Below, one piece after another: positions 1 to 64,000 of a DNA stretch of 64,000 nucleotides. Positions within the stretch are counted from its first letter, which is position 1. Each line of letters begins with the position of its first letter. The notes beneath the pieces were generated by a model that made no database searches, was not told where the DNA came from, and saw nothing but the letters and a program-made list of their open reading frames with translations. The stretch is taken from NCBI GenBank assembly GCA_046712825.1, contig JBKKCR010000084.1, positions 2,492-66,491 on the forward strand, written 5' to 3'. Source of the stretch: Actinomycetota bacterium. GTDB taxonomy: Bacteria; Actinomycetota; AC-67. Made by a program: the position numbers and the translations under genes.

Positions 1-1
1 C

Positions 2-208
2 GTTTCTAGGTTCGTCGCCGATCTGAAGGCCGGCGTTTTTCGAAAAGGACTTCGGATCAAGGGTATCCAAGGAGCGCCTGGAGTCTTCGAGATGACCTGG
101 GCCCCCAACGGCCGCGCGACCTTCGTGTTCGGTCAACCCGTCCGCGACAGGGAGCCCCACATCATCTGGCGGCGCGTCGGGACCCACGACATCTTCGCGG
201 AGCCCTGA
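2..208 (+). CDS. 3' fragment (68 codons) of a RelE/ParE-like toxin; the gene starts outside the window
   Basis: In-frame translation runs from the window edge to TGA at 206-208: ...GVFEMTWAPNGRATFVFGQPVRDREPHIIWRRVGTHDIF. The C-terminal IIWRRVGTHD motif resembles the RelE/ParE family (I.RI.HR) motif. Call rests on motif-level similarity only. Confidence 0.35.
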   Translation, partial: VSRFVADLKAGVFRKGLRIKGIQGAPGVFEMTWAPNGRATFVFGQPVRDREPHIIWRRVGTHDIFAEP

Positions 209-218
209 GGATCTAGAG

Positions 219-584
219 CTAAGGCTGGTCCCAATCCGGGAGCGTGTCGCCGGCTGCCGGCTGGCGCCGTTTCTCGATCCGCGTGCGCAACGCGCGGGGG
301 AGTGAGCCCATCGTTGCCTCGACGCCCATCGTCGCGCGCTCGATGTTGAAGATGGCCCGCTCGAGCCGCTGGATGCGCTCAGGGGAGATCTCGATGCCCT
401 TCAGTTTCCCCTCGTACTCGCGGACCGTGTCGTCGAGCCGGTCGACCATCGCTTCGATCTTGAGCAGGATGCGGTGCGTGTCGCGCAGGATCTCGGGGAG
501 GTCCGTCGCAGTCTTCGCGTTTCCGGTCACGGCCTGAACGCCTTGCTGGAGCCGTCCGACGATGTCACCGATGTCGAGTCGCAC
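219..584 (-). CDS. hypothetical coiled-coil protein (121 aa)
   Basis: Clean ORF with protein-like composition (I, K, E, L rich, low Arg), unlike the GC-artefact ORFs. No family recognised. Confidence 0.45.
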   Translation of the reverse strand: MRLDIGDIVGRLQQGVQAVTGNAKTATDLPEILRDTHRILLKIEAMVDRLDDTVREYEGKLKGIEISPERIQRLERAIFNIERATMGVEATMGSLPRALRTRIEKRRQPAAGDTLPDWDQP

Positions 585-711
585 CGCTCACCTCCCGCCT
601 GCACCGCACGATAGCGAACCTCACTGCGGCGACGCATCCCGTCGCCGCAGGATCATCGGGAGGCCGTCTCTCGGCCGCAGCGTGGCCGTCGGCCACGGCG
701 CGCGGGTCATC

Positions 712-2466
712 TCAGTAGGGGGACGTCCCGCCGAACATCTCCGGGAGGCGCATCGCGACGCCGATGTCGCCTTTGATGTCGAGCTGACCCTCCATCAGCA
801 CGACGGCGGGGTTCTCGCCGGCCGCGAGCTTCACGAGCGACGCGGCACCGATCTGCAGCGTCACGGTGGGGGAGCGAGCCGGCCCGGACCGCGCGGTCGC
901 CTTCGTGCCCACGACCTCGATGGTCCAGACCGCGGTCTCGCCGCCGGTCGCGGGGAAGCGGAGCTCGTGCTGGATCTCGCCCTCGAACCCGAACGCCATC
1001 TTCGGGTTGAACGACGCGGCCATCGCGGTATAGAGCCCGCGTTGCACGAGCTTCGAGGAGAAGCGCTTCTCGATGTTCGCGTCGGTCTTGCCGTGGGCCC
1101 AGCGGCCGAGGGCATGCGAACCGCGGCGCCGCATCGTTGAGCGGACCTCTCGAACGCCTTCACGTACGAGCGCGCGCGGCTTGAGCGAAACGCTCCGGCG
1201 CGAGCGGTGCGCCCGCTCGACTTCGGCTTCTTCGTCGATCAGATACGCCGGCGGCGCCTGGCGCGGCGGCGATCGTCTCGCCAGCGCTCGTTCGATCACC
1301 GGCGCGAGACGCTCGGCTTTCTCACGCTCGTGCTCCTCGCGTCGCTCGACGAACTCGGGCATCACGGCCTTGCCGAAGAGTTCCAGCGACTCGCAGATGT
1401 CTTCGTGCTTGTTCTTGCCGGCCTGCAAGGCGAAGCCGATCTGGTCGACGCCGACGGCCTCGTAGCGCCGGCAGAGCTCGGCGATCTGCTCCGGGGTGCC
1501 GACGGCGCCCCGCATCGAGCCGAGGCCGTGCTGCATGATCTTCACGGCGAGCGGCGCGTCGTCGGCCATGATGATGTCGCGGCTGAAGCCCTGATCGTGA
1601 CGCCGCGCGAGGAACTCGTCCCACACGCTCGTCAGGCCCGGCGCGTGCGGTGTCACGCCGTAGTAGTGGGCCAGCGCGAAGCCGAAGAAATGCGTCCCGT
1701 CGATCCCGCGCTCGATAGCCGTCTGCTCGTCCTCGTGACACATCATCGGGAGTACGACCGCGACGTTCGGATTGACCGCGAACCCCGCCGGGACGCACTC
1801 GTCGGACCCGAGGATGTCGTAATACTCCTTCACCCACTTGCCGGCGTCCTCGGGCTCGACGAACGAGAACGACAACGCGCCGATCCCCTTCGACGCGGCG
1901 AAGTGGATCGTCTCGCGCCGGGAGCACGCGACCCACAGCGGCGGGTGCGGCTTCTGGATCGGCTTGGGAACGACGTTGCGCGGAGGCATGCGCCAGAACT
2001 CGGACTCCCACCCGGCGAACGGCTCCTCGACGAACATGCGGGTGATCGCTTCGATCGCGTCCTCCCACATCGCCCGCTTGTCGTTGCGACGCACGCCGAA
2101 CCCGCCGAGCTCCGCTGCCGACGAGGACTCACCGGTCCCGAACTCGACGCGCCCGCCCGACACGATGTCGAGCGAGGCGATCCGCTCGGCGATCCGCGCG
2201 GGGTGGTTCACGTCCTGGGGCAGCTGCACGATCCCGTGCCCCAGCCGGATGCGGCTCGTGCGCTGCGAGGCCGCGGCGAGCACGACCTCGGGCGCGGAGG
2301 AGTGCGAGTACTCCTCCATGAAGTGATGCTCGACGAACCAGACGACGTCGAAGCCCGCGCGGTCGGCGAACTCGATCTGCTCGAGCGCCTCCTCGAACAA
2401 GCGCCGTTCGGAACCGGCGTCCCAAGGGCGGGGGAGCTGGAGCTCGTAGAACAGGCTGAATCGCAT
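712..2466 (-). CDS. LLM-class (luciferase-like) flavin/F420-dependent oxidoreductase fused to a C-terminal SCP2 sterol-carrier domain
   Basis: The N-terminal ~380 aa has the typical LLM TIM-barrel sequence (FDVVWFVEHHF..., GTPEQIAELCRRYEAVGVDQ). The C-terminal ~110 aa matches SCP2 (FNPKMAFGFEGEIQ...IKGDIGVAMRLPEMF). A low-complexity linker lies between them. Confidence 0.8.
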   Translation of the reverse strand: MRFSLFYELQLPRPWDAGSERRLFEEALEQIEFADRAGFDVVWFVEHHFMEEYSHSSAPEVVLAAASQRTSRIRLGHGIVQLPQDVNHPARIAERIASLDIVSGGRVEFGTGESSSAAELGGFGVRRNDKRAMWEDAIEAITRMFVEEPFAGWESEFWRMPPRNVVPKPIQKPHPPLWVACSRRETIHFAASKGIGALSFSFVEPEDAGKWVKEYYDILGSDECVPAGFAVNPNVAVVLPMMCHEDEQTAIERGIDGTHFFGFALAHYYGVTPHAPGLTSVWDEFLARRHDQGFSRDIIMADDAPLAVKIMQHGLGSMRGAVGTPEQIAELCRRYEAVGVDQIGFALQAGKNKHEDICESLELFGKAVMPEFVERREEHEREKAERLAPVIERALARRSPPRQAPPAYLIDEEAEVERAHRSRRSVSLKPRALVREGVREVRSTMRRRGSHALGRWAHGKTDANIEKRFSSKLVQRGLYTAMAASFNPKMAFGFEGEIQHELRFPATGGETAVWTIEVVGTKATARSGPARSPTVTLQIGAASLVKLAAGENPAVVLMEGQLDIKGDIGVAMRLPEMFGGTSPY

Positions 2467-2478
2467 ACGTCCTCCGGT

Positions 2479-4242
2479 CTACGCCGCCGCGAAGCGGAAT
2501 TTGTTCCCTTTCTTTTTGATCGTCGTGCGATCAGGGCGTCCGACCCGCCACGCCGCGAACCCGATCATCGCGATCCACACGGCCACGATCGACGCTTGCG
2601 TGCCGAAGATGAACCGTGCGGTGAGCGGGTTGCCGATCCGGGACTCACGCATCAGCAGGCGCGAGTCGCGCGCGAACGTCGACGTCCGATCCACCGCGGG
2701 GATCTCCTCGGCGCCGATCTCCGGATCGGCCGGCAGGTAGACGGGCACGGCCATGATCTCGCTGCCGCGGTGCAGGCGGACGAGCGTCTTCGCTCCGCCG
2801 GTGACCGGCAGGGGAACGGCTGTGCGGTAGCGTCCGGACTCGATCCGCTCGAGCGGCGCCAGCACGAGGCGACCGCTCTGCCACGACATCGTCTCGAACC
2901 ACGCGGCGCCTTCCGCCGCATCGGCCGGTGAGAGTGTCACGTCGACCAAAGCCGAGTCGCCGACTCGCGTGAGCGAGATCGCGGCCGTCACGTCGTCCGC
3001 GGTCGTCCGCTTGAACGGAAGTGCGATCGCGACCGCGAGCGCGACCAGGGAAACGGCGATGATGCCGAGCCGGACCGGCCTGACGGCGGGCCCGGTGGAC
3101 GTCGCGTATTCACCGCGCGCGATCGTCGCCAGTCCTGCGGCGAGCGTCGCGGCCGACACCCCGGCGACGAGCGCGAGGATCGGCCCATCGGGGATCAGGT
3201 CGCCGTTCCATGGGTGCCGTCCCCAGACGTGCGTCCAACCCCATTCGGCCGCGAGTCCGAGCGTCGCACAGGCGACACCGCTCCAGACCGCGAACCGAAT
3301 GCGGTTTGCGGTCCCGGCGAGCCGGGCTACGAGCTCGACGGCGAGCGCGGCGCCGATGTAGAGCGGGAACCGCGGCTCGGTGTGGCCTAGCATCCCACCG
3401 ACGAGCAGCGCCACGAGCCCGCGGATGGCGAGGAACCCGACGACCGCCTTCAAGGCGCCCCATCGCCCGAGCACGATCCGCGCAAGCGTTAGCGCGCCGG
3501 CGGCCGCCCCGGCCACGAGCACCGGGTGATAGAGGAGCTGGAACTGAGGAACCCCGAAATCGAACTCGCCTTGGAACGTCGACAGTCCGGTAAGGGTCGC
3601 GCCCGCGAGGACGATCGCGATCGTGCGCGGAAAGCCCGCCTGGGCCGACGCGCCGGCTTCCCGGAACACCAGCCACAGGGCGATCGGCGTGATAGATGCG
3701 CCGCCGATCATCATGAGATGCGTCGGCCCCCACATCGTCACGTCGATGCCGTACGCGCGATGCCACAGCTCGTCGAGCGGGAAGCCGGTCAGCGCTCCAA
3801 GACCTATCGCCCCCAACGCCAGCGACGACCAGGGAACCCGCAAGGCTCCCACGCGGAGACGGGTCTCGGCCCGCGTCACGCTCGCGAGCACGATCGCCGC
3901 GCCGGCGGCCACCGGGATCAGCAGCAATCCCAGGAGGATCATGTCGTGTGCCGGGGTGAACAGCGCCTTGTCGCGCCCGAGGTCGATGTGCCACGCGACA
4001 TCCCAGTAGAACCCGATGACGGCGATGCTGAGCGCGCCGAGTCCGATCCCGATCGTCGCCGCCGCCCAGCCCGCGATGCCGGTTATCTTCTCGAGGCGAT
4101 CGGAGATGCGCGCGAGCACACTCCGGCCGCCGTTCGGGCGCGCGAGCGCTCCGGTGATCGCGAGGAGCCCGAGTAACGGCACCGCCACGATCGCCCAGTC
4201 GTCCAATCCGGTCCCGGTTACGTGTGCGAGTAGGGGAGTCAT
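2479..4242 (-). CDS. polytopic integral membrane protein of unknown function (587 aa)
   Basis: More than 10 hydrophobic helices. It overlaps the upstream epimerase stop by 4 bp (ATGA). No catalytic motif recognised. Confidence 0.65.
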   Translation of the reverse strand: MTPLLAHVTGTGLDDWAIVAVPLLGLLAITGALARPNGGRSVLARISDRLEKITGIAGWAAATIGIGLGALSIAVIGFYWDVAWHIDLGRDKALFTPAHDMILLGLLLIPVAAGAAIVLASVTRAETRLRVGALRVPWSSLALGAIGLGALTGFPLDELWHRAYGIDVTMWGPTHLMMIGGASITPIALWLVFREAGASAQAGFPRTIAIVLAGATLTGLSTFQGEFDFGVPQFQLLYHPVLVAGAAAGALTLARIVLGRWGALKAVVGFLAIRGLVALLVGGMLGHTEPRFPLYIGAALAVELVARLAGTANRIRFAVWSGVACATLGLAAEWGWTHVWGRHPWNGDLIPDGPILALVAGVSAATLAAGLATIARGEYATSTGPAVRPVRLGIIAVSLVALAVAIALPFKRTTADDVTAAISLTRVGDSALVDVTLSPADAAEGAAWFETMSWQSGRLVLAPLERIESGRYRTAVPLPVTGGAKTLVRLHRGSEIMAVPVYLPADPEIGAEEIPAVDRTSTFARDSRLLMRESRIGNPLTARFIFGTQASIVAVWIAMIGFAAWRVGRPDRTTIKKKGNKFRFAAA

Positions 4243-5192
4243 CGTTTTCCTCCACGGGTTGTTCGAACGAACTCTTCGACGGTTTCACGGCCCGAATACT
4301 TGGGACGCCAGCCGAGCACCCGCTCGGCCTTATCGCCGGAGACCAGCGGGGGCCGCTGGGCGATGATGACCCAGCCGGGATCGATCCCCATCGCCGGCCG
4401 GTACCGCTCGGCGAGTCGCGTTGCGAACCGCGCCACGCCGGCGGGAACGGTCACCAGGCGGGCGCCGGCGATCGTCGCCATGTCTCGGTAGGTCAGGGTG
4501 TCCGACGGCGAGATGTTGAACGCGCCGGTCGCATCCGACAGCGTCGCGAGTCGGAACGCCTCGACGACATCGTCGATGTGCACGTACTGCGTCGCGCTCG
4601 CGTTGCGTCCGGGCCGGACACTGAGTCCGCCGGCGAGTCGCGTCGCGAGCTCATGGGTGTTCGGTCCAAGGATGATCGAGGGACGGAGCCGGACGACTTG
4701 CAGCTGAGGGTGGCTCTTCTCTATCTCGTCGAGCGCGCGCTCGGCGGCGCCCTTCGTTCGCGAGTACGGGAACGCGTCGAGCGGCCGCAACGGGTCCTCC
4801 TCGGTGAGGAGCCTTCCCGCGACGCCGAATCCGTATGCCGCCACCGAGGACGCGTGGACCAAACGCCTGCATCCTGCCTTCGCTGCAGCCTCGGCGACGT
4901 TGGCCGTCCCGCGGACGTTGACGTCCTCCGCCAGCCGCATATCGCCGAGCACCACGGCCGCGAGGTGCACGACCACGTGGACACCAGCGAACCGGTCGGC
5001 GAGGGCCGGGTCGCGTATGTCCGCGAGGGCCCATTCGACCCCGGCGATGTCGCCTGAGACGCGGTCGATCGCGACGACGCGGCCGATCGCCGGGTCGTCG
5101 CGCAGGGCCGGAACGGCGGCCCGGCCGAGGAACCCGGCCGCCCCGGTCACCGCCACCCTCAACGTCCCGTCAGCCACTACGTTTTCCTCCAA
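4239..5192 (-). CDS. NAD-dependent epimerase/dehydratase (extended SDR)
   Basis: Rossmann motif VAVTGAAGFLG near the N-terminus and a YxxxK-type core. TTG start at 5192, or GTG at 5177. Confidence 0.8.
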   Translation of the reverse strand: MEENVVADGTLRVAVTGAAGFLGRAAVPALRDDPAIGRVVAIDRVSGDIAGVEWALADIRDPALADRFAGVHVVVHLAAVVLGDMRLAEDVNVRGTANVAEAAAKAGCRRLVHASSVAAYGFGVAGRLLTEEDPLRPLDAFPYSRTKGAAERALDEIEKSHPQLQVVRLRPSIILGPNTHELATRLAGGLSVRPGRNASATQYVHIDDVVEAFRLATLSDATGAFNISPSDTLTYRDMATIAGARLVTVPAGVARFATRLAERYRPAMGIDPGWVIIAQRPPLVSGDKAERVLGWRPKYSGRETVEEFVRTTRGGKR

Positions 5193-5203
5193 GGCTCTTG
5201 CGT

Positions 5204-5234
5204 GTTACCCTGAGTAACTGTTACCATGAGTAAC
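5204..5234. promoter_or_regulatory. two tandem 15-bp palindromes GTTACnnTGAGTAAC (5204-5218 and 5220-5234), candidate TetR operator
   Basis: Read directly: gttaccctgagtaac t gttaccatgagtaac. The second copy spans the ATG of the TetR gene at 5226. The sites sit in the 33-bp gap between the divergent epimerase and TetR genes. Confidence 0.5.
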
Positions 5235-5888
5235 GTGAACCTGTCAAGCATGGATACGACCAGAACCTCCCGCAAAGAAGCTCGCCGGGAGGAGCTGCTC
5301 GATGCCGCCGACCGGGCGATCCGCAAGGAAGGTCCGACGGTCTCGATGGACGAGATCGCCGCCGAGGCCGGCGTCACCAAGCCGATCCTGTACCGGCACT
5401 TCGGCGACAAGGCGGGGCTGTCCCAGGCGCTGGGGGAGCGCTACCTCGAGCTGCTCCTCGGCCGCCTGCACGAGGCCCTCGACCGCGAGACGGAGCCGGC
5501 CGGGCGGCTCTCGGCGACCATGGACGCGTACCTGGAGCTGATCGAGAAGGAACCTGAGATCTACCGCTTCGTGATCCAGGAAACGATCGCGGAACTCGCG
5601 ACGACGATCGCCGAGCGGCGCCAGGGGGGCGCAGCCGCGTCGAGCTTCCTGCGCGGCGTCGCCGCCGAGGTGACGCTCCTCCTCCGCACGGAGGCGGCGC
5701 GGTTCGACGTTGATGTCGAATTCGCCGAGGAATGGGCGCACGGGATCGTGGGCATGGTGCATCTAGCAGGCGACCGCTGGCTCGAGCGCCGCAACATGCC
5801 GCGCGAAAAGCTCGTCCTTTCCCTCACGACGCTCCTCCTCGGCGGACTGACATCGCTCGCCGCCCCCCAGCCGGACGCCCGCGACTAG
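5226..5888 (+). CDS. TetR family transcriptional regulator
   Basis: N-terminal HTH (EARREELLDAADRAIRKEGPTVSMDEIAAEAGVTKPILYRHFGDKAGL) followed by a helical ligand-binding domain. Confidence 0.85.
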   Translation: MSNVNLSSMDTTRTSRKEARREELLDAADRAIRKEGPTVSMDEIAAEAGVTKPILYRHFGDKAGLSQALGERYLELLLGRLHEALDRETEPAGRLSATMDAYLELIEKEPEIYRFVIQETIAELATTIAERRQGGAAASSFLRGVAAEVTLLLRTEAARFDVDVEFAEEWAHGIVGMVHLAGDRWLERRNMPREKLVLSLTTLLLGGLTSLAAPQPDARD

Positions 5889-5900
5889 CCGGGGCAGGGT

Positions 5901-7214
5901 TTGCGGCCGGCGAGAGAGAAACACCTCCACGTGGCTCGTCTCCGTAGGCTGATCTCTGTAGCGCTTCTCGTCGTTACGCTGCCGTTCGCGGCTGGTGCGG
6001 CTGAGACGCCGGCCGTGGGTTGCTCGTGGCCGGCGAAGATCGATGCCGACACGCTGAACTTCGCGTATCCCGACGAGTCCGCGACCTATTGGGTGACGCG
6101 GTTCGTTTCGATCCCCGGCGCGCATCTCGAGATCCGCGGCACCTATCCCGACGCGCGCTACTTCTCGTTCCACGCCTACGACGAGCTCCAACGGCCTGTC
6201 GGTTCGCTTGCAGACCGCGAGATCGCGCCCGACGCCGGCTCGATCAACCCGTTCGTCACCCCGGGAACGACCCCGGGCGGCGCGTTCACCGCGCACGTCG
6301 CCTTCTCAGGGAAGCCCGAGACGCCGGCGCCGAACACGCTCTACGCCGGCGCCACAGCGGACGGCCTCCCGAACCCTGCCGGCTTCATCCTCATGCGCGT
6401 CTACACGCCCGACGACGCGAGCGATCCCGCCGGCGGACAGCCGCTGCCGCTGATCACGCTCGTGCTACCCGGCGACGTGCGGGTCCCGTTCGCGCCTTGC
6501 GATCCGCTGCCCCCGGCGACCGGCGGCACGGTGACGACGGCGATCCGCGAGGCGTCGTTCCCCGACGCGATCCCGCGTGTGTTCCCCTTCGTGCCCACGG
6601 AGCAGACGCCGGAGTTCCGGCGCTTCTACGGCCTAGATCGCGTGCTCTGGGATCGCGTTCCGTCGAACCCGGCCACCGACGCTGTGCCGCGGTTCCAAGG
6701 CGGGTTCCTGTCGAACCAGCACATCGCGTACCTATACCGGATCCTCTCGCGCTCGTTCGGCGACGTGTTCGTCCTGCGCGCGAAGGCGCCGACGTTCCCG
6801 GACACCCGCGCCGGCGACGATCCGACCCAGCCGTCGCAGGTGCGGTACTGGTCGATCTGCCAGAACGAGCTCGCGACGCAGCGCTACATCGCGTGCCTCG
6901 CCGACCATCAGAGCGTCATCGGCGCCGACGGCTTCATGACGTTCGTGATCTCCGACCCGGCCGACAAGCCGTCGGACGCCGCGCTCGCGGTGCACGCGGC
7001 GAACTGGATCCCCTGGGGCGGCGTCTTCTACGACGGCCTCGTGATCTACCGTCACATGCTTCCGGCCTCTTCGTTCGCCGAAGCGATCCAGAACGTTCCG
7101 GAAGGCGCCGACGCCGCCGCGATCATGGGCGACTACTTCCCGCGGAGCGGCTACTGCACGACGCAGGAGTTCGAAGCCGGCGGCGCCGGCGCGTGCATCG
7201 ACACGGCAGCGTGA
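5901..7214 (+). CDS. secreted hypothetical protein with signal peptide
   Basis: Signal-like stretch LISVALLVVTLPFAAGAAE, so the true start is probably GTG near 5931. Pro/Thr/Asp-rich mature part. Its stop overlaps the next gene's start (GTGA). Confidence 0.6.
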   Translation: MRPAREKHLHVARLRRLISVALLVVTLPFAAGAAETPAVGCSWPAKIDADTLNFAYPDESATYWVTRFVSIPGAHLEIRGTYPDARYFSFHAYDELQRPVGSLADREIAPDAGSINPFVTPGTTPGGAFTAHVAFSGKPETPAPNTLYAGATADGLPNPAGFILMRVYTPDDASDPAGGQPLPLITLVLPGDVRVPFAPCDPLPPATGGTVTTAIREASFPDAIPRVFPFVPTEQTPEFRRFYGLDRVLWDRVPSNPATDAVPRFQGGFLSNQHIAYLYRILSRSFGDVFVLRAKAPTFPDTRAGDDPTQPSQVRYWSICQNELATQRYIACLADHQSVIGADGFMTFVISDPADKPSDAALAVHAANWIPWGGVFYDGLVIYRHMLPASSFAEAIQNVPEGADAAAIMGDYFPRSGYCTTQEFEAGGAGACIDTAA

Positions 7215-8080
7215 CGGTCGAACCGCGTGTGATCGTCTCCGGTCTCGGGTTCCCCGAAGGGCCGGTATTCCTCGGGAACGGCGAGGTCACGGTCACCGAG
7301 ATCCGTGGGCAATGCATCACTCGGTGCTCGGAAGACTCCAAGACCCTCGTCGCGAAGACCGGTGGGGGAGCCAACGGGGCGGCGCTGGGAGCCGACGGCG
7401 AGCTGTGGGTCGCGAACAACGGGGGATTGAGCCTGGGGCCCGGCGGCTACTGGCACGCGCCCGGCGGGCTCATCGAGGGGCGCATCCAGCGCGTCACGCT
7501 CGACGGAGGCTGTGAAGATCTCCCCGACCTGCCCGGCGACGCGCCGCACCGGCCCAACGACATCTGCTTTGGGCCCGACGGCAAGTTCTACTTCACCGAC
7601 CCGCGCAATTGGGAGGACTTCGCGAACCTGAAGGTCGGCCGGATCTGGCGGCTCGATCCGGGCACGCGTGAAACCGAGGTGATCGCCGACGTTCCGATGT
7701 TCTGCAACGGGATCGGGTTCGGCCTCGACGGGCGTCTCTACGTCGCGCAGTCCAACATCATGAAGATCATCGCTTTCGACTGGACGCCCGAAGGCGTGGG
7801 GGAGCCGCAGGAGTTCGTCACGCTCCCGCGCGGGTTCCCCGACGGGTTCTGCTTCGCGTCCGACGGGGACCTCTACGCGTGCGGCTCGATGGGCGACGTC
7901 ATCCAGGTGTACGACGCCGAGGGCACGCACAAGGAAACGATGGAGTTCCCCGAGCACACCGAGCCGACCAACGCCTGCATCGGCGACGGCACCTTGTACG
8001 TCACCTGCTCCGGCACCGGCGAGCTCGTGGCGTTCGATCTCGGCATCGAGCCGCTCCCTCTGTATCCCTTTCGTTCCTGA
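7211..8080 (+). CDS. SMP-30/gluconolactonase/LRE-like (SGL) beta-propeller protein
   Basis: Repeated propeller blade motifs (GLGFPEGP, ELWVANNGG, NDICFGPDGKFYFTD, GLDGRLYVA, PDGFCFASDGDLY). The N-terminal part of the long six-frame ORF 6020-8080 is Arg-rich artefact. The real start is GTG 7211, overlapping the upstream stop. Confidence 0.7.
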   Translation: MTVEPRVIVSGLGFPEGPVFLGNGEVTVTEIRGQCITRCSEDSKTLVAKTGGGANGAALGADGELWVANNGGLSLGPGGYWHAPGGLIEGRIQRVTLDGGCEDLPDLPGDAPHRPNDICFGPDGKFYFTDPRNWEDFANLKVGRIWRLDPGTRETEVIADVPMFCNGIGFGLDGRLYVAQSNIMKIIAFDWTPEGVGEPQEFVTLPRGFPDGFCFASDGDLYACGSMGDVIQVYDAEGTHKETMEFPEHTEPTNACIGDGTLYVTCSGTGELVAFDLGIEPLPLYPFRS

Positions 8081-8146
8081 TCGCTCTTGCGCCTCGGCCG
8101 CCGGAGGGGAGAAGGTATCGGGGAGGCTCGAGCCGGGAGGGAGACC

Positions 8147-8887
8147 ATGGGCAACCCCGTCGTGCACTTCGAGGTCATCGGCAAGGACGGCCCCGCGCTC
8201 CAGAAGTTCTACGCCGAGCTATTCGGCTGGCACATCCAGAACATGCCCGAGATGCTGAACTACGGCGTCGTGGACACGCACGCCGGCGGTGGGATCAACG
8301 GAGGCGTAGGCCAGGAACCGGACGGCGGCACCGCGGTGACCTTCTACGCCGCGGTTCCCGACCTTCAGGCCACGCTGGATAAGGCGGAGTCGCTGGGCGG
8401 GAAGATCGCGATGCCGGTCATGGAGATCCCGGGCGTCGTGACGCTGGCACAGTTCCTCGATCCGCAGGGGAACCGCATCGGCATCATCAAGGACGACCCG
8501 ACGGTGGAAGACCCGGGCGTCTCGGCGGGCTCGAACCCGGCGATCACCTGGTTCGAGATCCTCGGCACCGACGCCAAGGCGCTGCAGGCGTTCTACTCAG
8601 AGCTCTTCGGCTGGAAGATCACCGTGGCGCCCGATGCCACGATCGAGTACGGCCATCTTGGGCCGCAAGACGGCAAAGGCATCGGCGGTGGGATCGGGGC
8701 ATCGCCCACCGGGCAGCCGATGGTCACCGTCTACGCGCAGGTGGACGATCTCGACAAGTACCTGGAGCGGGCGGAGTCGCTGGGCGCGAAGACGGTCATG
8801 AAGCCGATGGATATGGACACCGTTTCCTACGCCCAGTTCGCCGATCCCGAGGGCAACGTTTTCGGCCTGTTCAACGACCGCTCGTAA
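8147..8887 (+). CDS. tandem VOC (glyoxalase/bleomycin-resistance/dioxygenase) domain protein
   Basis: Two repeats of the VVHFEV...FY..LFGW / ITWFEILGTD...FY.ELFGW pattern. Start chosen at the ATG preceded by gggaggga (RBS). Confidence 0.8.
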   Translation: MGNPVVHFEVIGKDGPALQKFYAELFGWHIQNMPEMLNYGVVDTHAGGGINGGVGQEPDGGTAVTFYAAVPDLQATLDKAESLGGKIAMPVMEIPGVVTLAQFLDPQGNRIGIIKDDPTVEDPGVSAGSNPAITWFEILGTDAKALQAFYSELFGWKITVAPDATIEYGHLGPQDGKGIGGGIGASPTGQPMVTVYAQVDDLDKYLERAESLGAKTVMKPMDMDTVSYAQFADPEGNVFGLFNDRS

Positions 8888-8899
8888 CCGGTCTGCTGC

Positions 8900-9787
8900 T
8901 CAGCCGAAAGCGACCGTGACCTGACGCTCTTCGGCCCCGCGCAGGACCGTGAGCTTCAGCGTGGCGCCCGCAGTCAGTGCGTCGAGCGCGGCGTGAAGAT
9001 CGTCGGTGTCGCGAACCGGCTTATCGCCGGCCTTGACGATCAGGTCGCCTTCACGGATCTCGGCGTGTGCGGCCGGGCTGTCCTCTTCGACGCCGCGCAC
9101 GAGCAAGCCGTCCGCGTCCGGAAGACCGACGGCCTTCCGCAGGCGACGGCCCACCTCAGCCGGCGCGATGGCGACACCGAGTCGCGGCCGCTCCGGCATC
9201 TCGCCGCGCCCCAGCGCGTCGACGCGATCGCGCAGCGCCTGATCGGCCGGGATCGCGAGATAGAACCCTTCGCCGAGCCGGTTGGTGTTGAGACCGAGCA
9301 GCGTCCCGTCTTCGTCGACGATCGGACCGCCCGAGGATCCCGGCAGCAACGGCGCGGTGTGCTCGAGGCTTCCGGAGATGCGGCGACCTCGCGGCCCGCG
9401 GAACGAACGCTCCGTGCCCGACACCAGCCCGACCGTCACGCGCAGCCCGCGACCGCCCGGGTTCGCGAGCGCGAAGACGGCGTGGCCGAGGTCCGGCCCG
9501 CCGTTGGCGGACCACGTCACCGCCGGCGCGTCCTTGGTGTCGACGGAGACGACCGCGATGTCGCCGTCCACGTCTATGCCAGACACCGATCCGACTTCGG
9601 TGCGGCCGTCGGAGAAGGTGACGGCGAGTTCGTCGCCGCGGATGTTGTGCGCGTTGGTGAGCACCTTGCCGGACCCGATCACGACGCCCGAGCCCACGCC
9701 CCAACGCTGCCCGACGCCGACCAAGGACGGACCGACCTCATCGGCCAGCTTCTTGATCGCCTCTCTGAGCTCCGGGAAAACCGCCAT
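8900..9787 (-). CDS. HtrA/DegP-like trypsin-type serine protease with C-terminal PDZ domain
   Basis: Catalytic His (TNAHNI), Asp (DIAVV) and Ser (GSSGGPIV), plus a PDZ-like C-terminus (GLLVRGVEEDSPAA...GDLIVKAGDKPV). Confidence 0.85.
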   Translation of the reverse strand: MAVFPELREAIKKLADEVGPSLVGVGQRWGVGSGVVIGSGKVLTNAHNIRGDELAVTFSDGRTEVGSVSGIDVDGDIAVVSVDTKDAPAVTWSANGGPDLGHAVFALANPGGRGLRVTVGLVSGTERSFRGPRGRRISGSLEHTAPLLPGSSGGPIVDEDGTLLGLNTNRLGEGFYLAIPADQALRDRVDALGRGEMPERPRLGVAIAPAEVGRRLRKAVGLPDADGLLVRGVEEDSPAAHAEIREGDLIVKAGDKPVRDTDDLHAALDALTAGATLKLTVLRGAEERQVTVAFG

Positions 9788-9814
9788 CTGAACCTCCTGC
9801 TACTCTTCTGGCTA

Positions 9815-9832
9815 TACTTGCGACTTGCAAGT
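9815..9832. promoter_or_regulatory. perfect 10-bp palindrome ACTTGCAAGT with an upstream half-repeat, candidate HxlR operator
   Basis: tacttgcg acttgcaagt lies immediately upstream of the HxlR ATG, in the htrA/hxlR divergent region, which is locally AT-richer. Confidence 0.4.
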
Positions 9833-9836
9833 TACT

Positions 9837-10352
9837 ATGAGCAAACCTGCAGCGCAAGTGGAGGATAGGATGTCCAGGATGTCGATGCGCAAGGGTGGGA
9901 CGATCGCGGCCGGCCGTGGGCTGGCAGACGCGCCGTCATCCGACGACTCCCCCCTCGCGAGAGCCGTGGCTCGGGTCGGCGACCGTTGGGCTCTGCTGAT
10001 CGTCGACGCTTTGCGCGGTGGCGGGCGACGGTTCAACGACCTGCTTTCCCAGATCCCAGGCATCGCTTCGAACGTCCTGTCGCAACGGCTGAAGCATCTC
10101 GAGGCGGAAGGCGTCGTGGTCGCGCGGCCGTACCAGACGCGGCCGCCGCGCCACGCGTACGAGCTCTCCGGCGCCGGACGCGGGCTCGCGGGTGCGCTGC
10201 GGATGCTCGCGCAGTGGGGTGCCGTCGAGCCGAGTGAGATCGAGCATCTCCGGCACGAGTCGTGCGGTACGCCGTTGGATGCCCGGTGGTTCTGCCCGAC
10301 GTGCGTTCGCTCCGTCGGCGACGACGAAAGCGACGAGCTTCGTTACGTCTGA
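9837..10352 (+). CDS. HxlR-type winged-helix transcriptional regulator with C-terminal Cys cluster
   Basis: HxlR signature (CGTPL) and ARVGDRWALLIVDAL...RFNDL...IASNVLSQRLKHLEAEGVV. Exact start is uncertain (TTG 9825, ATG 9837, ATG 9870). Confidence 0.8.
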   Translation: MSKPAAQVEDRMSRMSMRKGGTIAAGRGLADAPSSDDSPLARAVARVGDRWALLIVDALRGGGRRFNDLLSQIPGIASNVLSQRLKHLEAEGVVVARPYQTRPPRHAYELSGAGRGLAGALRMLAQWGAVEPSEIEHLRHESCGTPLDARWFCPTCVRSVGDDESDELRYV

Positions 10353-10807
10353 GGCATCGACCGCGCTTGCTCTTGCAAGCGCTGCGCGGTCTCGAACGCT
10401 TCGAGCTGACGGCCGACGAGCACACGACGACGATCGACTTCATCGACCGACGTGGCGCGCAGGACGACCTCGCGCAGATCGTGCGCACCGAACGGGCGGA
10501 TGAGAAGGTCGATCGCGCCGGCCATGAAGGACTCGACCGGACCTTTCTCATCGTGTGCGTCGAGGATCGCGACGATCGGGGTGTTCTCGCGCCCGGGTAG
10601 CGTGCGGGTCCGCGTCATGACCTCGTATGCGTCGACGTCGCCGAGGGCTGTGCCGATGAACATCAGATCGACGGGGTATTTGGCGACGATCTCGAGCGCT
10701 TCCCGGCCGGTCCCCGCCTCGGCGGCACGATGACCGTCGAGATCCAACGTCATCCGCATGATGCGTCGTTCTACCGAATCGCCATCAACCAGCAGGATCG
10801 TTGCCAT
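10343..10807 (-). CDS. stand-alone response-regulator receiver (CheY-like) domain protein
   Basis: ILLVDGDSVERRIMRMTLDLDGH...VDLMFIGTALGDVDAYEV...IVAILDAHDEK matches a REC domain with the phospho-acceptor Asp. There is no output domain and no kinase adjacent. Confidence 0.8.
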   Translation of the reverse strand: MATILLVDGDSVERRIMRMTLDLDGHRAAEAGTGREALEIVAKYPVDLMFIGTALGDVDAYEVMTRTRTLPGRENTPIVAILDAHDEKGPVESFMAGAIDLLIRPFGAHDLREVVLRATSVDEVDRRRVLVGRQLEAFETAQRLQEQARSMPQT

Positions 10808-10953
10808 TCCCCCGCCTCCCCGATGCCGGTCCCCTGAAGCGTCTCCATTCTCTTATAACACGACGCCGGAAGCGAGTGAGACCTTGTTCGCAAGCCGTCC
10901 GACCTGCTTGAACGGGTCAAACGAGCGGCTTTCTGTGCCCGAGCCCTTGACAA

Positions 10954-10967
10954 ACCGACCGGTCGGT
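10954..10967. promoter_or_regulatory. perfect 14-bp palindrome ACCGACCGGTCGGT just downstream of a TTGACA -35-like hexamer, candidate TetR operator/promoter
   Basis: cttgaca a accgaccggtcggt atggaaagat lies about 20 bp upstream of the TetR-MmpL operon start. Confidence 0.45.
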
Positions 10968-10986
10968 ATGGAAAGATGAGGGCTCC

Positions 10987-11607
10987 ATGGAGGCTCACGT
11001 CAGCACCGCAGCCGCCACCGACCGGGGCGAGGCATCCCGCCAGCACATCCTGTCCGTGGCAGCCCTCGCGTTCGCCGAGCACGGCTACAACGGCGTCAGC
11101 CTGAACGACATCGTCCGAGACACCGGCCTCACCAAGGGCGCCTTCTATTTCCACTTCCCATCCAAAGAAGCGCTCGCGCTCGACGTGTTCGGCACCAAGC
11201 AGGAGCAATGGCAAGCGCACATCCTCGCGGTGATGCAGCAGCATCCGCGCGCGATCGACCGGCTCAACGCGATGCTCGACTGCGGCTGTGAGATGTACGA
11301 GCTCGACGCCTCCGCGCGCGTCGTCGGGCGGCTGTGCGTGGAGCTTGCGCGCGAACGCCGGCTGGCGCCGAGGCTGACGGGCTACCTCCGGGTGTGGTTC
11401 GAGATGGTCGCCGAACTGATCCGGACCGCGCAGGCCGAGGGCGACGCGCGCACCGATCTCGATCCACAAACCACCGCCGAGGTCATCGTGTCGGCCTTCA
11501 TCGGCGTCGAGCAGGTATCGGACGCATTGACGGAGCTCGGGGACTTCCGTGCGCGCATCGAGAACATGCGGACCTTCGTGATGGCCGCCATGCGGCCGTG
11601 TCCGTAG
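10987..11607 (+). CDS. TetR family transcriptional regulator
   Basis: HTH: SRQHILSVAALAFAEHGYNGVSLNDIVRDTGLTKGAFYFHFPSKEAL. Confidence 0.85.
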   Translation: MEAHVSTAAATDRGEASRQHILSVAALAFAEHGYNGVSLNDIVRDTGLTKGAFYFHFPSKEALALDVFGTKQEQWQAHILAVMQQHPRAIDRLNAMLDCGCEMYELDASARVVGRLCVELARERRLAPRLTGYLRVWFEMVAELIRTAQAEGDARTDLDPQTTAEVIVSAFIGVEQVSDALTELGDFRARIENMRTFVMAAMRPCP

Positions 11608-11623
11608 GACCGTCGGGGAGGAG

Positions 11624-13942
11624 ATGGACAAGATGGAGCTCAACGGGAAACGCGAAGCTGCACCGAACATGCAGCGGTCCCGGTTCTACCGCCTGGGGAC
11701 GTTCGCCTACCGCAGACGCGTCTGGGTTCTGATCGCGTGGGTCGGGATCCTCTTCGCCCTCGGCCCGGCGCTCGGAAAGATCTCGGACAACCTTTCCCAA
11801 GGAGGGTTCGAGGTTCCGGGCTCGCAGTCGGACTTCGTCGCGAAGGCGGTCGAGAACGACTTCTCCGCGTACGAGCTCACGGACCTGCTTGTCATGAAGT
11901 CCGGCACGCTCACCGCTACCGACCCGAAGTTCCGCCAGACGTTCGAGACGGTGCGCGATGCGCTGCTCAAAGCGCCGGGTGTCGCCGCGGTGTCCGACCC
12001 CTACGCGGCCCCCGAGCGGTCGATCTCGCGCGACGGGCATGTGCTCACCGCGACCGTCGGGATCACCGACGACCAGGACCAAGCCCTCGCCCACAACCCC
12101 GCGGTCGAGAAGGCCGTTGAGGATGCCGCGAGGGGGAGCGGTATCACGGCGCTCGTCACCGGCGCGCCGCCCTTCTACGCGGCGTTCGAGCACACCACAA
12201 CCACCGACCTTGAGCGCGCCGAGCGGATCGCGCTGCCGATCACGCTGATAATCCTCGTGATCGCGTTCGGTTCGGTCGTCGCGGCCGGCGTTCCGCTGGT
12301 GATGGCGCTGGTCGGTCTCGGCGTCGCGTTCGGAGTGATCTCGATCATCGCCAGCCAGACGACGGTCAGCACATTCGCGCAGAACACGGCGTCGATGGTC
12401 GGCATCGGCGTCGGGATCGACTATTCGCTGTTCATCCTGACGCGGTTCCGCGAGCATCTGAGGAACGACCGCGCCGTGTCGCAGGCGATCGCCGAGGCGA
12501 TGGCCTCGAGTGGCAAGGCGGTTTTCGTCTCGGCGATGACGGTCGTCGTGGCGCTCGCCGGCACGCAGCTCGTCAACGTTGCCGCGTTCCGGTCCATGGG
12601 CTTCGCGCCGATGATCGCGGTAGCGCTCGCGGGCGCGGCCGCGCTGACGCTGCTTCCGGCGTTTCTGGGGCTGCTCGGTCGCCGCGTCAACAAGTGGGCG
12701 ATCAAACGCAAGCGTTCGGTCGAGGGCGCGGTATGGCATCGCTGGGCCATGACGGTCATGCGTCGCCCATGGACGGCGCTCGCCGTATCGGTCCTGATCC
12801 TCGGCGTGCTCGCGGCGCCGGCGGTCGGCTTGCGGATGGGGTCGTCTGGGCCGTCGATCCTGCCGCCCGACGCGGGTCCACGGGTCGCCGCTGAGATAAC
12901 CGCGGAAGCGTTCGGCGAGGGCCAGGTCGCCCCCGTTCAGATCGTCGTCGACCACCCGCGCGGCGTCCTCGGCGCCGGGTTCACCGATATCTACGCGCTT
13001 GCGCAGGAGATCGCGACCGATCGTGAGGTTGCACGGGTCGACTCGGTGGCCACGATCCTCCCGAACGCACCGCCGCAGCAGGCTCTGGCCGTGGCGAACT
13101 CGCCGCAGGCGAAGCCCTTCGTGTCCACCCTTGTGGCGCGGAACGGAACCCGAACGATCCTCTACGCAGTCACCAAGCACGGCCCGCAGTCGGACCCCGT
13201 CGACGCGTTCGTCGAACGGCTACGCGACCAGCTACCGAGAACCCTTCCCGCAGGAGTCACGGCTGCGGTCGGCGGCGACGGCGCGCTCAACACCGACATC
13301 AATAACGAGATGCAGAACAAGTTGATCCCGGTCGTCGGGCTGGTGATGTTGCTCTCCTTCCTGGTGCTGATGCTGTTCTTCCGCAGCATCTTGCTCCCGC
13401 TCAAGGCCATCTTGATGAATACCGCGTCCGTGCTCGCCACGTACGGCGTGATCGTGTTCATCTTCCAGCAAGGGCATTTCGAGGGGCTGCTCGGGTTCGA
13501 GTCCACCGGAAACATCGACTCGTTCCTGCCGCTGTTCCTCTTCTGCATCCTGTTCGGCCTGTCGATGGACTACGAGGTGTTCATGCTCGCGCGCATCCGC
13601 GAGGAATACCTGCGGACGCACGACAACACCGAGGCGGTCGGCTGGGGCCTCGAGCACACCGCGCGGATCATCACGAGTGCAGCGCTCGTCATGGTGACCG
13701 TGTTCGGCGCGTTCGCGTTCGCGTCGCTGGCGCCGATCAAAGCCATGGGCTTCGGCCTGGCGACCGCGGTGTTCCTCGACGCGTCGCTCATCCGGGTCGT
13801 TCTCGTCCCGGCGACGATGCGGTTGATGGGGGACTGGAACTGGTGGCTGCCGAAGTGGCTCGACCGCATCCTGCCTAAGGTCTCCGTCGAGGAAGAGCTG
13901 GCCTACATCGAGCCGGAGCCCGAGCCCGCCGGAGCGCGCTAG
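11624..13942 (+). CDS. MMPL family RND-type membrane transporter
   Basis: 772 aa with two 6-TM bundles separated by periplasmic domains. Typical MmpL N-terminus (RFYRLGTFAYRRRVWVLIAWVGILF). Sits 17 bp downstream of the TetR gene. Confidence 0.9.
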   Translation: MDKMELNGKREAAPNMQRSRFYRLGTFAYRRRVWVLIAWVGILFALGPALGKISDNLSQGGFEVPGSQSDFVAKAVENDFSAYELTDLLVMKSGTLTATDPKFRQTFETVRDALLKAPGVAAVSDPYAAPERSISRDGHVLTATVGITDDQDQALAHNPAVEKAVEDAARGSGITALVTGAPPFYAAFEHTTTTDLERAERIALPITLIILVIAFGSVVAAGVPLVMALVGLGVAFGVISIIASQTTVSTFAQNTASMVGIGVGIDYSLFILTRFREHLRNDRAVSQAIAEAMASSGKAVFVSAMTVVVALAGTQLVNVAAFRSMGFAPMIAVALAGAAALTLLPAFLGLLGRRVNKWAIKRKRSVEGAVWHRWAMTVMRRPWTALAVSVLILGVLAAPAVGLRMGSSGPSILPPDAGPRVAAEITAEAFGEGQVAPVQIVVDHPRGVLGAGFTDIYALAQEIATDREVARVDSVATILPNAPPQQALAVANSPQAKPFVSTLVARNGTRTILYAVTKHGPQSDPVDAFVERLRDQLPRTLPAGVTAAVGGDGALNTDINNEMQNKLIPVVGLVMLLSFLVLMLFFRSILLPLKAILMNTASVLATYGVIVFIFQQGHFEGLLGFESTGNIDSFLPLFLFCILFGLSMDYEVFMLARIREEYLRTHDNTEAVGWGLEHTARIITSAALVMVTVFGAFAFASLAPIKAMGFGLATAVFLDASLIRVVLVPATMRLMGDWNWWLPKWLDRILPKVSVEEELAYIEPEPEPAGAR

Positions 13943-13945
13943 GTC

Positions 13946-14869
13946 TTAGCTCTTTCCAGCGGCGCGCGCCCCGCTCGACCCCGGTCGGATGGTGCGCGCG
14001 CCGCGGTCTCCGGCACCGTCTTGTGGTGGTGTCGAAATCTGAGATGTGGGTGCCTGAGGCGAGGGCACCGTCGCGGGGTCGGGCTCGAACTGCGCCGGAT
14101 CCGCGAAGTACGCCTTGAAGGGCTTCAACAGCTGCGAGATGTGCCACCCGTCGGCGTACCGGTGGTCGATCGTCGCGGTAAGGGGCAGCATCGGCCGTAC
14201 CTTCACCTTGCCGTCGATCGCGACCGGCTTGTCGGTGATCTCGCCGACCAGGACCAGCAGCGGCATCCGATAGAACTTGGCCAGCGGGGCAAAACCTTGC
14301 GGCAGGCCGAACATGCCGACGCTCGTGACCATCGCGCTCCCGAACGGGTTCGCCTTGACGCCGAGCGCCTTCAACGACTTGTTGCGGTCCCCGGCCACCC
14401 AGGCGCTGAATCGCATCGCGAGCTTGAGCGCGCGGCGGGGGAGCGCCTCCATGGTCTTCTTGGTCTTGGCGAACTCCGGGTCGTCGCCGGCCTTCATCCG
14501 CGAGGCGCGCACGTAGAGCTCGTCGGCGATCTCGAAGACCGACTTGCGGTCGGCGTTGTCCACTCTGACGCCCGACAAGGAGCGGCCGCCCTCGACGGCG
14601 GCGATGTAGAAGATGTCGACCGACTCGCGCGGGATCATCTTCGAGCCGTAGATCCGCATGTTGAAGTCGGGGACGGCGGCCAGCGCGAGCGCGATCGAAC
14701 GTCCAACAAGATGCGTCACGGTGACACGGTGGCCGGCAGCCTTGCCGCGCTCGATCAGGTCGATCAGAGGGCCGGCGTCGAACTCCATCGCGCCGTAGAT
14801 CTGAGGGTCGTCCGGCGGGCCCCACATCGCCCCCGCGATCTTCCGCCAACCCGCGAGCTTCGCCATCAT
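13946..14869 (-). CDS. 2-oxoacid dehydrogenase E2-type acyltransferase catalytic domain protein (CAT-like), stand-alone
   Basis: Catalytic motif TIDHRYADGWH (DHRxxDG). No lipoyl or subunit-binding domains. Convergent with MmpL, 3 bp apart. Confidence 0.75.
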   Translation of the reverse strand: MMAKLAGWRKIAGAMWGPPDDPQIYGAMEFDAGPLIDLIERGKAAGHRVTVTHLVGRSIALALAAVPDFNMRIYGSKMIPRESVDIFYIAAVEGGRSLSGVRVDNADRKSVFEIADELYVRASRMKAGDDPEFAKTKKTMEALPRRALKLAMRFSAWVAGDRNKSLKALGVKANPFGSAMVTSVGMFGLPQGFAPLAKFYRMPLLVLVGEITDKPVAIDGKVKVRPMLPLTATIDHRYADGWHISQLLKPFKAYFADPAQFEPDPATVPSPQAPTSQISTPPQDGAGDRGARTIRPGSSGARAAGKS

Positions 14870-14910
14870 GTCCTTAGCCTCTCAGTCCCTCCGCCTGCGA
14901 GGCAAAGCAG

Positions 14911-15909
14911 GTGGACCCGTCCGGAAGGTCGAACCTATGCCAGATGATCAAGCACCTGCTCGGACTCGCGCTCGCCGCTGTCACATTGATGCCCGTCGGG
15001 GGCGATGCCGCGCTGGGTGACAACCCGTGGCTCGATCGGCGGGTCTGGAACATCGCGCATCAGGGCGGCGAGAACGAAGCGCCGTCCGACACGCTCTACG
15101 CGTTCAAGACCGCACTCACCAAAGGCGTTGACATGCTCGAGCTCGACGTGCACGCCACGAAGGACGGAGAGATCGTCGTCCTCCACGACACGACCGTCGA
15201 CCGGACGACCAACGGGACCGGGCGGGTCGATGAGCTCACGCTCGCTCAGATCAAGACGCTCGATGCCGCGCACTGGTTCGTTCCCGTGAAAGGCACGACG
15301 CATTCGGCCGCGGAGTCCGAGTACATCTTCCGTGGCGTCGCCACCGGCGCGGTGCCGCCGCCGGCCGGCTTCGAGCCGAACGACTTCACCATCCCGACGC
15401 TGCGCGAGGTGCTCGAGACCTTCCCCGGCTTCCCGACCAACATCGAGATCAAGAACACGCTGCCCGACACCGCTCCGTACGAGAAGATCCTGGCCGATCT
15501 GCTTCGGGAGTTCGGCCGATCGGACGACGTGATCGTGGTTTCGTTCCTCGATCACGCGATCGAGCTCTTCAAGCTCTGGGCGCCGGAGATCGACACCGCA
15601 ACCGCAACCGTCGAGACGGCGATCTTCCACACCTCCGCCCGCGGGCCGCTCCCCGGCCTTCCCAATCCGCGCTACGTCGCGCTCCAGGTTCCGGTGATCT
15701 TCAACGCGATCCCGGGGGTGCCGATCGAGGTCGTGAACGCGGACTTCGTGGCGAACGCGCACGCGAACGGGCTCGCGGTGCACGTCTGGACGATCAACGA
15801 TGTTCCGACGATGTGCGCGCTGCTCGGCATGGACGTCGACGGGATCATGACGGACTTCCCGACGATCCTCGAGCAGGTCCTCGCCGACCCGGTCGCGGCC
15901 TGCGGGTGA
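14911..15909 (+). CDS. glycerophosphodiester phosphodiesterase (GDPD) family, secreted
   Basis: HQGGENEAPSDTLYAF...LELDVHATKDGEIVVLHDTTVDRTTNG is the GDPD core. Signal peptide LLGLALAAVTLMP. Alternative start at ATG 14944. Confidence 0.8.
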   Translation: MDPSGRSNLCQMIKHLLGLALAAVTLMPVGGDAALGDNPWLDRRVWNIAHQGGENEAPSDTLYAFKTALTKGVDMLELDVHATKDGEIVVLHDTTVDRTTNGTGRVDELTLAQIKTLDAAHWFVPVKGTTHSAAESEYIFRGVATGAVPPPAGFEPNDFTIPTLREVLETFPGFPTNIEIKNTLPDTAPYEKILADLLREFGRSDDVIVVSFLDHAIELFKLWAPEIDTATATVETAIFHTSARGPLPGLPNPRYVALQVPVIFNAIPGVPIEVVNADFVANAHANGLAVHVWTINDVPTMCALLGMDVDGIMTDFPTILEQVLADPVAACG

Positions 15910-15926
15910 AGACCCCGAGAAAGGCC

Positions 15927-15952
15927 GAAGCCCCGAGCAAGCTCGGGGCTTC
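15927..15952. terminator. bidirectional hairpin terminator between convergent genes
   Basis: gaagccccgagc aa gctcggggcttc, a 12-bp perfect inverted repeat. No U-tract, which is common in high-GC genomes. Confidence 0.5.
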
Positions 15953-15975
15953 GACTGCCGGGTCTGGTTCTGGTG

Positions 15976-16308
15976 TTACGCGGCCTTGGTGCTCGCGGAA
16001 GCCTTCTTGGCCTTGCGAGCGTTCCAGAAGGTCTTGGTGGTGAGGGGCTCGAGCGCCTTCAGCAGCTCGAGCGAGTAGTCCTTCGCAGCGCCTAGGAACT
16101 TCTCCGCGAGCTCGAAACCGGTCTTCGTGGTCTCGCGCGGCGTCGGGACGCTGTCGGCGATCGGGTTCTTGGGCAGGTCGGGCAGCACGTCGGCGATGCG
16201 CTCGCTCACGGTCGAGACCGTGGAAACGACGGCTTCCTGCGCCTTGCCGAGGGCCGAAAGGGCCTGGTCGCCGGCCTCGTCGACCATCTTCAGATAGCTG
16301 CGTGCCAT
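15976..16308 (-). CDS. HbhA-like / phasin-like protein with Lys/Ala-rich C-terminal tail (110 aa)
   Basis: Start is the ATG preceded by a perfect SD (aaggaggaagacATG). The six-frame ORF's upstream extension is not used. The tail ARKAKKASASTKAA resembles the heparin-binding Lys/Ala repeats of HbhA. The XRE regulator immediately upstream mirrors the mycobacterial Rv0474-hbhA arrangement. Confidence 0.55.
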   Translation of the reverse strand: MARSYLKMVDEAGDQALSALGKAQEAVVSTVSTVSERIADVLPDLPKNPIADSVPTPRETTKTGFELAEKFLGAAKDYSLELLKALEPLTTKTFWNARKAKKASASTKAA

Positions 16309-16378
16309 GTCTTCCTCCTTGCGGTCCCCCCACTGGGGCTCTCGTGGTGCTAGGTATACCAAGCGGATGCTTGGCGTG

Positions 16379-16831
16379 TCAAGTCTGGCGCTTGGTTCTT
16401 TTCGCAACCTGCTTGGGTGGCTTAGCAGAGCCGGTCGCGGACTCCCGGCCCGCCGCCTCGCGATCTGCGGAGACGAAGCTCCGATAGACCCGCAGCAGAG
16501 CGTTCTTCTGCTCGGCGGTCAGTTCGAGGTCGAGCCGGATCGAGCGCTCGACGTCGGCGGCTTGCTCGCGAGCGGCACGCTCCGCGTCCACCTCTTCGGG
16601 GGCGCGAGCATCGAGTAATCCGACCCGCGCGTAGAGGTTCTCGGCGGAGATCTTCAGCGCATCGGCGATCGCCTTGAGCACCTCGGCCGACGGCTTGTAG
16701 ATGCCGCGCTCGATCTGGCTGAGATACGGGTTGGAAACCTTGGTGACGTTGGCGAGCTGGCGCAACGACATGTCGGCCAGACGCCGTTGCGTCCGAATGA
16801 ACTCGCCGAGTGACTTCCATCGCTCGTCCAT
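16379..16831 (-). CDS. XRE-family helix-turn-helix transcriptional regulator
   Basis: HTH: MSLRQLANVTKVSNPYLSQIERGIYKPSAEVLKAIADAL. Confidence 0.8.
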   Translation of the reverse strand: MDERWKSLGEFIRTQRRLADMSLRQLANVTKVSNPYLSQIERGIYKPSAEVLKAIADALKISAENLYARVGLLDARAPEEVDAERAAREQAADVERSIRLDLELTAEQKNALLRVYRSFVSADREAAGRESATGSAKPPKQVAKRTKRQT

Positions 16832-16963
16832 GCACGCAGCCTAGCACCCGCTTGGTGGCCCAAGCAACACGTGATTCACGGCCCGGCGTGCAGCGCCCCA
16901 GGCGGCCGGATTTCGGCGGCTCGCGCGTTGATGAGGTTGTGGGATGGGTAGCATTCGCGAGCG

Positions 16964-17536
16964 ATGGAAGAGATCACGTACGAGCAGCTCGGCGTCAACT
17001 TCATCACGCACGTGGTCACGCCCGAACGGGTGGCGGCCACGATCGCGCACGTCGCAGGGGACGAGGTCCGGGTTGGGCCGATGAACGCCGGGCCCGGTGG
17101 CGCCGCATCGGTGACCGCCACGGGAACGCTCGGAACGGTCACCGCGAAGAACGCGTGGCGCGGGGGACCGCTCTCGTTCGACGCGACGATCCCGATCGAT
17201 CTCGCCCTGGACGTGCGGGTCGCAGGCGCGTCGCATCGATACAAGGGGCAGCTTTCCATCGCGCTTCGGATCGCGCTCCGCGCTCTTGAGCCGGTGACGC
17301 TGGCGTTCGACATCGACCCGGTGCTGCCCGAAGACGTGGGCGTGAAGCTGTCCGCCGACGGGATGCGCGCGAAGGTTCTTCAGCGCATCGGCGGCATCGA
17401 CGACGAGGTGCGGCGGGCCGTGGCGGCTACCGTCACGGAGCGGTTGGACTCGGAGGCGGCACGGGCCGTCCGGATGATCGACATCCTCCGATACGTGGGC
17501 GATGCCTGGACGCCCGGCGGGGACGGTTCCGCTTAA
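16964..17536 (+). CDS. hypothetical protein (190 aa)
   Basis: Protein-like composition. Overlaps the next gene by 4 bp, convergent. No family recognised. Confidence 0.45.
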   Translation: MEEITYEQLGVNFITHVVTPERVAATIAHVAGDEVRVGPMNAGPGGAASVTATGTLGTVTAKNAWRGGPLSFDATIPIDLALDVRVAGASHRYKGQLSIALRIALRALEPVTLAFDIDPVLPEDVGVKLSADGMRAKVLQRIGGIDDEVRRAVAATVTERLDSEAARAVRMIDILRYVGDAWTPGGDGSA

Positions 17537-18429
17537 GCGAGCACCACGCACGAGATAGACGGCAAGCCCGCGGCGATCTCCTTCCACGATCGTCCCGCGT
17601 CTTCGGAGACGAAGACGATGCCGTCGCTCGTTCCGAGCGCCGCGCTCGTAGCGTCGGCATCGAGGCAGTACGTGTCCACGTTGTCGGCGAACCATTGGGG
17701 GAGGCCCTCCGTGCAGCGCTCGAACGTTTCGCCTTCAAGGTCTCGGCGGTACAAGGCGGACTTCCGGCCCGTGTGGCTCGTGGAAGCGGATAGCAGGATC
17801 ACGTCGCCGGCTAGCCCGACCGCGCGACAGTACGCCGCGTGGAGCCCCTCTTCGGTGAACTCCCAGGAAGCCCCGCCGTCCCGAGTGACGGCCATCCCGA
17901 TCGCCGTCGCCGCGAAGGCGAGGCCGGGCACGGTGGGGTGGGCGAGCACCTGGTGGACGTCGGCGTCCACGTCCATCGTCGTCGCGTGCCAGCCGGCCTC
18001 GCCGTCCTCGGAGGCGAGGATCCCGCCGACGTGGACGTTCGCGTAGACGCGACCGCCGGCGTCGCGGGTCAGAGAGCGGGTGTCGGGTGGGCCGCCCCAC
18101 GGCGTGTACCAGTCGTCACGTGTTGAAACGCGGTCGAAAGAGCGCACGCGTGTCGCCGAGCTACCGACAACCTTCACGAGATGCGCTTCGGACGTGCCGA
18201 TCAAGGCGCCGCCGTCGGAGGCGACGAGGCATCTCGCGCTCAGCCCTCGGATGTCCGCGGCCTCGCTCCACGTTAGGGCGTCCGGCGAGGAGAAGATGCG
18301 ATACTCGTCGACGACGGACCACCATATGCCCTCGGTGTGCGCGATCGCGCCGATCGAGCCGAGGAGCAGCGTCTCCCCGGACCCCACGTCGAGAAGCCCC
18401 TTTTCGGTCCCCGCCAAGACGCGCGTCAT
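17533..18429 (-). CDS. beta-propeller (BNR/Asp-box or Ycf48-like) repeat protein
   Basis: Repeated S/T-x-D-G-G-x-W and GG-W motifs (TRDGGASWEF, SEDAGRSWKEI, SEDGEAGWHA). Overlaps the upstream macro-domain gene by 4 bp. Confidence 0.55.
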   Translation of the reverse strand: MTRVLAGTEKGLLDVGSGETLLLGSIGAIAHTEGIWWSVVDEYRIFSSPDALTWSEAADIRGLSARCLVASDGGALIGTSEAHLVKVVGSSATRVRSFDRVSTRDDWYTPWGGPPDTRSLTRDAGGRVYANVHVGGILASEDGEAGWHATTMDVDADVHQVLAHPTVPGLAFAATAIGMAVTRDGGASWEFTEEGLHAAYCRAVGLAGDVILLSASTSHTGRKSALYRRDLEGETFERCTEGLPQWFADNVDTYCLDADATSAALGTSDGIVFVSEDAGRSWKEIAAGLPSISCVVLA

Positions 18430-18944
18430 AGCGCTTCCTTCAACGCGCGATCGAACGCCTCCAGGGCGGCGTCGTCGAACAGCACGAACCGCACCGCCTC
18501 AACGCCGGTTGCTGCGGTGGCGACCGCGCGGATCGCCACCCGCGCCGCGAGATCGAGCGGGTAGCCGTACACACCGGTCGAGATGGCCGGGAACGCCACG
18601 CTCTTCGCGCCGAGCTCGTCGGCGATCCGCAGCGACTCCGTGTGGCACGACGCCAGGATGGCCGAGCGGTCCTCGTTCTTGGAGTACACGGGCCCGACCG
18701 TGTGGATCACCCAACGCGCCGCGAGCTTGCCCCCGGTCGTGGCGACAGCCCGTCCGGGGGGAAGACCTTGCTGGTGCGTTGTCGCACGGATGTGCCGGCA
18801 CTCCTCGATGATCTCCGGGCCGCCCTTGCGATGGATCGCTCCGTCGACGCCGCCGCCGCCCATCAACGATGAGTTCGCTGCGTTGACGATCGCGTCGACG
18901 CTCTCGGCGGTGATATCGCCCTTCGCCAGCGTGATCGTGGGCAT
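18426..18944 (-). CDS. Macro domain protein (O-acetyl-ADP-ribose deacetylase / ADP-ribose binding, YmdB-like)
   Basis: ITLAKGDITAESVDAIVNAANSSLMGGGGVDGAIHRKGG and VAFPAISTGVYGYP are canonical macro-domain motifs. Confidence 0.85.
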   Translation of the reverse strand: MPTITLAKGDITAESVDAIVNAANSSLMGGGGVDGAIHRKGGPEIIEECRHIRATTHQQGLPPGRAVATTGGKLAARWVIHTVGPVYSKNEDRSAILASCHTESLRIADELGAKSVAFPAISTGVYGYPLDLAARVAIRAVATAATGVEAVRFVLFDDAALEAFDRALKEAL

Positions 18945-18953
18945 GATCGGATA

Positions 18954-20360
18954 TTAGCCCGGCGGTGTCTCCTCGGGCGGGGCGAGCGGGGCGATGCGGC
19001 ACTCGCTCTCGCGCAGGTGAGCGGGGTCGTCGAAGGCGAACAGGCACGCGGAAACGAGCTCGCCGGTGCTCGGATCGAACTCGAGCAGCCCGAACCCGTA
19101 CGGCGCGCTCTTCGGTGTCTTGATCCCGTTGGCGCCACTGGTTCCGGGCGAGATCTCGAGCACGCCTCCGTCGATGGCGAGCAGCGGCTTGTGGTCGTGA
19201 CCTCGCACGAAAACCATGGGACGTCCCGCATCGCGCGCCGCGTCGGCCGCGCATTCTCCGAGTCGGCGGTCGTGGACGACGACGATCAGGGCGTCGGTGG
19301 CGAGGAATCGCTGCGCGAGCTGCTCGCAGCGAGCGGGGATCTCCACATCGGCCAGGTCGTTCCGTGGATCCGAGGCGATGCCGTAGGCGTTCGGATCGGT
19401 CTCTCCGAGCACCGCGATCCCTTCGGCTTCCACGAGGTCCGTTCGGCCCGATTCCAGCAGCGTCACGCCCGACATCGTCCCGACGAGATCCAAGGTCGCG
19501 CGATCCTCATGGTTGCCGCCGACGACGATCTGCCGCGGCGTCACCGCGCCGAAGCGCGCGAAAAGCTCCGCCTCAGTCTGCGTTCCACGGTCGGTGAAGT
19601 CGCCGGCGTTGATCGTCACGCTCGCGCCGAAGCGCTGCGCCAGCTCCTGCGCGATCAGGAAACCGATCGGGTTGTTGTGGACGTCCGACACGACGAGGAC
19701 CTTCGTCGTCGGCCCTGAGGGGGCTGCCGGTCGAGACGTGATCTGGGAGTGAAGGCGCAGCAGGCCTTCGGCGACCTTGTTGATGTTCCGCCGCGCGCCG
19801 GCGAGGTCGCGGCTTACCTCACCGAGTACTTCGAGCACGCGCGGCGCGTCCTCGATCGGCCCGCGGTAGTGAGGTTCCTCCAGCGCGTTGGAATCGAAGG
19901 TGAGGATGGTGGCGCCGACGACGAGCGATCCGGCCGCGAGAAAGGTGAACGCGCCGACCCCACCGGCGATCGCCGTCCGCCTGCGCCCCATCGCGTCGGC
20001 GACGAGGAGGCCGCCGAGCGCCCCGGCGAGCGCGAGCCACACCAGCTTGCGGATGAGGAACGCGAGCCGAAGATCCCGGAGCTCCGCCAGGTCGGGCAGG
20101 CCTCGTGGCCGTTCGCCGATCACGAACGAGGCGTGAACGTCGAGCGGGGCCGTGTGGGTGTTCCACGACAGCTGGCCGAACGGCCCGAGGTCGAGTGCGA
20201 CGGTACCGCCCGGGATGTTCGGGGTGACCCGCACGACGATCTCGCCTGAGGAGAAGGGGAAGGACACGGGCGCGAAAATCCGCCCCGCGCAGAGCGCGAA
20301 GCCGACCAGAAGGACCGCACGCCGCACGGGCGGGCGCGTCAACCACCCAGGGAAACGCAT
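18954..20360 (-). CDS. membrane-anchored calcineurin-like metallophosphoesterase
   Basis: N-terminal TM helices, then the metallophosphoesterase motifs VLVVSDVHNN, NAGDFTDRG, GGNHED and RGHDH. Confidence 0.75.
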   Translation of the reverse strand: MRFPGWLTRPPVRRAVLLVGFALCAGRIFAPVSFPFSSGEIVVRVTPNIPGGTVALDLGPFGQLSWNTHTAPLDVHASFVIGERPRGLPDLAELRDLRLAFLIRKLVWLALAGALGGLLVADAMGRRRTAIAGGVGAFTFLAAGSLVVGATILTFDSNALEEPHYRGPIEDAPRVLEVLGEVSRDLAGARRNINKVAEGLLRLHSQITSRPAAPSGPTTKVLVVSDVHNNPIGFLIAQELAQRFGASVTINAGDFTDRGTQTEAELFARFGAVTPRQIVVGGNHEDRATLDLVGTMSGVTLLESGRTDLVEAEGIAVLGETDPNAYGIASDPRNDLADVEIPARCEQLAQRFLATDALIVVVHDRRLGECAADAARDAGRPMVFVRGHDHKPLLAIDGGVLEISPGTSGANGIKTPKSAPYGFGLLEFDPSTGELVSACLFAFDDPAHLRESECRIAPLAPPEETPPG

Positions 20361-20495
20361 CGCTTGAGGCTACTAAGGAGAACCGTTGTGGGCCCGCACA
20401 TACGGGGTGAACTGCGGATATGGCGGACGGAACTGGGGTGCATGGGTCTGCGTCAGCAGGGTAAGGTACGGCAACGGTTGGACGGGGAGGGCCAG

Positions 20496-20891
20496 ATGTT
20501 GCTGCGGGAGATCATGACGACCGACGTCCTGGACGTCGAGCCTGCCACGACGCTCCAAGCGGCGGCGCAGGCGATGAAGGAGCGGAAGGCTTCCTCGGTG
20601 GTCATCACGGAGGACGGCTACCTGATCGGCATCCTCACCGAGCGCGACATCGTCAAGGCCGTGGCCGAGGGCATCGACACCGAGGTCACTCACATCCGCG
20701 ACTACATGACCCCGGCTCCGACCGCCGTCACCCCCGACATCAGCGTCGAAGAGGCTGCTCAGGTGATGCTCGAGCACGGGTTCCGACACTTGCCGGTGGT
20801 GGATGGCGAGCGGGAGCTCAAGGGGATCGTCTCGATACGGGACATCGCCCGCGCCGGCATCAAGCTCCCCGCCGAAGCCGTCGTCAAGTAG
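20496..20891 (+). CDS. CBS-domain pair protein
   Basis: Two CBS motifs (IMTTDVLDV..., YMTPAPTAVTPDISVEEAAQVMLEHGFRHLPVV). Start at the ATG with upstream ggggagg. The longer six-frame N-terminus is discarded. Confidence 0.8.
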   Translation: MLLREIMTTDVLDVEPATTLQAAAQAMKERKASSVVITEDGYLIGILTERDIVKAVAEGIDTEVTHIRDYMTPAPTAVTPDISVEEAAQVMLEHGFRHLPVVDGERELKGIVSIRDIARAGIKLPAEAVVK

Positions 20892-20931
20892 CGGCTCGGG
20901 ACCCGGCGCCCCGCGGGCCCGAACCCCTTCC

Positions 20932-21531
20932 ATGACGCGCACGGGTGGCGAGGAGCGGCGTCGCCAGCTCATCCACCACGCGGTCGCGCTGTTCGGTGGC
21001 CGGGGGTACGAAGGCACCAGCCTCGACGCGGTCGCCGAAGCATCCGGCGTGCGTAAGCAAACGCTCCTGTACTACTTCCCGGGGAAGGACGAGCTGTTCG
21101 ACGCCTGCATCGGCGAGCTCGCGACCCGGCTGTCGTCGGCGCTCGAACGGGCCCTGGAAGGGGAGGACGAGCGGGAGCGCCCCGAGCGGGTGATCTCGGC
21201 CATCTTCCGTCTGGCGGAGGAGTGGCCGGAGTTCCCGCCGTTCGCGCGCGAGGCATCCCGGCGCGGCCCCGAGGTGATCCAACGGGTAACCGGAGTTCTC
21301 GAGCCCCTGCGGAAGCGGGCCCTCGTTCATCTCGAGCGCGGCATGGACGACGGCACGTTCCGCCGCCAAGACCCGACGTTGCTGCTGTTCACCCTCTACA
21401 CGGCCGTCGTGGGATCGCTGACCGAGGCGGGTGTCTTGCGGGCGTTGGGCGGTGGGCAGCAGAGCCGAAGCGCGCTGAAGCGCCGCGAGGAAGAGCTCGT
21501 GGAGTTCGTGCGACGGGCGCTCGAGCCGTGA
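20932..21531 (+). CDS. TetR family transcriptional regulator
   Basis: HTH: RRRQLIHHAVALFGGRGYEGTSLDAVAEASGVRKQTLLYYFPGKDELF. Confidence 0.8.
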   Translation: MTRTGGEERRRQLIHHAVALFGGRGYEGTSLDAVAEASGVRKQTLLYYFPGKDELFDACIGELATRLSSALERALEGEDERERPERVISAIFRLAEEWPEFPPFAREASRRGPEVIQRVTGVLEPLRKRALVHLERGMDDGTFRRQDPTLLLFTLYTAVVGSLTEAGVLRALGGGQQSRSALKRREEELVEFVRRALEP

Positions 21532-21911
21532 AAGCCGCGGAGCGCCGAACGATCTCCCCGCTAAACCTCCTGATCGGGGACGCTATCGCGATCGCGATGT
21601 TCGCGGTTATCGGGCTAGCGCGCCATGAGGAAGGCATCACCGTCGGAGGGGTCGCACGCAACGCACTGCCGATCCTGGCCGCTTGGTTCGTCGTCGCGGC
21701 GTTCGTGGGGACGTATTCGCAGCCGGGCCTCCGCACGATGCTCATCACCTGGGCGATCGCCGTCCCGGCCGGCGTCGCGATCAGAGCGATCGTGCTGAGC
21801 CGGCCGGCCGACGGATCTCAGGTCGTGTTCGGGATCGTGACGATGACGGTCACGGTGGTATTGCTGCTCGGCTGGCGCGCGATCGCGGCGATGGTTTCGA
21901 GCAGGCGCTAA
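21528..21911 (+). CDS. small 4-TM membrane protein (DUF3054-like)
   Basis: GTG start overlaps the TetR stop (GTGA). The hydrophobic helices begin at LLIGDAIAIAMFAVIGL. The DUF assignment is from memory of family character only. Confidence 0.55.
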   Translation: MKAAERRTISPLNLLIGDAIAIAMFAVIGLARHEEGITVGGVARNALPILAAWFVVAAFVGTYSQPGLRTMLITWAIAVPAGVAIRAIVLSRPADGSQVVFGIVTMTVTVVLLLGWRAIAAMVSSRR

Positions 21912-21918
21912 GCGCTCC

Positions 21919-22344
21919 TCAGCCGCGATCGAGCTCCAGCGACGCGCTGTTGATGCACCAGCGCTGACCGCCGGCTTCGCGGGGCCCGTCATCGAAGAGG
22001 TGACCGAGGTGGGAGCCGCAGCGGGCGCATCGCACCTCCGTTCGGACCATCCCGTGGCTCCGGTCCTCGTGCAGGATCACCGCCTCGGGTGAGACCGCCT
22101 CGGTGAAGCTCGGCCATCCGGAACCCGAGTGGTACTTGACGTCGCTCTTGAAAAGGACGTTGCCGCATGCCGTGCACCGATACGTCCCGTCGTCCTCGGT
22201 GTCGACGTACTCGCCGGTGAACGCTCGCTCGGTGCCGGCCCCCCGCAGGATGCGGTACTGCTCCGGCGTGAGCCGTGCCCGCCACTCCTCTTCGGTGGTG
22301 GGCAGACGATCGCTCTCTCTGGCCACGACCCCTCCTCCCGTCAT
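21919..22344 (-). CDS. msrB: peptide-methionine (R)-S-oxide reductase MsrB (zinc-binding type)
   Basis: Two CxxC pairs (CTACGN, CARCGS) and the catalytic RCxxCGxHLGHVF-type motif ([17 protein letters not shown]). Confidence 0.85.
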
Positions 22345-22375
22345 CGAACACTCTAGTTCCGGTGTGGGCGGTAGC

Positions 22376-22401
22376 GTATTGACAATCATTCTCATTATCT
22401 C
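22376..22401. promoter_or_regulatory. AT-rich Zur-box-like operator in the msrB/znuA divergent promoter
   Basis: tatTGACAATCATTCTCAttatc is a 21-bp AT-rich island in a 70 percent GC genome. It matches the actinobacterial Zur consensus TGAAAATCATTTTCA at 13 of 15 positions. A Fur-family (Zur) gene ends the downstream operon. Confidence 0.5.
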
Positions 22402-22414
22402 TTACGGTCCCGGC

Positions 22415-23323
22415 ATGGCTTGGACCGGTTGGAGGCCCGGCGTCGTCGCGGTGGCGCTCGCGATGGCTTCGGCTGGCTGCGGGGGCAGCGGAGCGCCGCC
22501 GGGGCCCGGCCTGGACGTCGTCGCGGCGTTCTACCCGCTGGCCGAGGCGGCGCGTCAGGCCGGCGGGCCATTCGTTCGCGTCCACGACATCACGCCCACC
22601 GGCGTGGAGCCGCACGACCTCGAGCTGAAGCCGAGCGATGTTGGGCTGATCCGCTCGGCCGACCTCATCCTGTACCTCGGCGGTGGGTTCCAGCCGGCTC
22701 TGGAGGACGCGATCGGGGCCATCCCCAACAAGACCACCGCAGTGGACCTGCTCGAAGGATTCCCCCTGACGAAGGACGCCGACGACGATGAGGCTACCGA
22801 TCCTCACGTCTGGCTGGATCCGTTGCTCATGATCCGCATCGTCGAGCGGGTGGCCGAGGAGATGAGCGCGCGGCTCTCGGAAGAGCAGACGGTGTTCGAG
22901 AGCCGCGCCTTCACCCACAAGACCTCGCTCGAGGAGCTGCATCGCAGCTTCCGGGCCACGCTGGCCACGTGCGGGCGGCGGGAGATCGTTACCGCACACG
23001 CATCGTTCGGATACCTCGCGGCTCGGTACGGATTGGAGCAGATCGCCATCTCCGGTTTGTCGCCCGAGGCCGAGCCGTCGCCTCGGCGGCTCGAGGAGGT
23101 CGCCCGGATCGCCAAGCAGCGCGGCGTGAAGACGATCTTCTTCGAGACATTGGTCAGCCCGCGCGTGGCCGAGACGGTTGCTCGCACGGTGGGGGCGCGC
23201 ACCGCGGTGCTCAACCCGATCGAGGGGCTCACCGAGGAGCAGCGGACCGCAGGCGAGGACTACGTGTCGTTGATGCGGGCGAACCTGGCAGAGCTCGCGT
23301 TGGGGCTGCAATGCAAGAGCTGA
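22415..23323 (+). CDS. znuA: zinc/manganese ABC transporter substrate-binding lipoprotein (ZnuA/TroA cluster 9)
   Basis: Lipobox LAMASAGCGG and cluster-9 SBP sequence (HVWLDP, acidic/His loop DADDDEATDPH). The long N-terminal extension of the six-frame ORF is antisense to msrB and is discarded. Confidence 0.85.
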   Translation: MAWTGWRPGVVAVALAMASAGCGGSGAPPGPGLDVVAAFYPLAEAARQAGGPFVRVHDITPTGVEPHDLELKPSDVGLIRSADLILYLGGGFQPALEDAIGAIPNKTTAVDLLEGFPLTKDADDDEATDPHVWLDPLLMIRIVERVAEEMSARLSEEQTVFESRAFTHKTSLEELHRSFRATLATCGRREIVTAHASFGYLAARYGLEQIAISGLSPEAEPSPRRLEEVARIAKQRGVKTIFFETLVSPRVAETVARTVGARTAVLNPIEGLTEEQRTAGEDYVSLMRANLAELALGLQCKS

Positions 23324-24060
23324 GCGACCGCACACCGAAAGACGCCGTGCTCGAGGTTCGTGAGATCGAGTTCGCCTTCGAAAGCGGACGCGTTCTCAAC
23401 GCCGTGAGCCTCGCCGTACGGCCGCGCGACTTCCTCGTGCTGCTCGGGCCCAACGGCAGCGGCAAGAGCACGTTGGTCAAGGTCGCGCTCGGCCTGCTCG
23501 AGCCCGCCGCCGGAACGGCGGCCTTATTCGGGCTTCCCGCCCGGGATCCGCGCGCGCGAGAGAACGTCGGTTACGTGCCGCAGCGCGCCGCGATCTCTTC
23601 GCGGGTGCCGGCGACGGTCGCCGAGGTGGTCCTCACCGGGCGTGTGCACGGCTCCCCGTTCGGCGTGTTCCGGCGCGCGGACCGGGAGGCCGCCGCGAAG
23701 GCGCTCGACCGCGTCGGACTCGCGCACCTGGCCGGTCGCCGGATCGGCGAGCTGTCCGGCGGTGAGCAGCAGCGCGTTCTCATCGCGCGCGCTCTGGTGT
23801 CCGACCCGAGGCTGCTCGTGCTCGACGAGCCCACGGCCGGTGTCGACAAGGAGTCGCAGTCGCGATTCGCCCAGGTCTTGCGGGACCTGAATGCCTCGGG
23901 CGTCACGATCGTGATGGTGGCCCACGACGTCGGCGCCGTCGGACCCCACCTCACGCGCGTCGTCGCCCTCCATCAGGGGCATCTCGACGAGATCCCGCTC
24001 GAGGAAGCGCGCGAGCAGATCGGGATGTTCGTCGAGGACCACCCGTCGGGTGGCCACTGA
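23311..24060 (+). CDS. znuC: zinc ABC transporter ATP-binding protein
   Basis: Walker A GPNGSGKST, signature LSGGEQQR, Walker B LLVLDEPT. Confidence 0.85.
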   Translation: MQELSDRTPKDAVLEVREIEFAFESGRVLNAVSLAVRPRDFLVLLGPNGSGKSTLVKVALGLLEPAAGTAALFGLPARDPRARENVGYVPQRAAISSRVPATVAEVVLTGRVHGSPFGVFRRADREAAAKALDRVGLAHLAGRRIGELSGGEQQRVLIARALVSDPRLLVLDEPTAGVDKESQSRFAQVLRDLNASGVTIVMVAHDVGAVGPHLTRVVALHQGHLDEIPLEEAREQIGMFVEDHPSGGH

Positions 24061-24881
24061 TGGGCTTCTTCGAGCTGTTCTGGATGTCGGTCGTGGCCGG
24101 CGCGGCCGTCGGGGCGGCGGCGCCGTCGATCGGGACGTTCGTCGTGCAGAAGCGGCTCTCACTGATCGGCGACGGCATCGGGCACGTCGCGTTCGCCGGC
24201 GTTGCGTTCGCGCTCTGGCTCGACGTGTCGCCGCTCGCCGCGGCGCTCACGTTCGCCGTGCTGGGAGCGATCGGGATCGACGTGATGCGTCGCCGCAGTC
24301 CGGAGGAGGCCGACATGGGCCTCGCGCTGTTCTTCTACGGCTCGATCGCGTTGGGCGCGGTCGTGCTGCAGCTCGGCGGGTCGTTCAACGCGGGGCTTCT
24401 CGGGATCCTGTTCGGTCAGGTGCTGAGCGTCACCGCCGGCGAGCTCGTCACGATCGTGGTGCTCGCCGTGTTCATCCTCGGCGTCGTCGCTTTGAGCTAC
24501 CGCGGCTTGGTCACCGTCGCGATCGATGAGGAGGCGGCGGTCGTTCGCGGGCTGCCGGTCGGCGCGCTCAACGCCGGGCTCATGATGCTCACGGCGTTGA
24601 CGATCGGGGTCGGGATGCGTGTCGTGGGCATCCTGCTCATCGCGGCCATGATGGTCCTGCCGGTGGGCATCGCGCGCAACGTCGTTCGGAGCTTCAAGGC
24701 GACGCTGGTGACCGCGTCGCTGGTTGGGGCTGCGTGCGCGGTTGCGGGGATCGCGGCCTCGTACGCCTTGGACACGGTGCCCAGCGGCACCATCGTCCTC
24801 GTCGCGGTCGCCGCGTACCTGATCTCGGACGCGGTGCGGCTCGCGCGGCGTTCGCTCGCGCGGGGGAGGGTCGCTGCGTGA
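24060..24881 (+). CDS. znuB: zinc ABC transporter permease (ABC-3 family)
   Basis: 8-9 TM helices typical of the ZnuB/TroCD family. Overlaps the znuC stop by 1 bp (TGATG). Confidence 0.85.
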   Translation: MGFFELFWMSVVAGAAVGAAAPSIGTFVVQKRLSLIGDGIGHVAFAGVAFALWLDVSPLAAALTFAVLGAIGIDVMRRRSPEEADMGLALFFYGSIALGAVVLQLGGSFNAGLLGILFGQVLSVTAGELVTIVVLAVFILGVVALSYRGLVTVAIDEEAAVVRGLPVGALNAGLMMLTALTIGVGMRVVGILLIAAMMVLPVGIARNVVRSFKATLVTASLVGAACAVAGIAASYALDTVPSGTIVLVAVAAYLISDAVRLARRSLARGRVAA

Positions 24882-25300
24882 GGCGCGAGACGAAGCAGCG
24901 GAGCGAAGTGCTGGCGTCGCTCGCCGGTGGTGAGGCGCTGTCGGCGCAGGAGTTGCACGATCGGTTGCGCCACGCGGGGAGCCGGACGGGTCTGGCGACC
25001 GTCTACCGGACGCTGCGTATGCTCGTCGAGGACGGCGTCGTCGACGTCTTGCGCGAGGACCCGGTCCAGCTCCGGTACCGCGTCTGCTCTGTCGAGCACC
25101 ATCACCATCTCGTGTGTGAGTCCTGCGGCCGGGTCGAGGAGATCCCCGAGTGCGACGTGAGCGAGTGGGCGGTCCGCGTCGCCCGGCCGCGCGGGTTCCG
25201 TGTCCGAACACATCGCGCCGAGATCCTCGGCGTGTGCGGGACGTGCGCAGGCGACGTTAGAAAACCTCGGAGCCGTCGTCCGCGGACCGCTCCGGCCTGA
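24878..25300 (+). CDS. zur: Fur-family metalloregulator, probable zinc uptake regulator Zur
   Basis: GTG start overlaps the znuB stop (GTGA). Metal site HHHHLVCESCG...CGTC. Operon context is znuACB. Confidence 0.8.
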   Translation: MRRETKQRSEVLASLAGGEALSAQELHDRLRHAGSRTGLATVYRTLRMLVEDGVVDVLREDPVQLRYRVCSVEHHHHLVCESCGRVEEIPECDVSEWAVRVARPRGFRVRTHRAEILGVCGTCAGDVRKPRSRRPRTAPA

Positions 25301-25568
25301 GCACGACGACGCCGGCCGGCGTCTGGACGCCGAGGACCAGACATTCCGACACGACGCCGGCGATCCGCTTCGGCGGAAGATCCACGAGCGCGACGACCTG
25401 CGACCCGACCAGGTCGGCTGGGGAATAGAGGTCGGTGATCTGGGCGCTCGAGCGCTTGCGCCCCGCGGCACCGAAATCGATCTCGAGCACGTAGGCAGGC
25501 TTGCGGGCCCCCGCGAGCGGTTCCGCCGACACGATGGTGCCGACCAGGGCCTTTCCGCTCAGCTCCAT
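25257..25568 (-). CDS. tRNA-binding (Myf/EMAP-type OB fold) domain protein, CsaA-like
   Basis: GKALVGTIVSAEPLAGARKPAYVLEIDFGAAG...SSAQITDLYSPADLVGSQVVALVDLPPKRIAGVVSE matches the CsaA tRNA-binding fold. Its 3' end overlaps the zur 3' end by 44 bp (convergent). Confidence 0.7.
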   Translation of the reverse strand: MELSGKALVGTIVSAEPLAGARKPAYVLEIDFGAAGRKRSSAQITDLYSPADLVGSQVVALVDLPPKRIAGVVSECLVLGVQTPAGVVVLRPERSADDGSEVF

Positions 25569-25610
25569 GCCGGCGCCATCATCGGCGGCGGAACCCCTTG
25601 ACGGCAAGGA

Positions 25611-26261
25611 ATGAACCGTTGTTCAATCCTTGCGATGCCGTACCGGCGGACGGAGTTGATGGAGGAGCGGCTCGCGGAGACGCGCGAGCGGATCGTGCGG
25701 GCCGCGCTCGGCCTTATCGCGCGCGGCGGCTATCGCGAGGTGTCGGTCGCGGCCGTGGCCGACGAGGCCGGTGTCGCGACGGGAAGCGTCTACCGGCACT
25801 TCTCTTCGAAGGCCGACCTCTTCGCCGAGGTGTTTCGTCGCGCGTCCGGGCGCGAGCTGGCGGTGGTGCGCGCGGTCGCCGCGCGCACGGACGCGCGACC
25901 CACAGAGCGCCTGGTAGCGGCGCTGGAGACCTTCGCCCGCCGGGCCCTCAGCGGCCGGCGGCTCGCGTACGCACTGATCGCCGAGCCCGCCGACCCGGCG
26001 GTCGACGAGGAGCGGCTCCGGTTCCGCCGCGCGTACCGCGATGTGTTCGCGAGGCTGCTGCGCGAAGCGATCGCGGCCGGCGAGCTTCCGGAACAAGACG
26101 TCCAGGTCGTCGCATCAGCTTTGGTGGGTGCGATGGGGGAGGCCCTCGTCGGGCCGTTGTCGCCGTCGGCGCGAGCCCGGAACCCCGGACGGCTCATCGA
26201 GGCGATCGTTCGGTTCTGCACCCGTGCCATCTCTCGGGAGGTCTCGTATGCCAACGCATGA
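25611..26261 (+). CDS. TetR family transcriptional regulator
   Basis: HTH: TRERIVRAALGLIARGGYREVSVAAVADEAGVATGSVYRHFSSKADLF. Confidence 0.8.
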   Translation: MNRCSILAMPYRRTELMEERLAETRERIVRAALGLIARGGYREVSVAAVADEAGVATGSVYRHFSSKADLFAEVFRRASGRELAVVRAVAARTDARPTERLVAALETFARRALSGRRLAYALIAEPADPAVDEERLRFRRAYRDVFARLLREAIAAGELPEQDVQVVASALVGAMGEALVGPLSPSARARNPGRLIEAIVRFCTRAISREVSYANA

Positions 26262-27888
26262 GGTCACCAACCAGCCGCCGCCGCTCTCCGGGTACAACGT
26301 CTTCGAGTCCGACCGTGCGCTCGTGGAAGCGCTCGGCCGCGAGGGCGCGGATTGGGCGGAGGACGAGTGCCGCGAGCTCGGGGAGATCGCCGGGTCCGAG
26401 ACCGCGCAGGCGTGGGGTGTCCAGGCCAACGTCAACCCGCCGGTGCTGCGCACCCACGATCGCTACGGGAACCGTATCGACGAGGTCGAGTTCCATCCCT
26501 CATGGCATCGGCTGATGGAGATCGCCGTCTCGCACGGACTTCACGCGCTGCCGTGGCGCGACGACCGGCCGGGCGCGCACGTCGCCCGGGCGGCGATGTT
26601 CATGACCTGGCAGGTCGAGGCCGGTCACGGCTGCCCGATCTCGATGACCTACTCGGTCATGCCGGCGTTGCGGAAGCAGCCGGAGCTCGCGGCGGAGTGG
26701 GAGCCGCGGTTCACCTCGCTCGACTACGACCCGCGCTCGATGCCGTCGGCGTCGAAACGCGGTGCGCTCGCCGGGATGGCGATGACCGAGAAGCAGGGCG
26801 GCTCCGACGTTCGCACGAACGCCACGCGCGCCGTCGCATCCAACGGCGGCGGACCGGGCTCCGAGTACCGGATCACCGGGCACAAGTGGTTCTGCTCCGC
26901 GCCGATGTGCGACGCGTTCCTCGTGCTCGCTCAGGCGCCCGGCGGGCTGTCGTGCTTCCTGCTTCCGCGGTGGCTTCCCGACGGCACGCGCAACGCGTTC
27001 CACATCCAGCGGCTGAAGGACAAGCTCGGCAACCGCTCCAACGCCTCGAGCGAGGTCGAGTTCGCCGGCGCGACCGCGTGGATGGTGGGGGAGGAGGGCC
27101 GCGGCGTTCCGACGATCATCGACATGGTGACCCACACCCGGCTCGACTGCGTGATCGGCACGACGGCGCAGATTCGACAAGGGGTCGCGCAAGCGACGCA
27201 CCACGCCGCGTATCGGTCGGCGTTCGGCAGGACGCTGATCGACCAGCCGTTGATGCGGAACGTGCTCGCCGATCTCGCGCTCGAGTCCGAGGCCGCGACG
27301 ATCACCGCGATGCGGCTCGCGCGCGCGTACGACGCGGGGGCCGACGACGAGGAAGAGATGTTGTTCCGGCGGCTGGCTGCGGCGATCTCGAAGTACTGGA
27401 TCTGCAAGCGGGGCCCCGCGCACGCCGCCGAGGCGCTGGAGGTGCTCGGCGGGAACGGCTACGTCGAGGACTCGGGGATGCCGCGTCTGTTCCGCGAGAG
27501 CCCGCTGAACTCGATCTGGGAAGGCTCGGGCAACGTCATCTGCCTGGACGTGCTCCGCGCGCTGGCGAAGACGCCGCAAGCCCTCGACGCGCTCTTCGCG
27601 GAGATCGAGCTCGCGTCCGGCGCCGATCCACGGCTGGACGCGTTCGTCGCCTCGGTGCGGACGGAGCTCGCCGATCCGACGGACGGGATCGAAGCGCGCG
27701 CTCGCCGTTTGGTCGAACGCTTGGCGCTCGCGCTCCAAGGATCGCTGATGGTGCGCCACGCCTCGCCGGCTGCCGCCGACGCATTCTGCGCGTCACGGAT
27801 GGCGGGTGACTGGGGCCGCGCATTCGGCACGCTCCCGTCCGGGTTGGACCTCGGCGCGATCGTCGAGCGGGCCCGGCCGAAGCTCTAG
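26248..27888 (+). CDS. acyl-CoA dehydrogenase family protein, AidB-like
   Basis: AidB-like N-terminus (FHPSWHRLMEIAVSHGLHALPW) and an ACAD core. Overlaps the TetR stop by 14 bp. The N-terminal extension of the six-frame ORF is discarded. Confidence 0.85.
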   Translation: MPTHEVTNQPPPLSGYNVFESDRALVEALGREGADWAEDECRELGEIAGSETAQAWGVQANVNPPVLRTHDRYGNRIDEVEFHPSWHRLMEIAVSHGLHALPWRDDRPGAHVARAAMFMTWQVEAGHGCPISMTYSVMPALRKQPELAAEWEPRFTSLDYDPRSMPSASKRGALAGMAMTEKQGGSDVRTNATRAVASNGGGPGSEYRITGHKWFCSAPMCDAFLVLAQAPGGLSCFLLPRWLPDGTRNAFHIQRLKDKLGNRSNASSEVEFAGATAWMVGEEGRGVPTIIDMVTHTRLDCVIGTTAQIRQGVAQATHHAAYRSAFGRTLIDQPLMRNVLADLALESEAATITAMRLARAYDAGADDEEEMLFRRLAAAISKYWICKRGPAHAAEALEVLGGNGYVEDSGMPRLFRESPLNSIWEGSGNVICLDVLRALAKTPQALDALFAEIELASGADPRLDAFVASVRTELADPTDGIEARARRLVERLALALQGSLMVRHASPAAADAFCASRMAGDWGRAFGTLPSGLDLGAIVERARPKL

Positions 27889-27908
27889 CCCTCGTCGTCG
27901 GTTGGGGT

Positions 27909-28313
27909 TCAGATCGACGCGAGGTCGATCGCCGTCTCGGGTGCGGCCGCCAGGATCCGGTCGTCGTCGGTAAGGAGTGGGATGCCGCGGGACTCAGCCA
28001 GCGCAACGTAGGCCGCGTCGTACGCGGAGAGTCCCCGGGCGATCCAAGGAGTCAGATCTTCGAGGTCTGCCTCCGCCACCTCGAAAGCGACCATCTTCAG
28101 GGATGCCGCCAGGTCGAGGAGGTCGGCCTCGGCCCATGTCCATCGGCGGCCGGCAACGTTGAGGATCTCGAGAAAGAGCAACGACGGTACGGTTACGATC
28201 AGCTCGCCGGCGCGATGCCGTTCCCTAACGATACGGGCTTGCTCGGAAGAGACCTCCGCATTCGGCGCGAACCACTTGAGCACGACTGAGGCGTCGAGGA
28301 CGGCCTCGGTCAC
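27909..28313 (-). CDS. vapC: PIN-domain ribonuclease toxin VapC
   Basis: LDASVVLKWF...acidic residues (D, E, D, D) in PIN spacing. GTG start overlaps the antitoxin stop by 4 bp. Confidence 0.8.
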   Translation of the reverse strand: MTEAVLDASVVLKWFAPNAEVSSEQARIVRERHRAGELIVTVPSLLFLEILNVAGRRWTWAEADLLDLAASLKMVAFEVAEADLEDLTPWIARGLSAYDAAYVALAESRGIPLLTDDDRILAAAPETAIDLASI

Positions 28314-28558
28314 CGTGCGTCTCGCTCGGCTCGGATCGCGATGGTGGGGTCCTCGGACATGCCGTTGGCGCGAAAGAGCGCGTCCAGCCGATCCATCGCG
28401 CGTCGGACGCTGGCTTGCCGTCCCGGTCCGTTGCGAGCGCCGAGCTCGCGTTCCGCCATTCGGGCGAGGTAGGCGCTTCGCGTGAGGCCTTGGCGTTTGG
28501 CTTCCCGATCGACTCTGGCCAGCAATCGGTCGTCGAAGGAGACAAGAACTTTCGCCAT
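28310..28558 (-). CDS. vapB: ribbon-helix-helix (CopG/MetJ-type) antitoxin VapB
   Basis: MAKVLVSFDDRLLARVDREAKRQGLTRSAYLARMA is the classic RHH N-terminus. Confidence 0.75.
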   Translation of the reverse strand: MAKVLVSFDDRLLARVDREAKRQGLTRSAYLARMAERELGARNGPGRQASVRRAMDRLDALFRANGMSEDPTIAIRAERDAR

Positions 28559-28674
28559 GACCCGGAGGATATCCGGATATCCCTCCTGATGTCAAGCGAT
28601 CCTGACGGCATGGCGGTGATCGAGCGCAAAGAGTCGATGCGCTCTATCCTCCGGTGAGAACCTGAGGGGGCGAG

Positions 28675-29124
28675 ATGACTCCGGAAGAGATGGTCAAGGT
28701 TCAGGACGAGCACATCGCGGCGGAGAACCGTGGCGACGTCGACGCGGCGGTGGCGACGTTCGTGGACGAGTGCTTCCTCGAGATCGTCGCGCTCGGACTG
28801 AAGTTCGAAGGGAAACAGGGGGTCGCGCTTCAATACGCGACACTCTTCTACACGTTCCCCGACGCGGTCCTGAGCATCGACGACCGCGCGTTCGGCGACG
28901 ACACGCTGGTCGAGTGGGGATCGTTCACCGGGACGATGAAGGGCGAGTTCATGGGCGTGGCGCCGACCGGGCGCCGTTTGGATCTGCCCTTCATCGCCGT
29001 CGTCCGGTTCAAGGACGGGCTGATGGAGTCCGAGCGGGCGTACTACGACATCGCGAGCCTGTGCGATCAGCTCGAGATCGGCATCGACGAGGTCCGCGCC
29101 GCGGCGAAGCTCCTCGCCGGTTAG
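28675..29124 (+). CDS. SnoaL-like / NTF2-like (ester cyclase-type) domain protein
   Basis: HIAAENRGDVDAAVATFVDECFLE...FMGVAPTGRRLDLPFIAVVRFKDGLMESERAYYD is a typical SnoaL-like polyketide cyclase fold sequence. Confidence 0.75.
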   Translation: MTPEEMVKVQDEHIAAENRGDVDAAVATFVDECFLEIVALGLKFEGKQGVALQYATLFYTFPDAVLSIDDRAFGDDTLVEWGSFTGTMKGEFMGVAPTGRRLDLPFIAVVRFKDGLMESERAYYDIASLCDQLEIGIDEVRAAAKLLAG

Positions 29125-29358
29125 CTCCTTACGCTGCTGCGGTGGCGCGGCCGAGGACCGCTCGGACCGCCGTCATCGCCGCTTCCACGCCGTCCCGATA
29201 CCCGATCGGCACGTCGTAGAGGAAGGCGCGGCTCATCAGGTCGTCCTCGACGTCTTCCAGCCGTTCAAGTAGGGCTTCCATACGTCCCACCTCCCAGGCC
29301 GACACTAGCGGGTGGAGGTTTCGAGCGGTTTTCGATCGCGTAACGGCTGGGTGAACTC

Positions 29359-29652
29359 TCAGCCGGCCAGCGGGAGGGCGAGGAGCTTCTGCTCGTCCCC
29401 CGAGTCGACGCGGGTGCGGAAATAGGGCTCGAGCCCACAGACCGGGCATTTGCCGATGACGACCTCGGCCTCTATCTCATCGTTCTTGATGAAGAACCGC
29501 TCGCCCGTCCAGACGAGCTGAGTCAGCCGCTCGACGCCGATCGTGATCGGCTCACCCGAGCCGAGATGGCCGGAGGTGTAGCCGACGAGCTTCACATGCT
29601 CGTGCGTGCCGTCGTCCGACAGCACGGTCTGCCTGGCGATGACCTCAGGCAC
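29359..29652 (-). CDS. small hypothetical protein (97 aa) with a single CPVCG motif
   Basis: Protein-like composition. Last gene of the cysH-sirA co-directional string. Confidence 0.5.
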   Translation of the reverse strand: MPEVIARQTVLSDDGTHEHVKLVGYTSGHLGSGEPITIGVERLTQLVWTGERFFIKNDEIEAEVVIGKCPVCGLEPYFRTRVDSGDEQKLLALPLAG

Positions 29653-29721
29653 GGCGCCTCCGCGTCAGGTTGTCGTCGGCGGAAGGATACCGGCTCGTCG
29701 GTCTCGAGTCGCGCCTCCGGA

Positions 29722-29979
29722 TCAGGCGCTCACCAGCTCGACCGCGATCGTCGACACCTCCGCGCCGTCGGCGGTGATGTCGATCTGCTGCTTGGACTCG
29801 GTGGCCCCGGCGGCCTTGGCCTCCAGCGTCCAGGAGCCCGGCGCGACGTGGAACGTGAACTTCCCGTCGTCCTTGGTGTACTGCTCGGAAACGAACTCGC
29901 CGGACGGCCCGATGAGCCGTATGTACACACCTCCGGCCGGCTTCCCTTCCAGAGTTACCGCCCCATTGATCGATGGCAT
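29722..29979 (-). CDS. small transthyretin/CarboxypepD_reg-like beta-sandwich protein (85 aa), possibly SseC/DUF1416-like
   Basis: INGAVTLEGKPAGGVYIRLIGPSGEF...DGKFTFHVAPGSWTLEA is the carboxypeptidase-regulatory-domain-like pattern. Start is 1 bp after the zinc-ribbon ORF stop. Confidence 0.55.
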   Translation of the reverse strand: MPSINGAVTLEGKPAGGVYIRLIGPSGEFVSEQYTKDDGKFTFHVAPGSWTLEAKAAGATESKQQIDITADGAEVSTIAVELVSA

Positions 29980-29980
29980 C

Positions 29981-30163
29981 TCACCCTCCTCCTCCTACTC
30001 GCTTGAACTCCAGCCGCCACAGCCGGTCGCACGTCCGGCAGTGGTAGGTCCCGTGCTCCTCGCCCGGCCGCAGGTCCTGCTCTCCGCAGTACGGGCAGTA
30101 ATACGGTTGCGCGCGCGGCGTCGGCGACTCGCCGCCCCCTTCCGACGTTGGGTCTGCCGTCAT
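29981..30163 (-). CDS. 60-aa zinc-ribbon protein (CPYCG...CRTCD), CysX-like position next to sulfite reductase
   Basis: Four Cys arranged as CxxC-x17-CxxC. Overlaps the sirA stop by 4 bp (ATGA). Confidence 0.5.
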   Translation of the reverse strand: MTADPTSEGGGESPTPRAQPYYCPYCGEQDLRPGEEHGTYHCRTCDRLWRLEFKRVGGGG

Positions 30164-31938
30164 GAGCGCGGCGGCGCGGCGAAGGCGGTCAGCTCTTCGT
30201 CGGAGAGCCCGTTGACGAACTCCGAGAACGAGCGATGACCGTTCCGCCGCACCATGTACCGGCGGATGAGCGTCTCGACGTAGGGAGCGAGATCCTCGCC
30301 GAACACGCGCACCCCCCGCGCCTTCCGCCCGAAGGAGTGGCCCTCACCCAGGTGCCCCCCGAGATGAACCAGGAACGCGTCGGACTTGGTTCCGTTCGAC
30401 CGTTTCATGATCGCGCCCATCAAGCCGATGTCGGCCGTCTGGAACCGGGCGCACGAGTTGGGGCAACCGTTGACGTTGATCTGGATGTGCTCGTCGAAGT
30501 CGGGGATGCGCTCCTCGAGCTCTTGGTAGAGCTGCTGCGCGCGCATCTTCGTCTCCGACAGCGCGAGCTTGCAGAACTCGATCCCGGTGCACGCCATCGT
30601 GCCGCGGCGGAACGCGCTCGGGCGCACGCGGAGATCCTGGTCGCCCAGCGCGGCGACGAGTTCCTCGACCCGGTCGGGCGCTACGTCGACGATCACCATC
30701 TTCTGCTGTGTGGTCGTACGGATCCGCCCGGTCGCGTAAAGCTCGGCCAGATCGGCGACGACGCGGAGTTGATGTCCGTAGATGCGTCCCGCCTTTGGTG
30801 CGAAGCCGACGTATGAGCGTCCGTCGGACTGCTCGAACACGCCGACGTGATCCCGCTGGGAGGTATTCGTCGAAGGCGGCGGGTCGCCGTCGGCGAGCGC
30901 GTACCCGAGGTATTCACGCTCGATCACCTCGCGGAACCTCTCGGGGCCCCAGTCGGCCATCAGGAACTTCAGCCTGGCGTGGTTCCGCGAGCGCCGGTAG
31001 CCGTGATCCCGGAAGGTTCCGGTGACGGCGGCCCACACGTCGGGCACCTGCTCGGGCGTCACGAAGGCCCCGAGCCGCTTGGCGAAGTGCGGGGTCGGGC
31101 CGAGCCCCCCGCCGACCCAGAGGTCGAACCCGGTCTGTCCGTCCTCCCGGCGCACGCCGACGAAGCCGATGTCGTTGATCTCGTGCTGCGCGCACTGCTG
31201 GACGCATCCGGAGATCGAGGTCTTGTACTTACGCGGCAGGTTCGAGAACGCCGGATCGCCCACGAACCGCTTGTGGGTGAGCTCGACGATCGGTGTCGCG
31301 TCGAGGATCTCCTCCGCGTCGACGCCGGCGAGCGGACAGCCGAGGATGTTGCGCGGCGTGTCGCCGCAGGCCTCGCACGTCGTGAGCCCGACACGCTCGA
31401 TCTCCTCGAAGATCCGCGGCACGTCCTCGATCCGGATCCAGTGGAGCTGGATGTTCTGCCGGTCGGTCACGTCCGCCACGTCGCGTCCGAAACGCTCCGA
31501 GACCCACGCGATCGCGCGGAGCTGCTCGGAGGTGAGCAGGCCGCCCGCGATCCGGATCCGGAGCATGAAGAACTCGTCCTCCAGCTCCTCCGGCTCGGCG
31601 GTCGCGGTGGCCCCGGCGGGGGTTCCCTGCTTGCGCTGGGTGTAGAGGCCCCACCAGCGGAACCGCGAGCGGAGGTCGGGCGGGGGGATCGAGCGGAAGC
31701 CTTTGACCGAGTAGATCTTCTCGATGCGATCGCGCACGTTCAGGCCGTCGTCATCGCGCTTCGTTTGCTCGGGCAAGTTGAGCGGTTCGTAGTAGCCGAG
31801 CGCCCACTGGCCCTGTGCGCGCTTGGGCTTGGCCTTCCCGCGGCGCTCGCGTTCGGACGCAGCGCGGGCATGCGAGTCCGGGCGCGCCGGCGCGTTCGGC
31901 GTCGATGCCGCCGCTACTTCGTCGCTTCGTCGATCCAC
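30160..31938 (-). CDS. sirA: ferredoxin-dependent sulfite reductase (NirA/SirA family, siroheme-[4Fe-4S])
   Basis: Near full-length similarity to M. tuberculosis SirA (GQWALGYYEPLN, RFRWWGLYTQR, CGDTPRNILGCPLAG, MACTGIEFCKL, NVNGCPNSCAR). The start is uncertain. GTG 31938 is chosen. The long Arg-rich upstream extension is discarded. Confidence 0.9.
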   Translation of the reverse strand: MDRRSDEVAAASTPNAPARPDSHARAASERERRGKAKPKRAQGQWALGYYEPLNLPEQTKRDDDGLNVRDRIEKIYSVKGFRSIPPPDLRSRFRWWGLYTQRKQGTPAGATATAEPEELEDEFFMLRIRIAGGLLTSEQLRAIAWVSERFGRDVADVTDRQNIQLHWIRIEDVPRIFEEIERVGLTTCEACGDTPRNILGCPLAGVDAEEILDATPIVELTHKRFVGDPAFSNLPRKYKTSISGCVQQCAQHEINDIGFVGVRREDGQTGFDLWVGGGLGPTPHFAKRLGAFVTPEQVPDVWAAVTGTFRDHGYRRSRNHARLKFLMADWGPERFREVIEREYLGYALADGDPPPSTNTSQRDHVGVFEQSDGRSYVGFAPKAGRIYGHQLRVVADLAELYATGRIRTTTQQKMVIVDVAPDRVEELVAALGDQDLRVRPSAFRRGTMACTGIEFCKLALSETKMRAQQLYQELEERIPDFDEHIQINVNGCPNSCARFQTADIGLMGAIMKRSNGTKSDAFLVHLGGHLGEGHSFGRKARGVRVFGEDLAPYVETLIRRYMVRRNGHRSFSEFVNGLSDEELTAFAAPPRS

Positions 31939-32669
31939 TCGAGCTCCTGATCGAATCGCTCGTGCGGCATCTCCTTGTGCAAGCCGCACTCCTTGAACTC
32001 CGAGTTCTCCCACCACCAGCGACCGGCGCGCTCGTCCTCGCCGGGTGCCACCGCGCGCGTGCACGGCGCGCAGCCGATCGAGGTGTAACCCTGGTTGTAG
32101 AGCTCGCTGTAGGGGAGCCTGTGTCCGCGGATGTAGTCCCAGACCTGATCCTTGGTCCAGTCGGCGATCGGGTTCACCTTGACGATGCCGCCGTGCGTCT
32201 CATCGATCTCGACCTTGCCGACGTCGGCGCGAGTCGTGGCCTGGTCGCGTCCGAGGCCCGTGATCCAGCCGTCGAGCTCGGACACCGCGCGCCGTAGCGG
32301 CTCGACCTTGCGGATGTGGCAGCAGAGCATCCGCTGCGTCTGGTGGCGCTGGAAGAGGTTCATGCCGTGCTGGCGGACCATCGCCTGCACGCGGGCGTGG
32401 TCGGGGCTGATCACGTCGACCTTGATGTCGTAACGGTGCCGGACCTCGTCTATGAGGGTGTGGGTCTCCTGCGGCAAGCGTCCCGTGTCGATGGTGAAGA
32501 TCCGAACGTCGCGCCGGATCTTGGTGGCGAGGTCGAGGATCACCATCGATTCGGCTTGGAAGGAGCTCGAGATCGCGATGCGGGGATGGAACTCGTCGAG
32601 AGCCCAGCCGAGGACCTCCTCAGCCGAGGCAGCATCGAGCCGGGTCAGGTCCTCAACGGCGATGGTCAA
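31914..32669 (-). CDS. cysH: adenosine 5'-phosphosulfate (APS)/PAPS reductase CysH, Fe-S cluster type
   Basis: Strong similarity to Mtb CysH including CC...CxxC (MLCCHIRK, ECGLH), which indicates the APS reductase type. TTG start. Confidence 0.9.
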   Translation of the reverse strand: MTIAVEDLTRLDAASAEEVLGWALDEFHPRIAISSSFQAESMVILDLATKIRRDVRIFTIDTGRLPQETHTLIDEVRHRYDIKVDVISPDHARVQAMVRQHGMNLFQRHQTQRMLCCHIRKVEPLRRAVSELDGWITGLGRDQATTRADVGKVEIDETHGGIVKVNPIADWTKDQVWDYIRGHRLPYSELYNQGYTSIGCAPCTRAVAPGEDERAGRWWWENSEFKECGLHKEMPHERFDQELEWIDEATK

Positions 32670-32829
32670 CAGCGGCCCCCGGGGCGACGACGTTTCCCCT
32701 ATCTTTGACGGGAAAACCCCGGATACGCTGCGACTTCATCCGAGGTTCGAGAGAAACTATGACCCCGCCGGAGGTCGCTCGTCAAGTCGTTTGCCCGGTA
32801 ATAACAGTGCAAACCCGGTCGGCGACGCC

Positions 32830-33821
<992 letters not shown>

Positions 33822-33825
<4 letters not shown>

Positions 33826-34427
33826 CCGGTCTCGAGCGCGGTGGCCTCGGCGAGCTCTTCCGGGGTGTTGATGTTGCGGAAGGATCTGCCCGTCGGGTCG
33901 AGGCCGCGCCATACCTCCTCTTCGACCCAGCGCACCCGCAGGCGGTCGAGGGCGCCGCGGAGCGACCGCTCTCCGGCGGCGAGCGCAGCGAGCAACGGCT
34001 CGACGGCACAATCCCCGTAGGCGGCGTGCAGCGGTTGAGGGCCGTCCTCGGTCACGGGGACCACGGCGTCCACGTTGTCGTCGAGGCGGGCCGCAAGATC
34101 GGCCAGCAGCGGCACGCTCAGGAACGGCATGTCGCAGGCGACGGCGACGACCTTGGTCGTGCCGGCCGAGCGGATCCCGGCCACGAGCGCGGGCAGGGGG
34201 CCGGCGTACTCCTCGGCGTCTTCGACGACCGGCACCAGGATGGGCTCCAGCACGCTCCGCTCCCGCGCGCACACGACGACTTCGTCGGTCAGTCCGCGGA
34301 GACGCTCGACGACGACATCGATCATGCGACGCCCGCAGAAGGGGATCGTCGCCTTTTCGGTCCCCATCCGCTTCGAGCGCCCTCCGGCGAGGACGACGGC
34401 GGCGACTCCGGACGTGGCACCATCCAT
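33822..34427 (-). CDS. mobA: molybdenum cofactor guanylyltransferase MobA
   Basis: AAVVLAGGRSKRMGTEKATIPFCGRRMID is the MobA nucleotide-binding N-terminus. Overlaps moaA by 4 bp. Confidence 0.8.
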
Positions 34428-34462
34428 GCAGGCGACGGTACCACCATCGAAGGGAGCAGGGG

Positions 34463-34735
34463 ATGGACGCGACCGAGGAGACATGGATCCGCGGTGTGGA
34501 GGAGGGACTCGGCATCGCGGGCGGGATCGACGACGAGGCGAAACGCGTCCTTCTCCGCTTGACGAAGGTAACGGCCGACGCGACGGGGGTCCGCTACCTC
34601 GCTCCGTTGACCGCGTTCGTCGTCGGGCGCGCGGCGGGTCGCGCGGAGGCGGCGGGGGAGCGTTTCGACCTTCGCGCCGCGTCGGAGGCGGTCAGCGAGC
34701 TGGCGGCGCGGTGGGGTCCTCCGCAGGGAGGTTGA
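34463..34735 (+). CDS. hypothetical small protein (90 aa), weakly supported
   Basis: Protein-like composition. Divergent from mobA. Its 3' end overlaps the moaD/E 3' end by 44 bp. Confidence 0.35.
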   Translation: MDATEETWIRGVEEGLGIAGGIDDEAKRVLLRLTKVTADATGVRYLAPLTAFVVGRAAGRAEAAGERFDLRAASEAVSELAARWGPPQGG

Positions 34736-35381
34736 CCCAGCGCGTGCCGTCCGGGCCGAACTCTTGCTTCCAGATCGGCGCGCGCTCCTTCAACCCGTCG
34801 ATGACGTAGCGGCATGCGTCGAGCGCCTCCGCCCGATGCTCCGCCGAAACCGCCACGACGACGCTTGCGTCGCCGACGCGCAGGCGTCCGACCGAATGCA
34901 TGACGGCGAGCCGGTGCAGAGGCCAGCGTTCACGCGCCTCCCCGACGACGGCGCCGATCGCCTTGAGCGCCATCTCCTCATACGCCGTGTAGTCGATCTC
35001 GGCGACGGCCATACCGTCGTTGGTCTCGCGCACGACGCCGACGAAGACGCCGATCCCGCCTGATGCCGGCGTGGTGACGAAGCCGATCGCTTCCGATGGA
35101 TCGAGCGCGCCCGGCCGGATCTCGACGACGTCGTCCTGCCCGCCGGCGACGGGCGGGAGAAGCGCGACCTCGTCGCCGTCGGCAAGCGGGGCGCTGGGGT
35201 CGACGACATCGGCGTTGACGGCGACGCGCGTGGCCGTCCGGTAGCGGAGGAGCCTGGGCGCGCGCTCGGTGAGGAGATCGAGAACGTCGCCGGCGAGCGC
35301 GCCGGGATCGAGCTCGAGGACGTCTTCGGTGAACCCGGCTGCTTCGGCGAGGCCGCCCCAAAGGCGGACGCGGACCTTCAT
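34692..35381 (-). CDS. molybdopterin synthase MoaD-MoaE fusion (sulfur carrier plus catalytic subunit)
   Basis: N-terminal MoaD-like ubiquitin fold ending in GG (VALLPPVAGG) followed by the MoaE domain (GIGVFVGVVRE...HRLAVMHSVGRLRVGD...APIWKQE). Confidence 0.8.
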   Translation of the reverse strand: MKVRVRLWGGLAEAAGFTEDVLELDPGALAGDVLDLLTERAPRLLRYRTATRVAVNADVVDPSAPLADGDEVALLPPVAGGQDDVVEIRPGALDPSEAIGFVTTPASGGIGVFVGVVRETNDGMAVAEIDYTAYEEMALKAIGAVVGEARERWPLHRLAVMHSVGRLRVGDASVVVAVSAEHRAEALDACRYVIDGLKERAPIWKQEFGPDGTRWVNLPAEDPTAPPAR

Positions 35382-35395
35382 GCCTCGGCCCGCGA

Positions 35396-35596
35396 CTAGC
35401 AGGCGCCGCAGGCGCCCTGCCCACACACCGGAGCCGGCGCGGCTGCGCGGCCGGTCATCCCGGCGATGACGGAGATGAGCCGCCGAACCTCGTGCGCGCC
35501 GCAACGGGGACACGCCGTCTCGTCGGCGGCGGCCATCGAGACGATCTGATCGAAGCGCTTGTCGCACGCGCGGCACTCGTACTCGTAGAGGGGCAT
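35396..35596 (-). CDS. FmdB-family putative regulatory zinc-ribbon protein
   Basis: Canonical MPLYEYECRACDKRF...CPRCG start motif. Confidence 0.7.
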   Translation of the reverse strand: MPLYEYECRACDKRFDQIVSMAAADETACPRCGAHEVRRLISVIAGMTGRAAAPAPVCGQGACGAC

Positions 35597-35633
35597 CGCC
35601 CCGTATGGTAGCGCGACGGTAGGGTGCCCGACC

Positions 35634-36419
35634 ATGGGCTTCGACTATCGAGGCAGCGTGGCCGTCGTGACCGGCGCTTCGTCGGGGATCGGTGCCGCCG
35701 TGGCTCGGGATCTCGCCTCCCGCGGCTCGACGGTCGTCGCGGCCGCGCGACGCAGGGACCTTCTTGAGGCCGTCGTAGCCGATTGCCGCCGCGGCGCCCC
35801 GGCGAGCGAAGCGGTCGTCTGCGACATCGGCGACCGTGATCAGGCCGAGGCGCTCGTGCGGGACGCGCTGTCGCGACACGGCCGGATCGATGTGCTCGTC
35901 AACAACGCGGGCATCCCCATGCGGGTGCACGCGACGCGCCTGTCCGCCGACCAGGTGGAGCAGGTCATGCGGATCAATTTCCTGGGTGCGGTCTGGACGA
36001 CGCTCGCAGTGCTTCCGTCGATGGTGGAACGAGGGAGCGGACGGATCGTCAACATCTCGTCCGCCGCCGGCCGGATCCCCAGCCCGCGGGAGGCCGCGTA
36101 TACGGCGTCGAAGCACGCGCTGGCCGGCTGGAGCGAGGTGCTCGCCGGCGACCTGCACCGCACCGGTGTCGAGGTACATCTGATCAATCCGGGACCGATA
36201 CGAACGGAGATCTGGGACAAGGTCCAGGAGCCCGCGGCCTTCCACGGCAAGCTGCACCCACCCGAGCGCATCGCCGCAGCCGTGCGGGACTGCCTGGAGC
36301 ACGGGAAGTTCGAACGGTCGTTCCCGCGATGGCTGGGAGGCCTTCAGTTCTTCAAGCTCCTGGCGCCGCGCGCATTCATCCGTTCGATCGCCCGGTTCGA
36401 TCGCCGGGCCGACAGATAA
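35634..36419 (+). CDS. SDR family oxidoreductase
   Basis: TGASSGIG, NNAG and S...YTASK catalytic motifs. Confidence 0.85.
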   Translation: MGFDYRGSVAVVTGASSGIGAAVARDLASRGSTVVAAARRRDLLEAVVADCRRGAPASEAVVCDIGDRDQAEALVRDALSRHGRIDVLVNNAGIPMRVHATRLSADQVEQVMRINFLGAVWTTLAVLPSMVERGSGRIVNISSAAGRIPSPREAAYTASKHALAGWSEVLAGDLHRTGVEVHLINPGPIRTEIWDKVQEPAAFHGKLHPPERIAAAVRDCLEHGKFERSFPRWLGGLQFFKLLAPRAFIRSIARFDRRADR

Positions 36420-36426
36420 CCGCGGC

Positions 36427-36464
36427 CGGGAGATGGGGGCGTCACGTCAACGCGCCATCTCCCG
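36427..36464. terminator. hairpin between convergent SDR and DoxX genes
   Basis: cgggagatgg - 18 nt - ccatctcccg, a 10-bp perfect stem. Confidence 0.4.
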
Positions 36465-36482
36465 ACCGGCAGCCTGTCGTTC

Positions 36483-37019
36483 TTAAGCGGCGCGCTTCTT
36501 CCGCGTCGCCTCCGGCGCCGCCTGTTCTTGCGCAGGTGCCGGCTCGCGGCTCATCGCGACGATCGATCCGCTGATCGTGCCGAGCAGGATGGCGCTCAAG
36601 CCCCACGCACTGCCGGCGAGCTTGAGATCGAACGCCGAATCGATCGAAAAGGCGCCGGAACCGGCGAAAGCCAGGGTCGCGGCCACGGTGGACAGGACGA
36701 TCGGGTACTCCATGCCGCCGTTCGGGTTCCACAGCCCTTTCGGCGCGTGGACGGCGATGATCGCGTTCAGCATCACGCCGATGATCGCTGCAGCGGCGAA
36801 CGGCGTCAGGAAACCGAGCATGAGCAGCGCGCCGGAGCCGAACTCCACGAGACCGGTGAGCGTCGCCATCGCACGGCCGTTCCGGTAGCCGAGCGAGGAC
36901 ATGAACCCACCGGTTCCTTCGATCCCCTGGCCACCGAAAGACCCGAAGAGTTTCTGGGCGCCGTTCCCTACGAAAAGAGCCCCAACGACTGCACGCAAAA
37001 CAAGCAAACCAACATCCAT
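36483..37019 (-). CDS. DoxX family membrane protein
   Basis: DoxX-like helices (LLVLRAVVGALFVGNGAQKLFG). Start at the internal ATG (MDVGLL). Confidence 0.75.
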   Translation of the reverse strand: MDVGLLVLRAVVGALFVGNGAQKLFGSFGGQGIEGTGGFMSSLGYRNGRAMATLTGLVEFGSGALLMLGFLTPFAAAAIIGVMLNAIIAVHAPKGLWNPNGGMEYPIVLSTVAATLAFAGSGAFSIDSAFDLKLAGSAWGLSAILLGTISGSIVAMSREPAPAQEQAAPEATRKKRAA

Positions 37020-37098
37020 GGGTGACACCTCCCGTAAGGCTCTACCCGGGCGCCGGTCGTTCACACGCACTCCGTCGATAGACTTCGCCGAGCAGACC

Positions 37099-37172
37099 GG
37101 GCCCGTAGCTCAATCGGTTAGAGCACCGGACTCATAATCCGTTGGTTCCTGGTTCGAGACCAGGCGGGCCCA
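37099..37172 (+). tRNA. tRNA-Met (anticodon CAU), elongator-type (or possibly Ile2, which needs lysidine modification)
   Basis: Manual cloverleaf: acceptor GGGCCCG/CGGGCCC, D-arm GCTC...GAGC, anticodon loop CTCATAA, T-arm CCTGG-TTCGAGA-CCAGG. The 1-72 pair is intact, so it is not an initiator. No encoded CCA. Confidence 0.85.
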
Positions 37173-37176
37173 CACG

Positions 37177-39795
37177 GTGAGCAAGGACCTTCCAACAGGC
37201 GTCGTGACCTTCATGTTCACGGACATCGAAGGGTCGACCAAGCTCGTTCGCGAGCTCGGCGACCGGTACGGCGACGTGCTTGCCGATCAACGCCGGATCC
37301 TCCGAGAGGTTTGGCTAACCTGGCGGGGCGTCGAGCGAAGCACGGAGGGCGATTCTTTCTTCATCGTGTTCCGTTCGGCTGCGGATGCCGTCGGAGCGGC
37401 CGCGGAGGCGCAGCGAAGGCTGGCTGCGCACGAGTGGCCGCACGGGTGCCGGGTTCGTGTGCGCATAGGCATGCATACCGGCGCGACGCTCGTCGTGGAC
37501 GACGACTACTTCGGCATCGACGTGAATCGCGCCGCGCGGATAGCCGGCACGAGCCACGGAGGGCAGGTCGTGCTCTCCCGTGCGACGCGCGATCTCCTCG
37601 ATCCGCCGCCGGCGGGGATCGCGCTCAAGGACCTCGGCGAGCACCGCTTGAAGGACCTCGAGGAGCCGGAGTGGCTGTACCAGCTCGTCGGAGAAGGTCT
37701 GCCGGACGAATTCCCCGCGCTCCGCAGCCTCGAAGTCCCAACGAATCTCCCGACCCCTGCAACTTCGCTGATCGGTCGCGCGGCCGAGGTCGCCGAGCTG
37801 GAGGCACTGCTCGAACGGGACGAAACGAGGCTCGTCACGTTGACCGGACCCGGCGGCGCCGGCAAGACCCGGCTCGCGATCGAGGCGGCCGCGCGCGTGC
37901 GCGAGCGCTTCGCGAACGGCGTCTTCTTCGTCTCGCTGGCGGCGGTGACCGACCCCGCGGATGTGCTCCCGACGATCGCTCACGTCCTCGGCGTGGAGAT
38001 CGGATCCCGCAGGGTCGAAGAACGCCTGGCCGAAGACCTCCGGGTCCGATCGCTTCTTCTCGTGCTCGACAACTTCGAGCGCGTCGCGCGCGCTGCCCCG
38101 GGGATCGCAGCGCTTATCGCGGCGGCTCCTCGCCTGAAGGTTCTCGCGACGAGTCAGGCGTCCCTCCGGATCGGCGGGGAGCGCGAGTACGCCGTCGGTC
38201 CACTGGCGACCTCCGCCGGCACCGGCGGCCCCGAGGCGATCGACGACTCACCCGCCGCCGCGCTATTCCTCGAGCGAGCGCGAGCGGTAAAGCCTTCCTT
38301 GCGCGTGACGGCGGCGGATGCGGACGCCGTTCTCGAGATCTGCCGCAGGCTCGACGGGCTTCCTCTGGCGATCGAGCTGGCGGCCGCCCGGATGAAAACG
38401 CTTGCGCCGGGTCAGATCCTCCAACGGTTGGAAAGCCGGCTGACGCTTCTCAGGGGCGGTGCGCGAGACCTCCCTGCACGTCAGCAAACGCTGCGCGACA
38501 CGATCGCGTGGAGCGTCGATCTCCTCGAGCCTCCGGCCGCTTCGCTCTTCCGACACTTCGCCGTCTTCTCGGGCGGGGCAACCATCGATGCGCTCGAGGG
38601 CGTGCTCTCAGGTGACGACGAGGATCCGCTCGGTGCGCTCGACGTGCTCGTCGACCACAACCTCATCATCGCGACCGAGGCACAGGAGAAGCGATTCGAG
38701 ATGCTGCAGACGATCCGCGAGTTCGCGCTGGATCTGTTCGAGGGCTCCGGCGATGCGGAGGATCTCCGGGGCGCGCACGCCTCGTACTTCGCGGGCTTCG
38801 CTGAACGGGCCGACGCGGAGCTACGCGGGGCGGCCCAGAGCGAATGGCGGGTTCGTATCGAGGCCGAGCTCGCGAACTTCCGCGCGGCGCTCGCGTGGTG
38901 TTTCGAGGACGCTTCGCCGGGAGACCGGACCGTGCTCGGCGCGAGGCTCGCCGGAGCGCTCGGCTGGTTCTGGTACACGCACGCGGATGCGCTCGAGGGG
39001 TGTCGCTGGCTGGATCTCGCCCGGGAGAAGGTTCCGCACGCCGGCACAGAGCTGCGGGCCCGGGTCTTGGCGAGGCTCGGGGTGCTCCACGATCAGCGCG
39101 GAGACTTCGAGCCCGCCGCGCGGCTGTTCGAATCGGCCCTCGCCGCCTACCGGGAGCTCGGGGATCGGAGCGGGGTTGCGTCATCGCTCAACAGCTTGGG
39201 GTCGGCTGCCCGCAACGCCGGCGACATCCAGCGGGCCCGGACGTTCTTCGCGGAGAGCTTGTCGATAAGGCGCGCGATCGGGGATCCGGGCGGCGAAGCT
39301 TCCTCGACACACAACCTCGCCGTGATCGCGCTCGACGACGGGGATGGAGAGAGCGCGCGCGAGATGTTCGAGCGATGCATCCGGCTGGACGAGGCGGCCG
39401 GAAACGATTGGGGAGTTGCGGTCGACGGGTGCGGCCTCGCCGACGCGCTGCTGCTCGTCGGTGAGATCGAAGCCGCGGAAGCCAAGGCGGTCGAGTCGCT
39501 TCACGCCCTCGCATCCATCGGGGAGCGCGACTGGATGGCGGAGGCGCTGTCGATCATGTCGGGGATCGCGGCTGCGCGCGGCGACTTCGTCCGCGCCGCC
39601 CGGCTCGCCGGTGCGGCTTGGGGAACATGGAGGACGATCGGTTTTCCCCCCGTCGGCAAAGACCTAGAGCGTCATCACAAGCATTCCTCGGCGGCACGGG
39701 CCGGGTTGCCGGCCGCGGAGTTCGAGCGGGCGCACCTCGAGGGAGAGGCGATGACATTCGACCAGGCGATCGAGTACGCGACGCGCGCTCGCTGA
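37177..39795 (+). CDS. class III adenylate/guanylate cyclase domain-STAND NTPase-TPR protein without DNA-binding output
   Basis: N-terminal cyclase motifs (VTFMFTDIEGSTKL, GDSFFIVF, RVRIGMHTG), P-loop GPGGAGKTRLA, and C-terminal TPR-like repeats. It resembles the Mtb Rv0386/Rv1358 class but has no LuxR HTH. Confidence 0.85.
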   Translation: MSKDLPTGVVTFMFTDIEGSTKLVRELGDRYGDVLADQRRILREVWLTWRGVERSTEGDSFFIVFRSAADAVGAAAEAQRRLAAHEWPHGCRVRVRIGMHTGATLVVDDDYFGIDVNRAARIAGTSHGGQVVLSRATRDLLDPPPAGIALKDLGEHRLKDLEEPEWLYQLVGEGLPDEFPALRSLEVPTNLPTPATSLIGRAAEVAELEALLERDETRLVTLTGPGGAGKTRLAIEAAARVRERFANGVFFVSLAAVTDPADVLPTIAHVLGVEIGSRRVEERLAEDLRVRSLLLVLDNFERVARAAPGIAALIAAAPRLKVLATSQASLRIGGEREYAVGPLATSAGTGGPEAIDDSPAAALFLERARAVKPSLRVTAADADAVLEICRRLDGLPLAIELAAARMKTLAPGQILQRLESRLTLLRGGARDLPARQQTLRDTIAWSVDLLEPPAASLFRHFAVFSGGATIDALEGVLSGDDEDPLGALDVLVDHNLIIATEAQEKRFEMLQTIREFALDLFEGSGDAEDLRGAHASYFAGFAERADAELRGAAQSEWRVRIEAELANFRAALAWCFEDASPGDRTVLGARLAGALGWFWYTHADALEGCRWLDLAREKVPHAGTELRARVLARLGVLHDQRGDFEPAARLFESALAAYRELGDRSGVASSLNSLGSAARNAGDIQRARTFFAESLSIRRAIGDPGGEASSTHNLAVIALDDGDGESAREMFERCIRLDEAAGNDWGVAVDGCGLADALLLVGEIEAAEAKAVESLHALASIGERDWMAEALSIMSGIAAARGDFVRAARLAGAAWGTWRTIGFPPVGKDLERHHKHSSAARAGLPAAEFERAHLEGEAMTFDQAIEYATRAR

Positions 39796-39822
39796 AGCGT
39801 TACCGCCCCGGCGAGTCCGTGA

Positions 39823-40419
39823 TTAGGCCGACAGATCGACCGTCCCGTGATCGCCGTAGGTCAGCTCAGTCTCAAATCCCCAATCCTCGTCGACGAAACG
39901 GCCGGAGGACGTTCCAACTTTGAGTCCATCCGTGCCGAAGTCGAACGGTGAGTTCATCACACGTATCGGGCCCTGCTGATCGGCGCCTGTAAGAAGTTCC
40001 AGCTCCGCAGTCGCAAGAGTGCCGACGCTAAATGTGGGCTTCTTTCCGTCCTTGAAGTCGATCGGGACCTGCTTCACGCCCTTCACCGTGCCGTAGAGCG
40101 CCGCTAGGTCTGCGAACGTCCCGCCTGCTTTCCCCGTGAGGATCGTCTCGAGTGCGCTCCGCTGCTCCTCGCTGGCGGCGTCGTCGATGTAGAAGCCGGC
40201 CGTGATGTTGCCGGCGAACGGATTGCCCGACCACGAGAACGCGATGGCAACCTTGCGACCGCCCAGGTCGACGGATCCGTAGTTCCCTGTGGCGATGCTT
40301 ATGCACTCGATCGCGACGCAAGTCCCTTTGGTTGGGTCGCGACCGAAGATGCATGGGCACGGCGAGTCGCAGGGGCACGCCCCGGCCATTTCACCCTTGA
40401 GGACCCACTTCTCAGCCAT
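39823..40419 (-). CDS. DUF1326-like Cys-rich protein
   Basis: N-terminal WVLKGEMAGACPCDSPCPCIF matches the W.LKG...C.C..CPC hallmark of DUF1326, as recalled from the family description. Confidence 0.55.
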   Translation of the reverse strand: MAEKWVLKGEMAGACPCDSPCPCIFGRDPTKGTCVAIECISIATGNYGSVDLGGRKVAIAFSWSGNPFAGNITAGFYIDDAASEEQRSALETILTGKAGGTFADLAALYGTVKGVKQVPIDFKDGKKPTFSVGTLATAELELLTGADQQGPIRVMNSPFDFGTDGLKVGTSSGRFVDEDWGFETELTYGDHGTVDLSA

Positions 40420-40558
40420 GGCTCCCTCCTTGACTCGCCCTCGAGGAGGGACGCTAACGCCCTAAGGCGGAGGCGTCAAAGGTGAGGCGTCGTTTCCGAG
40501 CTTCAAGCAAAGCCCGACTTTGACCGCCTCCTGGCCGCTGTTCTGGGCGAGGTTCCTG

Positions 40559-41395
40559 CTACAGATCCGGGATCGTGCGCGGGAGGAGCTCGAACGTCCA
40601 ACCGCCGTCGACCTCGAGGAGTTTGCCGGTCACCCACGACGACGCGTCGGAGCACAGGTACAGCGCGGCCGCGGCGACGTCCTCGGGCGTGCCGTTCCGC
40701 TGGAGCAGCGTCCGATCGACCATCGTGTCGCGGATGGGGGTGCCTTTCTCCTCCATGTACCCGAGGTACCAGTTCAAAGCCCAGGTCTCGACGGCGCCGG
40801 GCAGGACGGCGTTCACCCGGATCTTCGGCGCGAGGTCGGATGCCATGAGCTTGGTGGCGTGCGCCATCGCGGCCTTCGCGGTGCCGTATGCGAGATACCC
40901 CCTCGACGCGTGGGCCCCGGCCATCGACCCGATGTTGAGGATCGCCCCGCCGCCGCGCCGGAGCATGTACGGCACCACGAGCCGGGAGAGCTCGACCGGC
41001 GCCGAGACGTTGAAGTGGAAGGCCCACTCCAGATGCTCTGCCTTTGTGTCCATGAAGGGGGCCGGAACCGCGCCGCCGGCGTTGTTGACCGCGATGTCGA
41101 TCCCGCCGAGCTCGGCTACCGTCCGGTCCACCGCCGCCGAGAGCGCATCGAAGTCCATGACGTCGGTCGGGACCACGAGCGCCCGCCGGCCGTGCTCCCG
41201 GATCGCGGCCGCGACGCGTTCCAGATCGGCTTCCGTCCGAGCCAGCAGGGCCACGTCCGCCCCCGCCTCCGCGAAGGTCAGGGCGATGGCCGCGCCGATA
41301 CCCTTGCCGGCGCCCGTCACGATCGCCACGCGGTCGGTCATCTGGAAGCGGTCGAGCAGCGCCATATCCGGCTCCTTGGTCGCGGGGTCGGCCAC
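40559..41395 (-). CDS. SDR family oxidoreductase
   Basis: TGAGKGIG, NNAG, S...YGTAK. Confidence 0.85.
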   Translation of the reverse strand: MADPATKEPDMALLDRFQMTDRVAIVTGAGKGIGAAIALTFAEAGADVALLARTEADLERVAAAIREHGRRALVVPTDVMDFDALSAAVDRTVAELGGIDIAVNNAGGAVPAPFMDTKAEHLEWAFHFNVSAPVELSRLVVPYMLRRGGGAILNIGSMAGAHASRGYLAYGTAKAAMAHATKLMASDLAPKIRVNAVLPGAVETWALNWYLGYMEEKGTPIRDTMVDRTLLQRNGTPEDVAAAALYLCSDASSWVTGKLLEVDGGWTFELLPRTIPDL

Positions 41396-41494
41396 TGATA
41401 CACGACCCCGGCGCCATATTGCACCTCATGTGTGGAAAAGAACCCCTTGACGGGGGTGCCCGTAGGAGAGTGAAATCATCCGGCACATCTCGGT

Positions 41495-41992
41495 GTGGGG
41501 ACTGGAGGGGCAGTGGCGATAGAGATCGGGGAGATCACGCTACCCCGTAAACCGTTCACCGATGTGCACGAGCTCGTCTACCTTTTCCACAGCTGGCAGC
41601 TGATCCTCGATGCAGAGAACATCCCCGAGGCTCTCCGGCCGCTCCAGTCCATCCCCGAGCACCTCGCGGCGACGATGACACAGGCGCTCACGGACGCTCA
41701 GGCGCAGCTCGAGTCCGCCCAGGCCGGCACCGATATCGCCCTGCGGTTCCCGGCGACCCCCGAGTTCTCCGAGCTCATGCGGTGGGGATGGGACCAGCTC
41801 AACCAAGTCGAAGCGTCGCTTGAAGAAGAGGCCTTGCACGAGACTTGGGTGCGTGCGATGCAGCTCGCCAAGGATTTCGTCGGCGCCGCGCTCGAGCAGT
41901 TGAGCTTCGAGCAGATAGGGTCGCCCAGTCGGACTGAGTCAGGGCAGAAGCACGATCTTTCCGAGGGCCTTCCGCTCCAGCAGGTCGTTTAG
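41495..41992 (+). CDS. hypothetical protein (165 aa)
   Basis: Low-Arg, protein-like composition. The 3' end overlaps the convergent quinone oxidoreductase gene by 54 bp. Confidence 0.45.
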   Translation: MGTGGAVAIEIGEITLPRKPFTDVHELVYLFHSWQLILDAENIPEALRPLQSIPEHLAATMTQALTDAQAQLESAQAGTDIALRFPATPEFSELMRWGWDQLNQVEASLEEEALHETWVRAMQLAKDFVGAALEQLSFEQIGSPSRTESGQKHDLSEGLPLQQVV

Positions 41993-42910
41993 CGCGTCCG
42001 CCGCCCGCTCCAGCGGATAGCCGGCCGAGATGTGCGGGTCGATCTTTCCCTGGGCGTGCCATCCGAACAGCTCGGCGAGGAGCTCGCGGTTGCGGCCGGG
42101 GTCGCGGGTGACGAACGCTCCCCAGAACACCCCGATGACCGAGCACGACTTGAGCAGGATCAGGTTGAGCGGCACGCTCGGGATCCCCGCAACGAAACCG
42201 ATCACGAGATAGCGGCCGTTCCACGCCATGCCTCGTACGGCCGCCTCGGCGTGATCTCCGCCGACCGGGTCGAACACCACATCGACCCCGGAGCCTCCGG
42301 TGAGATCCTTGATCCGGGTACGAAGGTCCTCGGTCGCGTAGTTGATCGTTTCGGCGGCGCCTCGTTCCCGGCACAGTTCGAGCTTCTCCTCCGAGGACGC
42401 GACGGCGATGACGCGGGCGCCGATCACCGAGCCGACCTCGACGGCCGCCAGACCGGTACCCCCGGCGGCGCCGAGCACGAGCAGCGTCTGACCGGCTTCG
42501 AGCGGGGCGCGATCCCGGAGCGCGTACTGCGCGGTCCCGTAGGTGAACAGGAGTGCAGACCCGGCGGGGAAGTCCATGCCGTCGGGCAGCGGGACGAGCC
42601 GTTCCGCGTCGGTCACCACTTCCTCGGCGAAGCCGCCGTAACCGGTGACGGCGATCACGCGGTCGCCGGGCCGTACGGAGGTCACACCCTCACCGACGCG
42701 CGCGACGACGCCGGCGACCTCGCCACCAGGTGAGAAAGGCATCGGCGGTTTGAACTGATAGCGGCCTTCGATCATCAGCGTGTCCGGGAAGTTGACCCCG
42801 CATGACTTCACGCTGATGACGACTTGTCCCGATCCGGGCTGCGGGGACGGAACGTTATCGAGGACGAGCGAGGACGGAGGACCGAACGCTCTGCAAAGTA
42901 CCGCGCGCAT
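41939..42910 (-). CDS. NADPH:quinone oxidoreductase / zinc-type ADH-like MDR family protein
   Basis: QOR-type sequence (GVNFPDTLMIEGRYQ, GAAGGTGLAAVE, ...GKIVLLP terminus). Confidence 0.85.
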   Translation of the reverse strand: MRAVLCRAFGPPSSLVLDNVPSPQPGSGQVVISVKSCGVNFPDTLMIEGRYQFKPPMPFSPGGEVAGVVARVGEGVTSVRPGDRVIAVTGYGGFAEEVVTDAERLVPLPDGMDFPAGSALLFTYGTAQYALRDRAPLEAGQTLLVLGAAGGTGLAAVEVGSVIGARVIAVASSEEKLELCRERGAAETINYATEDLRTRIKDLTGGSGVDVVFDPVGGDHAEAAVRGMAWNGRYLVIGFVAGIPSVPLNLILLKSCSVIGVFWGAFVTRDPGRNRELLAELFGWHAQGKIDPHISAGYPLERAADALNDLLERKALGKIVLLP

Positions 42911-42915
42911 GTGAG

Positions 42916-44709
42916 TTACCGCAGTGGGAAGAAGATCGGGACGAGCACGAGCACGGCAACGGCCGTCGCGATCGTCAGCGGCGCGCCGAGGCGCGAGAAA
43001 TCACGATACCGGTAGCCGCCCATCCCCCATACGAGCGTGTTCGCCTGGTAGCCGATCGGGGTGAGGAAGGACAGCGTCGCTCCGAAGAGGATCACGATCG
43101 CAAAGGGGCGGAACTGGAGCCCGGCGGTCTGCGCGGTGGCCATCGCGATCGGGAACATCAACACCGCCGCTGCGTTGTTCGAAAGAAGTTCGGTCATCAT
43201 CATCGTTGCGATCAAGACGCCGCCGAGGATCCCCACGTCCCCGAGCGGCTGGAAGCCCTTCACGATCAGATCGGCGATATCCCGTGCCAGCCCGCTTTCC
43301 GCCATCGCTATGCCCAGCCCGAAAGACGTTGCCATCAGGAGGATGACGTCGAGATCGACCGATCGTTTCGCCTCCGCGGGTGTGATGACCCCGAAGATCA
43401 CCAGCGCCATCGCGATAACCAAGGAAGTCTGCAGAAGGTTCAGCAGCCCTGCGCCGGCGACGCCGATCATGGCGACCGTCAGGAGCTGGACGATCCACGC
43501 CTTCTCCTTGCGCTGGGGCACCCTGCCGAACAGTGGAGTTACGACCAGGAAGTCCGGATGGTCGGTCCACCGGTACCAGAAGCCCGGATCCGCCACGATG
43601 ACCAGCACGTCTCCGGTGCGCAGCCGCACATCACCGAGCTTGCCGGGGATACGCTGACCAGACCGATGGATCGCGAGAACGGCTCCGCCGTAGTGACTCC
43701 GGAAATCGGCCTCCTTGAGCGTCCCGCCGACGAGCGGGGAGCTCTCGCCGACGACTGCCTCGAAGAACCGGCGCTCGAGACTCTTCCCGACCGTTGTGAA
43801 ATGACGTTCTTCCGCCGACGCCAGGCCTGGCGTCCTCTGTAGGTCGAGCACCCGGGCCACGTTCCCGGCGAACGTGAGCCGGTCGCCTTCCACGAGTATC
43901 TCCTCCGGCGACACCGGGGCGATCGTACGCCGGTCTCGCTCGATCTCGATAAGGAACACGCCCTGAAGGTTGCGGAGCCCGGCTTCGGCGACGGACTTGC
44001 CGGCGAGAGGACTCTGCGCCGCGACGACCATCTCGACGGTGAACTCACGCATGGTCCTCAGTGACTCGTTCGGCGCGCTGCGGACCGGAAGGAGCCGAGG
44101 AGCCAGGAGCACGATCAGCGTCACCCCGATGATCGCGATCGGGACGCCGGCCGGCGAGATCTCGAAAACATCGAGCGGCTTGAGCCCTGCGTCGCGCAGC
44201 AAGCCCGACACCACAAGATTCGTCGACGTACCGACGAGCGTCATGCAGCCGCCGAAGATCACCGCATATGAAAGCGGCATCAGGTACCGCGATGCCGAGC
44301 GACCGCTGCGCTCGCACCACGCAAGCACGCGAGGCGCCAGCATGGCAACGAGCGGCGTGTTCGCGATGAACGCGGAGACGGCCATCGACGGATAAGCGAT
44401 GCGCGAGAGTTGTCGGCGATGGGCGAGACGCGTGTCGTCGGAGGCGGCCTTAGAGCCGAGCGCCCGTGATGTGAGCCCGTCGAGCGCGCCGGTGACCTCG
44501 GCCGCGCCGGCGAGGATGTAGAGGGCGGCGACGGTCACCGGCGCTTCGTTGGCGAAGCCGGCAAGCGCCCCCTTCTCGTCGATCACGCCGGCCACCAGAA
44601 GGGTTGTGACGGCACCCCCCATCACCAGCGGCGGGGGGAAGCGATCCAGGGCCAGCAGGACGATCGTCGTCAGGGTCACCACGAGAGTCACCCAGGCATC
44701 GGCGCTCAT
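42916..44709 (-). CDS. SLC13/DASS-family anion permease with two cytoplasmic TrkA-C domains
   Basis: N- and C-terminal transporter repeats. Two central TrkA_C-like domains (GKSVAEAGLR...VFLIEIERD and GGTLKEADFRSHYGGAVLAIHR). Confidence 0.85.
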   Translation of the reverse strand: MSADAWVTLVVTLTTIVLLALDRFPPPLVMGGAVTTLLVAGVIDEKGALAGFANEAPVTVAALYILAGAAEVTGALDGLTSRALGSKAASDDTRLAHRRQLSRIAYPSMAVSAFIANTPLVAMLAPRVLAWCERSGRSASRYLMPLSYAVIFGGCMTLVGTSTNLVVSGLLRDAGLKPLDVFEISPAGVPIAIIGVTLIVLLAPRLLPVRSAPNESLRTMREFTVEMVVAAQSPLAGKSVAEAGLRNLQGVFLIEIERDRRTIAPVSPEEILVEGDRLTFAGNVARVLDLQRTPGLASAEERHFTTVGKSLERRFFEAVVGESSPLVGGTLKEADFRSHYGGAVLAIHRSGQRIPGKLGDVRLRTGDVLVIVADPGFWYRWTDHPDFLVVTPLFGRVPQRKEKAWIVQLLTVAMIGVAGAGLLNLLQTSLVIAMALVIFGVITPAEAKRSVDLDVILLMATSFGLGIAMAESGLARDIADLIVKGFQPLGDVGILGGVLIATMMMTELLSNNAAAVLMFPIAMATAQTAGLQFRPFAIVILFGATLSFLTPIGYQANTLVWGMGGYRYRDFSRLGAPLTIATAVAVLVLVPIFFPLR

Positions 44710-44738
44710 GGGCGGGAAGCGTACCCGTACGGGAGGCT

Positions 44739-47700
44739 TTGTCGGCCAGGTGGGCGCAGGCGATGTCTTTCGGAGAGACCGGCGAGAGCCCCGGAAGGGC
44801 TCCCTCGTTGTTTAGACTCCTTGGGCCGATGAACTGCCCGTCCTGCACGGCAACGAACCCCGACGACGCTTCCTTCTGCGGGAGCTGCGGGACGCCGCTC
44901 GCACCCGAAGGCCCCTGTCCGCGGTGCAACCGGACGAATCCACTCGATCTGAAGTTCTGCCGGGGATGCGGGTACCGGCTCGGCGCCGCCGAGCCTGCAC
45001 GGCAACCCAGTCTTCCCTCCGCGTTCGCGGGAGGCCGGTACAAGGTCGAGCGCTTCCTCGGCGAGGGGGGCCGCAAGCGGGTGTTCCTCGCTCACGACTC
45101 GCGACTCGAGCGCGACGTCGCGCTGGCGCTCATCAAGACCGAGGGGCTCGACCAATCCGGGCTCGACCGGGTCCGCTTCGAGGCGCAGGCGATGGCCCGC
45201 CTCGGGGACCATCAGAACATCGTGACCGTCTTCGACGTGGTGGAGGAGGACGGCTCTATGTATCTGGTGTGTCAGTACATGAGCGGCGGATCGGTTGAAG
45301 ATCTCATCGCCGCCGCGGACGGCCGCGGGCTGCCCTTGGAAGACACGGTGCGCATCGGCGGCCAGGTCGCGCACGCCCTCGAGCACGCGCACGGCCGTGG
45401 CGTCGTCCACCGGGATGTGAAGCCGGGGAACGTTTGGCTCCAAGAGAACGGCAGCGCACGTCTGGGCGACTTCGGGCTCGCGGTCGCCCTCGACCGATCG
45501 CGGCTCACCGCGGAGGGCATGATGCTCGGCACCGTCGCGTACATGGCGCCGGAGCAAGCCATGGGGCGGCCCCCCGACGCCCGGAGCGACCTGTATTCGC
45601 TCGGCGCGATGCTCTACGAGATGCTGACCGGACGTCCGCCGTTCCTCGGCGACGAAGCCGTCGCGATCATCTCGCAGCACATCGGTACCGCTCCGGTCGC
45701 GCCGTCGTGGCACACCCCCGACGTACCACCGGCCCTCGAGCGGTTGGTGCTGGGATTGCTCGCGAAGGATCCCGAGAAGCGGCTCCAGTCGGCGACCGAG
45801 GTCCGCGACGCGCTCGTCAAGATCGCGACGGCCACCACCACGGCCGGTCCATCCGCCGCGGCGCGCGAGGAGGCGAACCCGCTCGACCGGCTCGCCGGCG
45901 GCGTCTTCGTCGGGCGCGAACGAGAGATGGACGATCTACGCGCCGGCTTGGACGACGCGCTCTCGGGTCGAGGACGTCTCTTGCTCCTCATGGGAGAGCC
46001 GGGGATCGGCAAGACGCGCATGGCCGACGAGCTCACCACCTACGCCAGGTTGCGCGGCGCGCAGGTCTTGGTGGGTCGCTGCTACGAAGGCGAAGGCGCG
46101 CCGGCGTACTGGCCGTGGGTCCAGGTGATCCGCGCGTTCATCCACGACCGCGACGCCGCGGCGCTCACGTCGGTCATGGGCACCGGCGCGCCGGAGATCG
46201 CCCAGATCGTTTCGGACGTTCGCGAACGGATCCCGGACCTGCCCGAGCCGCCGGCGCTCGACCCAGAGCAAGCCCGGTTCCGCCTCTTCGATGCGATCGC
46301 AACGTTCCTCAAGAGCGCCTCCCGCGCGCAGCCGCTCGTGATCGTGCTCGACGACCTGCATTGGGCCGACAAGCCGACGCTGCTATTGCTCCAATTCCTC
46401 GCGCGAGAGCTGCGCTCGAGCAGGCTGCTGGTGCTCGGCACCTATCGGGATGTGGAGCTCCGGCGCCAGCATCCGCTGGCTCAGGCACTCGCCGAGCTCG
46501 CCCGCGAGCAGGTGAGCCAGCGGGTGATATTGCGAGGGCTCATGGTGGACGACGTAGCGCGCTTCATCGAGATGACGTGCGGCGTGCAACCCCCGCCCGA
46601 GCTCGTTCGAGCGGTTCACCGCGAGACGGAGGGAAACCCGTTCTTCGTCGCGGAGATCGTGCGTCTCCTCGCCAGCGAAGGGAAATTCGAGGATCCCGGG
46701 GAGAGCTCGTGGAGTCTGAGCATCCCTCAGAGCGTGCGGGAGGTGATCGGCCGCCGGCTCGATCAGCTCTCGGAGAAGACCAACGCGCTGCTGTCTATCG
46801 CTGCCGTCGCCGGGCGCGAGTTTCCGCTCGGGGTCGTTCAAGCGGTGAGCGACCTCGATCCGGCATCGGTGATGGACGCGGTCGACGAGGCACGCGCCGC
46901 TCGTGTGATCGGAGAGGCGCCTCGATCGGTTGATCGTTACATCTTCTCGCACGCGTTGATCCGCGAGACCTTGTACGAGGAGATCCCGACGACGCGCCGC
47001 GTGATGCTCCATCGGCGGATGGGTGAGACGCTCGAGATGCTGTACGGGGAACGCAACACCGCGAATCTTTCGGAGCTTGCTTACCACTTCCTCGAGGCCG
47101 CTCCGGGCGGGGACGTCGGCAAGGCCATCGACTACGCGAGCGCCGCGGCGAAGCGTGCGACCGAGCTTCTCGCCTACGAGGAAGCGGCGCGTCACTACCA
47201 GAGGGCCATCGAGGCGATGTCGCTGCTCGAAACGCCCGACGAGGCTCTGCGGTGCCGGTTCTTGCTGGCGCTCGGCGACGCGCAGCGACGGTCCGGCGAC
47301 GTCGACGCCGCCCGAGCGGCCTTCTTCGACGCGGCAGCCCGCTCTCGCAAGATCGGCGACGCACCCTCCCTCGCCGAAGCGGCGATCGGCTTGCAAGCCG
47401 GTGCCGCGTTCGGTCAGGTGGACGAGAAGCGAGTGGTGATCCTCGAGCAGGCGATCGAGGCGATCGGCGAAAACGATCTCGCGCTCCGTTCTCGTCTCCT
47501 CGGCCACCTGGCTCGCGCGCTGTACTTCTCCGACGATTTCGAGCCCGTGCGCGCGTTGGGCGATCAGACTGTGGCCGTGGCCGAGTCGGCCGATGATCCG
47601 GTGGCGCTCGCCGAGGCGCTCAGTACTCGCGCGTACGTCTTGTGGGCGGTCGAGCCGCCTGAGGCTCGTGAGGCGGCCGGCGGCAGGATCGCCGACATCG

Positions 47701-49223
47701 CTCGCCGCGTCGGTGATGTCGAGCTCGAGCTGGACGGGTTGATGTGGCGGATCATCGCGTTCACCGATATGGGTGACCTCGCCCGCTCGAAGGCGGCGAT
47801 CGACGAATACACCCGAGTTGCGGAGGCGTCCCACATCCCCCGGTACCGGCTGTACGCCCTCTCCCGACAAGCGATGCTCGCCTCCGTTTTCGGACGCTTC
47901 GAGGAGGCGGAACGGCTCTCACTCGAGGCGTTCCGGATCGGCACCAACGCACAGGAGCCGGACGCCATCCAAGTGCGGGCTGGACAGGCATTCGCCAACG
48001 CCTTCGCCACCGGGAACCGTGAGACCATGGCCTGGTCCCAGCAGTCGCTCAAGACCTATGCGGCGACGTACTCAGCCCGGCAACCCTGGACGCGCGTGTT
48101 CGTGTCCCTGGGCGCCTACAGACTCGGCGACACCGCCGAGGCGGTCCGGGAGTTCGACAGAGCCTTCGCCGAAGGTTTGGTGACCCTTCCCGCGCAAGGC
48201 GTGTCGTCCGGGATGATGCTCGCGACGGCGGCCGTGCTCTGCGGACTCTTGGATCGACCCGAAGAGGCGGAGCAGATCGAACCGCTGATCCGGCCCTTCG
48301 AGAAGCGGGTGATCATGGGGGCAGGCGCTGTGTTCTGCAACGGGGTGGGCGCCCGCTATCTCGGGATCCTCGCGACGGTTCGCGGACGTTACGACGAGGC
48401 CGACCGGTTCTTCCGTTGGGGGGTTGATCGTTGCCGGTCGATGGGCGCGCGGCCCTGGGTAGCCGAGATCCTTCACGATCACGCCACGATGCTGCTTGCC
48501 CGCCGCGGGGCCGGCGACGTGGACGAGGCGATTCGCCACCTGGACGGGGCCCTGGAGATAGCGAAAGAGCTCGGGATGTCGCCGCTCGCCGAACGAGCTC
48601 TCCAGCAGAAGATGAGCGCGCAAGGCATGGTGCTCCCCACCGACATCAAGAGCTCGATCGACCGTGTCGCCTCATCGTTGGAGCGCGAACGCCCGAACCT
48701 TCGCAGCCACGCGGCACCGGACGGCACGGTTACCTTGCTCTTCACCGACATCGAGGGTTCCACCGCACTGAACGAACAGGTCGGCGACCGGCGGTGGATC
48801 GAGTTGCTCCGCATGCACAACGCGATCGTGCGCGAGCAGGTCGCCGCGCAGGGTGGGTTCGAGGTGAAATCCTCGGGCGACGGATTCATGGTCGCGTTCT
48901 CCTCGGCGCGACGTGCGGTCGCTTGCGCGGTCGAGGTCCAACGCGCGCTCGCCGAGCACGCGGACAAGGCTCCCGACGACGGGATCCGTGTGCGCATCGG
49001 CTTGCACACCGGTGAGGCGATCGCGGAGGAGGGCGACTTCTACGGACGACACGTCAACCTCGCGGCCCGGGTCGGCGCCGCGGCCGAGGGAGGCGAGATC
49101 CTCGTTTCATCCTTGCTGCGAGAGCTCACGGCCTCCAGCAAAGAGTTCGAGTTCGGCGAGGCGCGCGACGTTCAGCTCAAAGGCCTTACCGGCACGCATC
49201 GGCTCTACCCGGTGAGGTGGTGA
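44739..49223 (+). CDS. multidomain signalling protein: double zinc-ribbon, Ser/Thr protein kinase, STAND/AAA NTPase, TPR-like region, C-terminal class III adenylate/guanylate cyclase (1494 aa)
   Basis: N-terminal CPSC...CGSC and CPRC...CRGC. Kinase motifs HRDVKPGN, DFG and APE. P-loop GEPGIGKTRMA with hhhhDD Walker B (LVIVLDDLHW). Long helical TPR-like middle region. C-terminal cyclase (VTLLFTDIEGSTAL, GDGFMVAF, RVRIGLHTGEA). An alternative start at ATG 44829 (MNCPSC) is possible. Confidence 0.9.
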   Translation: MSARWAQAMSFGETGESPGRAPSLFRLLGPMNCPSCTATNPDDASFCGSCGTPLAPEGPCPRCNRTNPLDLKFCRGCGYRLGAAEPARQPSLPSAFAGGRYKVERFLGEGGRKRVFLAHDSRLERDVALALIKTEGLDQSGLDRVRFEAQAMARLGDHQNIVTVFDVVEEDGSMYLVCQYMSGGSVEDLIAAADGRGLPLEDTVRIGGQVAHALEHAHGRGVVHRDVKPGNVWLQENGSARLGDFGLAVALDRSRLTAEGMMLGTVAYMAPEQAMGRPPDARSDLYSLGAMLYEMLTGRPPFLGDEAVAIISQHIGTAPVAPSWHTPDVPPALERLVLGLLAKDPEKRLQSATEVRDALVKIATATTTAGPSAAAREEANPLDRLAGGVFVGREREMDDLRAGLDDALSGRGRLLLLMGEPGIGKTRMADELTTYARLRGAQVLVGRCYEGEGAPAYWPWVQVIRAFIHDRDAAALTSVMGTGAPEIAQIVSDVRERIPDLPEPPALDPEQARFRLFDAIATFLKSASRAQPLVIVLDDLHWADKPTLLLLQFLARELRSSRLLVLGTYRDVELRRQHPLAQALAELAREQVSQRVILRGLMVDDVARFIEMTCGVQPPPELVRAVHRETEGNPFFVAEIVRLLASEGKFEDPGESSWSLSIPQSVREVIGRRLDQLSEKTNALLSIAAVAGREFPLGVVQAVSDLDPASVMDAVDEARAARVIGEAPRSVDRYIFSHALIRETLYEEIPTTRRVMLHRRMGETLEMLYGERNTANLSELAYHFLEAAPGGDVGKAIDYASAAAKRATELLAYEEAARHYQRAIEAMSLLETPDEALRCRFLLALGDAQRRSGDVDAARAAFFDAAARSRKIGDAPSLAEAAIGLQAGAAFGQVDEKRVVILEQAIEAIGENDLALRSRLLGHLARALYFSDDFEPVRALGDQTVAVAESADDPVALAEALSTRAYVLWAVEPPEAREAAGGRIADIARRVGDVELELDGLMWRIIAFTDMGDLARSKAAIDEYTRVAEASHIPRYRLYALSRQAMLASVFGRFEEAERLSLEAFRIGTNAQEPDAIQVRAGQAFANAFATGNRETMAWSQQSLKTYAATYSARQPWTRVFVSLGAYRLGDTAEAVREFDRAFAEGLVTLPAQGVSSGMMLATAAVLCGLLDRPEEAEQIEPLIRPFEKRVIMGAGAVFCNGVGARYLGILATVRGRYDEADRFFRWGVDRCRSMGARPWVAEILHDHATMLLARRGAGDVDEAIRHLDGALEIAKELGMSPLAERALQQKMSAQGMVLPTDIKSSIDRVASSLERERPNLRSHAAPDGTVTLLFTDIEGSTALNEQVGDRRWIELLRMHNAIVREQVAAQGGFEVKSSGDGFMVAFSSARRAVACAVEVQRALAEHADKAPDDGIRVRIGLHTGEAIAEEGDFYGRHVNLAARVGAAAEGGEILVSSLLRELTASSKEFEFGEARDVQLKGLTGTHRLYPVRW

Positions 49224-49882
49224 TGACCCAGGGCTTCGTCGCCGCGCTGGAGCCGGGCGACCTCGAGGCGCTGACGGCGTGGGGACGCGCGCGGCGTTTC
49301 CGTCGCGGAGCGATCCTCTTCCACGAAGGCGAAGGTGCCGAGCACGTCCTCATCGTTCGAGCCGGCCGCGTGAAAGTTTCGAGCTTCACCGCCGACGGCA
49401 GGGAGGTGGTCCTCGCGGTTCGCGGGCCCGGCGAGCTGCTCGGGGAGCTCTCCGCTATCGATGGTGAGCCGCGTTCGGCCTCGGCGAGCGCGCTCGAGCA
49501 GGTCGACGTGCTGAGCGTGCCGGCCGAAGACTTCCGCGCCTTCCTGGAGATGCGTCCGCGCGTCACCGTATCGCTCATGCAGATGCTCTCCCGGAAGCTC
49601 CGCGACGCCGACCGGAAACGCATCGAGTTCGGCGCGCACGACACCGTTGGGCGCGTTTGCCACCGGCTGGTCGAGCTCGCAGAGCGTTTCGGAGAAGAGT
49701 CCACGCGCGGGCTCCGCATCACGCTCCCGCTGTCGCAGCAAGAGCTCGCCGGATGGACCGGCGCGTCCAGGGAGGCCGTGAGCAAGGCGCTCCACCAGCT
49801 CCGATCGCGCGGCTACATCGAGACCGCGCGCCGCGGGATCACCGTCCTCGACATGCCGGCGCTCCGTCGCCGCGCGATGTGA
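49217..49882 (+). CDS. Crp/Fnr family transcriptional regulator (cNMP-binding domain plus HTH)
   Basis: cNMP-binding beta-roll (ILFHEGEGAEHVLIVRAGRVKV...GELLGELSAIDGEPRSASA) and C-terminal HTH (LSQQELAGWTGASREAVSKALHQLRSRGYI). Start GTG 49217 or ATG 49220 overlaps the kinase-cyclase stop. Confidence 0.85.
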   Translation: MVMTQGFVAALEPGDLEALTAWGRARRFRRGAILFHEGEGAEHVLIVRAGRVKVSSFTADGREVVLAVRGPGELLGELSAIDGEPRSASASALEQVDVLSVPAEDFRAFLEMRPRVTVSLMQMLSRKLRDADRKRIEFGAHDTVGRVCHRLVELAERFGEESTRGLRITLPLSQQELAGWTGASREAVSKALHQLRSRGYIETARRGITVLDMPALRRRAM

Positions 49883-49895
49883 AGGGAGACCATCG

Positions 49896-50603
49896 ATGGC
49901 AGAGCTCGGCACGATCCTCGGCGTCTGGGCGCATCCCGACGACGAGACGTACCTGACCGCCGGGCTCATGGCTCGAGCGGCGGACGACGGCGATCGGGTC
50001 GTGTGCGTGACGGCGACGAAGGGCGAAGGCGGCTCCTGGGACGAGAAGCGCTGGCCGTCGGAGACGATGGGCCGGGTGCGAGACGCCGAGCTGATGGAGT
50101 CGCTGCGCATCCTCGGCGTGAAGGAGCACCACTGGCTCGGCTACATCGACGGTTCGTGCGCTGATGTTCCTCCCGAGGAAGCTACGGCGAAGGTGCAAGC
50201 GATCATGGAAGAGGTGTCACCGGACTCCGTCTTCACGTTCGGGCCCGACGGGATGACCGATCACGCCGATCACAAGGCCGTCTGCGCCTGGACGACTGAG
50301 GCCTTCCGACGCTCGGGGAAGCCGGGGGCGAAGCTCTATTACGCGACGACCACCAAGGAGTGGGCGGAGGAGTTCGTTCCTCGCATGAACAAATTCAATG
50401 TGTTCGCTCCCGGATTGCCGCCGGTCAGTCCGCCGGACGAGCTGGCGATCGACTTCGCGCTCGATCCCGACCTGATGGACCGCAAGCTGCAGGCGATCGA
50501 GGCGCACGTGTCGCAGGTCGAGTACATGCTTCGCTACTTCGGCGCAGACTTCTTCCGTGAGGCGCACAAGATCGAGCTGTTCCGGCTCGCAGAGTCTCGG
50601 TGA
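49896..50603 (+). CDS. PIG-L family (LmbE-like) N-acetylglucosaminyl deacetylase
   Basis: VWAHPDDE and HxDH (DHADH) motifs. Confidence 0.85.
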   Translation: MAELGTILGVWAHPDDETYLTAGLMARAADDGDRVVCVTATKGEGGSWDEKRWPSETMGRVRDAELMESLRILGVKEHHWLGYIDGSCADVPPEEATAKVQAIMEEVSPDSVFTFGPDGMTDHADHKAVCAWTTEAFRRSGKPGAKLYYATTTKEWAEEFVPRMNKFNVFAPGLPPVSPPDELAIDFALDPDLMDRKLQAIEAHVSQVEYMLRYFGADFFREAHKIELFRLAESR

Positions 50604-50641
50604 GCGTGGGTTGGGCTCGGACTGGGTAGGGGAACGAGGTT

Positions 50642-52042
50642 ATGCCTAGGAAGCGCCGACCCCCGCCGGAGGAGACCGTCGCGAGCGAGTTCTCCGCCGA
50701 GCTCGAGCCGCACATAGGCGAGCTCGACGGGGTCGAGATCATCTGCGGGATCCCATCGTTCAACAACGTCCGAACGATCCCCAACGTCGTCCGCGCCGTA
50801 GAGGCCGGGCTGCGCCGGGCCTTCCCCGGCGTCTCGGCCGCCATCGTCGTGTCGGACGGCGGATCCGAGGACGGCACCGTCGCTGCCGCGATGGAAGCAT
50901 CGACCGGTCCCGACGAAGAGTTCCTGCTGATCGATCCGAAGGCGCCTTCGCCGAAGCGGCTCGCCCTCCGGTACCGCGGGATCTCCGGGAAGGGAAGCGC
51001 GTTCCGGACGCTGTTCTCCGTCGTCGAGACGGTCGGCGCCCGGGCGTGCGCCGTCTTCGACTCGGATCTCCGCTCGATCACGCCGCAGTGGGTCGAGTCG
51101 CTGTTGCGGCCGGTGCTCGTGAACGGACACGACTTCGTCGCGCCGATGTACGCGCGCCACAAGTACGACGGAACGATAACCAACGCGATCGCGTTCCCAC
51201 TGACGTCCGCGCTCTACGGGTCGCTCGTCCGCCAGCCGATCGGCGGAGAGTTCGGCTTCTCAGGCCGGATGGCCGCGAGCTGGGCGCACCGCGACGTCTG
51301 GGGCACCGACGTCGCCCGGTACGGCATCGACATCTGGATGACCACGACGGCGATCGTCGAAGGCTTCCGCGTTTGTCAGACGCAGCTGGGCGCGAAGGTC
51401 CACGATGCGAAAGACCCCGGGACGCATCTCGGCCCGATGTTCCGGCAAGTCGTCGGATCGCTGTTCGCCCTCGCCGGCCGGTACTCCGACCGATGGAGCG
51501 ACGTCGAGGACATGACGCCGGTCCCCACGTATGGCTTCCGCGCCGCGACGTCGGCCGAGGAGATCCGCATCAAGGCCGGGCGGCTCACCTGGCGCTTCAT
51601 CGAGGGATACATGAAGTACGAGAAACTCTGGCGCGACGTCCTTTCGGCCGAGACGCTCAACGCGGTGGTGCGGGCGACGGACGAAGCCGCCGAGAAGACC
51701 GAGGGTTTCGTGCTCCCAGCCGACCTGTGGGCGCACATCGTCTACGACTACTTGGTAGCGTTCAGTGCCGCGGAGTTCGACTCGTCGGTGCTTCTAGACT
51801 CGATGATCCCGCTTTACTTCGCACGGACGGCGACGTTCGTGCAGGAAGCCTCCGGCGACGATCAGTACGCGGCTGAGGAGCGTATAGGCCGGTACGCCGA
51901 CCTCTTCCTCGAACGCAAGCCCTATCTGCTCCGCCGCTGGGCCGAAGCGGGTGTCCAGCGCACCCTCGCCGAGCAGACGGTTCCGCCTGCGGGCATCGAG
52001 GCGTCGGAAACCTCGGAGATGCTCGGCGCCCAGTCCGACTGA
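50642..52042 (+). CDS. GT-A fold glycosyltransferase, mannosylglycerate-synthase (GT78)-like with C-terminal helical domain
   Basis: IICGIPSFNN...VVSDGGSEDGT, DSDL (DxD), and HDFVAPMYARHKYDGTITNAI resembling the MGS segment VRHYFPRASTDAMIT. Similarity judged from memory of MGS. Confidence 0.7.
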   Translation: MPRKRRPPPEETVASEFSAELEPHIGELDGVEIICGIPSFNNVRTIPNVVRAVEAGLRRAFPGVSAAIVVSDGGSEDGTVAAAMEASTGPDEEFLLIDPKAPSPKRLALRYRGISGKGSAFRTLFSVVETVGARACAVFDSDLRSITPQWVESLLRPVLVNGHDFVAPMYARHKYDGTITNAIAFPLTSALYGSLVRQPIGGEFGFSGRMAASWAHRDVWGTDVARYGIDIWMTTTAIVEGFRVCQTQLGAKVHDAKDPGTHLGPMFRQVVGSLFALAGRYSDRWSDVEDMTPVPTYGFRAATSAEEIRIKAGRLTWRFIEGYMKYEKLWRDVLSAETLNAVVRATDEAAEKTEGFVLPADLWAHIVYDYLVAFSAAEFDSSVLLDSMIPLYFARTATFVQEASGDDQYAAEERIGRYADLFLERKPYLLRRWAEAGVQRTLAEQTVPPAGIEASETSEMLGAQSD

Positions 52043-52109
52043 GCGCTACGCTTCGTCCAGCTCGGTTGTGACCAACCGGGCGGATCGCTTCCCCTGTGAG
52101 GAGGTCCGG

Positions 52110-52808
52110 ATGCGACGGCTCGTTCTCTGTGCGCTGGTCGTCGGCCTCCTGATCGGGGCAGATCCTTTGGCCGCCTCAGCCAACGACCCACCCATTGCAC
52201 AAGGGACCGGTGACATCACGCGGTCGGTCGACGAACTATGGGCAGATGTCGGCAAGATAGTCCCCGAATTCGGAGGGTTCTTCTACAGCCAGGAACAGCG
52301 CGCATTGAAGATCTATGTAACCGCACAGCGGCCGGGTATTGCGGAAGACCTGAGGGCCGCGCTCGAGAGTGTTTTCAAGTCGAACCTCGACGGCCAGTCT
52401 CTCGACAACATCGTCCTGCTCGAGGGGCGCTACGGCATGCTGCAGCTCATAGAGTGGCGCGATCGCATGCGCCGGGGAAGCATGATGTCGGTGCGTTGCG
52501 TGACCTCGATCGGATTCGCGGAACCCGAGAATAGGCTGCGCGTCAGAGTTGAGGGATTGGGCGCGAAACCACTTGTTGAGAGCAAGCTCGACGAGCTCGG
52601 CATTCCTCGAGAGGCAGTGATCATCAAGCAAGGCGTCGTACAGTTGCTCGGAGGCACATCCCCGCATCAATCGCCGGATCCTAGATGCGCTGCGCCAAAC
52701 AAGATGGGCGTTGTTTGGTGGGTCGGGGGAGCGGGCGCTCTGATCCTGGCGGCCGGAGTTGCTAGGTTGCTTTTCGCGAGACGTTCAGCGAAGCCTGTGC
52801 TGGCTTAG
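52110..52808 (+). CDS. hypothetical secreted protein with C-terminal membrane anchor, atypical (lower-GC) composition
   Basis: Strong SD (gaggagg) upstream of ATG 52110. Signal peptide LVLCALVVGLLIGADPLAASA and a C-terminal hydrophobic anchor (VVWWVGGAGALILAAGVARLLF). Codon third positions are noticeably A/T-richer than in neighbouring genes. Confidence 0.55.
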   Translation: MRRLVLCALVVGLLIGADPLAASANDPPIAQGTGDITRSVDELWADVGKIVPEFGGFFYSQEQRALKIYVTAQRPGIAEDLRAALESVFKSNLDGQSLDNIVLLEGRYGMLQLIEWRDRMRRGSMMSVRCVTSIGFAEPENRLRVRVEGLGAKPLVESKLDELGIPREAVIIKQGVVQLLGGTSPHQSPDPRCAAPNKMGVVWWVGGAGALILAAGVARLLFARRSAKPVLA

Positions 52809-53854
52809 AGGGTCGCGGCCTGCTCTTCTTCCTCGTCCGTCAAAGCCTTGACGTGCGCCGCGATCTGCTCCATCGGCGGGCGCTCGACCTCGATGCTGTT
52901 GTGGATCTCGATGCCGTCCGGTGAGGGACGCAGCAGTGGCGCGGCAGAGAAATCGATTCCGGAACGCATACGCCCCCGCTCTTCGGCCCGGCGCAGGATC
53001 GTTTTGCCGATCGTGTACGCCATCGGCCCCAGCTCGGCGAGCGACCGATTCCGGTGGATGCGCTCGTCGAGGTCGACCTGCGCCATCGCGTCGAGACCAA
53101 CGGTGTCGAGCAGGTCGATCAGCAGGCCGACTTCCACGCTGTACCCGGTGAAGAACGGCACGCGCTTGAGGACGTCGATGTGGCCGGCGTACTCGCCGGA
53201 CAGCGGCTGGATGAACCCGGACAGCTCGGGGAACAGCGCCGCCAGCATCGGACGGGCGAGGAGCTCGGTGACGCGGCCGCCCTCGTCGGGGATCAGCTCT
53301 TCCCCGCGCGCGATCGGGCGGCGGTAGAAGCCCTTGGTGAAGGAGATCGTCGGGTCGCTCAGGATCGGCGCGACGAGGCGCGTCACGAACCGCGTGGAGA
53401 AATTGCGGATGTCGGAGTCGACCCACACGACGATGTCGCCGGACACAACCGAAAGGCTCCGCCACAACGCTTCGCCCTTGCCGAGCACGACCGGCATCTC
53501 GGGGACGAGGTCGGAGATGTCGTGCACGATCGCGCCGGCCTCGGTCGCGATCTCGGGTGTGCCGTCCTCCGACGAGCAATCGACAACGAGCAACTCATCG
53601 ACGAGACCCGAGCCTTCGATCAGGTGTCGCTTGATCGTCGAGCAGATCGGACCGATCGTGGCAGCTTCGTTGAGCGCGGGAAGCACCACGCTGATGCGCT
53701 CGCCCGACGCGAGCTTGCGGGCGGCGAGCTCGCGGGCGCCCGGCAAGTTGCGCGATCCGAACGTGCGATGCCGGTGCCAGCGTTGCGCCAGGCCCGTGAG
53801 CCAAGGGAACTCGTAGGCTTCGTTCGAACCGGTCACCATGTCGTCCTCCGGCAA
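52805..53854 (-). CDS. gpgS: glucosyl-3-phosphoglycerate synthase (GpgS, GT81)
   Basis: ISVVLPALNEAATIG, DxD (VDSD) and overall collinearity with the mycobacterial GpgS family. Confidence 0.8.
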   Translation of the reverse strand: MPEDDMVTGSNEAYEFPWLTGLAQRWHRHRTFGSRNLPGARELAARKLASGERISVVLPALNEAATIGPICSTIKRHLIEGSGLVDELLVVDCSSEDGTPEIATEAGAIVHDISDLVPEMPVVLGKGEALWRSLSVVSGDIVVWVDSDIRNFSTRFVTRLVAPILSDPTISFTKGFYRRPIARGEELIPDEGGRVTELLARPMLAALFPELSGFIQPLSGEYAGHIDVLKRVPFFTGYSVEVGLLIDLLDTVGLDAMAQVDLDERIHRNRSLAELGPMAYTIGKTILRRAEERGRMRSGIDFSAAPLLRPSPDGIEIHNSIEVERPPMEQIAAHVKALTDEEEEQAATL

Positions 53855-54006
53855 GGCGGGCGGTGCTTGCGCGGCTTATCCCCTCCCTGGGTGATGCCCA
53901 AACTGGCAGCACCCGGGCGAAACGGCGCCTCAGGCTACGAGGAGCTTGCATCGTTGAGCAACGCGACCCACAGAGATACCGACGCTTCACGCGTTGTTAA
54001 TGTTCC

Positions 54007-54774
54007 GTGCAGATGTCGATCGATCACATCGCTTCCTCGGGATTCCAGGCAGGAGCCGATGCATACGAGCGCGCGCGGCCCGGCTACCCACCCGCTGCGG
54101 TCGGCTGGCTCGTAGAGCGGCTACGGATCCGGCCAGATTCTCGGGTTGTGGACCTCGGGGCCGGAACCGGAAAGTTCACCGAGTTGCTCGTGCCGACCGG
54201 CGCTCGCCTGATCGCGCTCGAGCCGGTGGATGCCATGCGCGCGAAGCTCGCCGCGCTGCTGCCCACGGTCACGACCGTGGCCGGTGATGCCGAAGCGATC
54301 CCGCTCGCATCGGGAGCGGCCCGCGCGGTGGTCGCGGCTCAGGCGTTCCATTGGTTCGACGCACCGCGCGCGCTCGCTGAGATCCATCGCGTGCTCGAGC
54401 CCGGCGGCGGTCTGGGGCTCGTGTGGAACGCACGCGACACCTCAGTCGATTGGGTCCGCGAGATGGCCGCGATCGTCGATGAGTACGGTGACGCGATCCG
54501 CCGCCACGAATCGGGGGAGTGGCGAGCCGCGTTCCCCGCGCCCGGCTTCGGACCGCTGGAGGATCGTTCCTTCCCGAACGTGCAGCCGATCGAGCCGGAC
54601 GGGGTTGTGGAGCGCGTTGCGTCCACAAGCTTCATCGCACGGCTTCCGGACGACGAACGAGCGCAGATCCTCGAGCGCATCCGGACGTTGATAGGATCTC
54701 ACCCGCAGACGAAGGGCCGAACGCACATCGACTTCCCGCACACGACGCGCGTCTACGTGTGCGAACGGACCTAG
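54007..54774 (+). CDS. class I SAM-dependent methyltransferase
   Basis: Motif I VVDLGAGTGKFT, acidic post-I loop (IALEP) and motif II (AVVAAQAFHWF). Confidence 0.8.
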   Translation: MQMSIDHIASSGFQAGADAYERARPGYPPAAVGWLVERLRIRPDSRVVDLGAGTGKFTELLVPTGARLIALEPVDAMRAKLAALLPTVTTVAGDAEAIPLASGAARAVVAAQAFHWFDAPRALAEIHRVLEPGGGLGLVWNARDTSVDWVREMAAIVDEYGDAIRRHESGEWRAAFPAPGFGPLEDRSFPNVQPIEPDGVVERVASTSFIARLPDDERAQILERIRTLIGSHPQTKGRTHIDFPHTTRVYVCERT

Positions 54775-55619
54775 AGCTCGATCTCCATCCCCTCATACGC
54801 CAGGACAGGGCCCCCGCCGTTGCCGTTCGCGCCCCAGAGCTCTCCCGCCCTCGAGACGAGCGCCTCGAGGTGGCCGTCGGAGTGGAGCGGGTCGTGGTGG
54901 AACATAACGAGCTGCTTCACCTTCGACACGAGACCGAACGTGACGACGTGCTCCACGCTCGAGTGTCCCCAGCCGACGCGGTCGGCGTATTCCTCCGGCG
55001 TGTACTGCGCGTCGTGGAACAGCACGTCGGCGCCTTCCGCCACGCCGTGTCCGGAGATCCACTCGGGCTCCATCTCTGCGAGGTCCACGCCGAGCGCTGG
55101 TTCGTGGTCGGGGAGATAGGCCAACGTTTTGCCGTTTTCCGTGATGCGGTAGCCGACCGTCGGTCCGCGGTGAGAGATCGGTTGAGCTCGGACCGTCGCA
55201 CCGCCGATCGTGAACTCACCGTCGGGGACGTCGTGGAACTGCGGATGCGACGGGATGTCGGACAGATGCACAGGGAAGAGCGGTGGGGAGAGGTAGCGCG
55301 CGATCCGTTGCTCGAGCGAGCGCAGCGGCGACGGCGGCCCCCACACATGCAGTTCCACGTCGGGGCGCCACAGCGGCGAGAAGAATCCAAGCCCCTCGAG
55401 ATGATCCAAGTGCAGATGCGAAAGGAACAGGTGGATCGTCTTGTCGCGGTCGGGGTCGAGCGAGAGTCCGAACGGGCGGATGCCGGTGCCGGCGTCGAGC
55501 ACCAAGAGCGTGCCGTCCGACAGTCTCACTTCCATACAGGAGGTGTTGCCGCCGTACCGGATCGTCTCCGGCCCAGGCGAAGCGAGCGATCCCCGGCACC
55601 CCCAGATCCGCGCGTGCAT
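54771..55619 (-). CDS. MBL-fold metallo-hydrolase (RNase BN/PhnP-like)
   Basis: HLHLDH (HxHxDH) motif and downstream His/Asp ligands. The N-terminal extension is discarded. Confidence 0.75.
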   Translation of the reverse strand: MHARIWGCRGSLASPGPETIRYGGNTSCMEVRLSDGTLLVLDAGTGIRPFGLSLDPDRDKTIHLFLSHLHLDHLEGLGFFSPLWRPDVELHVWGPPSPLRSLEQRIARYLSPPLFPVHLSDIPSHPQFHDVPDGEFTIGGATVRAQPISHRGPTVGYRITENGKTLAYLPDHEPALGVDLAEMEPEWISGHGVAEGADVLFHDAQYTPEEYADRVGWGHSSVEHVVTFGLVSKVKQLVMFHHDPLHSDGHLEALVSRAGELWGANGNGGGPVLAYEGMEIEL

Positions 55620-55621
55620 CC

Positions 55622-56035
55622 TTACGCCGATCCCTGCGGCTTCTGTTCCCAGAAGATCGCGACGGCGCCGACGAACTCGTTCGCCCTCGCGAAGAGCGGG
55701 AACGCGGTGACGGCTATCTTTCGCTTCTCGTCGTCGAGCCCCGTGATGGTGAACTCCATGTGTCCGGGCTCGAGGTCGCGCATCACCTTCGCAAGGGGAA
55801 GCACGTCGAGTGGGATGGACTCGTCGTTCTCGTCCACCGGCGAGAACATGGTTCCCCATTCCTCGGGAGACAAGGGGCCGGTCTCGGCGAAGCTCCGTCC
55901 GAGGACGTGCTCGGCCGGCTCATTGAAGAAGATGAGGTTCCCCGCCGGGTCGACGACGAACATCGGCGTCGCCGAGTTCGAGGCAAGCTCCCGAGCGAGG
56001 ATCAGAACGAGGTTTCGCTGCTGTGTCTTCTCCAC
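55622..56035 (-). CDS. stand-alone PAS domain protein
   Basis: PAS-like sequence (ATPMFVVDPAGNLIFFNEPAEHVLGRSFAE...). 2 bp downstream of the MBL gene start. Confidence 0.6.
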   Translation of the reverse strand: MEKTQQRNLVLILARELASNSATPMFVVDPAGNLIFFNEPAEHVLGRSFAETGPLSPEEWGTMFSPVDENDESIPLDVLPLAKVMRDLEPGHMEFTITGLDDEKRKIAVTAFPLFARANEFVGAVAIFWEQKPQGSA

Positions 56036-56264
56036 AAGGCGGCGAGCCTATCGCGCCGCCCGGCTGCAGAACAAGGTTCCTGCCCTGGTCGCGGGGGGTT
56101 TGGCTAAAAGGGGCGGATCGGTTTTGTGGCGCGGCATATAACTCGGGACGTTCGGGTAAATCTGCTGATAAGGAACCGGGCGACGACGGACGAAGGGTGT
56201 TCATCGCGCCTACCATGAGGTTTGCCCCAAAAGGGGCGACCGACTCGGAGGGTGGGGGTCCAGG

Positions 56265-57128
56265 ATGAAGGGTTCTCGCAAGTTCGCGGTCGCGCTCGCA
56301 GCAGCAGCTTTGGCCACGATGATCGTGGCGCCGGCGGTATCCAACGCGGGCCTGCTCGGCAAGAGCATCCAATGGAAGACGCTCAAAGCGCCGGCTCCGT
56401 CGTGGTACACGGACGCGCTGCATCAGAAGGTGCTCGCCGCCGGGCCGCGCGGCGTGCCGGTGCCCGCCGAAGCAGCGATCCCGGCGTCCTCGCTGACCTT
56501 CCTCGGGATCCGGCCCGGCCAGCTGATCATCCTCAGCGGTGGCTCTCTTTGCACATCGAACTTCGTGTTCACCAACGGCGCTGGTGAATATTTCATCGGC
56601 ACCGCGGGTCACTGCGGAAACGTGGGCGAGCAGGTCACGATGCTGTATCTCCCCGGTGGTTTGGTCAACATCGGCAACGTCATCCTGAGCACCGGCGACG
56701 CGGGGATCGGTAACGACTTCGCGCTCATCAAGATCAAGCCGGAGCTGTACGGCGACGTGAGCCCGTCGCTCGCGTACTGGGGCGGACCGACCGGCGTGTA
56801 CGGCGGCACCGGTCCCGCGGTTGTTCAGCACGCGGGCTGGGGTCTCGTTGTCGGCACCGGTGGAACACCGCGCGTGGGGCTCGGCCTCGACTGGGGGCCG
56901 AACGCGTGGCGATTCGAAGGCGTGATCACGCCGGGCGACTCGGGGAGCGGCGCGATCGTCCTCGGTGGACAGGCGGCCGGGAACATCACGCACATCGCCG
57001 TCGACGGCAGTCAGTTCCCGCCGGCGTTCATGACCGGTACGTCGATGACGAAGATCTTGCAGATCGCCGGCGGATACCAGCTCGCAACGTGCTCGGCCAT
57101 CCCGTGGCCGTTGCCGGGCTGTCCATAG
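56265..57128 (+). CDS. secreted chymotrypsin-fold (S1) serine protease, paralog 1
   Basis: Signal peptide. Catalytic triad contexts TAGHCGN (His), NDFALI (Asp), GDSGSG (Ser). Conserved Cys pairs. Confidence 0.8.
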   Translation: MKGSRKFAVALAAAALATMIVAPAVSNAGLLGKSIQWKTLKAPAPSWYTDALHQKVLAAGPRGVPVPAEAAIPASSLTFLGIRPGQLIILSGGSLCTSNFVFTNGAGEYFIGTAGHCGNVGEQVTMLYLPGGLVNIGNVILSTGDAGIGNDFALIKIKPELYGDVSPSLAYWGGPTGVYGGTGPAVVQHAGWGLVVGTGGTPRVGLGLDWGPNAWRFEGVITPGDSGSGAIVLGGQAAGNITHIAVDGSQFPPAFMTGTSMTKILQIAGGYQLATCSAIPWPLPGCP

Positions 57129-57146
57129 TCCGACCGCGAAACGTGA

Positions 57147-57171
57147 GAAGGGGGCGCTCAGCGCCCCCTTC
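57147..57171. terminator. hairpin terminator after protease paralog 1
   Basis: gaagggggcgc tca gcgcccccttc, an 11-bp perfect stem. Confidence 0.5.
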
Positions 57172-57255
57172 CTCGTATCCACAAGGGGAGGACTTCGGGG
57201 AGCGCGGGGCGAAGTAAGGATTGGAACGAAATCCAATGCTTCGGGAGGATCCCTC

Positions 57256-58098
57256 ATGAAGATCGCTCGCCTCGCTTTCGTCGCCGCTCTGGCAACTGCG
57301 CTGGCCGCGCCGGGGATGGGAAGCACCGCTCCGGCTCTGAAAGCCATCCCGCTCTCCGCGCCTGCCCCGTCCTGGTACACGCCCGATCTTCACGCCAAGG
57401 TGCTGGCCTCGGGTGTGGAAGGCGTCGCGCTGCCGGAGTCGGTCACGGTTCCGACGGCGGGGATCGCGTTCCTTGGGATCCGGCCCGGGCAGTTCATCAT
57501 CGTCGGCGGCGGCTCGTTGTGCAGCACGAACTTCGTGTTCCGCAACGGCGCCAACTGGGCGATCGGCACCGCGGGTCACTGCGGCAACGTCGGCGAGCAG
57601 GTGACGATGCTCGCGCTACCGCGCGTTCTGCTCAACATCGGAACCATCACCAAGAGCGTCAACGGCGGACCCGGGAACGACTTCGCGCTGATCTCGATCA
57701 ACCCGGCGCTGAACAGTCTCGTGAGCCCGTCGATGGCCTTCTGGGGCGGCCCGACCGCTAATTATCCCGGGCCGAACGCCCCGCTCCTCGTCCGTCACGT
57801 CGGCTGGGGCGCCGGTATCGGGGCCGGCGGCACGCCGCGTGTCGGTGTCGGCATCGCCTGGTCACCCACGATTTGGCGGTTCTCCGGCGTGATCGTCAAC
57901 GGTGACTCGGGGAGCGGCGCGATCAACGAGAAGAGTAAAGCGATCGGGAACATCACCCACATCCAGGTCGACACGAGGTTCTTGCTCCCGGTGTTCAACA
58001 GTGGAACTGCGATGCCGCGCATCTTGGCGATCGCCGGCCTTCCGCTTGCGACGTGCGGGCCGAGCCCGTGGCCGCTCTACGGCTGTCCAGGCCAGTAG
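57256..58098 (+). CDS. secreted chymotrypsin-fold (S1) serine protease, paralog 2
   Basis: Roughly half of residues identical to paralog 1 by eye (LGIRPGQ.II..GGSLC.TNFVF.NGA...IGTAGHCGNVGEQVTML, GNDFALI, GDSGSGAI, GNITHI). Confidence 0.8.
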   Translation: MKIARLAFVAALATALAAPGMGSTAPALKAIPLSAPAPSWYTPDLHAKVLASGVEGVALPESVTVPTAGIAFLGIRPGQFIIVGGGSLCSTNFVFRNGANWAIGTAGHCGNVGEQVTMLALPRVLLNIGTITKSVNGGPGNDFALISINPALNSLVSPSMAFWGGPTANYPGPNAPLLVRHVGWGAGIGAGGTPRVGVGIAWSPTIWRFSGVIVNGDSGSGAINEKSKAIGNITHIQVDTRFLLPVFNSGTAMPRILAIAGLPLATCGPSPWPLYGCPGQ

Positions 58099-58141
58099 CG
58101 GACGCGCAGCAGTACGAGGGCTTGCCGGGAATCGAAGCGGC

Positions 58142-59338
58142 TCAGCCGATCAGCGGAAGCAGCGGGTGATCGGCGCCGATGATCGGGCCGGGGTCGACGC
58201 CGAATGCCTGCGACAGAACGCTGCTGTAGACGCTGCCGAGGTGGATGGTCGGCTCGAGGTTGCCGTCGACCAGGGCGGTGAGGTCCGGCTTGGCGCCGTA
58301 TGAGCCGCCGAGCACCCGCGGCCCCATCACGAGGACCGGCATCGACGAGCCGTGGTCGGTGCCGCCGGAGGCGTTCTCGCCGACGCGCCTGCCGAAGTCC
58401 GAGAACGTCACCACGGTTGCGCGATCGGCGATCCCGAGGGTGCCGGCCATGTCGAAGAAGGCCGCGATCGCGGTATCGACTTCCTTCAGTTGCGCCGCGT
58501 GCGCGCCCCGCTGCGTGGTGTGTGTGTCGAAGCCGCCGACCGAGATGAACCCGATCTGGGTTCCGACACCGGCAGCGAACATCTGAGCGATCGTCTTCGC
58601 GGGCGTCATCGGGCCGGCAACGTCGTCGGCAACCTTCGACACCGCCGAGACGGCGTTCGTCATTCGGCTCTGCGCCTCGATGACCTTCGCGTGCATCGAG
58701 CCGTCGGACGATCCCGCCCCGAACGCGGCGAACGCCGCCCGCCGGAGCGCGGCATCGGGCCGGCCCTCGTCGGCGAAGGCGAAATCCGACAGGCTGTTGA
58801 GCGCGACGCCTCCGCCGGCTTCACCGATCAGGGTGCGCGGCAGCCCGGCGGTTCCCACCGCGACGGCGCGCACCGGCCCGTTCGAGGCGCCGTCGGTCGC
58901 GTCGAGATACCGGCCGAGCCAGCCCGTGTGGTACTGCATATCGGGGCCGGCCGTCTCCCAGATGTAGGTTGAGTCGAAGTGCGAGAAGTTCGGCTTCGGA
59001 TAGCCGACGTTGTGCACTATGGCGACTTGGCCCGCGCTCCACATCGCGCTGACTCGCGCCAGCGACTTGTGTAGCGCGAGCCCGCCGCCGATCCCGTACA
59101 GCTCGTCCGGCTTAAGCGCGAGCTGCGGCCGCGCGGCCTTGTACGCGCCGTCGAGATACGGTACGACCGTGTTCAGCCCGTCGTTCCCGCCGCCCAAGAA
59201 GAGCACGAGCAGCAGATGGTCCGGGATCGGGACGGACCCTCCCTCGGCGGCTTCCGCACCGATCGCACTGAACCGCACCCAGAGGGGAGCCGACGAGGCC
59301 AGCGCGACGGCCTTGAGGAATTCCCGGCGGTTCATCAT
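58142..59338 (-). CDS. DUF1501 family protein (sulfatase-like fold) with twin-arginine signal
   Basis: MMNRREFLKAVALASSAP Tat motif and DUF1501-typical GGxDxxN / GxDHG (GGTDHG) motifs. Confidence 0.85.
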   Translation of the reverse strand: MMNRREFLKAVALASSAPLWVRFSAIGAEAAEGGSVPIPDHLLLVLFLGGGNDGLNTVVPYLDGAYKAARPQLALKPDELYGIGGGLALHKSLARVSAMWSAGQVAIVHNVGYPKPNFSHFDSTYIWETAGPDMQYHTGWLGRYLDATDGASNGPVRAVAVGTAGLPRTLIGEAGGGVALNSLSDFAFADEGRPDAALRRAAFAAFGAGSSDGSMHAKVIEAQSRMTNAVSAVSKVADDVAGPMTPAKTIAQMFAAGVGTQIGFISVGGFDTHTTQRGAHAAQLKEVDTAIAAFFDMAGTLGIADRATVVTFSDFGRRVGENASGGTDHGSSMPVLVMGPRVLGGSYGAKPDLTALVDGNLEPTIHLGSVYSSVLSQAFGVDPGPIIGADHPLLPLIG

Positions 59339-60690
59339 GCGAGTGAGAAGTCTGGGCTCGCGAGGACCAAGGTGATCATCGCGGCGTCGAGGGTCTGCGG
59401 CGTCGGGTCCTTCGCCTGATCGAGGTAGTTCTGCAATGCGGTCGCCGTCGCCGGCGCGAGTTCGGTCATCCCGAAGACCTCGCCCCACGCTTTGACCGTC
59501 GTCCCTCTGATCGCGGTTTGCCCCGGCAGAACGAACGCCGCGACGTGCCGGTCGGCGAGCGCGTTCCCGGCGTTGTAGCGGGCAAGCACCTGCCCGGCGC
59601 CGAGCCATCCCTCGTTGTGCGGCCAGCCGCCGACGTTGGGGGGGTCGTACAGCGCCTGTCCGGCCTGGCTCATCCATGCGATCGCCGCTTGCAGGAGGTC
59701 GTTCTCGGTGCGGCCGAGGGCGCGGAACGCGCCGGTCATGAACTCGGCGGGGGACTTCACCAGCGCGCCCCGGACCGCCGGGTCCTTGAACTCCGCGGAT
59801 GTGAAGATCGCTCGCAGGGCCGGGACGAGCTCCCAGTTGTCCGCCTTCAACGACGACGCGATCTTGCCGACGAACGCGGACGAGGGAGCGGGCGTCACGA
59901 ACGTTTCGATGAGCTTCTGAGCGAGGAACGTGGATGCCGCGGGGTGGTCCAGGATGATGTTGATCACGTCGTGGGGCATGAACTTGCCCGTCTTCCCGAG
60001 GATCGTCTTCGTGCCGTCGTCGTGAAGCTCGGCGTTGAAGACCATGATGTTCCGCGGCCCGCGCGGCTCGAGGTTGTACCCGATCTGATAGCCGGTCAGC
60101 GCTCGCGCAGCTTCGCGGACATCCGTCTCCGTGTAGTTCCCGACCCCGAGCGTGAACAACTCCATCAGCTCCCGCGCGAGGTTCTCGTTCGGGTGCTCCT
60201 TCACGTTGACGTTGTTGTCGAGCCACGCCGAGAGCGCCACGTCCTCGAGCATCGCGTGGCAGAGCGTCTTCCAGTTGCCGAGCGCGTTCCGCCGGAACAG
60301 GTGGTTCTGAGCAGTGAGCTCCTGCGTGTCGACGATGTCGCCCGGCCGGTAGGCCGTCGCGAAATGATCGTGGAGGAAGAGGGTCATCCGCTCGACCAGC
60401 GGCGTGGTCGACGTCACCATCCGATTCAACCACTCGGTCTGGATGTCGAGCAGCCCGCGAGGCGCCAGGCGTCCGACGAGGTTGTACGCCGGCTCTTGAA
60501 CGGTTCCGGTGGCTTCCGGCAACGACGCCTGCTGGCCCATGAGTGGCTCGCCGGAGAGGAGCTCCTCCACGGCGGTGTCGTATCCGGCGGCCTGATAGTG
60601 GTCGAGCTCGGCCGCGCGCGCCGCGAAACCGGCGCGGCGGAACAGGTGGGCGATAAGCGGGCGGACCTCCCCGGCCAAGCCAACCCCCAA
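59335..60690 (-). CDS. DUF1800 family protein
   Basis: Partner of DUF1501, overlapping by 4 bp. Typical DUF1800 segments (MTLFLHDHFAT, LMELFTLGVGNYTE). Confidence 0.8.
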   Translation of the reverse strand: MGVGLAGEVRPLIAHLFRRAGFAARAAELDHYQAAGYDTAVEELLSGEPLMGQQASLPEATGTVQEPAYNLVGRLAPRGLLDIQTEWLNRMVTSTTPLVERMTLFLHDHFATAYRPGDIVDTQELTAQNHLFRRNALGNWKTLCHAMLEDVALSAWLDNNVNVKEHPNENLARELMELFTLGVGNYTETDVREAARALTGYQIGYNLEPRGPRNIMVFNAELHDDGTKTILGKTGKFMPHDVINIILDHPAASTFLAQKLIETFVTPAPSSAFVGKIASSLKADNWELVPALRAIFTSAEFKDPAVRGALVKSPAEFMTGAFRALGRTENDLLQAAIAWMSQAGQALYDPPNVGGWPHNEGWLGAGQVLARYNAGNALADRHVAAFVLPGQTAIRGTTVKAWGEVFGMTELAPATATALQNYLDQAKDPTPQTLDAAMITLVLASPDFSLA

Positions 60691-60848
60691 CTCGAACGCG
60701 TCCGGCTTGCTTCGCCTGAGGGCAGGAGGAATCCTGCCGGGGGCGCAAAGGACAAACTAGGACGATATGTCGATGCATCAGCGCCAGAATCGCTCGAATC
60801 GCCCGGGACCGGGAGGTGTGAGTACCTCGCTCGCCGAAACGCTGGACG

Positions 60849-61553
60849 ATGCGACGCGGGTACACGCGACGAGGGTTCTTGTCGGCCGCCGCCAAGGCGG
60901 GCGCCGCGGGCGCGACGGTTGCGTCCATCCCTTTGAGCGCCGTCTCCCTCAAGGCTCAGCCCGCCCAGCCCGTTCTCGTCCCGGCTCAGCGGGCGACCCT
61001 CGACGCGGCGCTGGCGCGCATGATCCCCGCGGATGGTCCCGACGACTGGTCGGCGGCGGATCTCGGCGCCGGCGACTACATAGAGCGTCTTCTCTCCGGC
61101 GACGGCGACATCTACGCCGGCGGTCCGACCCGCGAGAGCTTCCCTGCCTTCCCGCCGCTGACGCGCGCGAAGGAGATGGGCTGGGCGGCCGAGGTTGACC
61201 GTCTGCGCATCGTCTACGCCGAAGGTCTCGCGGAACTCGACCGGCGCGCCGGCGGCTCGTTCGCCGACGCTTCGGAACCGATCCAAGATCTCGTCCTGAC
61301 CACGCTCGACCTCGAGGGGTCGGCGTTCTTCGCCGCCCTGTACGCTCACACGATGGAAGCGGTTTACGGGCATCCCGTCTACGGCGGCAACCAGGGGTAT
61401 CGCTCCTGGAAGGATCTCTGCTATCAGGGGGACGTGCACGGCGTGCGCTTCCCGTCGACCGGAAGCGAGGGAGCCTGGAACCTGTACGGCGGGTACGCGC
61501 CCGAGGAGATGATCGGGGCCGGCACGTGCCCGGGTCAGGGGCCGGTCGAATGA
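60849..61553 (+). CDS. gluconate 2-dehydrogenase subunit 3 family protein (Tat-signal small subunit of a GMC oxidoreductase complex)
   Basis: Tat motif RRGFLSAAA. Family-typical RMIPAD and YGGN segments. Its stop overlaps the next start (ATGA). Confidence 0.7.
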   Translation: MRRGYTRRGFLSAAAKAGAAGATVASIPLSAVSLKAQPAQPVLVPAQRATLDAALARMIPADGPDDWSAADLGAGDYIERLLSGDGDIYAGGPTRESFPAFPPLTRAKEMGWAAEVDRLRIVYAEGLAELDRRAGGSFADASEPIQDLVLTTLDLEGSAFFAALYAHTMEAVYGHPVYGGNQGYRSWKDLCYQGDVHGVRFPSTGSEGAWNLYGGYAPEEMIGAGTCPGQGPVE

Positions 61554-62389
61554 GACGCGCCGTGCTGGCATGTGCGGCCCTGGTGCTCGCCGCCTCGGTC
61601 GCGTCCGCGGACGACTTCCCCGCCACGCCGATAACGCAAAGCCCTATGGGGCCCCTCATCGACGTCACCGATACCTGGGTCGATTACCAGCCGGCGGAGG
61701 CGTTCTGCGTCAGACCCGACGTGTTCCAGTTCACCGGAATCGGGCCGACCGTCAACGGCGACGACCCCGACTGCGCTCTCTCCGGCTTCGCCCCGGCGGA
61801 CACCGGCCTGGTGAAGATCGAGATCGTCACGCCGCCGCTGTGCAACGGCTGCCGGCGGCTGTTCCTCGACTATTCGCAGATCCCGGCGAACGAGCCGTCG
61901 GTCCGTTACGCGCACGGGCATTCGTACTTCCACTATGGGTCGCTCAACCCGACCTACACGGTCGAGCCCATCGCGCACAGTCCCAACGTCAAGAACTTCT
62001 CCAACGACAAAGCGGTCGTCTCCGAGGGTTCCGTTCAGGAGCCGCTGGTGTGGGCGTTCGATAGTTACAACCGCACCTTCACAGGCAACACGGCGCACTT
62101 CGTGCACTCCGATGTCCAGGGACCGTACTACACGGGCCCGTGGTACGTGAACGCGTCCGGCCAGCGGATCATCGGCTCGTACCTCGACGTTACCGTGGCG
62201 GGCTTTGGTCCCCTGCCGGGCGACCACCGGCTCAACGAGATCGCATACGTCGCCGCGTTCCACTCCGGTGAGCCGACCTGCCCCGACGAGCTCATCGGCG
62301 GCGGCGCGTACGCCGACGGCGACGCGTTCTACGGCGGCTGCATCGACGGATTCGGCGCCGGTCGCGAAGTCATAGACCCGTTCGCCTAG
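61550..62389 (+). CDS. secreted Cys- and His-rich hypothetical protein (279 aa) inserted between dehydrogenase subunits
   Basis: Signal peptide MRRAVLACAALVLAASVASA, 8 Cys, and His clusters (YAHGHSYFHYG, HFVHSD). No family recognised. Confidence 0.6.
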   Translation: MRRAVLACAALVLAASVASADDFPATPITQSPMGPLIDVTDTWVDYQPAEAFCVRPDVFQFTGIGPTVNGDDPDCALSGFAPADTGLVKIEIVTPPLCNGCRRLFLDYSQIPANEPSVRYAHGHSYFHYGSLNPTYTVEPIAHSPNVKNFSNDKAVVSEGSVQEPLVWAFDSYNRTFTGNTAHFVHSDVQGPYYTGPWYVNASGQRIIGSYLDVTVAGFGPLPGDHRLNEIAYVAAFHSGEPTCPDELIGGGAYADGDAFYGGCIDGFGAGREVIDPFA

Positions 62390-62391
62390 CG

Positions 62392-64000
62392 ATGGGTAAG
62401 CAGGCGTTCGACGTCTGCATCGTCGGCTCCGGAGCGGGAGGCGGCGTCGCCGCCTACGTCCTCGCGAAGGCCGGCGCGCGCGTGCTCGTGCTCGAGAAGG
62501 GCCCCTGGCTCACCGAGAAGGACTTCGGCGACGATGAGCTCCGATTCGGCGAGCGGAACCTGATCGATCAGGATCCGTTGATCGAGCCCCGCACGTTCCG
62601 CGATCGGCCGGAAGAGGGCCCCCATCAGTTCGTCGGGAAGGTCCTTCCCGTGTCCCGCTGTGTCGGCGGCGGAAGTGTGCACTACGGCGCGGTGTGCTTC
62701 CGTTTCCGGCCCGAAGACTTCAACGCGCGATCGACGTGGGGCGACCTGCCCGGCGCCGACATCGTGGACTGGCCACTCACGTACGACGACCTTGCACCCG
62801 CGTATCGTGATGTCGAGCGGCTCATCGGCGTCGCGGGTGGGCGCATGAAGGACGAGCAGCAGCCGGGCTCCCCGGTGCCCGGGGCGGAGTGGCGGACCGA
62901 TCCGTATCCGATGCCGGGCCATCCGCCGAACTACGGCGCCAAGCTTTTCGAAGAGGCATCCCGGGCGCTCGGTTTCCATCCGTTCCCCACGCCGGTCGCG
63001 ATCAACAACGGGCCGTACGACGGCCGGCCGGGCTGCTCGTACTGCGGGTTCTGCTCGTCGCACGGCTGCCCGATCAACGCCAAAGGCGACACCCGCGTCA
63101 CGGCGCTCGCGAAAGCGGTTGCGACCGGGCGATGCGAGATCCGTCCGGACTCCTACGTGTTCCGGATCGAGATGTCCGGCGGCAACGTGAAGCGTGTGCT
63201 CTACGTCGACGGCGAAGGCGTGACCCGCTCGGCCGAGGCGAAGACCTTCGTGCTCGCGGCATCGACGGTCGACACGCCACGTCTCGTCCTGCTGTCGGAG
63301 CTGCCGCGCAACCTCGTCAATCACGACGTCGTCGGCCGCTATCTGCAGATCCATCATTTCCCCGGAGGCGTCGGCTTCTTCGACGAGCGGATCGACTACT
63401 ACCGCGGGTTCTGGAGCATGCGTTGTCTCGACGACTTCTACCTCGGGCCGCCGGGGGGACCGCCCGTCTTCGGATTCGGAAACCTCCAGACGATCGGCCC
63501 GTCGAGCGGCTATCCGATCCTCGCCGGCGGCATCATCTCGTCGGCCAAGACCGCCGGATGGGGGAGGGGCCACAAGCCGTTCATGCGCAGCGTCTTCGGC
63601 CGCTTCCAGTTCCTCGGGATGGTGGGACAGGATCCGCCGGTCCGCACCAACGTCGTGGATCTCGATCCGATCGTGAAGGACGTCTTCGGGTTCCCCGTCG
63701 CCCGCATCACCTATCTCCATCACCCGAACGATCTGGCGGTTCAGACCGCCATGATCCCGGTCCTGGAGGCGATCTTCACGGCGATGGGAGCCGTGTCGTC
63801 CCAGACGGTGCTGCCGTTCGCGATCCCGACCGGCATCCCGCAGCTCGGCGAAACCGACGCGCACAAACGCGGGATCGGACGCCAGCTTCCGAACCCGATC
63901 GGCGGCGCCGTCAACCATCAGCTCGGCACCATGCGGATGGGCACCGATCCGGATGCAAGCGTGGTCGATGCGGACGGACGTTTCCACGGGATCCCGAACC
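62392..64000 (+). CDS. GMC family FAD-dependent oxidoreductase (gluconate 2-dehydrogenase large-subunit-like), 3' end beyond the window
   Basis: N-terminal FAD motif DVCIVGSGAGGGVAAYVLAKAGARVLVLEKG and the GMC core. No in-frame stop before the window end. The overlapping 533-aa minus-strand ORF is antisense artefact. Confidence 0.8.
   Translation, partial: MGKQAFDVCIVGSGAGGGVAAYVLAKAGARVLVLEKGPWLTEKDFGDDELRFGERNLIDQDPLIEPRTFRDRPEEGPHQFVGKVLPVSRCVGGGSVHYGAVCFRFRPEDFNARSTWGDLPGADIVDWPLTYDDLAPAYRDVERLIGVAGGRMKDEQQPGSPVPGAEWRTDPYPMPGHPPNYGAKLFEEASRALGFHPFPTPVAINNGPYDGRPGCSYCGFCSSHGCPINAKGDTRVTALAKAVATGRCEIRPDSYVFRIEMSGGNVKRVLYVDGEGVTRSAEAKTFVLAASTVDTPRLVLLSELPRNLVNHDVVGRYLQIHHFPGGVGFFDERIDYYRGFWSMRCLDDFYLGPPGGPPVFGFGNLQTIGPSSGYPILAGGIISSAKTAGWGRGHKPFMRSVFGRFQFLGMVGQDPPVRTNVVDLDPIVKDVFGFPVARITYLHHPNDLAVQTAMIPVLEAIFTAMGAVSSQTVLPFAIPTGIPQLGETDAHKRGIGRQLPNPIGGAVNHQLGTMRMGTDPDASVVDADGRFHGIPN

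Follow-up and report, generated by a model that had tools for sequence, protein, structure and literature searches.

A predicted Zur operator in the znuA promoter of a divergent msrB/znuACB-zur locus from an uncultured lineage of Actinomycetota

The locus analysed here raises the question whether the gap between msrB (- strand) and the divergent genes znuA-znuC-znuB-zur (+ strand) contains an operator for Zur, and which of the two transcription units such an operator would serve. Within the analysed stretch of 64,000 nt (the window), this gap harbours a 15 bp near-palindrome of the 7-1-7 type, TGACAATCATTCTCA, at positions 22380-22394 (no strand assigned). A Zur-box-like site had been described here in an earlier note on this DNA, and this description is strengthened by a match to the ScZur motif, by the zur gene encoded in the operon and by phylogenetic footprinting. 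The palindrome is very probably the operator for the Zur protein encoded by the last gene of the operon and appears to be built into the znuA promoter.

Direct reading of the window gave tattGACAATCATTCTCAttatc at 22377-22399, and the extended 21 bp form of the box, tatTGACAATCATTCTCAtta, spans 22377-22397. By visual comparison, complementarity between the half-sites TGACAAT and ATTCTCA extends to six of seven positions. The box shows 0 mismatches to the ScZur motif tGaNNatSatNNtCa (11 of 11 specified positions), which is ChIP-derived from Streptomyces, and the 21 bp form differs in one flanking position from the computed actinobacterial znuA motif taaTGaNAANNNTTNtCANta (PMC5472717). The gap is indeed an AT-rich island, as had been noted before: the G + C content of the 60 nt bin 22350-22409 is 47%, compared to 62-80% in most adjoining bins.

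Neither the exact box nor the degenerate pattern TGANAATNNTTNTCA had a second copy at 0 mismatches in the 64 kb. A scan with a Zur weight matrix, proposed earlier as a check, gave the box a score of 38.8 bits and the next unrelated site on either strand 6.4 bits; the matrix was built from 77 boxes upstream of znuA in related loci, a few of them from the same clade as the window. By motif and weight-matrix scans, the window contains no further Zur boxes. Matches with one mismatch to the loose motif at 21838 (inside a DUF3054 gene) and 37205 are absent from the best weight-matrix scores and appear to be fortuitous, and the occurrence of TGATAATCCTCGTGA at 12246 is within chance expectation. An inverted-repeat finder with a 6 nt seed returned no palindrome because the central mismatch leaves just 3 nt exact seeds; the palindrome was checked by eye and with the weight matrix instead. 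With Rfam, the msrB/znuA gap yielded no RNA element; the only match in the entire window was a tRNA at 37099-37172.

The gene znuA (22415-23323, + strand) codes for a zinc-type cluster A-I substrate-binding lipoprotein of 302 aa with the PF01297 fold (E = 1.2e-72) and an N-terminus that combines a signal peptide with a lipobox-like ...MASAGC. Genes for an ATPase and an ABC-3 permease lie alongside: znuC (23311-24060, + strand; PF00005, ABC_tran), the first 13 nt of which also belong to znuA, and znuB (24060-24881, + strand; PF00950, E = 5e-57), with an ATG overlapping the znuC stop codon. As stated in the earlier note, the operon ends in a Fur-family gene, zur (24878-25300, + strand), whose GTG start codon at 24878 overlaps the znuB stop codon in a GTGA. 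The stop/start codon overlaps run through all four genes, which is consistent with a single, translationally coupled transcript.

In cluster A-I binders, a histidine as third metal ligand marks zinc and a glutamate marks manganese. Residues His67, His131 and His195 of ZnuA do not vary among 23 homologues and align with the YcdH and AdcA histidines in EPHD, DPHVW and (T/Q)H(A/T)(S/A)FGY. Among proteins of solved structure, B. subtilis YcdH, AdcA and Lmb match best, all Zur- or AdcR-regulated zinc binders, with much lower scores for manganese binders. Judged from its sequence, ZnuA is of the three-histidine zinc type. Its scores are below the NCBIfam equivalog cut-offs for AztC (149 bits vs 350) and ZnuA (90 vs 268); these models were built from distant taxa, and the shortfall weakens the exact-orthologue claim only. 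The equivalog cut-offs were likewise not reached by ZnuB (nearest models AztB and ZnuB), ZnuC (best match AztA) and Zur.

The regulator is a protein of 140 aa of the actinobacterial type, in which the Fur-family winged-helix and dimerisation domain PF01475 scores 96 bits against a cut-off of 23. Among PDB structures, the E-values for Zur proteins (ScZur 3mwm, 1.4e-29; MtZur 2o03, 2.5e-29) compare to 5e-16 for the best Fur, 1.8e-13 for PerR and 2.9e-9 for Nur (3eyy). Residues D56, C70, H74-77, C80, C83, E96, H112, C120 and C123 align with ScZur ligand residues, with the CxxC pairs C80/C83 and C120/C123 corresponding to the structural Cys4 zinc site. We take the regulatory sites of ScZur to be D65/C79/H85/H87 and H84/H86/E105/H122, with the assignment of residues to sites according to Shin et al. 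2011; a review also places H84 in the D site. The regulator retains all presumed ScZur zinc-site ligands and resembles the solved Zur proteins of actinobacteria far more than Fur or PerR.

Comparison of 12 related loci revealed an invariant block that consists of ATTGACAATC-TT-TCAT, a TAnnnT -10 element, 6-9 nt and the znuA start codon, without a Shine-Dalgarno sequence. The invariant columns comprise 22378-22395, except for two variable positions within the box, as well as T, A and the last T of the -10 element; the Zur box itself is invariant or nearly so. On the msrB side of the gap, no conservation was found in the same 12 loci. The predicted -35 hexamer TTGACA (22379-22384, + strand), invariant in all 12 loci, overlaps the left half of the box, and the predicted -10 element TACGGT (22403-22408, + strand) follows 18 bp past it and 6 nt before the ATG. 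Based on this arrangement, the box is predicted to overlap the -35 hexamer and the spacer of the znuA promoter. As the -10 element lies only 6 nt before the ATG and no Shine-Dalgarno sequence is present, the znuA mRNA is apparently leaderless or nearly so. A simple consensus scan for sigma-70 promoters and terminators gave no match between 21800 and 25700, and TACGGT agrees with TATAAT in 3 of 6 positions. The -10 elements were called with the looser actinobacterial TAnnnT rule together with conservation; the -10 motif of mycobacteria is TANNNT, with its centre 7-12 bp before the mapped start sites (PMC3898074).

The association of the box with znuA extends beyond these loci. A box with at most two mismatches was present between -150 and +30 of znuA in 77 of 132 related loci, compared to 4 and 1 in coding-region controls of equal size, and the Zur-type palindrome is hence enriched upstream of znuA across Actinomycetota. 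The conserved block remains with znuA when the upstream neighbour is different: in L165 despite the insertion of ECF sigma/anti-sigma genes, in L169 with a csaA-like gene and in L121 and L049 with unrelated genes upstream. The matches listed in the collection scans mostly had identities of 45-55%, and L081 was the one close relative among them; the other close relatives were retrieved one by one, P0008 and P0021 being gene maps without DNA. Among the matches listed, the nearest named relatives by ZnuA belong to Gaiellaceae (~54% identity).

The following mechanism is modelled on characterised actinobacterial Zur systems. The box would cover about -35 to -21 of the znuA promoter. At sufficient zinc, a zinc-loaded Zur dimer would occupy the -35 hexamer and spacer and exclude RNA polymerase, keeping znuA-znuC-znuB-zur switched off. 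When zinc is scarce, Zur would lose its regulatory zinc and leave the DNA, so that the high-affinity zinc importer and Zur itself would be made, which amounts to negative autoregulation. On the sequence evidence, the locus is very probably an ordinary zinc-sensing switch with classic autoregulated Zur repression. Transcription of msrB would proceed in the opposite direction from a promoter of its own.

The gene msrB (21919-22326, - strand) codes for a methionine-R-sulfoxide reductase of 135 aa with a SelR domain (TIGR00357, 170 bits vs a cut-off of 113 bits). The earlier assignment to the zinc type holds: both CxxC pairs, C51TAC54 and C100ARC103, are present, align with those of 2k8d, 3cez and MsrB3 and are kept in seven of seven aligned clade members. 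The catalytic Cys124 is found in RWC124INS (RxCxN). The start codon is most likely GTG 22326, since it is preceded by a Shine-Dalgarno sequence, GGGAGGAGGG (22330-22339, between the -10 element and the GTG), and relatives share the 135 aa calls and N-termini. A start at ATG 22344 was rejected; the resulting extension is not conserved and would include the Shine-Dalgarno sequence. The gap between msrB and znuA therefore measures 88 bp instead of the 70 bp given previously.

Probably, msrB has its own promoter. The predicted -10 element TAGAGT (22350-22355, - strand) lies 23 nt upstream of the GTG, and TAGAGT, TAGAAT or GAGACT occurs 22-24 nt from the msrB start in eight of the nine msrB loci examined. 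In the ninth, L165, a -10-like element is found 48 nt from the start and no Zur box is nearby. The predicted -35 hexamer TACGCT is poor; its would-be position, 22373-22378, is 1 nt from the end of the box. By eye, no SigR/SigH-type promoter (GGAAT-N18-GTT) was seen upstream of msrB.

The distance between the box and the predicted msrB -10 element is 24 bp in the window, L081, L161 and L166, but 33, 35, 39 and 57 bp in L163, L168, L167 and L164, respectively, and in L165 the predicted element is about 1 kb away and without a box. Orthologues do not show the fixed distance between box and msrB promoter that would mark msrB as a member of the Zur regulon. Neither the review nor the papers of the literature searched list msrB in any Zur regulon. 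Outside the clade, msrB was found near znu genes only in L052 (Saccharibacteria), 1.3 kb downstream of znuB and behind two membrane-protein ORFs, an arrangement that was judged coincidental. The view that msrB is under apparent Zur control is thus reduced to adjacency as its sole basis, given that the box follows znuA, the distances vary and msrB of L165 is box-less. As regards the conserved function, the evidence agrees best with an alternative already named in the earlier note, a site for the control of znuA alone. As the block follows znuA when the upstream neighbour changes and the msrB side is unconserved, the box is most likely the znuA operator, and Zur control of msrB would not be a conserved feature. 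The linkage of msrB and box is, as far as these comparisons indicate, inherited synteny without a conserved regulatory design.

A local effect on msrB in the sub-lineage of the window is possible, as the box abuts the msrB -35 region there; it would span about -37 to -51 of the msrB promoter, and Zur could incidentally damp or enhance msrB. The 24 bp gap is identical in four loci although its sequence has diverged, L166 being the more distant one, so that geometry could matter for msrB. For the window, L081, L161 and L166, we tentatively consider, with more doubt than confidence, that one box serves two promoters and that Zur couples the zinc-dependent MsrB to zinc status or to the oxidative inactivation of Zur. 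If true, this would add a protein-repair enzyme to a Zur regulon, for which the literature searched gave no precedent. Such a coupling could take the form of co-repression, with MsrB induced when Zur is zinc-stripped or oxidised, or of a zitB-like activation that spares zinc.

In the case of co-repression, which we regard as unlikely, a Zur dimer (or a dimer of dimers) would block both back-to-back promoters, and derepression of msrB would accompany that of the importer, either in zinc starvation or when the cysteine-zinc sites of Zur are inactivated by oxidants. ScZur footprints comprise about 38 bp (PMC5472717) and one of this size would cover the msrB -35 hexamer, the 24 bp spacing is constant in the four loci, and exposure of M. 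smegmatis to NaOCl leads to oxidised Zur and a derepressed Zur regulon (PMC5430705), a rationale for tying methionine-sulfoxide repair to Zur. This is countered by the longer gaps in the other four loci, by L165, where msrB has the same -10-like element and no box, and by the unconserved msrB side. Moreover, inducing a zinc-requiring enzyme in zinc starvation goes against the usual logic of Zur regulons, from which msrB is absent in the literature searched. With activation, zinc-loaded Zur upstream of the -35 region would recruit RNA polymerase, and the zinc-containing MsrB would be made only with plentiful zinc. At zitB, activation by ScZur proceeds from a Zur box that precedes the -35 hexamer by 8 nt (PMC5472717); here, the centre of the box falls around -44 relative to the predicted msrB start, the poor TACGCT is as expected for an activator-dependent promoter, and positive zinc control of a zinc-form MsrB is physiologically sensible. 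However, the geometry varies across the clade and is missing in L165, the msrB start site is a prediction, zitB needs upstream sequence for Zur oligomers that would here be the znuA promoter and coding region, and the literature searched offers no precedent, all of which makes activation very improbable.

The metal itself might have been misassigned, with regulator and box belonging to Fur (iron), Mur (manganese) or Nur (nickel) and the transporter importing manganese or iron. The classical Fur box is TGATAATnATTATCA; the Zur box differs from it by 2 mismatches and is also near the generic Fur-type 7-1-7 consensus. Since Fur-family boxes for different metals look alike, zinc specificity does not follow from the box sequence by itself. 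The scores stay below the zinc-specific NCBIfam thresholds, and models for MntC and MntA match as well. Nevertheless, the matches to Zur structures surpass those to Fur, PerR or Nur by about 13 orders of magnitude, the presumed ScZur zinc-site ligands are all present, and the third ZnuA ligand is a histidine in a protein whose best matches are zinc binders. We consider another metal highly improbable and keep to a Zur operator of znuA.

Compared to S. coelicolor znuACB (SCO2505-2508) and to Zur/FurB of M. tuberculosis, the locus shares a Fur-family Zur with aligned ligand residues and a predicted repression by promoter overlap, with zur linked to znuACB and presumably autoregulated; S. coelicolor zur is marked as autoregulated in the review. 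The 7-1-7 box tGaNNatSatNNtCa upstream of znuA is the same as in S. coelicolor, where two boxes are found at znuA instead of one (PMC5472717). In contrast to both species, the box merges with a perfect TTGACA as the -35 hexamer of an apparently leaderless promoter, and the host is an uncultured, deep-branching member of Actinomycetota in which the circuit is predicted from sequence. With S. coelicolor zitB, the locus shares a Zur box shortly before a -35 region, here the predicted one of msrB, from where Zur could act as an activator. However, the hypothetical target would be msrB and not the gene of a zinc exporter, box and -35 region adjoin each other instead of being 8 nt apart, and the geometry varies among relatives.

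These findings extend the Zur/znuACB circuit that is canonical in actinobacteria, including a near-identical operator, to an uncultured, deep-branching lineage, in a compact design that fuses the operator to the -35 hexamer of a predicted leaderless promoter and may aid regulon annotation in MAGs. The only potential surprise would be zinc/Zur control of a zinc-type MsrB; since conservation of this control is not supported by the comparisons, the locus has a modest significance in general. The closest solved ZnuA relatives belong to the B. subtilis YcdH (ZnuA)-YceA-YcdI system and to streptococcal AdcA/Lmb, with which the lipoprotein binder, ABC-3 permease and ATPase are shared. The Bacillus Zur box is of the TCGTAAT type, whereas regulator and box are of the actinobacterial type here. 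ZnuA lacks a long His-rich loop and carries a short acidic stretch, DADDDEATD, before His131.

The putative operator is a 15-bp near-palindrome of 7-1-7 architecture (22380–22394, within tattGACAATCATTCTCAttatc at 22377–22399), located between msrB on the minus strand and the divergent znuA-znuC-znuB-zur cluster. Six of seven half-site positions are complementary. GC content is 47% in the 60-nt bin around it (22350–22409), compared to 62–80% in most neighbouring bins, in agreement with the AT-rich island described in an earlier note made from the sequence alone. The 15-mer has no second copy in the window at up to three mismatches, and TGANAATNNTTNTCA has no second copy there at zero mismatches. 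A Zur weight-matrix scan, as proposed in the same note, was run on both strands (128 kb) with a matrix derived from 77 znuA-upstream boxes of related loci, a few of which belong to the window's own clade. The site scored 38.8 bits and the best unrelated position 6.4 bits. The AT-rich palindrome is thereby confirmed as real and far beyond chance. A loose match to the Zur motif with one mismatch (TGACCTTCATGTTCA, 37205–37219) lies 33 nt downstream of a tRNA gene (37099–37172), the sole Rfam match in the window; it is absent from the top matrix scores, resembles a chance occurrence and was rejected as a Zur box.

The 15-bp motif obtained by ChIP-chip for Zur of Streptomyces coelicolor (ScZur) is tGaNNatSatNNtCa (PMC5472717), and the site matches it at 11 of 11 specified positions. 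Compared to the actinobacterial znuA motif computed from 17 genomes (taaTGaNAANNNTTNtCANta; PMC5472717), one flanking position differs and all others match. The best solved relatives of the regulator encoded in the operon are ScZur (3mwm, 1.4e-29) and FurB/Zur of Mycobacterium tuberculosis (2o03, 2.5e-29), whereas Fur and PerR structures gave values of about 5e-16 or weaker and Nur 2.9e-9. Its residues D56, C70, H74-77, C80 and C83 align with D65, C79, H84-87, C90 and C93 of ScZur, and E96, H112, C120 and C123 with E105, H122, C130 and C133, residues that are reported to form the structural Cys4 site and two regulatory sites (Shin et al. 2011). A review agrees in assigning ScZur H84 to the D site.

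For ZnuA, the best solved relatives are YcdH of Bacillus subtilis, pneumococcal AdcA and streptococcal Lmb/Lbp, with manganese binders ranking much lower. The metal-ligand histidines H67, H131 and H195 are invariant in 23 homologues; the third ligand position is His in zinc binders and Glu in manganese binders. Judged by these features, the transporter is of the zinc type. Scores stay below the equivalog thresholds of NCBIfam (AztC, ZnuA and others), so we make no claim of exact orthology to the proteins behind those models. Three independent lines, namely the motif match, the cognate regulator in the operon and the zinc-type transporter, all argue for a Zur box, bearing out the similarity to actinobacterial Zur boxes noted earlier.

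The plus strand carries znuA (22415–23323; PF01297, E = 1.2e-72), znuC (23311–24060; ABC_tran in Pfam/NCBIfam), znuB (24060–24881; ABC-3 in Pfam/NCBIfam) and the Fur-family gene zur (24878–25300; FUR domain in Pfam/NCBIfam), which ends the operon and overlaps znuB as previously stated. Since all junctions overlap (znuA/znuC by 13 nt, znuC/znuB with ATG over TGA by 1 nt, znuB/zur through GTGA), we read the four genes as one translationally coupled operon. The gene msrB (21919–22326, minus strand) encodes a SelR domain protein scoring 170 bits against TIGR00357 (cut-off 113 bits). Its start is most likely GTG 22326, which is preceded by GGGAGGAGGG at 22330–22339 and yields a 135-aa product like the relatives' gene calls, with N-termini that line up; on the same grounds, ATG 22344 was rejected. 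The intergenic gap is consequently 88 bp (22327–22414) and not 70 bp as first reported. Convergent with zur, a csaA-like gene with a tRNA-binding domain (PF01588; 25257–25607, minus strand; TIGR02222 109 bits, just under the cut-off) overlaps the zur 3' end by 44 bp. The C-terminal tail of Zur varies in length among relatives (132 to 160 aa). Genes for a TetR-family and a DUF3054 membrane protein (20932–21911), which share a GTGA overlap, are convergent with msrB and end 8 bp from its stop codon.

The predicted −35 element of znuA, TTGACA (22379–22384, plus strand), overlaps the box and is followed after an 18-bp spacer by the predicted −10 element TACGGT (22403–22408), 6 nt before the ATG. 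This layout would be that of a strong housekeeping-sigma promoter producing a leaderless mRNA, with transcription predicted to begin at 22415 or no more than 3 nt from it. In M. tuberculosis, leaderless transcripts are frequent, and TANNNT, centred 7–12 bp before the start site, is the dominant −10 motif (PMC3898074). The box would span about −35 to −21 of the znuA promoter, covering the −35 hexamer and spacer, so that zinc-loaded Zur bound to it would keep RNA polymerase off the promoter. Once the regulatory zinc is lost, Zur would dissociate, allowing expression of znuACB and of zur itself. These binding and regulation steps are modelled on the Zur systems characterised in S. coelicolor and M. 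tuberculosis, and what is demonstrated here is sequence, homology and conservation.

As read here from the sequence, the circuit shares regulator subtype, operator motif, target operon and autoregulation with Zur/znuACB of S. coelicolor; by analogy, it should work in the same way and can be classed as a member. Differences are the single box and its fusion to a perfect −35 hexamer, the predicted leaderless znuA promoter and the host, an uncultured Actinomycetota lineage represented by a contig of an NCBI MAG. The nearest named relatives by ZnuA among the matches listed are Gaiellaceae, with about 54% identity.

ZnuA relatives were collected from at least 160 loci in genome and metagenome collections, almost all of those listed belonging to Actinomycetota (Gaiellaceae, Acidimicrobiia, Micromonospora, Actinoplanes and others). 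A box with at most two mismatches to the ScZur motif between −150 and +30 of znuA is present in 77 of the 132 usable loci among the matches listed, compared to 4/132 and 1/132 for equal-sized coding controls. Empirically, the znuA-upstream boxes give the consensus TTATTGAGAATCATTCTCATTAT, against GTATTGACAATCATTCTCATTAT in the window. The 63 nt that end at the start codon of znuA were aligned for 12 loci, with close relatives retrieved singly. Here, ATTGACAATC-TT-TCAT (22378–22395) is invariant, as are the first T, the A and the last T of a TAnnnT hexamer (22403–22408) located 6–9 nt from ATG or GTG. A Shine-Dalgarno sequence between hexamer and start codon was not found in this alignment, and conservation left of the box was zero. 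In many Gaiellaceae-type loci (e.g. L001, L015, L016, L022, L024 and L028; L-numbers denote loci with ZnuA relatives from other genomes), zur is divergent and immediately upstream of znuA instead of at the operon end. The box of Gaiellaceae-type loci (e.g. CGAGAATCGTTCTCA) falls at about +4 to +16 of the estimated znuA start; either these starts are mis-estimated or zur and znuA share a single box.

Judged from these comparisons, the box has the conserved role of controlling znuACB-zur. The earlier note had placed msrB under apparent Zur control or, failing that, had the site control only znuA; the znuACB-zur part stands, while conserved control of msrB does not, given a spacing of 24–57 bp and an msrB without a box in L165. 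The divergent arrangement is kept in 10 loci, with 74–90% identity of concatenated ZnuACB-Zur among seven loci compared. The whole neighbourhood (CBS, TetR, DUF3054, msrB, znuACB-zur and a Rv2525c-like gene) is equally conserved, so synteny alone is not specific to the msrB-znuA pairing. Synteny of the CBS, TetR, DUF3054 and msrB block extends to most clade members, the CBS gene being absent from L166. The msrB and znuA genes of L165 are separated by an inserted ECF sigma factor and zf-HC2 anti-sigma pair; there, znuA retains both box and promoter block, and no box occurs in the gap next to msrB. The block is likewise kept in L169, where the divergent upstream neighbour of znuA is a homologue of the window's csaA-like gene, and in L121 and L049, where unrelated genes lie upstream.

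A −10-like element (TAGAGT, TAGAAT or GAGACT) was found 22–24 nt upstream of the msrB start codon in 8/9 msrB loci examined and is kept at 48 nt in L165. The window, L081, L161 and L166 have 24 bp between this element and the box, but the distance is 33, 35, 39 and 57 bp in L163, L168, L167 and L164, respectively, and about 1 kb in L165, where the box lies beyond the inserted genes. Since the geometry of a conserved regulatory interaction should stay constant, this variation counts against a conserved Zur-msrB link. No paper that assigns msrB to a Zur regulon emerged from a literature search, and msr genes are unmentioned in the accessible part of a Zur regulon review. Zur control of the zinc-type MsrB appears doubtful.

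In the sub-lineage of the window, the box reaches from about −37 to −51 relative to a predicted msrB start (near 22343 in the window) and abuts the would-be −35 hexamer position (22373–22378 in the window). A ScZur footprint measures about 38 bp, and at zitB, ScZur activates transcription from a box that lies 8 nt before the −35 hexamer (PMC5472717), so Zur could occlude or stimulate the msrB promoter. Four loci, the more distant L166 among them, share exactly 24 bp between box and −10-like element although the sequence of this gap has diverged, which hints weakly that the spacing may not drift freely. In co-repression, Zur would occlude the predicted msrB promoter as well as that of znuA. Because Zur of mycobacteria is inactivated by oxidants, with derepression of its regulon (PMC5430705), co-inducing a repair enzyme in this way would make sense; we regard this reading as unlikely. 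Stimulation of the predicted msrB promoter by zinc-loaded Zur could act as a zinc-sparing device for a zinc enzyme and is highly improbable.

MsrB itself is the zinc form with both CxxC pairs, as the earlier note had recognised: C51xxC54, C100xxC103 and the catalytic C124 are kept in 7/7 aligned clade members. Residue 69, presumably the position of the resolving Cys, is Ser (SGSGWPSF) in 7/7 clade members aligned; among the other sequences aligned it is Cys in the solved structure 3cez, Ser in human MsrB3 and Thr in the structure 2k8d. Ser69 would imply a one-Cys mechanism with recycling via sulfenic acid and an external thiol.

Outside the clade, msrB was seen near znu solely in L052 (287–4467, a Saccharibacteria MAG) among 160 loci listed. 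There it follows znuACB on the same strand at a distance of 1.3 kb, with two small membrane-protein ORFs between, and the proximity is probably coincidental. The ECF sigma and zf-HC2 (ZAS-type, zinc-binding) anti-sigma pair of L165 (2964–3874) is divergent from msrB, and a similar pair recurs beside the zinc/MsrB locus just downstream of zur in L168 (6049–6903). Both recall the thiol-stress systems SigR-RsrA and SigH-RshA, which control msr genes in model actinobacteria.

Follow-up and report, generated by a model that had tools for sequence, protein, structure and literature searches.

Operons led by tRNA genes are known in Escherichia coli (metY-rimP-nusA-infB; thrU-tyrU-glyT-thrT-tufB). In mitochondria, tRNA punctuation sets mRNA 5' ends by tRNA processing and gives leaderless mRNAs that directly abut tRNAs. 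A tRNA-Lys lies inside the 5' UTR of Thermococcus TK0306 (PMC4247193). For P. acnes, an actinobacterium, cuts by endonucleases have been mapped a few nucleotides 3' of tRNAs, and 29% of leaderless starts are GUG and 3% UUG (PMC3848588). Mycobacterial SigA prefers TANNNT as its -10 motif; in these bacteria an mRNA with a leader of no more than 5 nt is classed as leaderless, and GTG or ATG is enough to start its translation (PMC6448022).

A 64,000-nt stretch of contig JBKKCR010000084.1 from an Actinomycetota bacterium (the window) was analysed around a tRNA gene that is followed, after 4 nt, by the gene of a cyclase-STAND-TPR signalling protein (Table 1). The protein is related to AfsR, which is regulated by Ser/Thr phosphorylation (AfsK). 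In AfsR the C-terminal NOD and TPR domains autoinhibit the effector, which becomes active on ATP binding (PMC10936776). For the TPR-sensor STAND class like PH0952, a double autoinhibition mechanism has been described (cited in PMC10936776). The reading preferred here, with a probability of roughly 0.6, is that an AfsR-type STAND cyclase would be expressed by read-through from a tRNA promoter, combined with tRNA 3' processing.

Table 1. Features of the locus, with positions counted from the first nucleotide of the window
Feature	Position	Strand	Basis and remarks
TAGACT, -10-like hexamer (TANNNT), putative tRNA promoter	37079..37084	+	Read from sequence, conserved
tRNA gene, anticodon CAT	37099..37172	+	ARAGORN, Rfam RF00005; discriminator A at 37172, CCA not encoded
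4-nt spacer CACG, tRNA discriminator to start codon	37173..37176	+	Read from sequence
CDS, cyclase-STAND(NOD)-TPR signalling protein	37177..39795	+	GTG start, 872 aa
Class III nucleotidyl cyclase catalytic domain	37195..37656	+	aa 7-160, Pfam PF00211
Nucleotide-binding oligomerisation domain (NOD), NB-ARC/AfsR type	37741..38799	+	aa ~189-541; Pfam, AfsR alignment
Arm and TPR sensor region, without terminal DNA-binding domain	38800..39792	+	aa ~542-872; TPR families, AfsR profile match
Second cyclase protein (kinase fusion): Zn-ribbon, Pkinase (Ser/Thr kinase), AAA_16 STAND, TPR, cyclase	44739..49223	+	Pfam
Crp-family regulator, cNMP_binding and HTH_Crp_2	49217..49882	+	Overlaps kinase-fusion stop by 7 nt

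Start codon and domain architecture

GTG 37177 was taken as the sole usable start, since an in-frame TAA at 37135, inside the tRNA anticodon loop, is followed by no ATG, GTG or TTG before 37177, and since the N-terminus xxDLPTGVVTFMFTDIEGST is kept in orthologues. The reading frame stops at 39795 and the following gene is on the opposite strand.

Pfam searches of the 872-aa protein found a Guanylate_cyc domain over aa 7-160, which scored 48.7 bits against a cut-off of 21.9. NB-ARC (27.2 bits, cut-off 23.5) and AAA_22 (32.4 bits, cut-off 27) matched at aa 198-304, where AAA_16 scored 30.8 bits, under its cut-off of 32.6. TPR_12, TPR_10 and TPR_7 were found at aa 628-739. The order given in the original prediction, a cyclase followed by a P-loop NTPase and then TPR, was thereby borne out. 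So was the absence of a C-terminal LuxR or other HTH: no HTH family was found by Pfam in the whole protein (E<=0.1), and the search for a degenerate HTH, in which the middle and C-terminal pieces (last 116 aa) were scanned separately, gave none at E<=10. In the AlphaFold model (pLDDT 90.8) the C-terminal end consists of TPR-like helical hairpins. On this evidence a cyclase fused to an AfsR-type STAND switch and a TPR sensor is the predicted family identity and architecture, which we regard as practically certain.

Residue roles in the cyclase domain were assigned by residue-level alignment to M. avium Ma1120, using its K101, D157, A164 and R168 (PMC4215837). The metal-binding aspartates D16 (FTDIEGS) and D59 (GDSF) and the transition-state residues N117 and R121 (VNRAAR) are present. 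D16, D59 and R121 are invariant among 55 homologues, D115, V116 and R118 are nearly so, and in distant family members His replaces the transition-state Asn. D110 aligned with Ma1120 Asp157. The canonical Lys...Asp specificity pair of an ATP-specific adenylyl cyclase was not found, as S55 (Gly in more distant members) aligned with Ma1120 Lys101, the canonical substrate-specifying Lys position. The predicted product is probably cAMP; with Ser rather than Lys as the first specificity residue, the substrate is uncertain and a preference is illegible from the sequence. By Foldseek, the cyclase domain of the model gave a TM of 0.87-0.92 to Ma1120 and 0.84-0.90 to Rv1900c.

The STAND module carries a Walker A motif, GPGGAGKT (aa 224-231), and a Walker B motif, LLLVLDNFE (D298, E301). 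G224, G226, G227, G229, K230, D298 and E301 are invariant in the 55 homologues. A single-sequence match to AfsR covered aa 188-541 of the query and 286-637 of the chain. When a profile of the 55 homologues was compared with AfsR 8k60_I, the match ran in one stretch from profile positions 189-810 to AfsR 286-926 (E=4.6e-36). Because the NOD-arm-TPR block is colinear with AfsR, the protein can be described as an AfsR with a cyclase replacing the SARP domain. Neither Trans_reg_C nor BTAD (the SARP DNA-binding and BTA domains) was found in it by Pfam. As far as these alignments go, the protein resembles the switch module of AfsR, yet is not a SARP. A weak WHD_ROQ1 match (E=0.095) lies inside aa ~456-514, and HTH_77 is recorded in many homologues. 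Fold matches of the model by Foldseek were the STAND protein 6mfv, Apaf-1 and plant NLRs.

The architecture is widespread. Database searches gave at least 8000 homologous matches, the best 120 of which have nearly all full-length coverage and the same domain content, and 328 loci of this type were counted in GTDB species genomes. Proteins of this kind, labelled 'predicted ATPase/class 3 adenylate cyclase' in databases, occur in large numbers in Actinomycetota, Chloroflexota and further phyla. GerE is carried by longer members (e.g. P0021, P0035, P0040), and the HTH is therefore an optional add-on in the family. The protein is nothing new in kind but an ordinary member of a very large bacterial signalling family, and only the placement of its start codon, 4 nt past a tRNA gene, sets it apart. 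To our knowledge, no characterised protein has exactly this architecture, and in the literature as far as it was available none seems to have been studied biochemically.

The tRNA gene and its junction with the coding sequence

ARAGORN placed a tRNA(CAT) at 37099-37173 and Rfam RF00005 at 37099-37172 (69.8 bits). Between the window and the related locus L082 the anticodon stem shows a compensatory change, A31:T39 to G31:C39. The original prediction had called the gene tRNA-Met(CAU). An initiator tRNA is excluded by G1:C72, read from the sequence. The best match among 5175 E. coli genomes, in a cross-phylum comparison, was a CAT-anticodon gene annotated tRNA-Ile (ileX), with 78-79.5% identity over the full length; C4, C5, C6 and the TGGT variable loop are common to both. 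The gene is probably tRNA-Ile2 (lysidine) rather than an elongator tRNA-Met, and the Met label probably came from the anticodon alone.

The tRNA ends 4 bp before the GTG start (37172 to 37177), as predicted. For 18 other tRNAs in the loci compared, the distance to the next downstream ORF of 100 codons or more on the same strand is at least 39 nt, with 1 exception that may be a spurious ORF; by this comparison, in which the sample is small, the tRNA-ORF gap of 3-4 nt is unusual.

TAGACT lies 14 nt ahead of the tRNA 5' end, with a predicted transcription start at ~37091. In four lineages, those of the window, L084 (TAGACT), L085 (TACACT) and L082 (TAGACT), a TANNNT hexamer precedes the tRNA by 13-14 nt, and the intergenic sequence around it diverges across the four in the alignment. 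No terminator or -10-like box was found in the stretch separating the tRNA from the GTG. With no room for a separate promoter and a conserved TANNNT 5' of the tRNA, co-transcription of the tRNA and the gene, which the original prediction had also proposed, is likely; the 4-nt gap itself and its recurrence in L084 and L085 support it as well. That the message is translated from a processed, near-leaderless mRNA is a more tentative proposal, to which we give somewhat less than even odds. A 4-nt leader with a 5' monophosphate may mean poor translation and fast degradation.

The junction in related genomes

The 4-nt abutment recurs in L084 (91% nucleotide identity; spacer CACG) and L085 (71% amino acid identity; spacer CGTC). 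The start codon in L085 is TTG, which is rare as a leaderless start. The abutment was seen in 3 contigs only, 2 of them close relatives of each other, and pattern scans of JGI metagenome contigs gave no further case. Since a neighbour-joining tree nests the L085 protein among lineages with junction insertions, the abutment was taken to be the ancestral state of the clade. The kept spacing could be simply an absence of indels in 4 nt.

In sister lineages the junction is interrupted, by a 5.8-kb Hen1/Pnkp cassette in L082/L083 and by 2.7 kb in L086/L087. Because insertions of 2.7-5.8 kb are tolerated there (L082, L086), linkage to the tRNA is dispensable for persistence of the gene. L086 also holds a remnant of the tRNA 3' half, and a DUF4012 gene begins 1 nt past its end, which hints that genes of this lineage can be plugged in at the tRNA end. 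The L090 orthologue has a phage-type integrase close upstream of it, and L081 has a breakpoint within the cyclase domain. The sister clade adjoins a different tRNA (Lys), and one member has an insertion there too. The 3' flank of tRNA(CAT) is in effect an insertion hotspot that has received several independent cargoes in close relatives. In orthologues detached from the tRNA, a TANNNT box precedes the GTG by 6-7 nt (TAGGGT in L086; TACGCT in L088 and L089), a spacing that is, on sequence grounds, the signature of leaderless genes.

These insertions, falling independently and exactly at the junction, together with the remnant, the integrase, the breakpoint and the tRNA-Lys clade, fit an explanation in which the abutment is a neutral scar. 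A deletion or excision at a recombination or integration hotspot would have juxtaposed the gene and the tRNA, and expression would be independent of tRNA processing. Two routes to expression can be read in the sequence. Transcription might start at a promoter internal to the tRNA gene, with CATAAT in the anticodon loop (37133-37138), or the unprocessed precursor might be translated by means of the SD-like AGGCGG (37162-37167), which is part of the T-stem/acceptor strand and is separated from the GTG by 9 nt. However, CATAAT and CCAGGCGGG are what the anticodon loop, the T stem and the acceptor stem require of the tRNA sequence, and are uninformative on a promoter or SD role. CATAAT has no -35-like element and a consensus promoter scan found none, while the SD-like bases are paired in the folded tRNA. 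Against a scar also stands the apparently ancestral abutment, which has persisted to 71% amino acid divergence with the start codon intact at the same offset. Even a scar would still imply transcription through, or from within, the tRNA gene. We consider this explanation unlikely, though it is the strongest of the alternatives.

The kinase fusion and the gene neighbourhood

The second cyclase protein lies 4.9 kb away (about 5 kb in the original prediction) and has the NTPase-TPR-cyclase order that had been described for it. The two proteins had been read as paralogous STAND-cyclase proteins with permuted modules. Both combine a class III cyclase with TPR repeats and an NTPase of the P-loop STAND type, and their genes are syntenic in L081, L082 and L085. 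The cyclase domains are homologous (41.5-42% identity) but not mutual nearest relatives, as that of the kinase fusion is closer to Ma1120 (49.4%). The NTPase modules were not significantly similar by BLASTP (E=1.9, and E=0.14 for a 53-aa stretch at Walker A), an outcome that the original prediction itself had set against the pairing. They also fall in different Pfam families, with AAA_16 at 114.7 bits in the kinase fusion and NB-ARC/AAA_22 in the protein next to the tRNA, whose NOD-TPR block is colinear with AfsR. Permutation of one ancestral architecture is thus very improbable, and the alignments identify the two proteins as products of separate fusion events, each of which joined a cyclase to a different STAND switch.

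The arrangement of the Crp gene and the kinase fusion is repeated in L082, and the Crp-family regulator likely reads a cyclic nucleotide signal. The neighbourhood that contains a Crp-like gene and the second cyclase is conserved in L081, L082 and L085. The folds that match plant resistosomes and Apaf-1, the effector-STAND-repeat layout shared with Avs/NLR sensors, the membership of Pycsar cyclases in the same cyclase superfamily and the variable gene flanks with mobile-element traces would suit an NLR-like (Avs-type) anti-phage sensor, whose TPR would recognise a phage protein, whose STAND module would oligomerise and whose cyclase would make a cyclic nucleotide as alarm signal, as in Pycsar, but this is hardly credible, given that PADLOC returned no STAND, Avs or Pycsar match (only the generic TPR PDLC01169 at 41 bits and two others at E>=0.002), that no adjacent cNMP-activated effector was found, that the gene sits in a conserved chromosomal neighbourhood (Crp regulator, transporter, dehydrogenases) and not in a defence island, and that AfsR, nearest to it among characterised proteins, has a housekeeping regulatory role.

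Discussion

The preferred reading, read-through from the tRNA promoter into the gene of an AfsR-type STAND cyclase, can be set out as follows. The protein would be a cytosolic enzyme with a class III cyclase in the N-terminal effector slot that is held by the SARP domain in AfsR. If it behaves as other STAND proteins do, the ADP-bound NOD would be kept closed in the resting state by the arm and the TPR sensor, with the cyclase monomeric and inactive, and binding of a ligand and ATP would open the NOD and lead to oligomerisation. Oligomerisation would pair two cyclase domains and so create active sites at the dimer interface, as class III cyclases require. The cyclic nucleotide would be read by cNMP-binding proteins, for example the Crp-family regulator 9.4 kb downstream. 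Transcripts begun at the promoter of the preceding tRNA (probably tRNA-Ile2) would read through into the cyclase gene. A cut just past the discriminator, made by RNase Z or an enzyme of the RNase E type as the tRNA 3' end matures, would free an mRNA with a leader of 4 nt or less. Its translation would begin at the GUG in the leaderless manner that is common among Actinomycetota.

If the protein is seen as an AfsR whose effector is a cyclase, a concrete, testable model of its activation follows, namely NOD-driven dimerisation of a class III cyclase, and the non-canonical Ser55 leaves room on the nucleotide product. The abutment with the tRNA is the more useful lead of the two. Should it be confirmed, it would offer a clear natural example of an mRNA that owes its 5' end to tRNA 3' processing and is translated leaderless, and would bear on the origin of leaderless mRNAs and on the handling of 5'-monophosphate ends in Actinomycetota. 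A full bacterial counterpart of mitochondrial tRNA punctuation, in which the tRNA gives the promoter and its 3' cut gives a leaderless signalling mRNA, is a speculative extension that we hold to be improbable; if true, STAND-cyclase expression would be tied to how a rare-codon tRNA (probably tRNA-Ile2) is transcribed and processed.

Among known systems, AfsR of Streptomyces coelicolor (a 'large SARP' of SARP-NOD-arm-TPR layout; PDB 8k60/8jke) is colinearly homologous over NOD, arm and TPR. Walker A and a VLDN-type Walker B are held in common, and the effector is N-terminal in both. The effector of AfsR is an OmpR-type/BTA DNA-binding SARP, whereas here it is a class III nucleotide cyclase, so that the output would be a diffusible second messenger and not direct promoter binding. 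Rv0386, Rv1358 and Rv2488c of Mycobacterium tuberculosis likewise begin with a class III cyclase, after which come a STAND ATPase with a P-loop and helical repeats, but end in a LuxR/GerE HTH that is absent here. An AAA_16 (MalT-like) ATPase module is typical of that class; the module here appears to be of the NB-ARC/AfsR type, with an AAA_16 score just below the cut-off. Rv0386, too, is reportedly without the canonical Lys/Asp specificity pair and has Gln/Asn instead.

The best whole-chain fold match was the TPR-sensor STAND protein PH0952 of Pyrococcus horikoshii (PDB 6mfv; Foldseek E=9e-13), which shares the NOD-arm-TPR layout but is archaeal, 14% identical and without a cyclase effector. 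The closest solved cyclase domain is that of M. avium Ma1120 (PDB 4wp3 and others; 35% identity, TM 0.9). Its metal-binding Asp pair, Asp157 and Arg168 have equivalents here, while Lys101 is replaced by Ser55 and Ala164 by the canonical Asn117 (PMC4215837). Ma1120 is a stand-alone cyclase, whereas the domain here is fused to STAND-TPR.

With the tRNA-led systems the locus shares a tRNA gene 5' of a protein gene, the single transcript and an mRNA 5' end set by tRNA processing being predicted here from sequence. The E. coli operons have spacers of tens to hundreds of nucleotides and leaders that contain an SD; here the spacer is 4 nt and the predicted mRNA would in effect lack a leader, like those of mitochondria.

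A tRNA gene abutting the cyclase gene

The original prediction placed the end of a tRNA gene 4 bp before the GTG of the cyclase gene, and this was borne out by ARAGORN, by Rfam and by reading of the sequence (see table). The discriminator A is base 37172, CCA is not encoded, and a spacer of four bases (CACG) separates the discriminator from the GTG. The GTG at 37177 is the sole possible start, because an in-frame TAA at 37135, within the tRNA anticodon loop, is followed by no ATG, GTG or TTG before 37177 on inspection of the sequence, and the N-terminal motif DLPTGVVTFMFTDIEGST is kept in all orthologues. The fetched loci contain 18 other tRNAs, and from these the distance to the next long ORF on the same strand was at least 39 nt, with one doubtful exception.

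Features of the tRNA/cyclase junction and of the downstream signalling genes
Feature	Position	Strand	Evidence or remark
TANNNT hexamer (TAGACT)	37079-37084		
tRNA, anticodon CAT	37099-37172		Rfam 69.8 bits; ARAGORN 37099-37173
Cyclase gene	37177-39795	+	GTG start, 872 aa
Class III cyclase domain	aa 7-160		Pfam 48.7 bits (cut-off 21.9)
P-loop NTPase	aa 198-304		Pfam NB-ARC 27.2 bits (cut-off 23.5); AAA_22 32.4 (cut-off 27)
TPR families	aa 628-739		Pfam
Kinase fusion	44739-49223	+	Zn-ribbon, Ser/Thr kinase, AAA_16, TPR, cyclase
Crp-family gene	49217-49882		cNMP_binding + HTH_Crp_2; overlaps kinase fusion stop codon by 7 nt
'tRNA-Ala(cgc)'	53667-53763	-	ARAGORN, 97 nt

The window was searched, allowing up to 3 mismatches, for a duplicate of the tRNA 3' end as an att site, and only the tRNA itself was found. 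The composition profile of the window was flat (GC 0.64-0.72) and gave no sign of an island. When the tRNA-junction region was folded (z=-2.6), the minimum free energy structure lacked the cloverleaf, and the junction showed no interpretable structure. The ARAGORN 'tRNA-Ala(cgc)' had no counterpart in a whole-window Rfam scan at the gathering threshold; it is probably either spurious or an atypical gene with an interruption.

Identity of the tRNA

The gene had been called tRNA-Met(CAU). The CAT anticodon was upheld by ARAGORN; the methionine identity is probably wrong. An initiator tRNA was ruled out by the G1:C72 pair. The best match in 5175 of 5426 E. coli genomes was a CAT-anticodon gene annotated in RefSeq as tRNA-Ile (ileX), with 78-79.5% identity over the full length and common C4-C6 acceptor bases and TGGT variable loop. 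This match suggests that the tRNA is probably tRNA-Ile2. In the anticodon stem, a C27-U43 mismatch in the window corresponds to G-U in the relative L085, and a compensatory 31:39 change was seen in the relative L082.

tRNA-Ile2 is lysidine-modified and reads AUA. Isoleucine codons in ten genes between 35634 and 52042 comprised 188 ATC, 13 ATA and 2 ATT. ATA is clearly favoured over ATT, which is unusual at about 67% GC and implies a real demand for tRNA-Ile2. Enrichment of ATA in the cyclase gene was rejected as a link to the tRNA (3/35 isoleucine codons, similar to 13/203 in the neighbours).

The junction in related genomes

Contigs containing the closest homologues were fetched and compared to the window. 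In L084, which shares 91% nucleotide identity with the window over 9.8 kb, the tRNA occupies 7923-7997 and the GTG is at 8001. In L085, an NCBI MAG of Actinomycetota with a 71% identical protein, the tRNA is at 1063-1137 and is followed by a TTG start at 1141; the spacer again has four bases, of other sequence (CGTC). The abutment is real and has been kept by inheritance through a protein divergence of at least about 29%.

Insertions were found at the same junction in other relatives. L082 and L083 (72%) are syntenic on both sides of a 5.8-kb insertion, which extends from directly after the tRNA 3' end to just before the ATG of the gene. This cassette adjoining the tRNA gene (L082 4205-10000; also in L083) comprises RNA-repair genes for a Hen1 methyltransferase and Pnkp (kinase/phosphatase/ligase), plus two unknown ORFs. 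In L086 and L087 (70%), the tRNA is reduced to its 3' 45 nt, and 2.7 kb of DNA with DUF4012, a small ORF and a CDGSH protein separates it from the cyclase gene. The remnant (L086 83-130) has a replaced 5' half and an anticodon loop mutated to CTCATGA. The ATG of the L086 DUF4012 membrane-protein gene lies 1 nt after the discriminator (GGGCCCA-C-ATG), and is a second gene start abutting the tRNA end. Given these repeated insertions, linkage to the tRNA is dispensable. L090 (69%) carries a phage-type integrase ORF (L090 471-1118) 385 nt upstream of the orthologue P0005, which fits the upstream flank of the cyclase gene as an integration site.

L081, from the same assembly as L084, has about 89% nucleotide identity over the gene. 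All homology is lost upstream of window position 37411 (L081 around 9947; codon 79 of the gene), a point inside the cyclase domain, and the copy is without the first metal-binding Asp of that domain. Either the gene is truncated or the long-read assembly is chimeric.

In a neighbour-joining tree, the window protein was sister to a clade containing P0002-P0005. The L085 protein was nested inside this clade, so direct abutment is most parsimoniously read as ancestral and the insertions as derived. In the sister clade (P0006, P0007) the gene lies downstream of tRNA-Lys(TTT) instead: about 48 nt downstream in L089 (5188-5320), and after a 6.6-kb insertion in L088 (1319-1393 and about 7985-8003). 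The database start of P0007 (MFTDIEGST) has probably been called too short. tRNA scans of distant GTDB loci (at most 45% identity) found a same-strand tRNA directly upstream of the homologue in 0 of 80, which confines the abutment to the near clade. The tRNA-end/N-terminus junction was also sought in JGI metagenome contigs by two pattern scans, with 0 matches.

Expression of the cyclase gene

In all four lineages a TANNNT hexamer (TACACT in L085) precedes the tRNA by 13-14 nt, within intergenic sequence that is otherwise divergent among them. Mycobacterial SigA prefers TANNNT as its -10 motif (PMC6448022). A consensus promoter scan of 36300-40600 returned no sigma-70-type promoter, and terminator-like matches in this interval were at chance level. 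There is no space for a promoter or terminator between the tRNA and the GTG, so transcription of the cyclase gene would have to run through the tRNA gene or begin within it.

Since CCA is not encoded, the tRNA 3' end would be matured by an endonuclease that cuts at the discriminator or directly behind it. In P. acnes, an actinobacterium, mapped endonucleolytic cuts fall a few nucleotides beyond tRNA 3' ends (PMC3848588). Such a cut would leave no more than 4 nt of leader on the downstream product. Mycobacterial mRNAs whose leader does not exceed 5 nt are grouped with the leaderless ones, and a 5' GUG or AUG is enough for initiation (PMC6448022). Orthologues parted from the tRNA have TANNNT 6-7 nt before the GTG (TAGGGT-7 nt-GTG in L086; TACGCT-6 nt-GTG in L088 and L089). 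This spacing is a signature of leaderless genes, and the gene lineage appears adapted to leaderless translation.

From these features we infer that co-transcription with the tRNA, together with near-leaderless translation, is the simplest explanation of the abutment. Caveats are that the TTG of L085 is a poor leaderless start, that a 5'-monophosphate end is prone to decay, and that the tRNA linkage is dispensable. The main rival explanation treats the abutment as a neutral result of recombination at a hotspot flanking the tRNA; expression would then be driven by signals internal to the tRNA. Candidate signals are present as CATAAT in the anticodon loop and a Shine-Dalgarno-like AGGCGG in the T/acceptor strand, but both are dictated by tRNA structure.

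Domain architecture and comparison with the kinase fusion

The predicted order of cyclase, P-loop NTPase and TPR was confirmed by Pfam. AAA_16 scored 30.8 bits in the NTPase, under its cut-off of 32.6. The predicted absence of a C-terminal LuxR helix-turn-helix also held: Pfam matched no helix-turn-helix family in the whole protein, nor in separate scans of its middle part and of its final 116 residues at E<=10. In a 55-homologue profile, Walker A (GPGGAGKT) and Walker B (LLVLD298) do not vary. The AlphaFold model was confident (mean pLDDT 90.8), and its best PDB fold matches were the TPR-sensor STAND protein PH0952 (6mfv), the M. avium cyclase Ma1120 (TM about 0.9), Apaf-1 and plant NLR resistosomes.

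Cyclase residues were assigned by alignment to Ma1120, with residue roles from PMC4215837. The metal ligands are D16 and D59, the transition-state pair is N117 and R121, and the second of the specificity residues is D110. Where an adenine-specifying Lys is canonical, this protein has Ser55 and more distant members have Gly. With the other catalytic residues present the domain looks competent, but the sequence does not predict which nucleotide it prefers.

This protein and the kinase fusion had been proposed to be permuted paralogues, a reading not sustained by comparison of their modules. In BLASTP, significant alignment was confined to the cyclase domains (42% over 138 aa, E=9e-25). For the NTPase regions, E was 1.9 in the whole-protein comparison and, when they were isolated, 0.14 over 53 residues around Walker A. 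A lack of significant NTPase similarity had been set beforehand as an outcome that would refute the paralogy, and this outcome was obtained. The kinase fusion has a strong AAA_16 domain (114.7 bits), whereas the present NTPase is NB-ARC/AAA_22-like. The kinase fusion cyclase is 49.4% identical to Ma1120 and 41.5% to the present cyclase, which is itself 35% identical to Ma1120. The two proteins are independent fusions, each joining a cyclase domain to a different STAND switch. The kinase fusion partially matched NCBIfam TIGR03903, 'TOMM system kinase/cyclase fusion protein' (336 bits, cut-off 705.75). Its kinase domain strongly matched the PADLOC models PD-T4-6 and mad6, probably through generic Ser/Thr kinase similarity; PADLOC returned no defence system at the locus.

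Gene neighbourhood

The cyclase gene is followed by a variable gene, adh_short, a CitMHS/TrkA_C transporter, the kinase fusion and the Crp-family gene. The whole neighbourhood is kept in L081, L082, L085 and L086, and the overlap of the last two genes is kept in L082. The overlap points to coupled translation of a cyclase and a cNMP receptor, and the conserved context fits cyclic-nucleotide signalling.

Family membership and comparison with AfsR

At least 8000 proteins matched the present protein at E<=1e-10, and an exact look-up gave no record of the protein itself. Among the best 120, nearly all had 92-100% query coverage and 41-91% identity; they shared cyclase, AAA_22 or NB-ARC, HTH_77 and TPR content and came mainly from Actinomycetota and Chloroflexota. 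JGI labels these homologues 'predicted ATPase/class 3 adenylate cyclase'. In GTDB species genomes, relatives are encoded at 328 loci. Some homologues with 41-47% identity add to the core of cyclase, nucleotide-binding oligomerisation domain (NOD) and TPR either a C-terminal LuxR/GerE helix-turn-helix (P0021, P0035, P0040, P0042) or an N-terminal Ser/Thr kinase (P0058, P0068, P0078, P0086, P0092). Output and input modules are freely swapped within the family. Membership of the Rv0386 class was rejected because the protein is without a LuxR helix-turn-helix. The actinobacterial cyclase survey of Shenoy et al. 2004 mentions NB-ARC.

As a rule, a STAND protein switches by passing from a closed monomer into an ATP-bound oligomer, and class III cyclases have their active sites at a dimer interface. 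In AfsR, the N-terminal effector is autoinhibited by the NOD and TPR domains and is activated by ATP binding (PMC10936776). The simplest model from these three properties is NOD-driven cyclase activation, in which a ligand at the TPR region and ATP-driven NOD oligomerisation would bring the N-terminal cyclase domains together and so turn on cNMP synthesis.

Single-sequence PDB searches with the two isolated NOD modules were uninformative; the match to Streptomyces AfsR (8k60_I) came from a search with the 55-homologue profile. It had E=4.6e-36 and formed one colinear stretch, profile 189-810 to AfsR 286-926, covering NOD, arm and TPR. A SARP identity was rejected, as a cyclase stands where the SARP DNA-binding domain would be. 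The present protein is one more member of a well-populated, readily classifiable and, it seems, biochemically unstudied family, and can be described as an AfsR that bears a class III cyclase where the SARP DNA-binding domain would stand.

Follow-up and report, generated by a model that had tools for sequence, protein, structure and literature searches.

Gene order and the start of the large gene

The window analysed here is a 64,000-nucleotide stretch of the Actinomycetota contig JBKKCR010000084.1, and the large gene, the elements just before it and the three genes after it lie on its forward strand. Comparison of domains and homologues identifies a gene for a 1464-aa protein (44829..49223) that joins a zinc ribbon, a Ser/Thr kinase, a STAND NTPase, a TPR-like region and a class III cyclase. 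The genes around it encode a CitMHS transporter, an alcohol dehydrogenase, a DUF1326 protein, a Crp/Fnr-family transcription factor, a PIG-L family deacetylase and a GT2-like glycosyltransferase. An earlier, sequence-only reading had placed all the domains of the large protein in one uninterrupted frame, 44739..49223. This ORF is present, all of the domain calls are right when compared with Pfam and each of the motifs quoted (HRDVKPGN, DFG, APE, GEPGIGKT, FTDIEGST, GDGFMVAF and RIGLHTGEA) is found within it. The length given, 1494 aa, belongs to a real ORF but counts from its longest possible start, TTG 44739, and a protein of 1464 aa is favoured.

A second upstream alternative, ATG 44763, is the start called by NCBI (P0001) and yields 1486 aa. 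However, alignment of the family shows that homologues begin with M-x-CPSC, and a TAGACT element (44813..44818), conserved in aligned upstream regions, ends 10 nt 5' of ATG 44829; on both grounds ATG 44829 is probably the true start. The element has the TANNNT form and is a candidate -10 box, which would imply a near-leaderless transcript. The promoter scan returned no match of the sigma-70 type. A scan for terminator-like structures also found a GC-rich hairpin with a T-rich tail (44786..44802). This is preserved in five related loci (L081, L082, L087, L085 and L001) with stem sequences that differ in a compensating manner, and it looks like a terminator or an insulator.

Domains of the large protein

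Residues are numbered from ATG 44829. The N-terminus forms a double zinc ribbon (residues 3-48, 44835..44972; Pfam DZR, E 1.2e-9) with four CxxC pairs, of which all eight Cys residues are each at least 90% conserved within the family. A Hanks-type Ser/Thr kinase follows (residues 71-323, 45039..45797; Pfam Pkinase, E 5e-48, 164 bits, cut-off 31.7), with PknB (1MRU) as its best solved match (E 1e-52). Alignment to PknB and to the family shows a complete set of hallmarks, namely the catalytic Lys, the alpha-C Glu, HRDxKxxN, DFG and APE, and the kinase is predicted to be active. Across 136 aligned members, the residues needed for catalysis hardly vary in the kinase, the P-loop or the cyclase; in the kinase, K103 is kept in 132 of these and E118, D196, N201, D214 and T235 in every one.

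The middle of the protein had been labelled STAND/TPR from its sequence, and structural comparison upholds this label. The nucleotide-binding oligomerisation domain (NOD), comprising a P-loop NBD, a helical domain and a winged helix, spans residues ~355-720 (45891..46988), with approximate boundaries drawn from the AAA_16 match (residues 360-535, E 8e-33) and from a structural model. The Walker A motif GEPGIGKT is invariant among the 136 members and the two Asp residues of Walker B are present in 129 and 135 of them. A search of PDB sequences with residues 338-1290 gave zero matches. The AlphaFold model of residues 345-1300 has a mean pLDDT of 86.5, and the best fold matches in the PDB found by Foldseek are STAND proteins: 6MFV (PH0952) ranks first (E 2e-12), Avs3, Apaf-1 and CED-4 are also matched and MalT (8BOB) is twentieth. 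Beyond the NOD, the model shows helix pairs throughout an all-helical, TPR-like solenoid (residues ~721-1264, 46989..48620), the presumed sensor, in which TPR_12 matches residues 1177-1247 (E 5e-12) and TPR_MalT matches are weak. No other part of the protein varies as much within the family as this solenoid: identity to the family consensus is 0.50-0.58 over residues 801-1200 compared with 0.70-0.87 over residues 351-800. In STAND proteins the effector domain or domains sit at the protein end or ends (PMC6468293). Judged from the model, the large protein fits this class, with a P-loop carrying Walker A and B, a NOD fold joined to a repeat sensor, and putative effectors at its ends.

The C-terminal domain (residues 1297-1457, 48717..49199) is a class III adenylyl cyclase catalytic domain (Guanylate_cyc, E 5e-22, 78.8 bits, cut-off 21.9) and is 55-60% identical to Ma1120 of Mycobacterium avium (4WP3, E 3e-54; also 4WP8 and 4WP9). 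Mapping was based on the residue roles described for K101, D157, A164 and R168 of Ma1120 (PMC4215837), and the alignment assigns metal binding to D1307 and D1351, substrate selection to the pair K1347/D1403 and the transition-state roles to N1410 and R1414. The two metal Asp residues, the Lys/Asp pair and the Arg are near-invariant across the 136 members. In the Asn/Arg pair, 75 of them have Ile in place of the canonical Asn; the window protein keeps the Asn. Ma1120 has Ala at this position and is an experimentally active adenylyl cyclase (PMC4215837). The cyclase of the window is predicted to be active and, being of the Lys/Asp type, ATP-specific. It shares with Ma1120 the Lys/Asp pair, the metal Asp residues, the Arg and a preceding helix segment, whereas Ma1120 is a stand-alone protein of ~210 aa and the window cyclase has the canonical Asn and lies at the C-terminus of a 1464-aa chain. 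The segment in front of the cyclase (48642..48722) aligns with residues 14-40 of 4WP3 chain A, the N-terminal helix region of Ma1120, to which Barathy et al. in 2015 reportedly ascribed an autoinhibitory role. S1276, T1300 and T1302, which lie shortly before the cyclase or where it begins, are Ser or Thr in at least 97% of members; the Ma1120 counterparts of the last two are Arg and Val.

The family and its known relatives

It had been suggested that a single chain joining a kinase to a cyclase was undescribed. This does not hold, as the same domain order is common in databases, and both the TIGR03903 model and Myxococcus xanthus Pkn2 precede the proposal. PF00069, PF13191 and PF00211 occur together in all of the best 120 database matches; full-length proteins with this Pfam set number at least 120, at 45-81% identity, and go in their source records under the names 'protein kinase' or 'class 3 adenylate cyclase'. 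The closest relatives are from metagenome-assembled genomes of soil Actinomycetota. Collinear copies are present in more than 50 species genomes, including those of the cultured Mycobacterium gastri, M. colombiense and Mycolicibacterium hodleri, which makes the family experimentally tractable. Six phylogenetically distant members have an identical domain order at the same coordinates, and length is conserved at an identity of 42-55% across phyla. Relatives with the kinase, NOD and TPR region that lack the cyclase also exist. Judged by its sequence, the large protein belongs to a widespread family of cytoplasmic signalling proteins of the STAND type, catalogued but biochemically uncharacterised, with an enzymatic effector at either terminus. 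Literature searches for the exact architecture found no paper describing a kinase-STAND-TPR-cyclase chain. The architecture itself is not new, and neither is the kind of system, since it occurs often in public data and the logic of its components has precedents in STAND kinases, STAND cyclases and kinase/cyclase fusions.

The best NCBIfam match is TIGR03903, the 'TOMM system kinase/cyclase fusion protein', which likewise unites a Ser/Thr kinase, a class III cyclase-homology domain and a STAND-type NTPase in one chain. That model is defined by a neighbourhood with genes for a TOMM cyclodehydratase and precursor, and no TOMM biosynthesis genes were found among the neighbours of the large gene. 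The order of domains also differs, with kinase (4-242), cyclase (356-457) and NTPase (482-928) in the profile and kinase, NTPase, TPR and cyclase in the window protein. Membership of TIGR03903 was rejected because of this permutation and of a score (336.4 bits) under the curated cut-off of 705.75.

Mycobacterium tuberculosis PknK (Rv3080c) is a STAND kinase (PMC4381067) in which a kinase is joined to a MalT-like region (PMC1262709). Its N-terminal Hanks kinase, MalT-like NOD and helical repeat sensor make residues 60-1260 of the window protein analogous to it by architecture. PknK differs, as described, in having no C-terminal cyclase, and presumably also lacks the zinc-ribbon prefix. In Rv0386, Rv1358 and Rv2488c of M. 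tuberculosis a class III cyclase is joined to a STAND-type ATPase and TPR repeats, in the order cyclase - ATPase - TPR - LuxR (bioRxiv 10.1101/2024.03.06.583649). There the cyclase sits at the N-terminus, with a LuxR DNA-binding domain as the second effector, whereas the window protein has an N-terminal kinase and a C-terminal cyclase. A second STAND cyclase (37177-39795), of the cyclase-ATPase-TPR type without LuxR, lies 5 kb upstream in the window.

Kinase (or kinase-like) and cyclase domains also share one polypeptide in M. xanthus Pkn2, a bacterial example given by Krupa and Srinivasan in 2005, and in the eukaryotic receptor guanylyl cyclases (PMC1262709). Unlike the window protein, these sit in the membrane and have neither a STAND NTPase nor TPR repeats, and in the eukaryotic receptors the kinase-like domain is catalytically dead. 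PH0952 and MalT, which are among the best structural matches, share the NOD-plus-TPR core but carry a single DNA-binding effector, compared with two enzymatic effectors in the window protein. STAND proteins of the PH0952/MalT type pass from an autoinhibited, ADP-bound monomer to an ATP-bound multimer (PMC6468293).

The Crp-family gene and the downstream cluster

The gene that follows (49217..49882) encodes a Crp/Fnr-family cNMP-binding transcription factor of 220 aa, with cNMP_binding (E 3e-25, 88.3 bits) and HTH_Crp_2 (E 6e-21, 74.7 bits) both over their cut-offs. The junction reads ...AGG TGG TGA TGA CC, in which the stop codon of the large gene is TGA at 49221-49223 and the candidate starts of the Crp-family gene are GTG 49217, GTG 49220 and ATG 49223, giving an overlap of 1-7 nt; the overlap of stop and start proposed earlier is thus borne out. 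The protein aligns over its full length with structures of M. tuberculosis Crp (E 1e-38). In proteins of this type the cNMP pocket is marked by G-E ... R-S/T and the recognition helix by R-E-x-x-x-K/R. The stretches GELS...PRSAS and REAVSKAL of the window protein align with GELS...PRTSS and RETVNKAL of M. tuberculosis Crp, so that the R-E-x-V-x-K recognition helix is retained. Its score against the NCBIfam CRP equivalog NF008732 is 81.3 bits, below the cut-off of 266, which indicates a paralogue of M. tuberculosis Crp (Rv3676) and Corynebacterium GlxR and not the global Crp. It thus resembles these proteins in its full-length alignment, pocket motif and recognition-helix residues and is unlike them in falling below this cut-off and in the lack of canonical Crp sites in the neighbourhood. 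With up to two mismatches, 2 TGTGA-N6-TCACA sites occur in the window, compared with 10 expected, and none is near the operon; hence no autoregulatory site can be claimed. From the residues retained, it is plausible that the cyclase is active and that the Crp paralogue binds cAMP.

The PIG-L family deacetylase gene (49896..50603) begins 13 nt after the Crp-family gene, has its own ribosome-binding site, AGGGAGA, and probably belongs to the same operon as the two genes before it. In the clade of closely related loci from soil actinobacteria the PIG-L gene constantly follows the large gene, with or without a Crp-family gene. The GT2-like glycosyltransferase gene (50642..52042) shows downstream synteny in part of the clade and may be a target of the system or part of its context.

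A Crp-family gene lies immediately 3' of the large gene, with stop and start overlapping or abutting, in eight of the ten members of this clade (independent assemblies, 66-81% identity). It has been lost from the L001/P0010 sub-branch, in which the adjacency of the large gene, PIG-L and GT2 is retained. In the wider family, a Crp-type gene followed on the same strand at none of 80 species-genome loci. The coupling is lineage-specific and absent from most of the family, and this distribution does not support the earlier proposal of a self-contained relay as a feature of the protein itself. A more distant locus (L023), with a large protein 47% identical to that of the window, carries a Crp in divergent orientation that is 58% identical. 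Proteins of other architectures with a cNMP-binding domain occur within 6 kb at 8 of the 80 loci and are encoded by the next gene at L020, L023, L031 and L046. About 1.4 such loci would be expected by chance at a density like that of M. tuberculosis, and the enrichment ceases to be significant once the background density reaches at least 1 per 100 kb; it is supportive, not decisive. A family-wide census of neighbours turned up no partner gene, PP2C and FHA types included, and synteny was specific to clades.

A proposed switch and the alternatives to it

The best explanation, to which we assign a probability of about one half, is a STAND switch in which oligomerisation would activate the kinase and the cyclase in parallel; its ligand, its assembly into oligomers, the targets of the kinase and the production of cAMP are parts that we infer. 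The underlying paradigm is that of other STAND proteins (PMC6468293, PMC4381067). At rest the protein would be a closed, ADP-bound monomer, and binding of a ligand or partner to the variable TPR sensor would lead to ATP binding and oligomerisation through the NOD. Oligomerisation would pair the C-terminal cyclases and start cAMP synthesis, because class III active sites form only across a dimer interface. It would also gather the N-terminal kinases for trans-autophosphorylation, giving two parallel outputs, cAMP and protein phosphorylation. The existence of cyclase-less relatives and the permuted order in TIGR03903 indicate that the modules serve as interchangeable end effectors. In the clade, the co-translated Crp paralogue would read the cAMP and could plausibly control the adjacent envelope or glycoconjugate genes, but since Crp is absent from most loci and lost in L001/P0010, this link may be dispensable or incidental. 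Tentatively, the family could constitute an unrecognised class of ligand-gated, dual-output STAND receptors, in which the Crp of the clade, tied to the large gene through translational coupling, would form a private cAMP circuit over the PIG-L/GT2 envelope-glycosylation cluster, insulated from the global pool. If the switch operates as proposed, it would be a clean bacterial case of one STAND switch driving two second-messenger and phospho outputs simultaneously. Moreover, operon coupling of a cyclase with its own Crp paralogue would bear on cAMP specificity in cells with many cyclases.

The serial phospho-to-cAMP relay of the sequence-only reading, in which the kinase phosphorylates its own or a partner chain and so switches the cyclase on or off, with cAMP passing to Crp, is rather unlikely. 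Kinase and cyclase are both predicted to be catalytically intact and always occur together in the family, the conserved Ser/Thr residues around the cyclase start, two of them replaced in Ma1120, could serve as targets, and Crp is coupled in the clade. Against this, the kinase lacks a dedicated sensor apart from the zinc ribbons, and the recognisable TPR sensor and NOD switch are placed between the two enzymes, an arrangement shared with STAND proteins in which the terminal domains act as outputs. The cyclase-less relatives and the permuted TIGR03903 order speak for independent modules. Two parallel outputs fit the STAND paradigm better than a kinase input with a cyclase output.

It is similarly improbable that the adjacency of Crp is incidental, with Crp acting as a local regulator of the PIG-L/glycosyltransferase cluster that answers a general cAMP pool supplied by the several cyclases of the organism. 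The loss of Crp from L001/P0010 with the rest of the gene order kept is consistent with this reading, as is the presence of the second STAND cyclase upstream. Moreover, no Crp lies 3' of the gene at the 46 other species-genome loci that have both a cyclase and downstream sequence, and no neighbour is conserved family-wide. However, the stop and start overlap or abut in eight independent assemblies as far apart as 66-81% identity, a divergent Crp is present at L023 and other cNMP-binding proteins directly adjoin the gene at L020, L031 and L046, all of which speak against this reading.

A role in conflict or anti-phage defence of the Avs/NLR type, in which the TPR region senses a phage protein and cAMP and phosphorylation trigger the response, is very unlikely. 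The fold match to Avs3 and the variable sensor region would suit it, and PADLOC models are matched by the kinase (PD-T4-6, MAD6) and by the cNMP domain of Crp (Pycsar-type effectors). These PADLOC matches are confined to generic kinase or cNMP domains, however, and the protein has no toxic effector domain. The locus is flanked by a CitMHS transporter, an alcohol dehydrogenase and glycosyltransferases, with synteny stable over 66-81% identity, and the conserved length, kept together with 42-55% identity across phyla, is unlike what is seen in fast-diversifying defence genes. With generic matches and a housekeeping context, assignment as a defence system was set aside. Finally, a fusion of two genes by a frameshift or misassembly, for which no supporting point was found, is excluded in practice, as the full 1464 aa are collinear from end to end with equally long homologues (median 1466 aa) encoded by over 100 independent assemblies, isolate genomes included.

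Domain content and fold of the kinase-cyclase protein

ORF analysis of the window, which has a GC content of about 68%, confirms that 44739-49223 (+) is one frame without interruption, as a sequence-only reading had stated. On the single chain, Pfam places a double zinc ribbon (residues 3-48, counted from ATG 44829), Pkinase (71-323, E 5e-48), AAA_16 (360-535, E 8e-33), TPR_12 (1177-1247) and Guanylate_cyc (1297-1457, E 5e-22). The frame proposed in that reading therefore holds, but its length of 1494 aa, which is that from the longest start, TTG 44739, is not favoured. Homologues begin with the family consensus M-x-CPSC, matching ATG 44829. A GC-rich hairpin (44786-44802, +) is kept in five relatives with compensating stem changes, and the hexamer TAGACT (44813-44818, +), 10 nt 5' of this ATG, is almost invariant among relatives; by sequence, the two look like a terminator plus the -10 box of a near-leaderless transcript. 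Together, the conserved start, hairpin and hexamer favour ATG 44829 and a product of 1464 aa, and the latter two elements disfavour starts at TTG 44739 and ATG 44763.

The kinase aligns with PknB (1MRU, E 1e-52) and contains the Lys, alpha-C Glu, HRDVKPGN, DFG and APE motifs. The cyclase is 55-60% identical to the Mycobacterium avium adenylyl cyclase Ma1120 (4WP3, E 3e-54), including the helix segment N-terminal to the catalytic core. Mapped on the residue roles described for Ma1120 (K101, D157, A164 and R168; PMC4215837), both metal-binding Asp residues, the Lys/Asp pair for ATP and the canonical Asn/Arg pair are present. In a MAFFT alignment of 136 full-length family members (42-81% identity), the kinase residues E118, D196, N201, D214 and T235, the Walker A motif and the cyclase residues D1307, D1351 and R1414 are each conserved in 136/136, with K103 in 132/136, K1347 in 125/136 and D1403 in 127/136. 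Judged from these residues, the catalytic motifs of the kinase, P-loop and cyclase are intact. At residue 1347, where the window protein has the canonical adenine-specifying Lys, Glu is found in eight of the 136 members, which may be guanylyl-cyclase variants. At residue 1410, the transition-state Asn is kept in the window protein and replaced by Ile in 75/136 members; Ma1120 carries Ala here.

The nucleotide-binding oligomerisation domain (NOD) is the most conserved stretch in the 136-member alignment and the TPR region the least, the pattern that a switch with a diversifying sensor should show. A PDB sequence search with residues 338-1290 gave no match, and residues 345-1300 were therefore modelled from a 78-sequence family alignment. 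The predicted model (mean pLDDT 86.5) runs from an alpha/beta NTPase through helical and winged-helix modules to about 25 paired helices. In a Foldseek search of the PDB, 6MFV came first (E 2e-12), followed by Avs3, Apaf-1, CED-4 and MalT. This best fold match, PH0952, is itself a STAND protein with a TPR sensor. Since model and Foldseek agree with Pfam, the label of STAND NTPase plus TPR sensor, already given to the middle region from sequence, is supported at the level of predicted structure.

Distribution of the architecture and its precedents

A protein search at E ≤ 1e-10 returned 6327 proteins, and domains were read for the best 120. These are 45-81% identical to the query, mostly at 92-100% query coverage. 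AAA_16 and Guanylate_cyc are present in 120/120, as is Pkinase save in two N-terminally truncated entries, and source names, where given, are 'protein kinase' or 'class 3 adenylate cyclase'. A survey limited to one genome per species turned up at least 579 relatives, of which 80 loci were kept. These come from Actinomycetota, Dehalococcoidia/Chloroflexota, Binatia, Myxococcota, Opitutales, Margulisiibacteriota and one Methanobacteriota MAG, and 53 of them match through the cyclase end. Cultured carriers include Mycobacterium gastri DSM 43505, M. colombiense and Mycolicibacterium hodleri. In six distant members, Pfam gives an identical domain order at nearly equal coordinates and, the architecture being widespread, a frameshift or assembly join is excluded in practice.

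Many relatives (L079 2605-7481; L024, L029, L035, L057 and other loci) match query residues ~60-1260 only, and are thus kinase-NOD-TPR proteins without the cyclase. Some database relatives have additional domains, namely GGDEF (P0095, P0047, P0087) or metallophosphoesterase (P0117). The MAG labelled as a Methanobacteriota archaeon holds a full-length homologue (L042 6001-10359), 42% identical and with the same domain order, which could reflect horizontal transfer or a binning error.

The sequence-only reading had also considered one polypeptide joining a kinase to a cyclase, with the cognate cNMP-binding regulator in the same transcript, to be undescribed. This novelty claim fails, as a kinase plus a cyclase on one chain is already on record. 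The best NCBIfam match, TIGR03903 ('TOMM system kinase/cyclase fusion protein'; 336 bits, under the 705.75 cut-off), runs kinase (4-242), cyclase (356-457), NTPase (482-928) when pieces of the window protein are scanned against it separately, a permutation of the modules seen here. Myxococcus xanthus Pkn2 combines a kinase, a guanylate cyclase and a TM segment, and a Clostridium kinase-TPR-GGDEF protein is in the same list (Krupa & Srinivasan 2005, PMC1262709). PknK is a STAND Ser/Thr kinase (PMC4381067), and Rv0386, Rv1358 and Rv2488c are cyclase-ATPase-(TPR)-LuxR proteins (bioRxiv 10.1101/2024.03.06.583649). Literature searches for the exact domain order found no describing paper; in the databases that order is common and annotated, which on the earlier reading's own terms counts against it. 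The observation stands, its interpretation is supported in part and the novelty does not hold: the family is widespread, catalogued under generic names, built from well-known modules and biochemically uncharacterised. The main interest of the gene lies in its dual-effector STAND design and in a clade-specific, possibly private Crp circuit.

Proposed switching of the two effector ends

Class III cyclases form active sites only with dimerisation, and PknB-like kinases are activated via dimerisation and trans-autophosphorylation. Ma1120, in work of Barathy and colleagues from 2015, is reportedly a monomer autoinhibited by its N-terminal helix, a segment conserved in the window protein. At rest, STAND proteins are closed monomers bound to ADP; when an inducer acts on the sensor they multimerise, switching on effector domains at either end (PMC6468293). 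Given this paradigm and the needs of both enzymes, the simplest model, by analogy, is that one NOD-driven oligomerisation would turn on the kinase end and the cyclase end in parallel. A serial relay, in which a kinase input drives a cyclase output, is a less favoured possibility, because the only recognisable sensor sits between the two enzymes, and because relatives occur without the cyclase or with it elsewhere in the chain.

The Crp-family gene and its neighbourhood

The next ORF (49217-49882, +) has cNMP_binding and HTH_Crp_2 domains by Pfam. At the junction, AGG TGG TGA TGA CC, the kinase-cyclase stop (49221-49223) meets candidate Crp starts at 49217, 49220 and 49223, so the stop/start overlap noted from sequence is real. 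The PIG-L deacetylase gene starts 13 nt 3' of Crp with its own ribosome-binding site, AGGGAGA, and a scan across the three genes found no terminator-like site between them. The kinase-cyclase and Crp genes are coupled in an operon, and the rest of the 64-kb window has no second cNMP-binding ORF. The Crp protein aligns full-length with M. tuberculosis Crp and with GlxR (E 1e-38), keeping GELS...PRSAS and the R-E-x-V-x-K helix; it scores far under the NCBIfam CRP equivalog cut-off and is thus a paralogue. TGTGA-N6-TCACA sites were neither enriched nor found near the operon. The set 3' of the kinase-cyclase gene that is conserved in the clade (window 49896-53854; loci L081-L087) comprises PIG-L, GT2-like glycosyltransferase(s), a convergent GT2, a SAM methyltransferase and a Lactamase_B-fold protein. 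Together they may form an envelope or glycoconjugate cluster, and they are candidates for control by the Crp paralogue.

Among the close clade members (66-81% identity), the order kinase-cyclase, Crp (215-221 aa) and PIG-L, with stops and starts overlapping or abutting, is shared by the window and the database relatives P0002, P0003, P0006, P0013, P0018, P0011 and P0014. Crp is absent in L001 and P0010, where PIG-L lies directly 3' of the kinase-cyclase gene. The loss is precise, PIG-L starting ~20 nt past the stop (L001 10386-10409; L085 6667-6685). These two are sisters (85% identical) and their closest listed relative, P0006 (77%), bears Crp, which points to a single, secondary loss in their branch.

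Outside the clade, all ORFs flanking the 80 species-genome loci were searched with an iterated HMM, which found no Crp downstream on the same strand. Proteins with a cNMP-binding domain lie within 6 kb in eight loci: a divergently placed Crp, 58% identical (L023), a stand-alone cNMP-binding protein directly downstream (L020, L046), an acyltransferase-like plus cNMP protein (L031, adjacent, and L003) and a mycobacterial MFS-cNMP-patatin protein upstream (L019, L022, L036). M. tuberculosis has about one cNMP-binding gene per 440 kb; such a density predicts 1.4 matches over the 631 kb of flanking sequence, against the eight loci observed, an excess that fades at a true density of 1 per 100 kb or higher. 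A functional cyclase-receptor link that arose repeatedly is plausible from these neighbourhoods. When all flank ORFs were clustered, clade syntenies were the sole pattern, with no neighbour conserved family-wide; on this survey, the Crp operon is a lineage-specific trait rather than one of the protein family.

Beyond these eight loci, L079 and L040 have a Crp/Fnr-like HTH protein, encoded in L079, which lacks the cyclase, by a convergent gene immediately downstream. The Mycobacterium neighbour (L022 1461-4844, L036 856-4221, L019 3-1607) is a ~1100-aa protein encoded on the same strand as the family gene, ~1.2-1.8 kb upstream of it. Its N-terminal half is MFS-transporter-like and its C-terminal region patatin-like, and its cNMP-binding domain is the one part detected by the search tools; the protein resembles Rv3239c. 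In the window, 5 kb upstream of the kinase-cyclase gene, a second STAND-type cyclase of 872 aa (37177-39795, +) carries Guanylate_cyc (7-160), AAA_16/NB-ARC/AAA_22 and TPR_12/TPR_10 and is without a LuxR domain; a homologue of its gene occupies the same relative position in L083.
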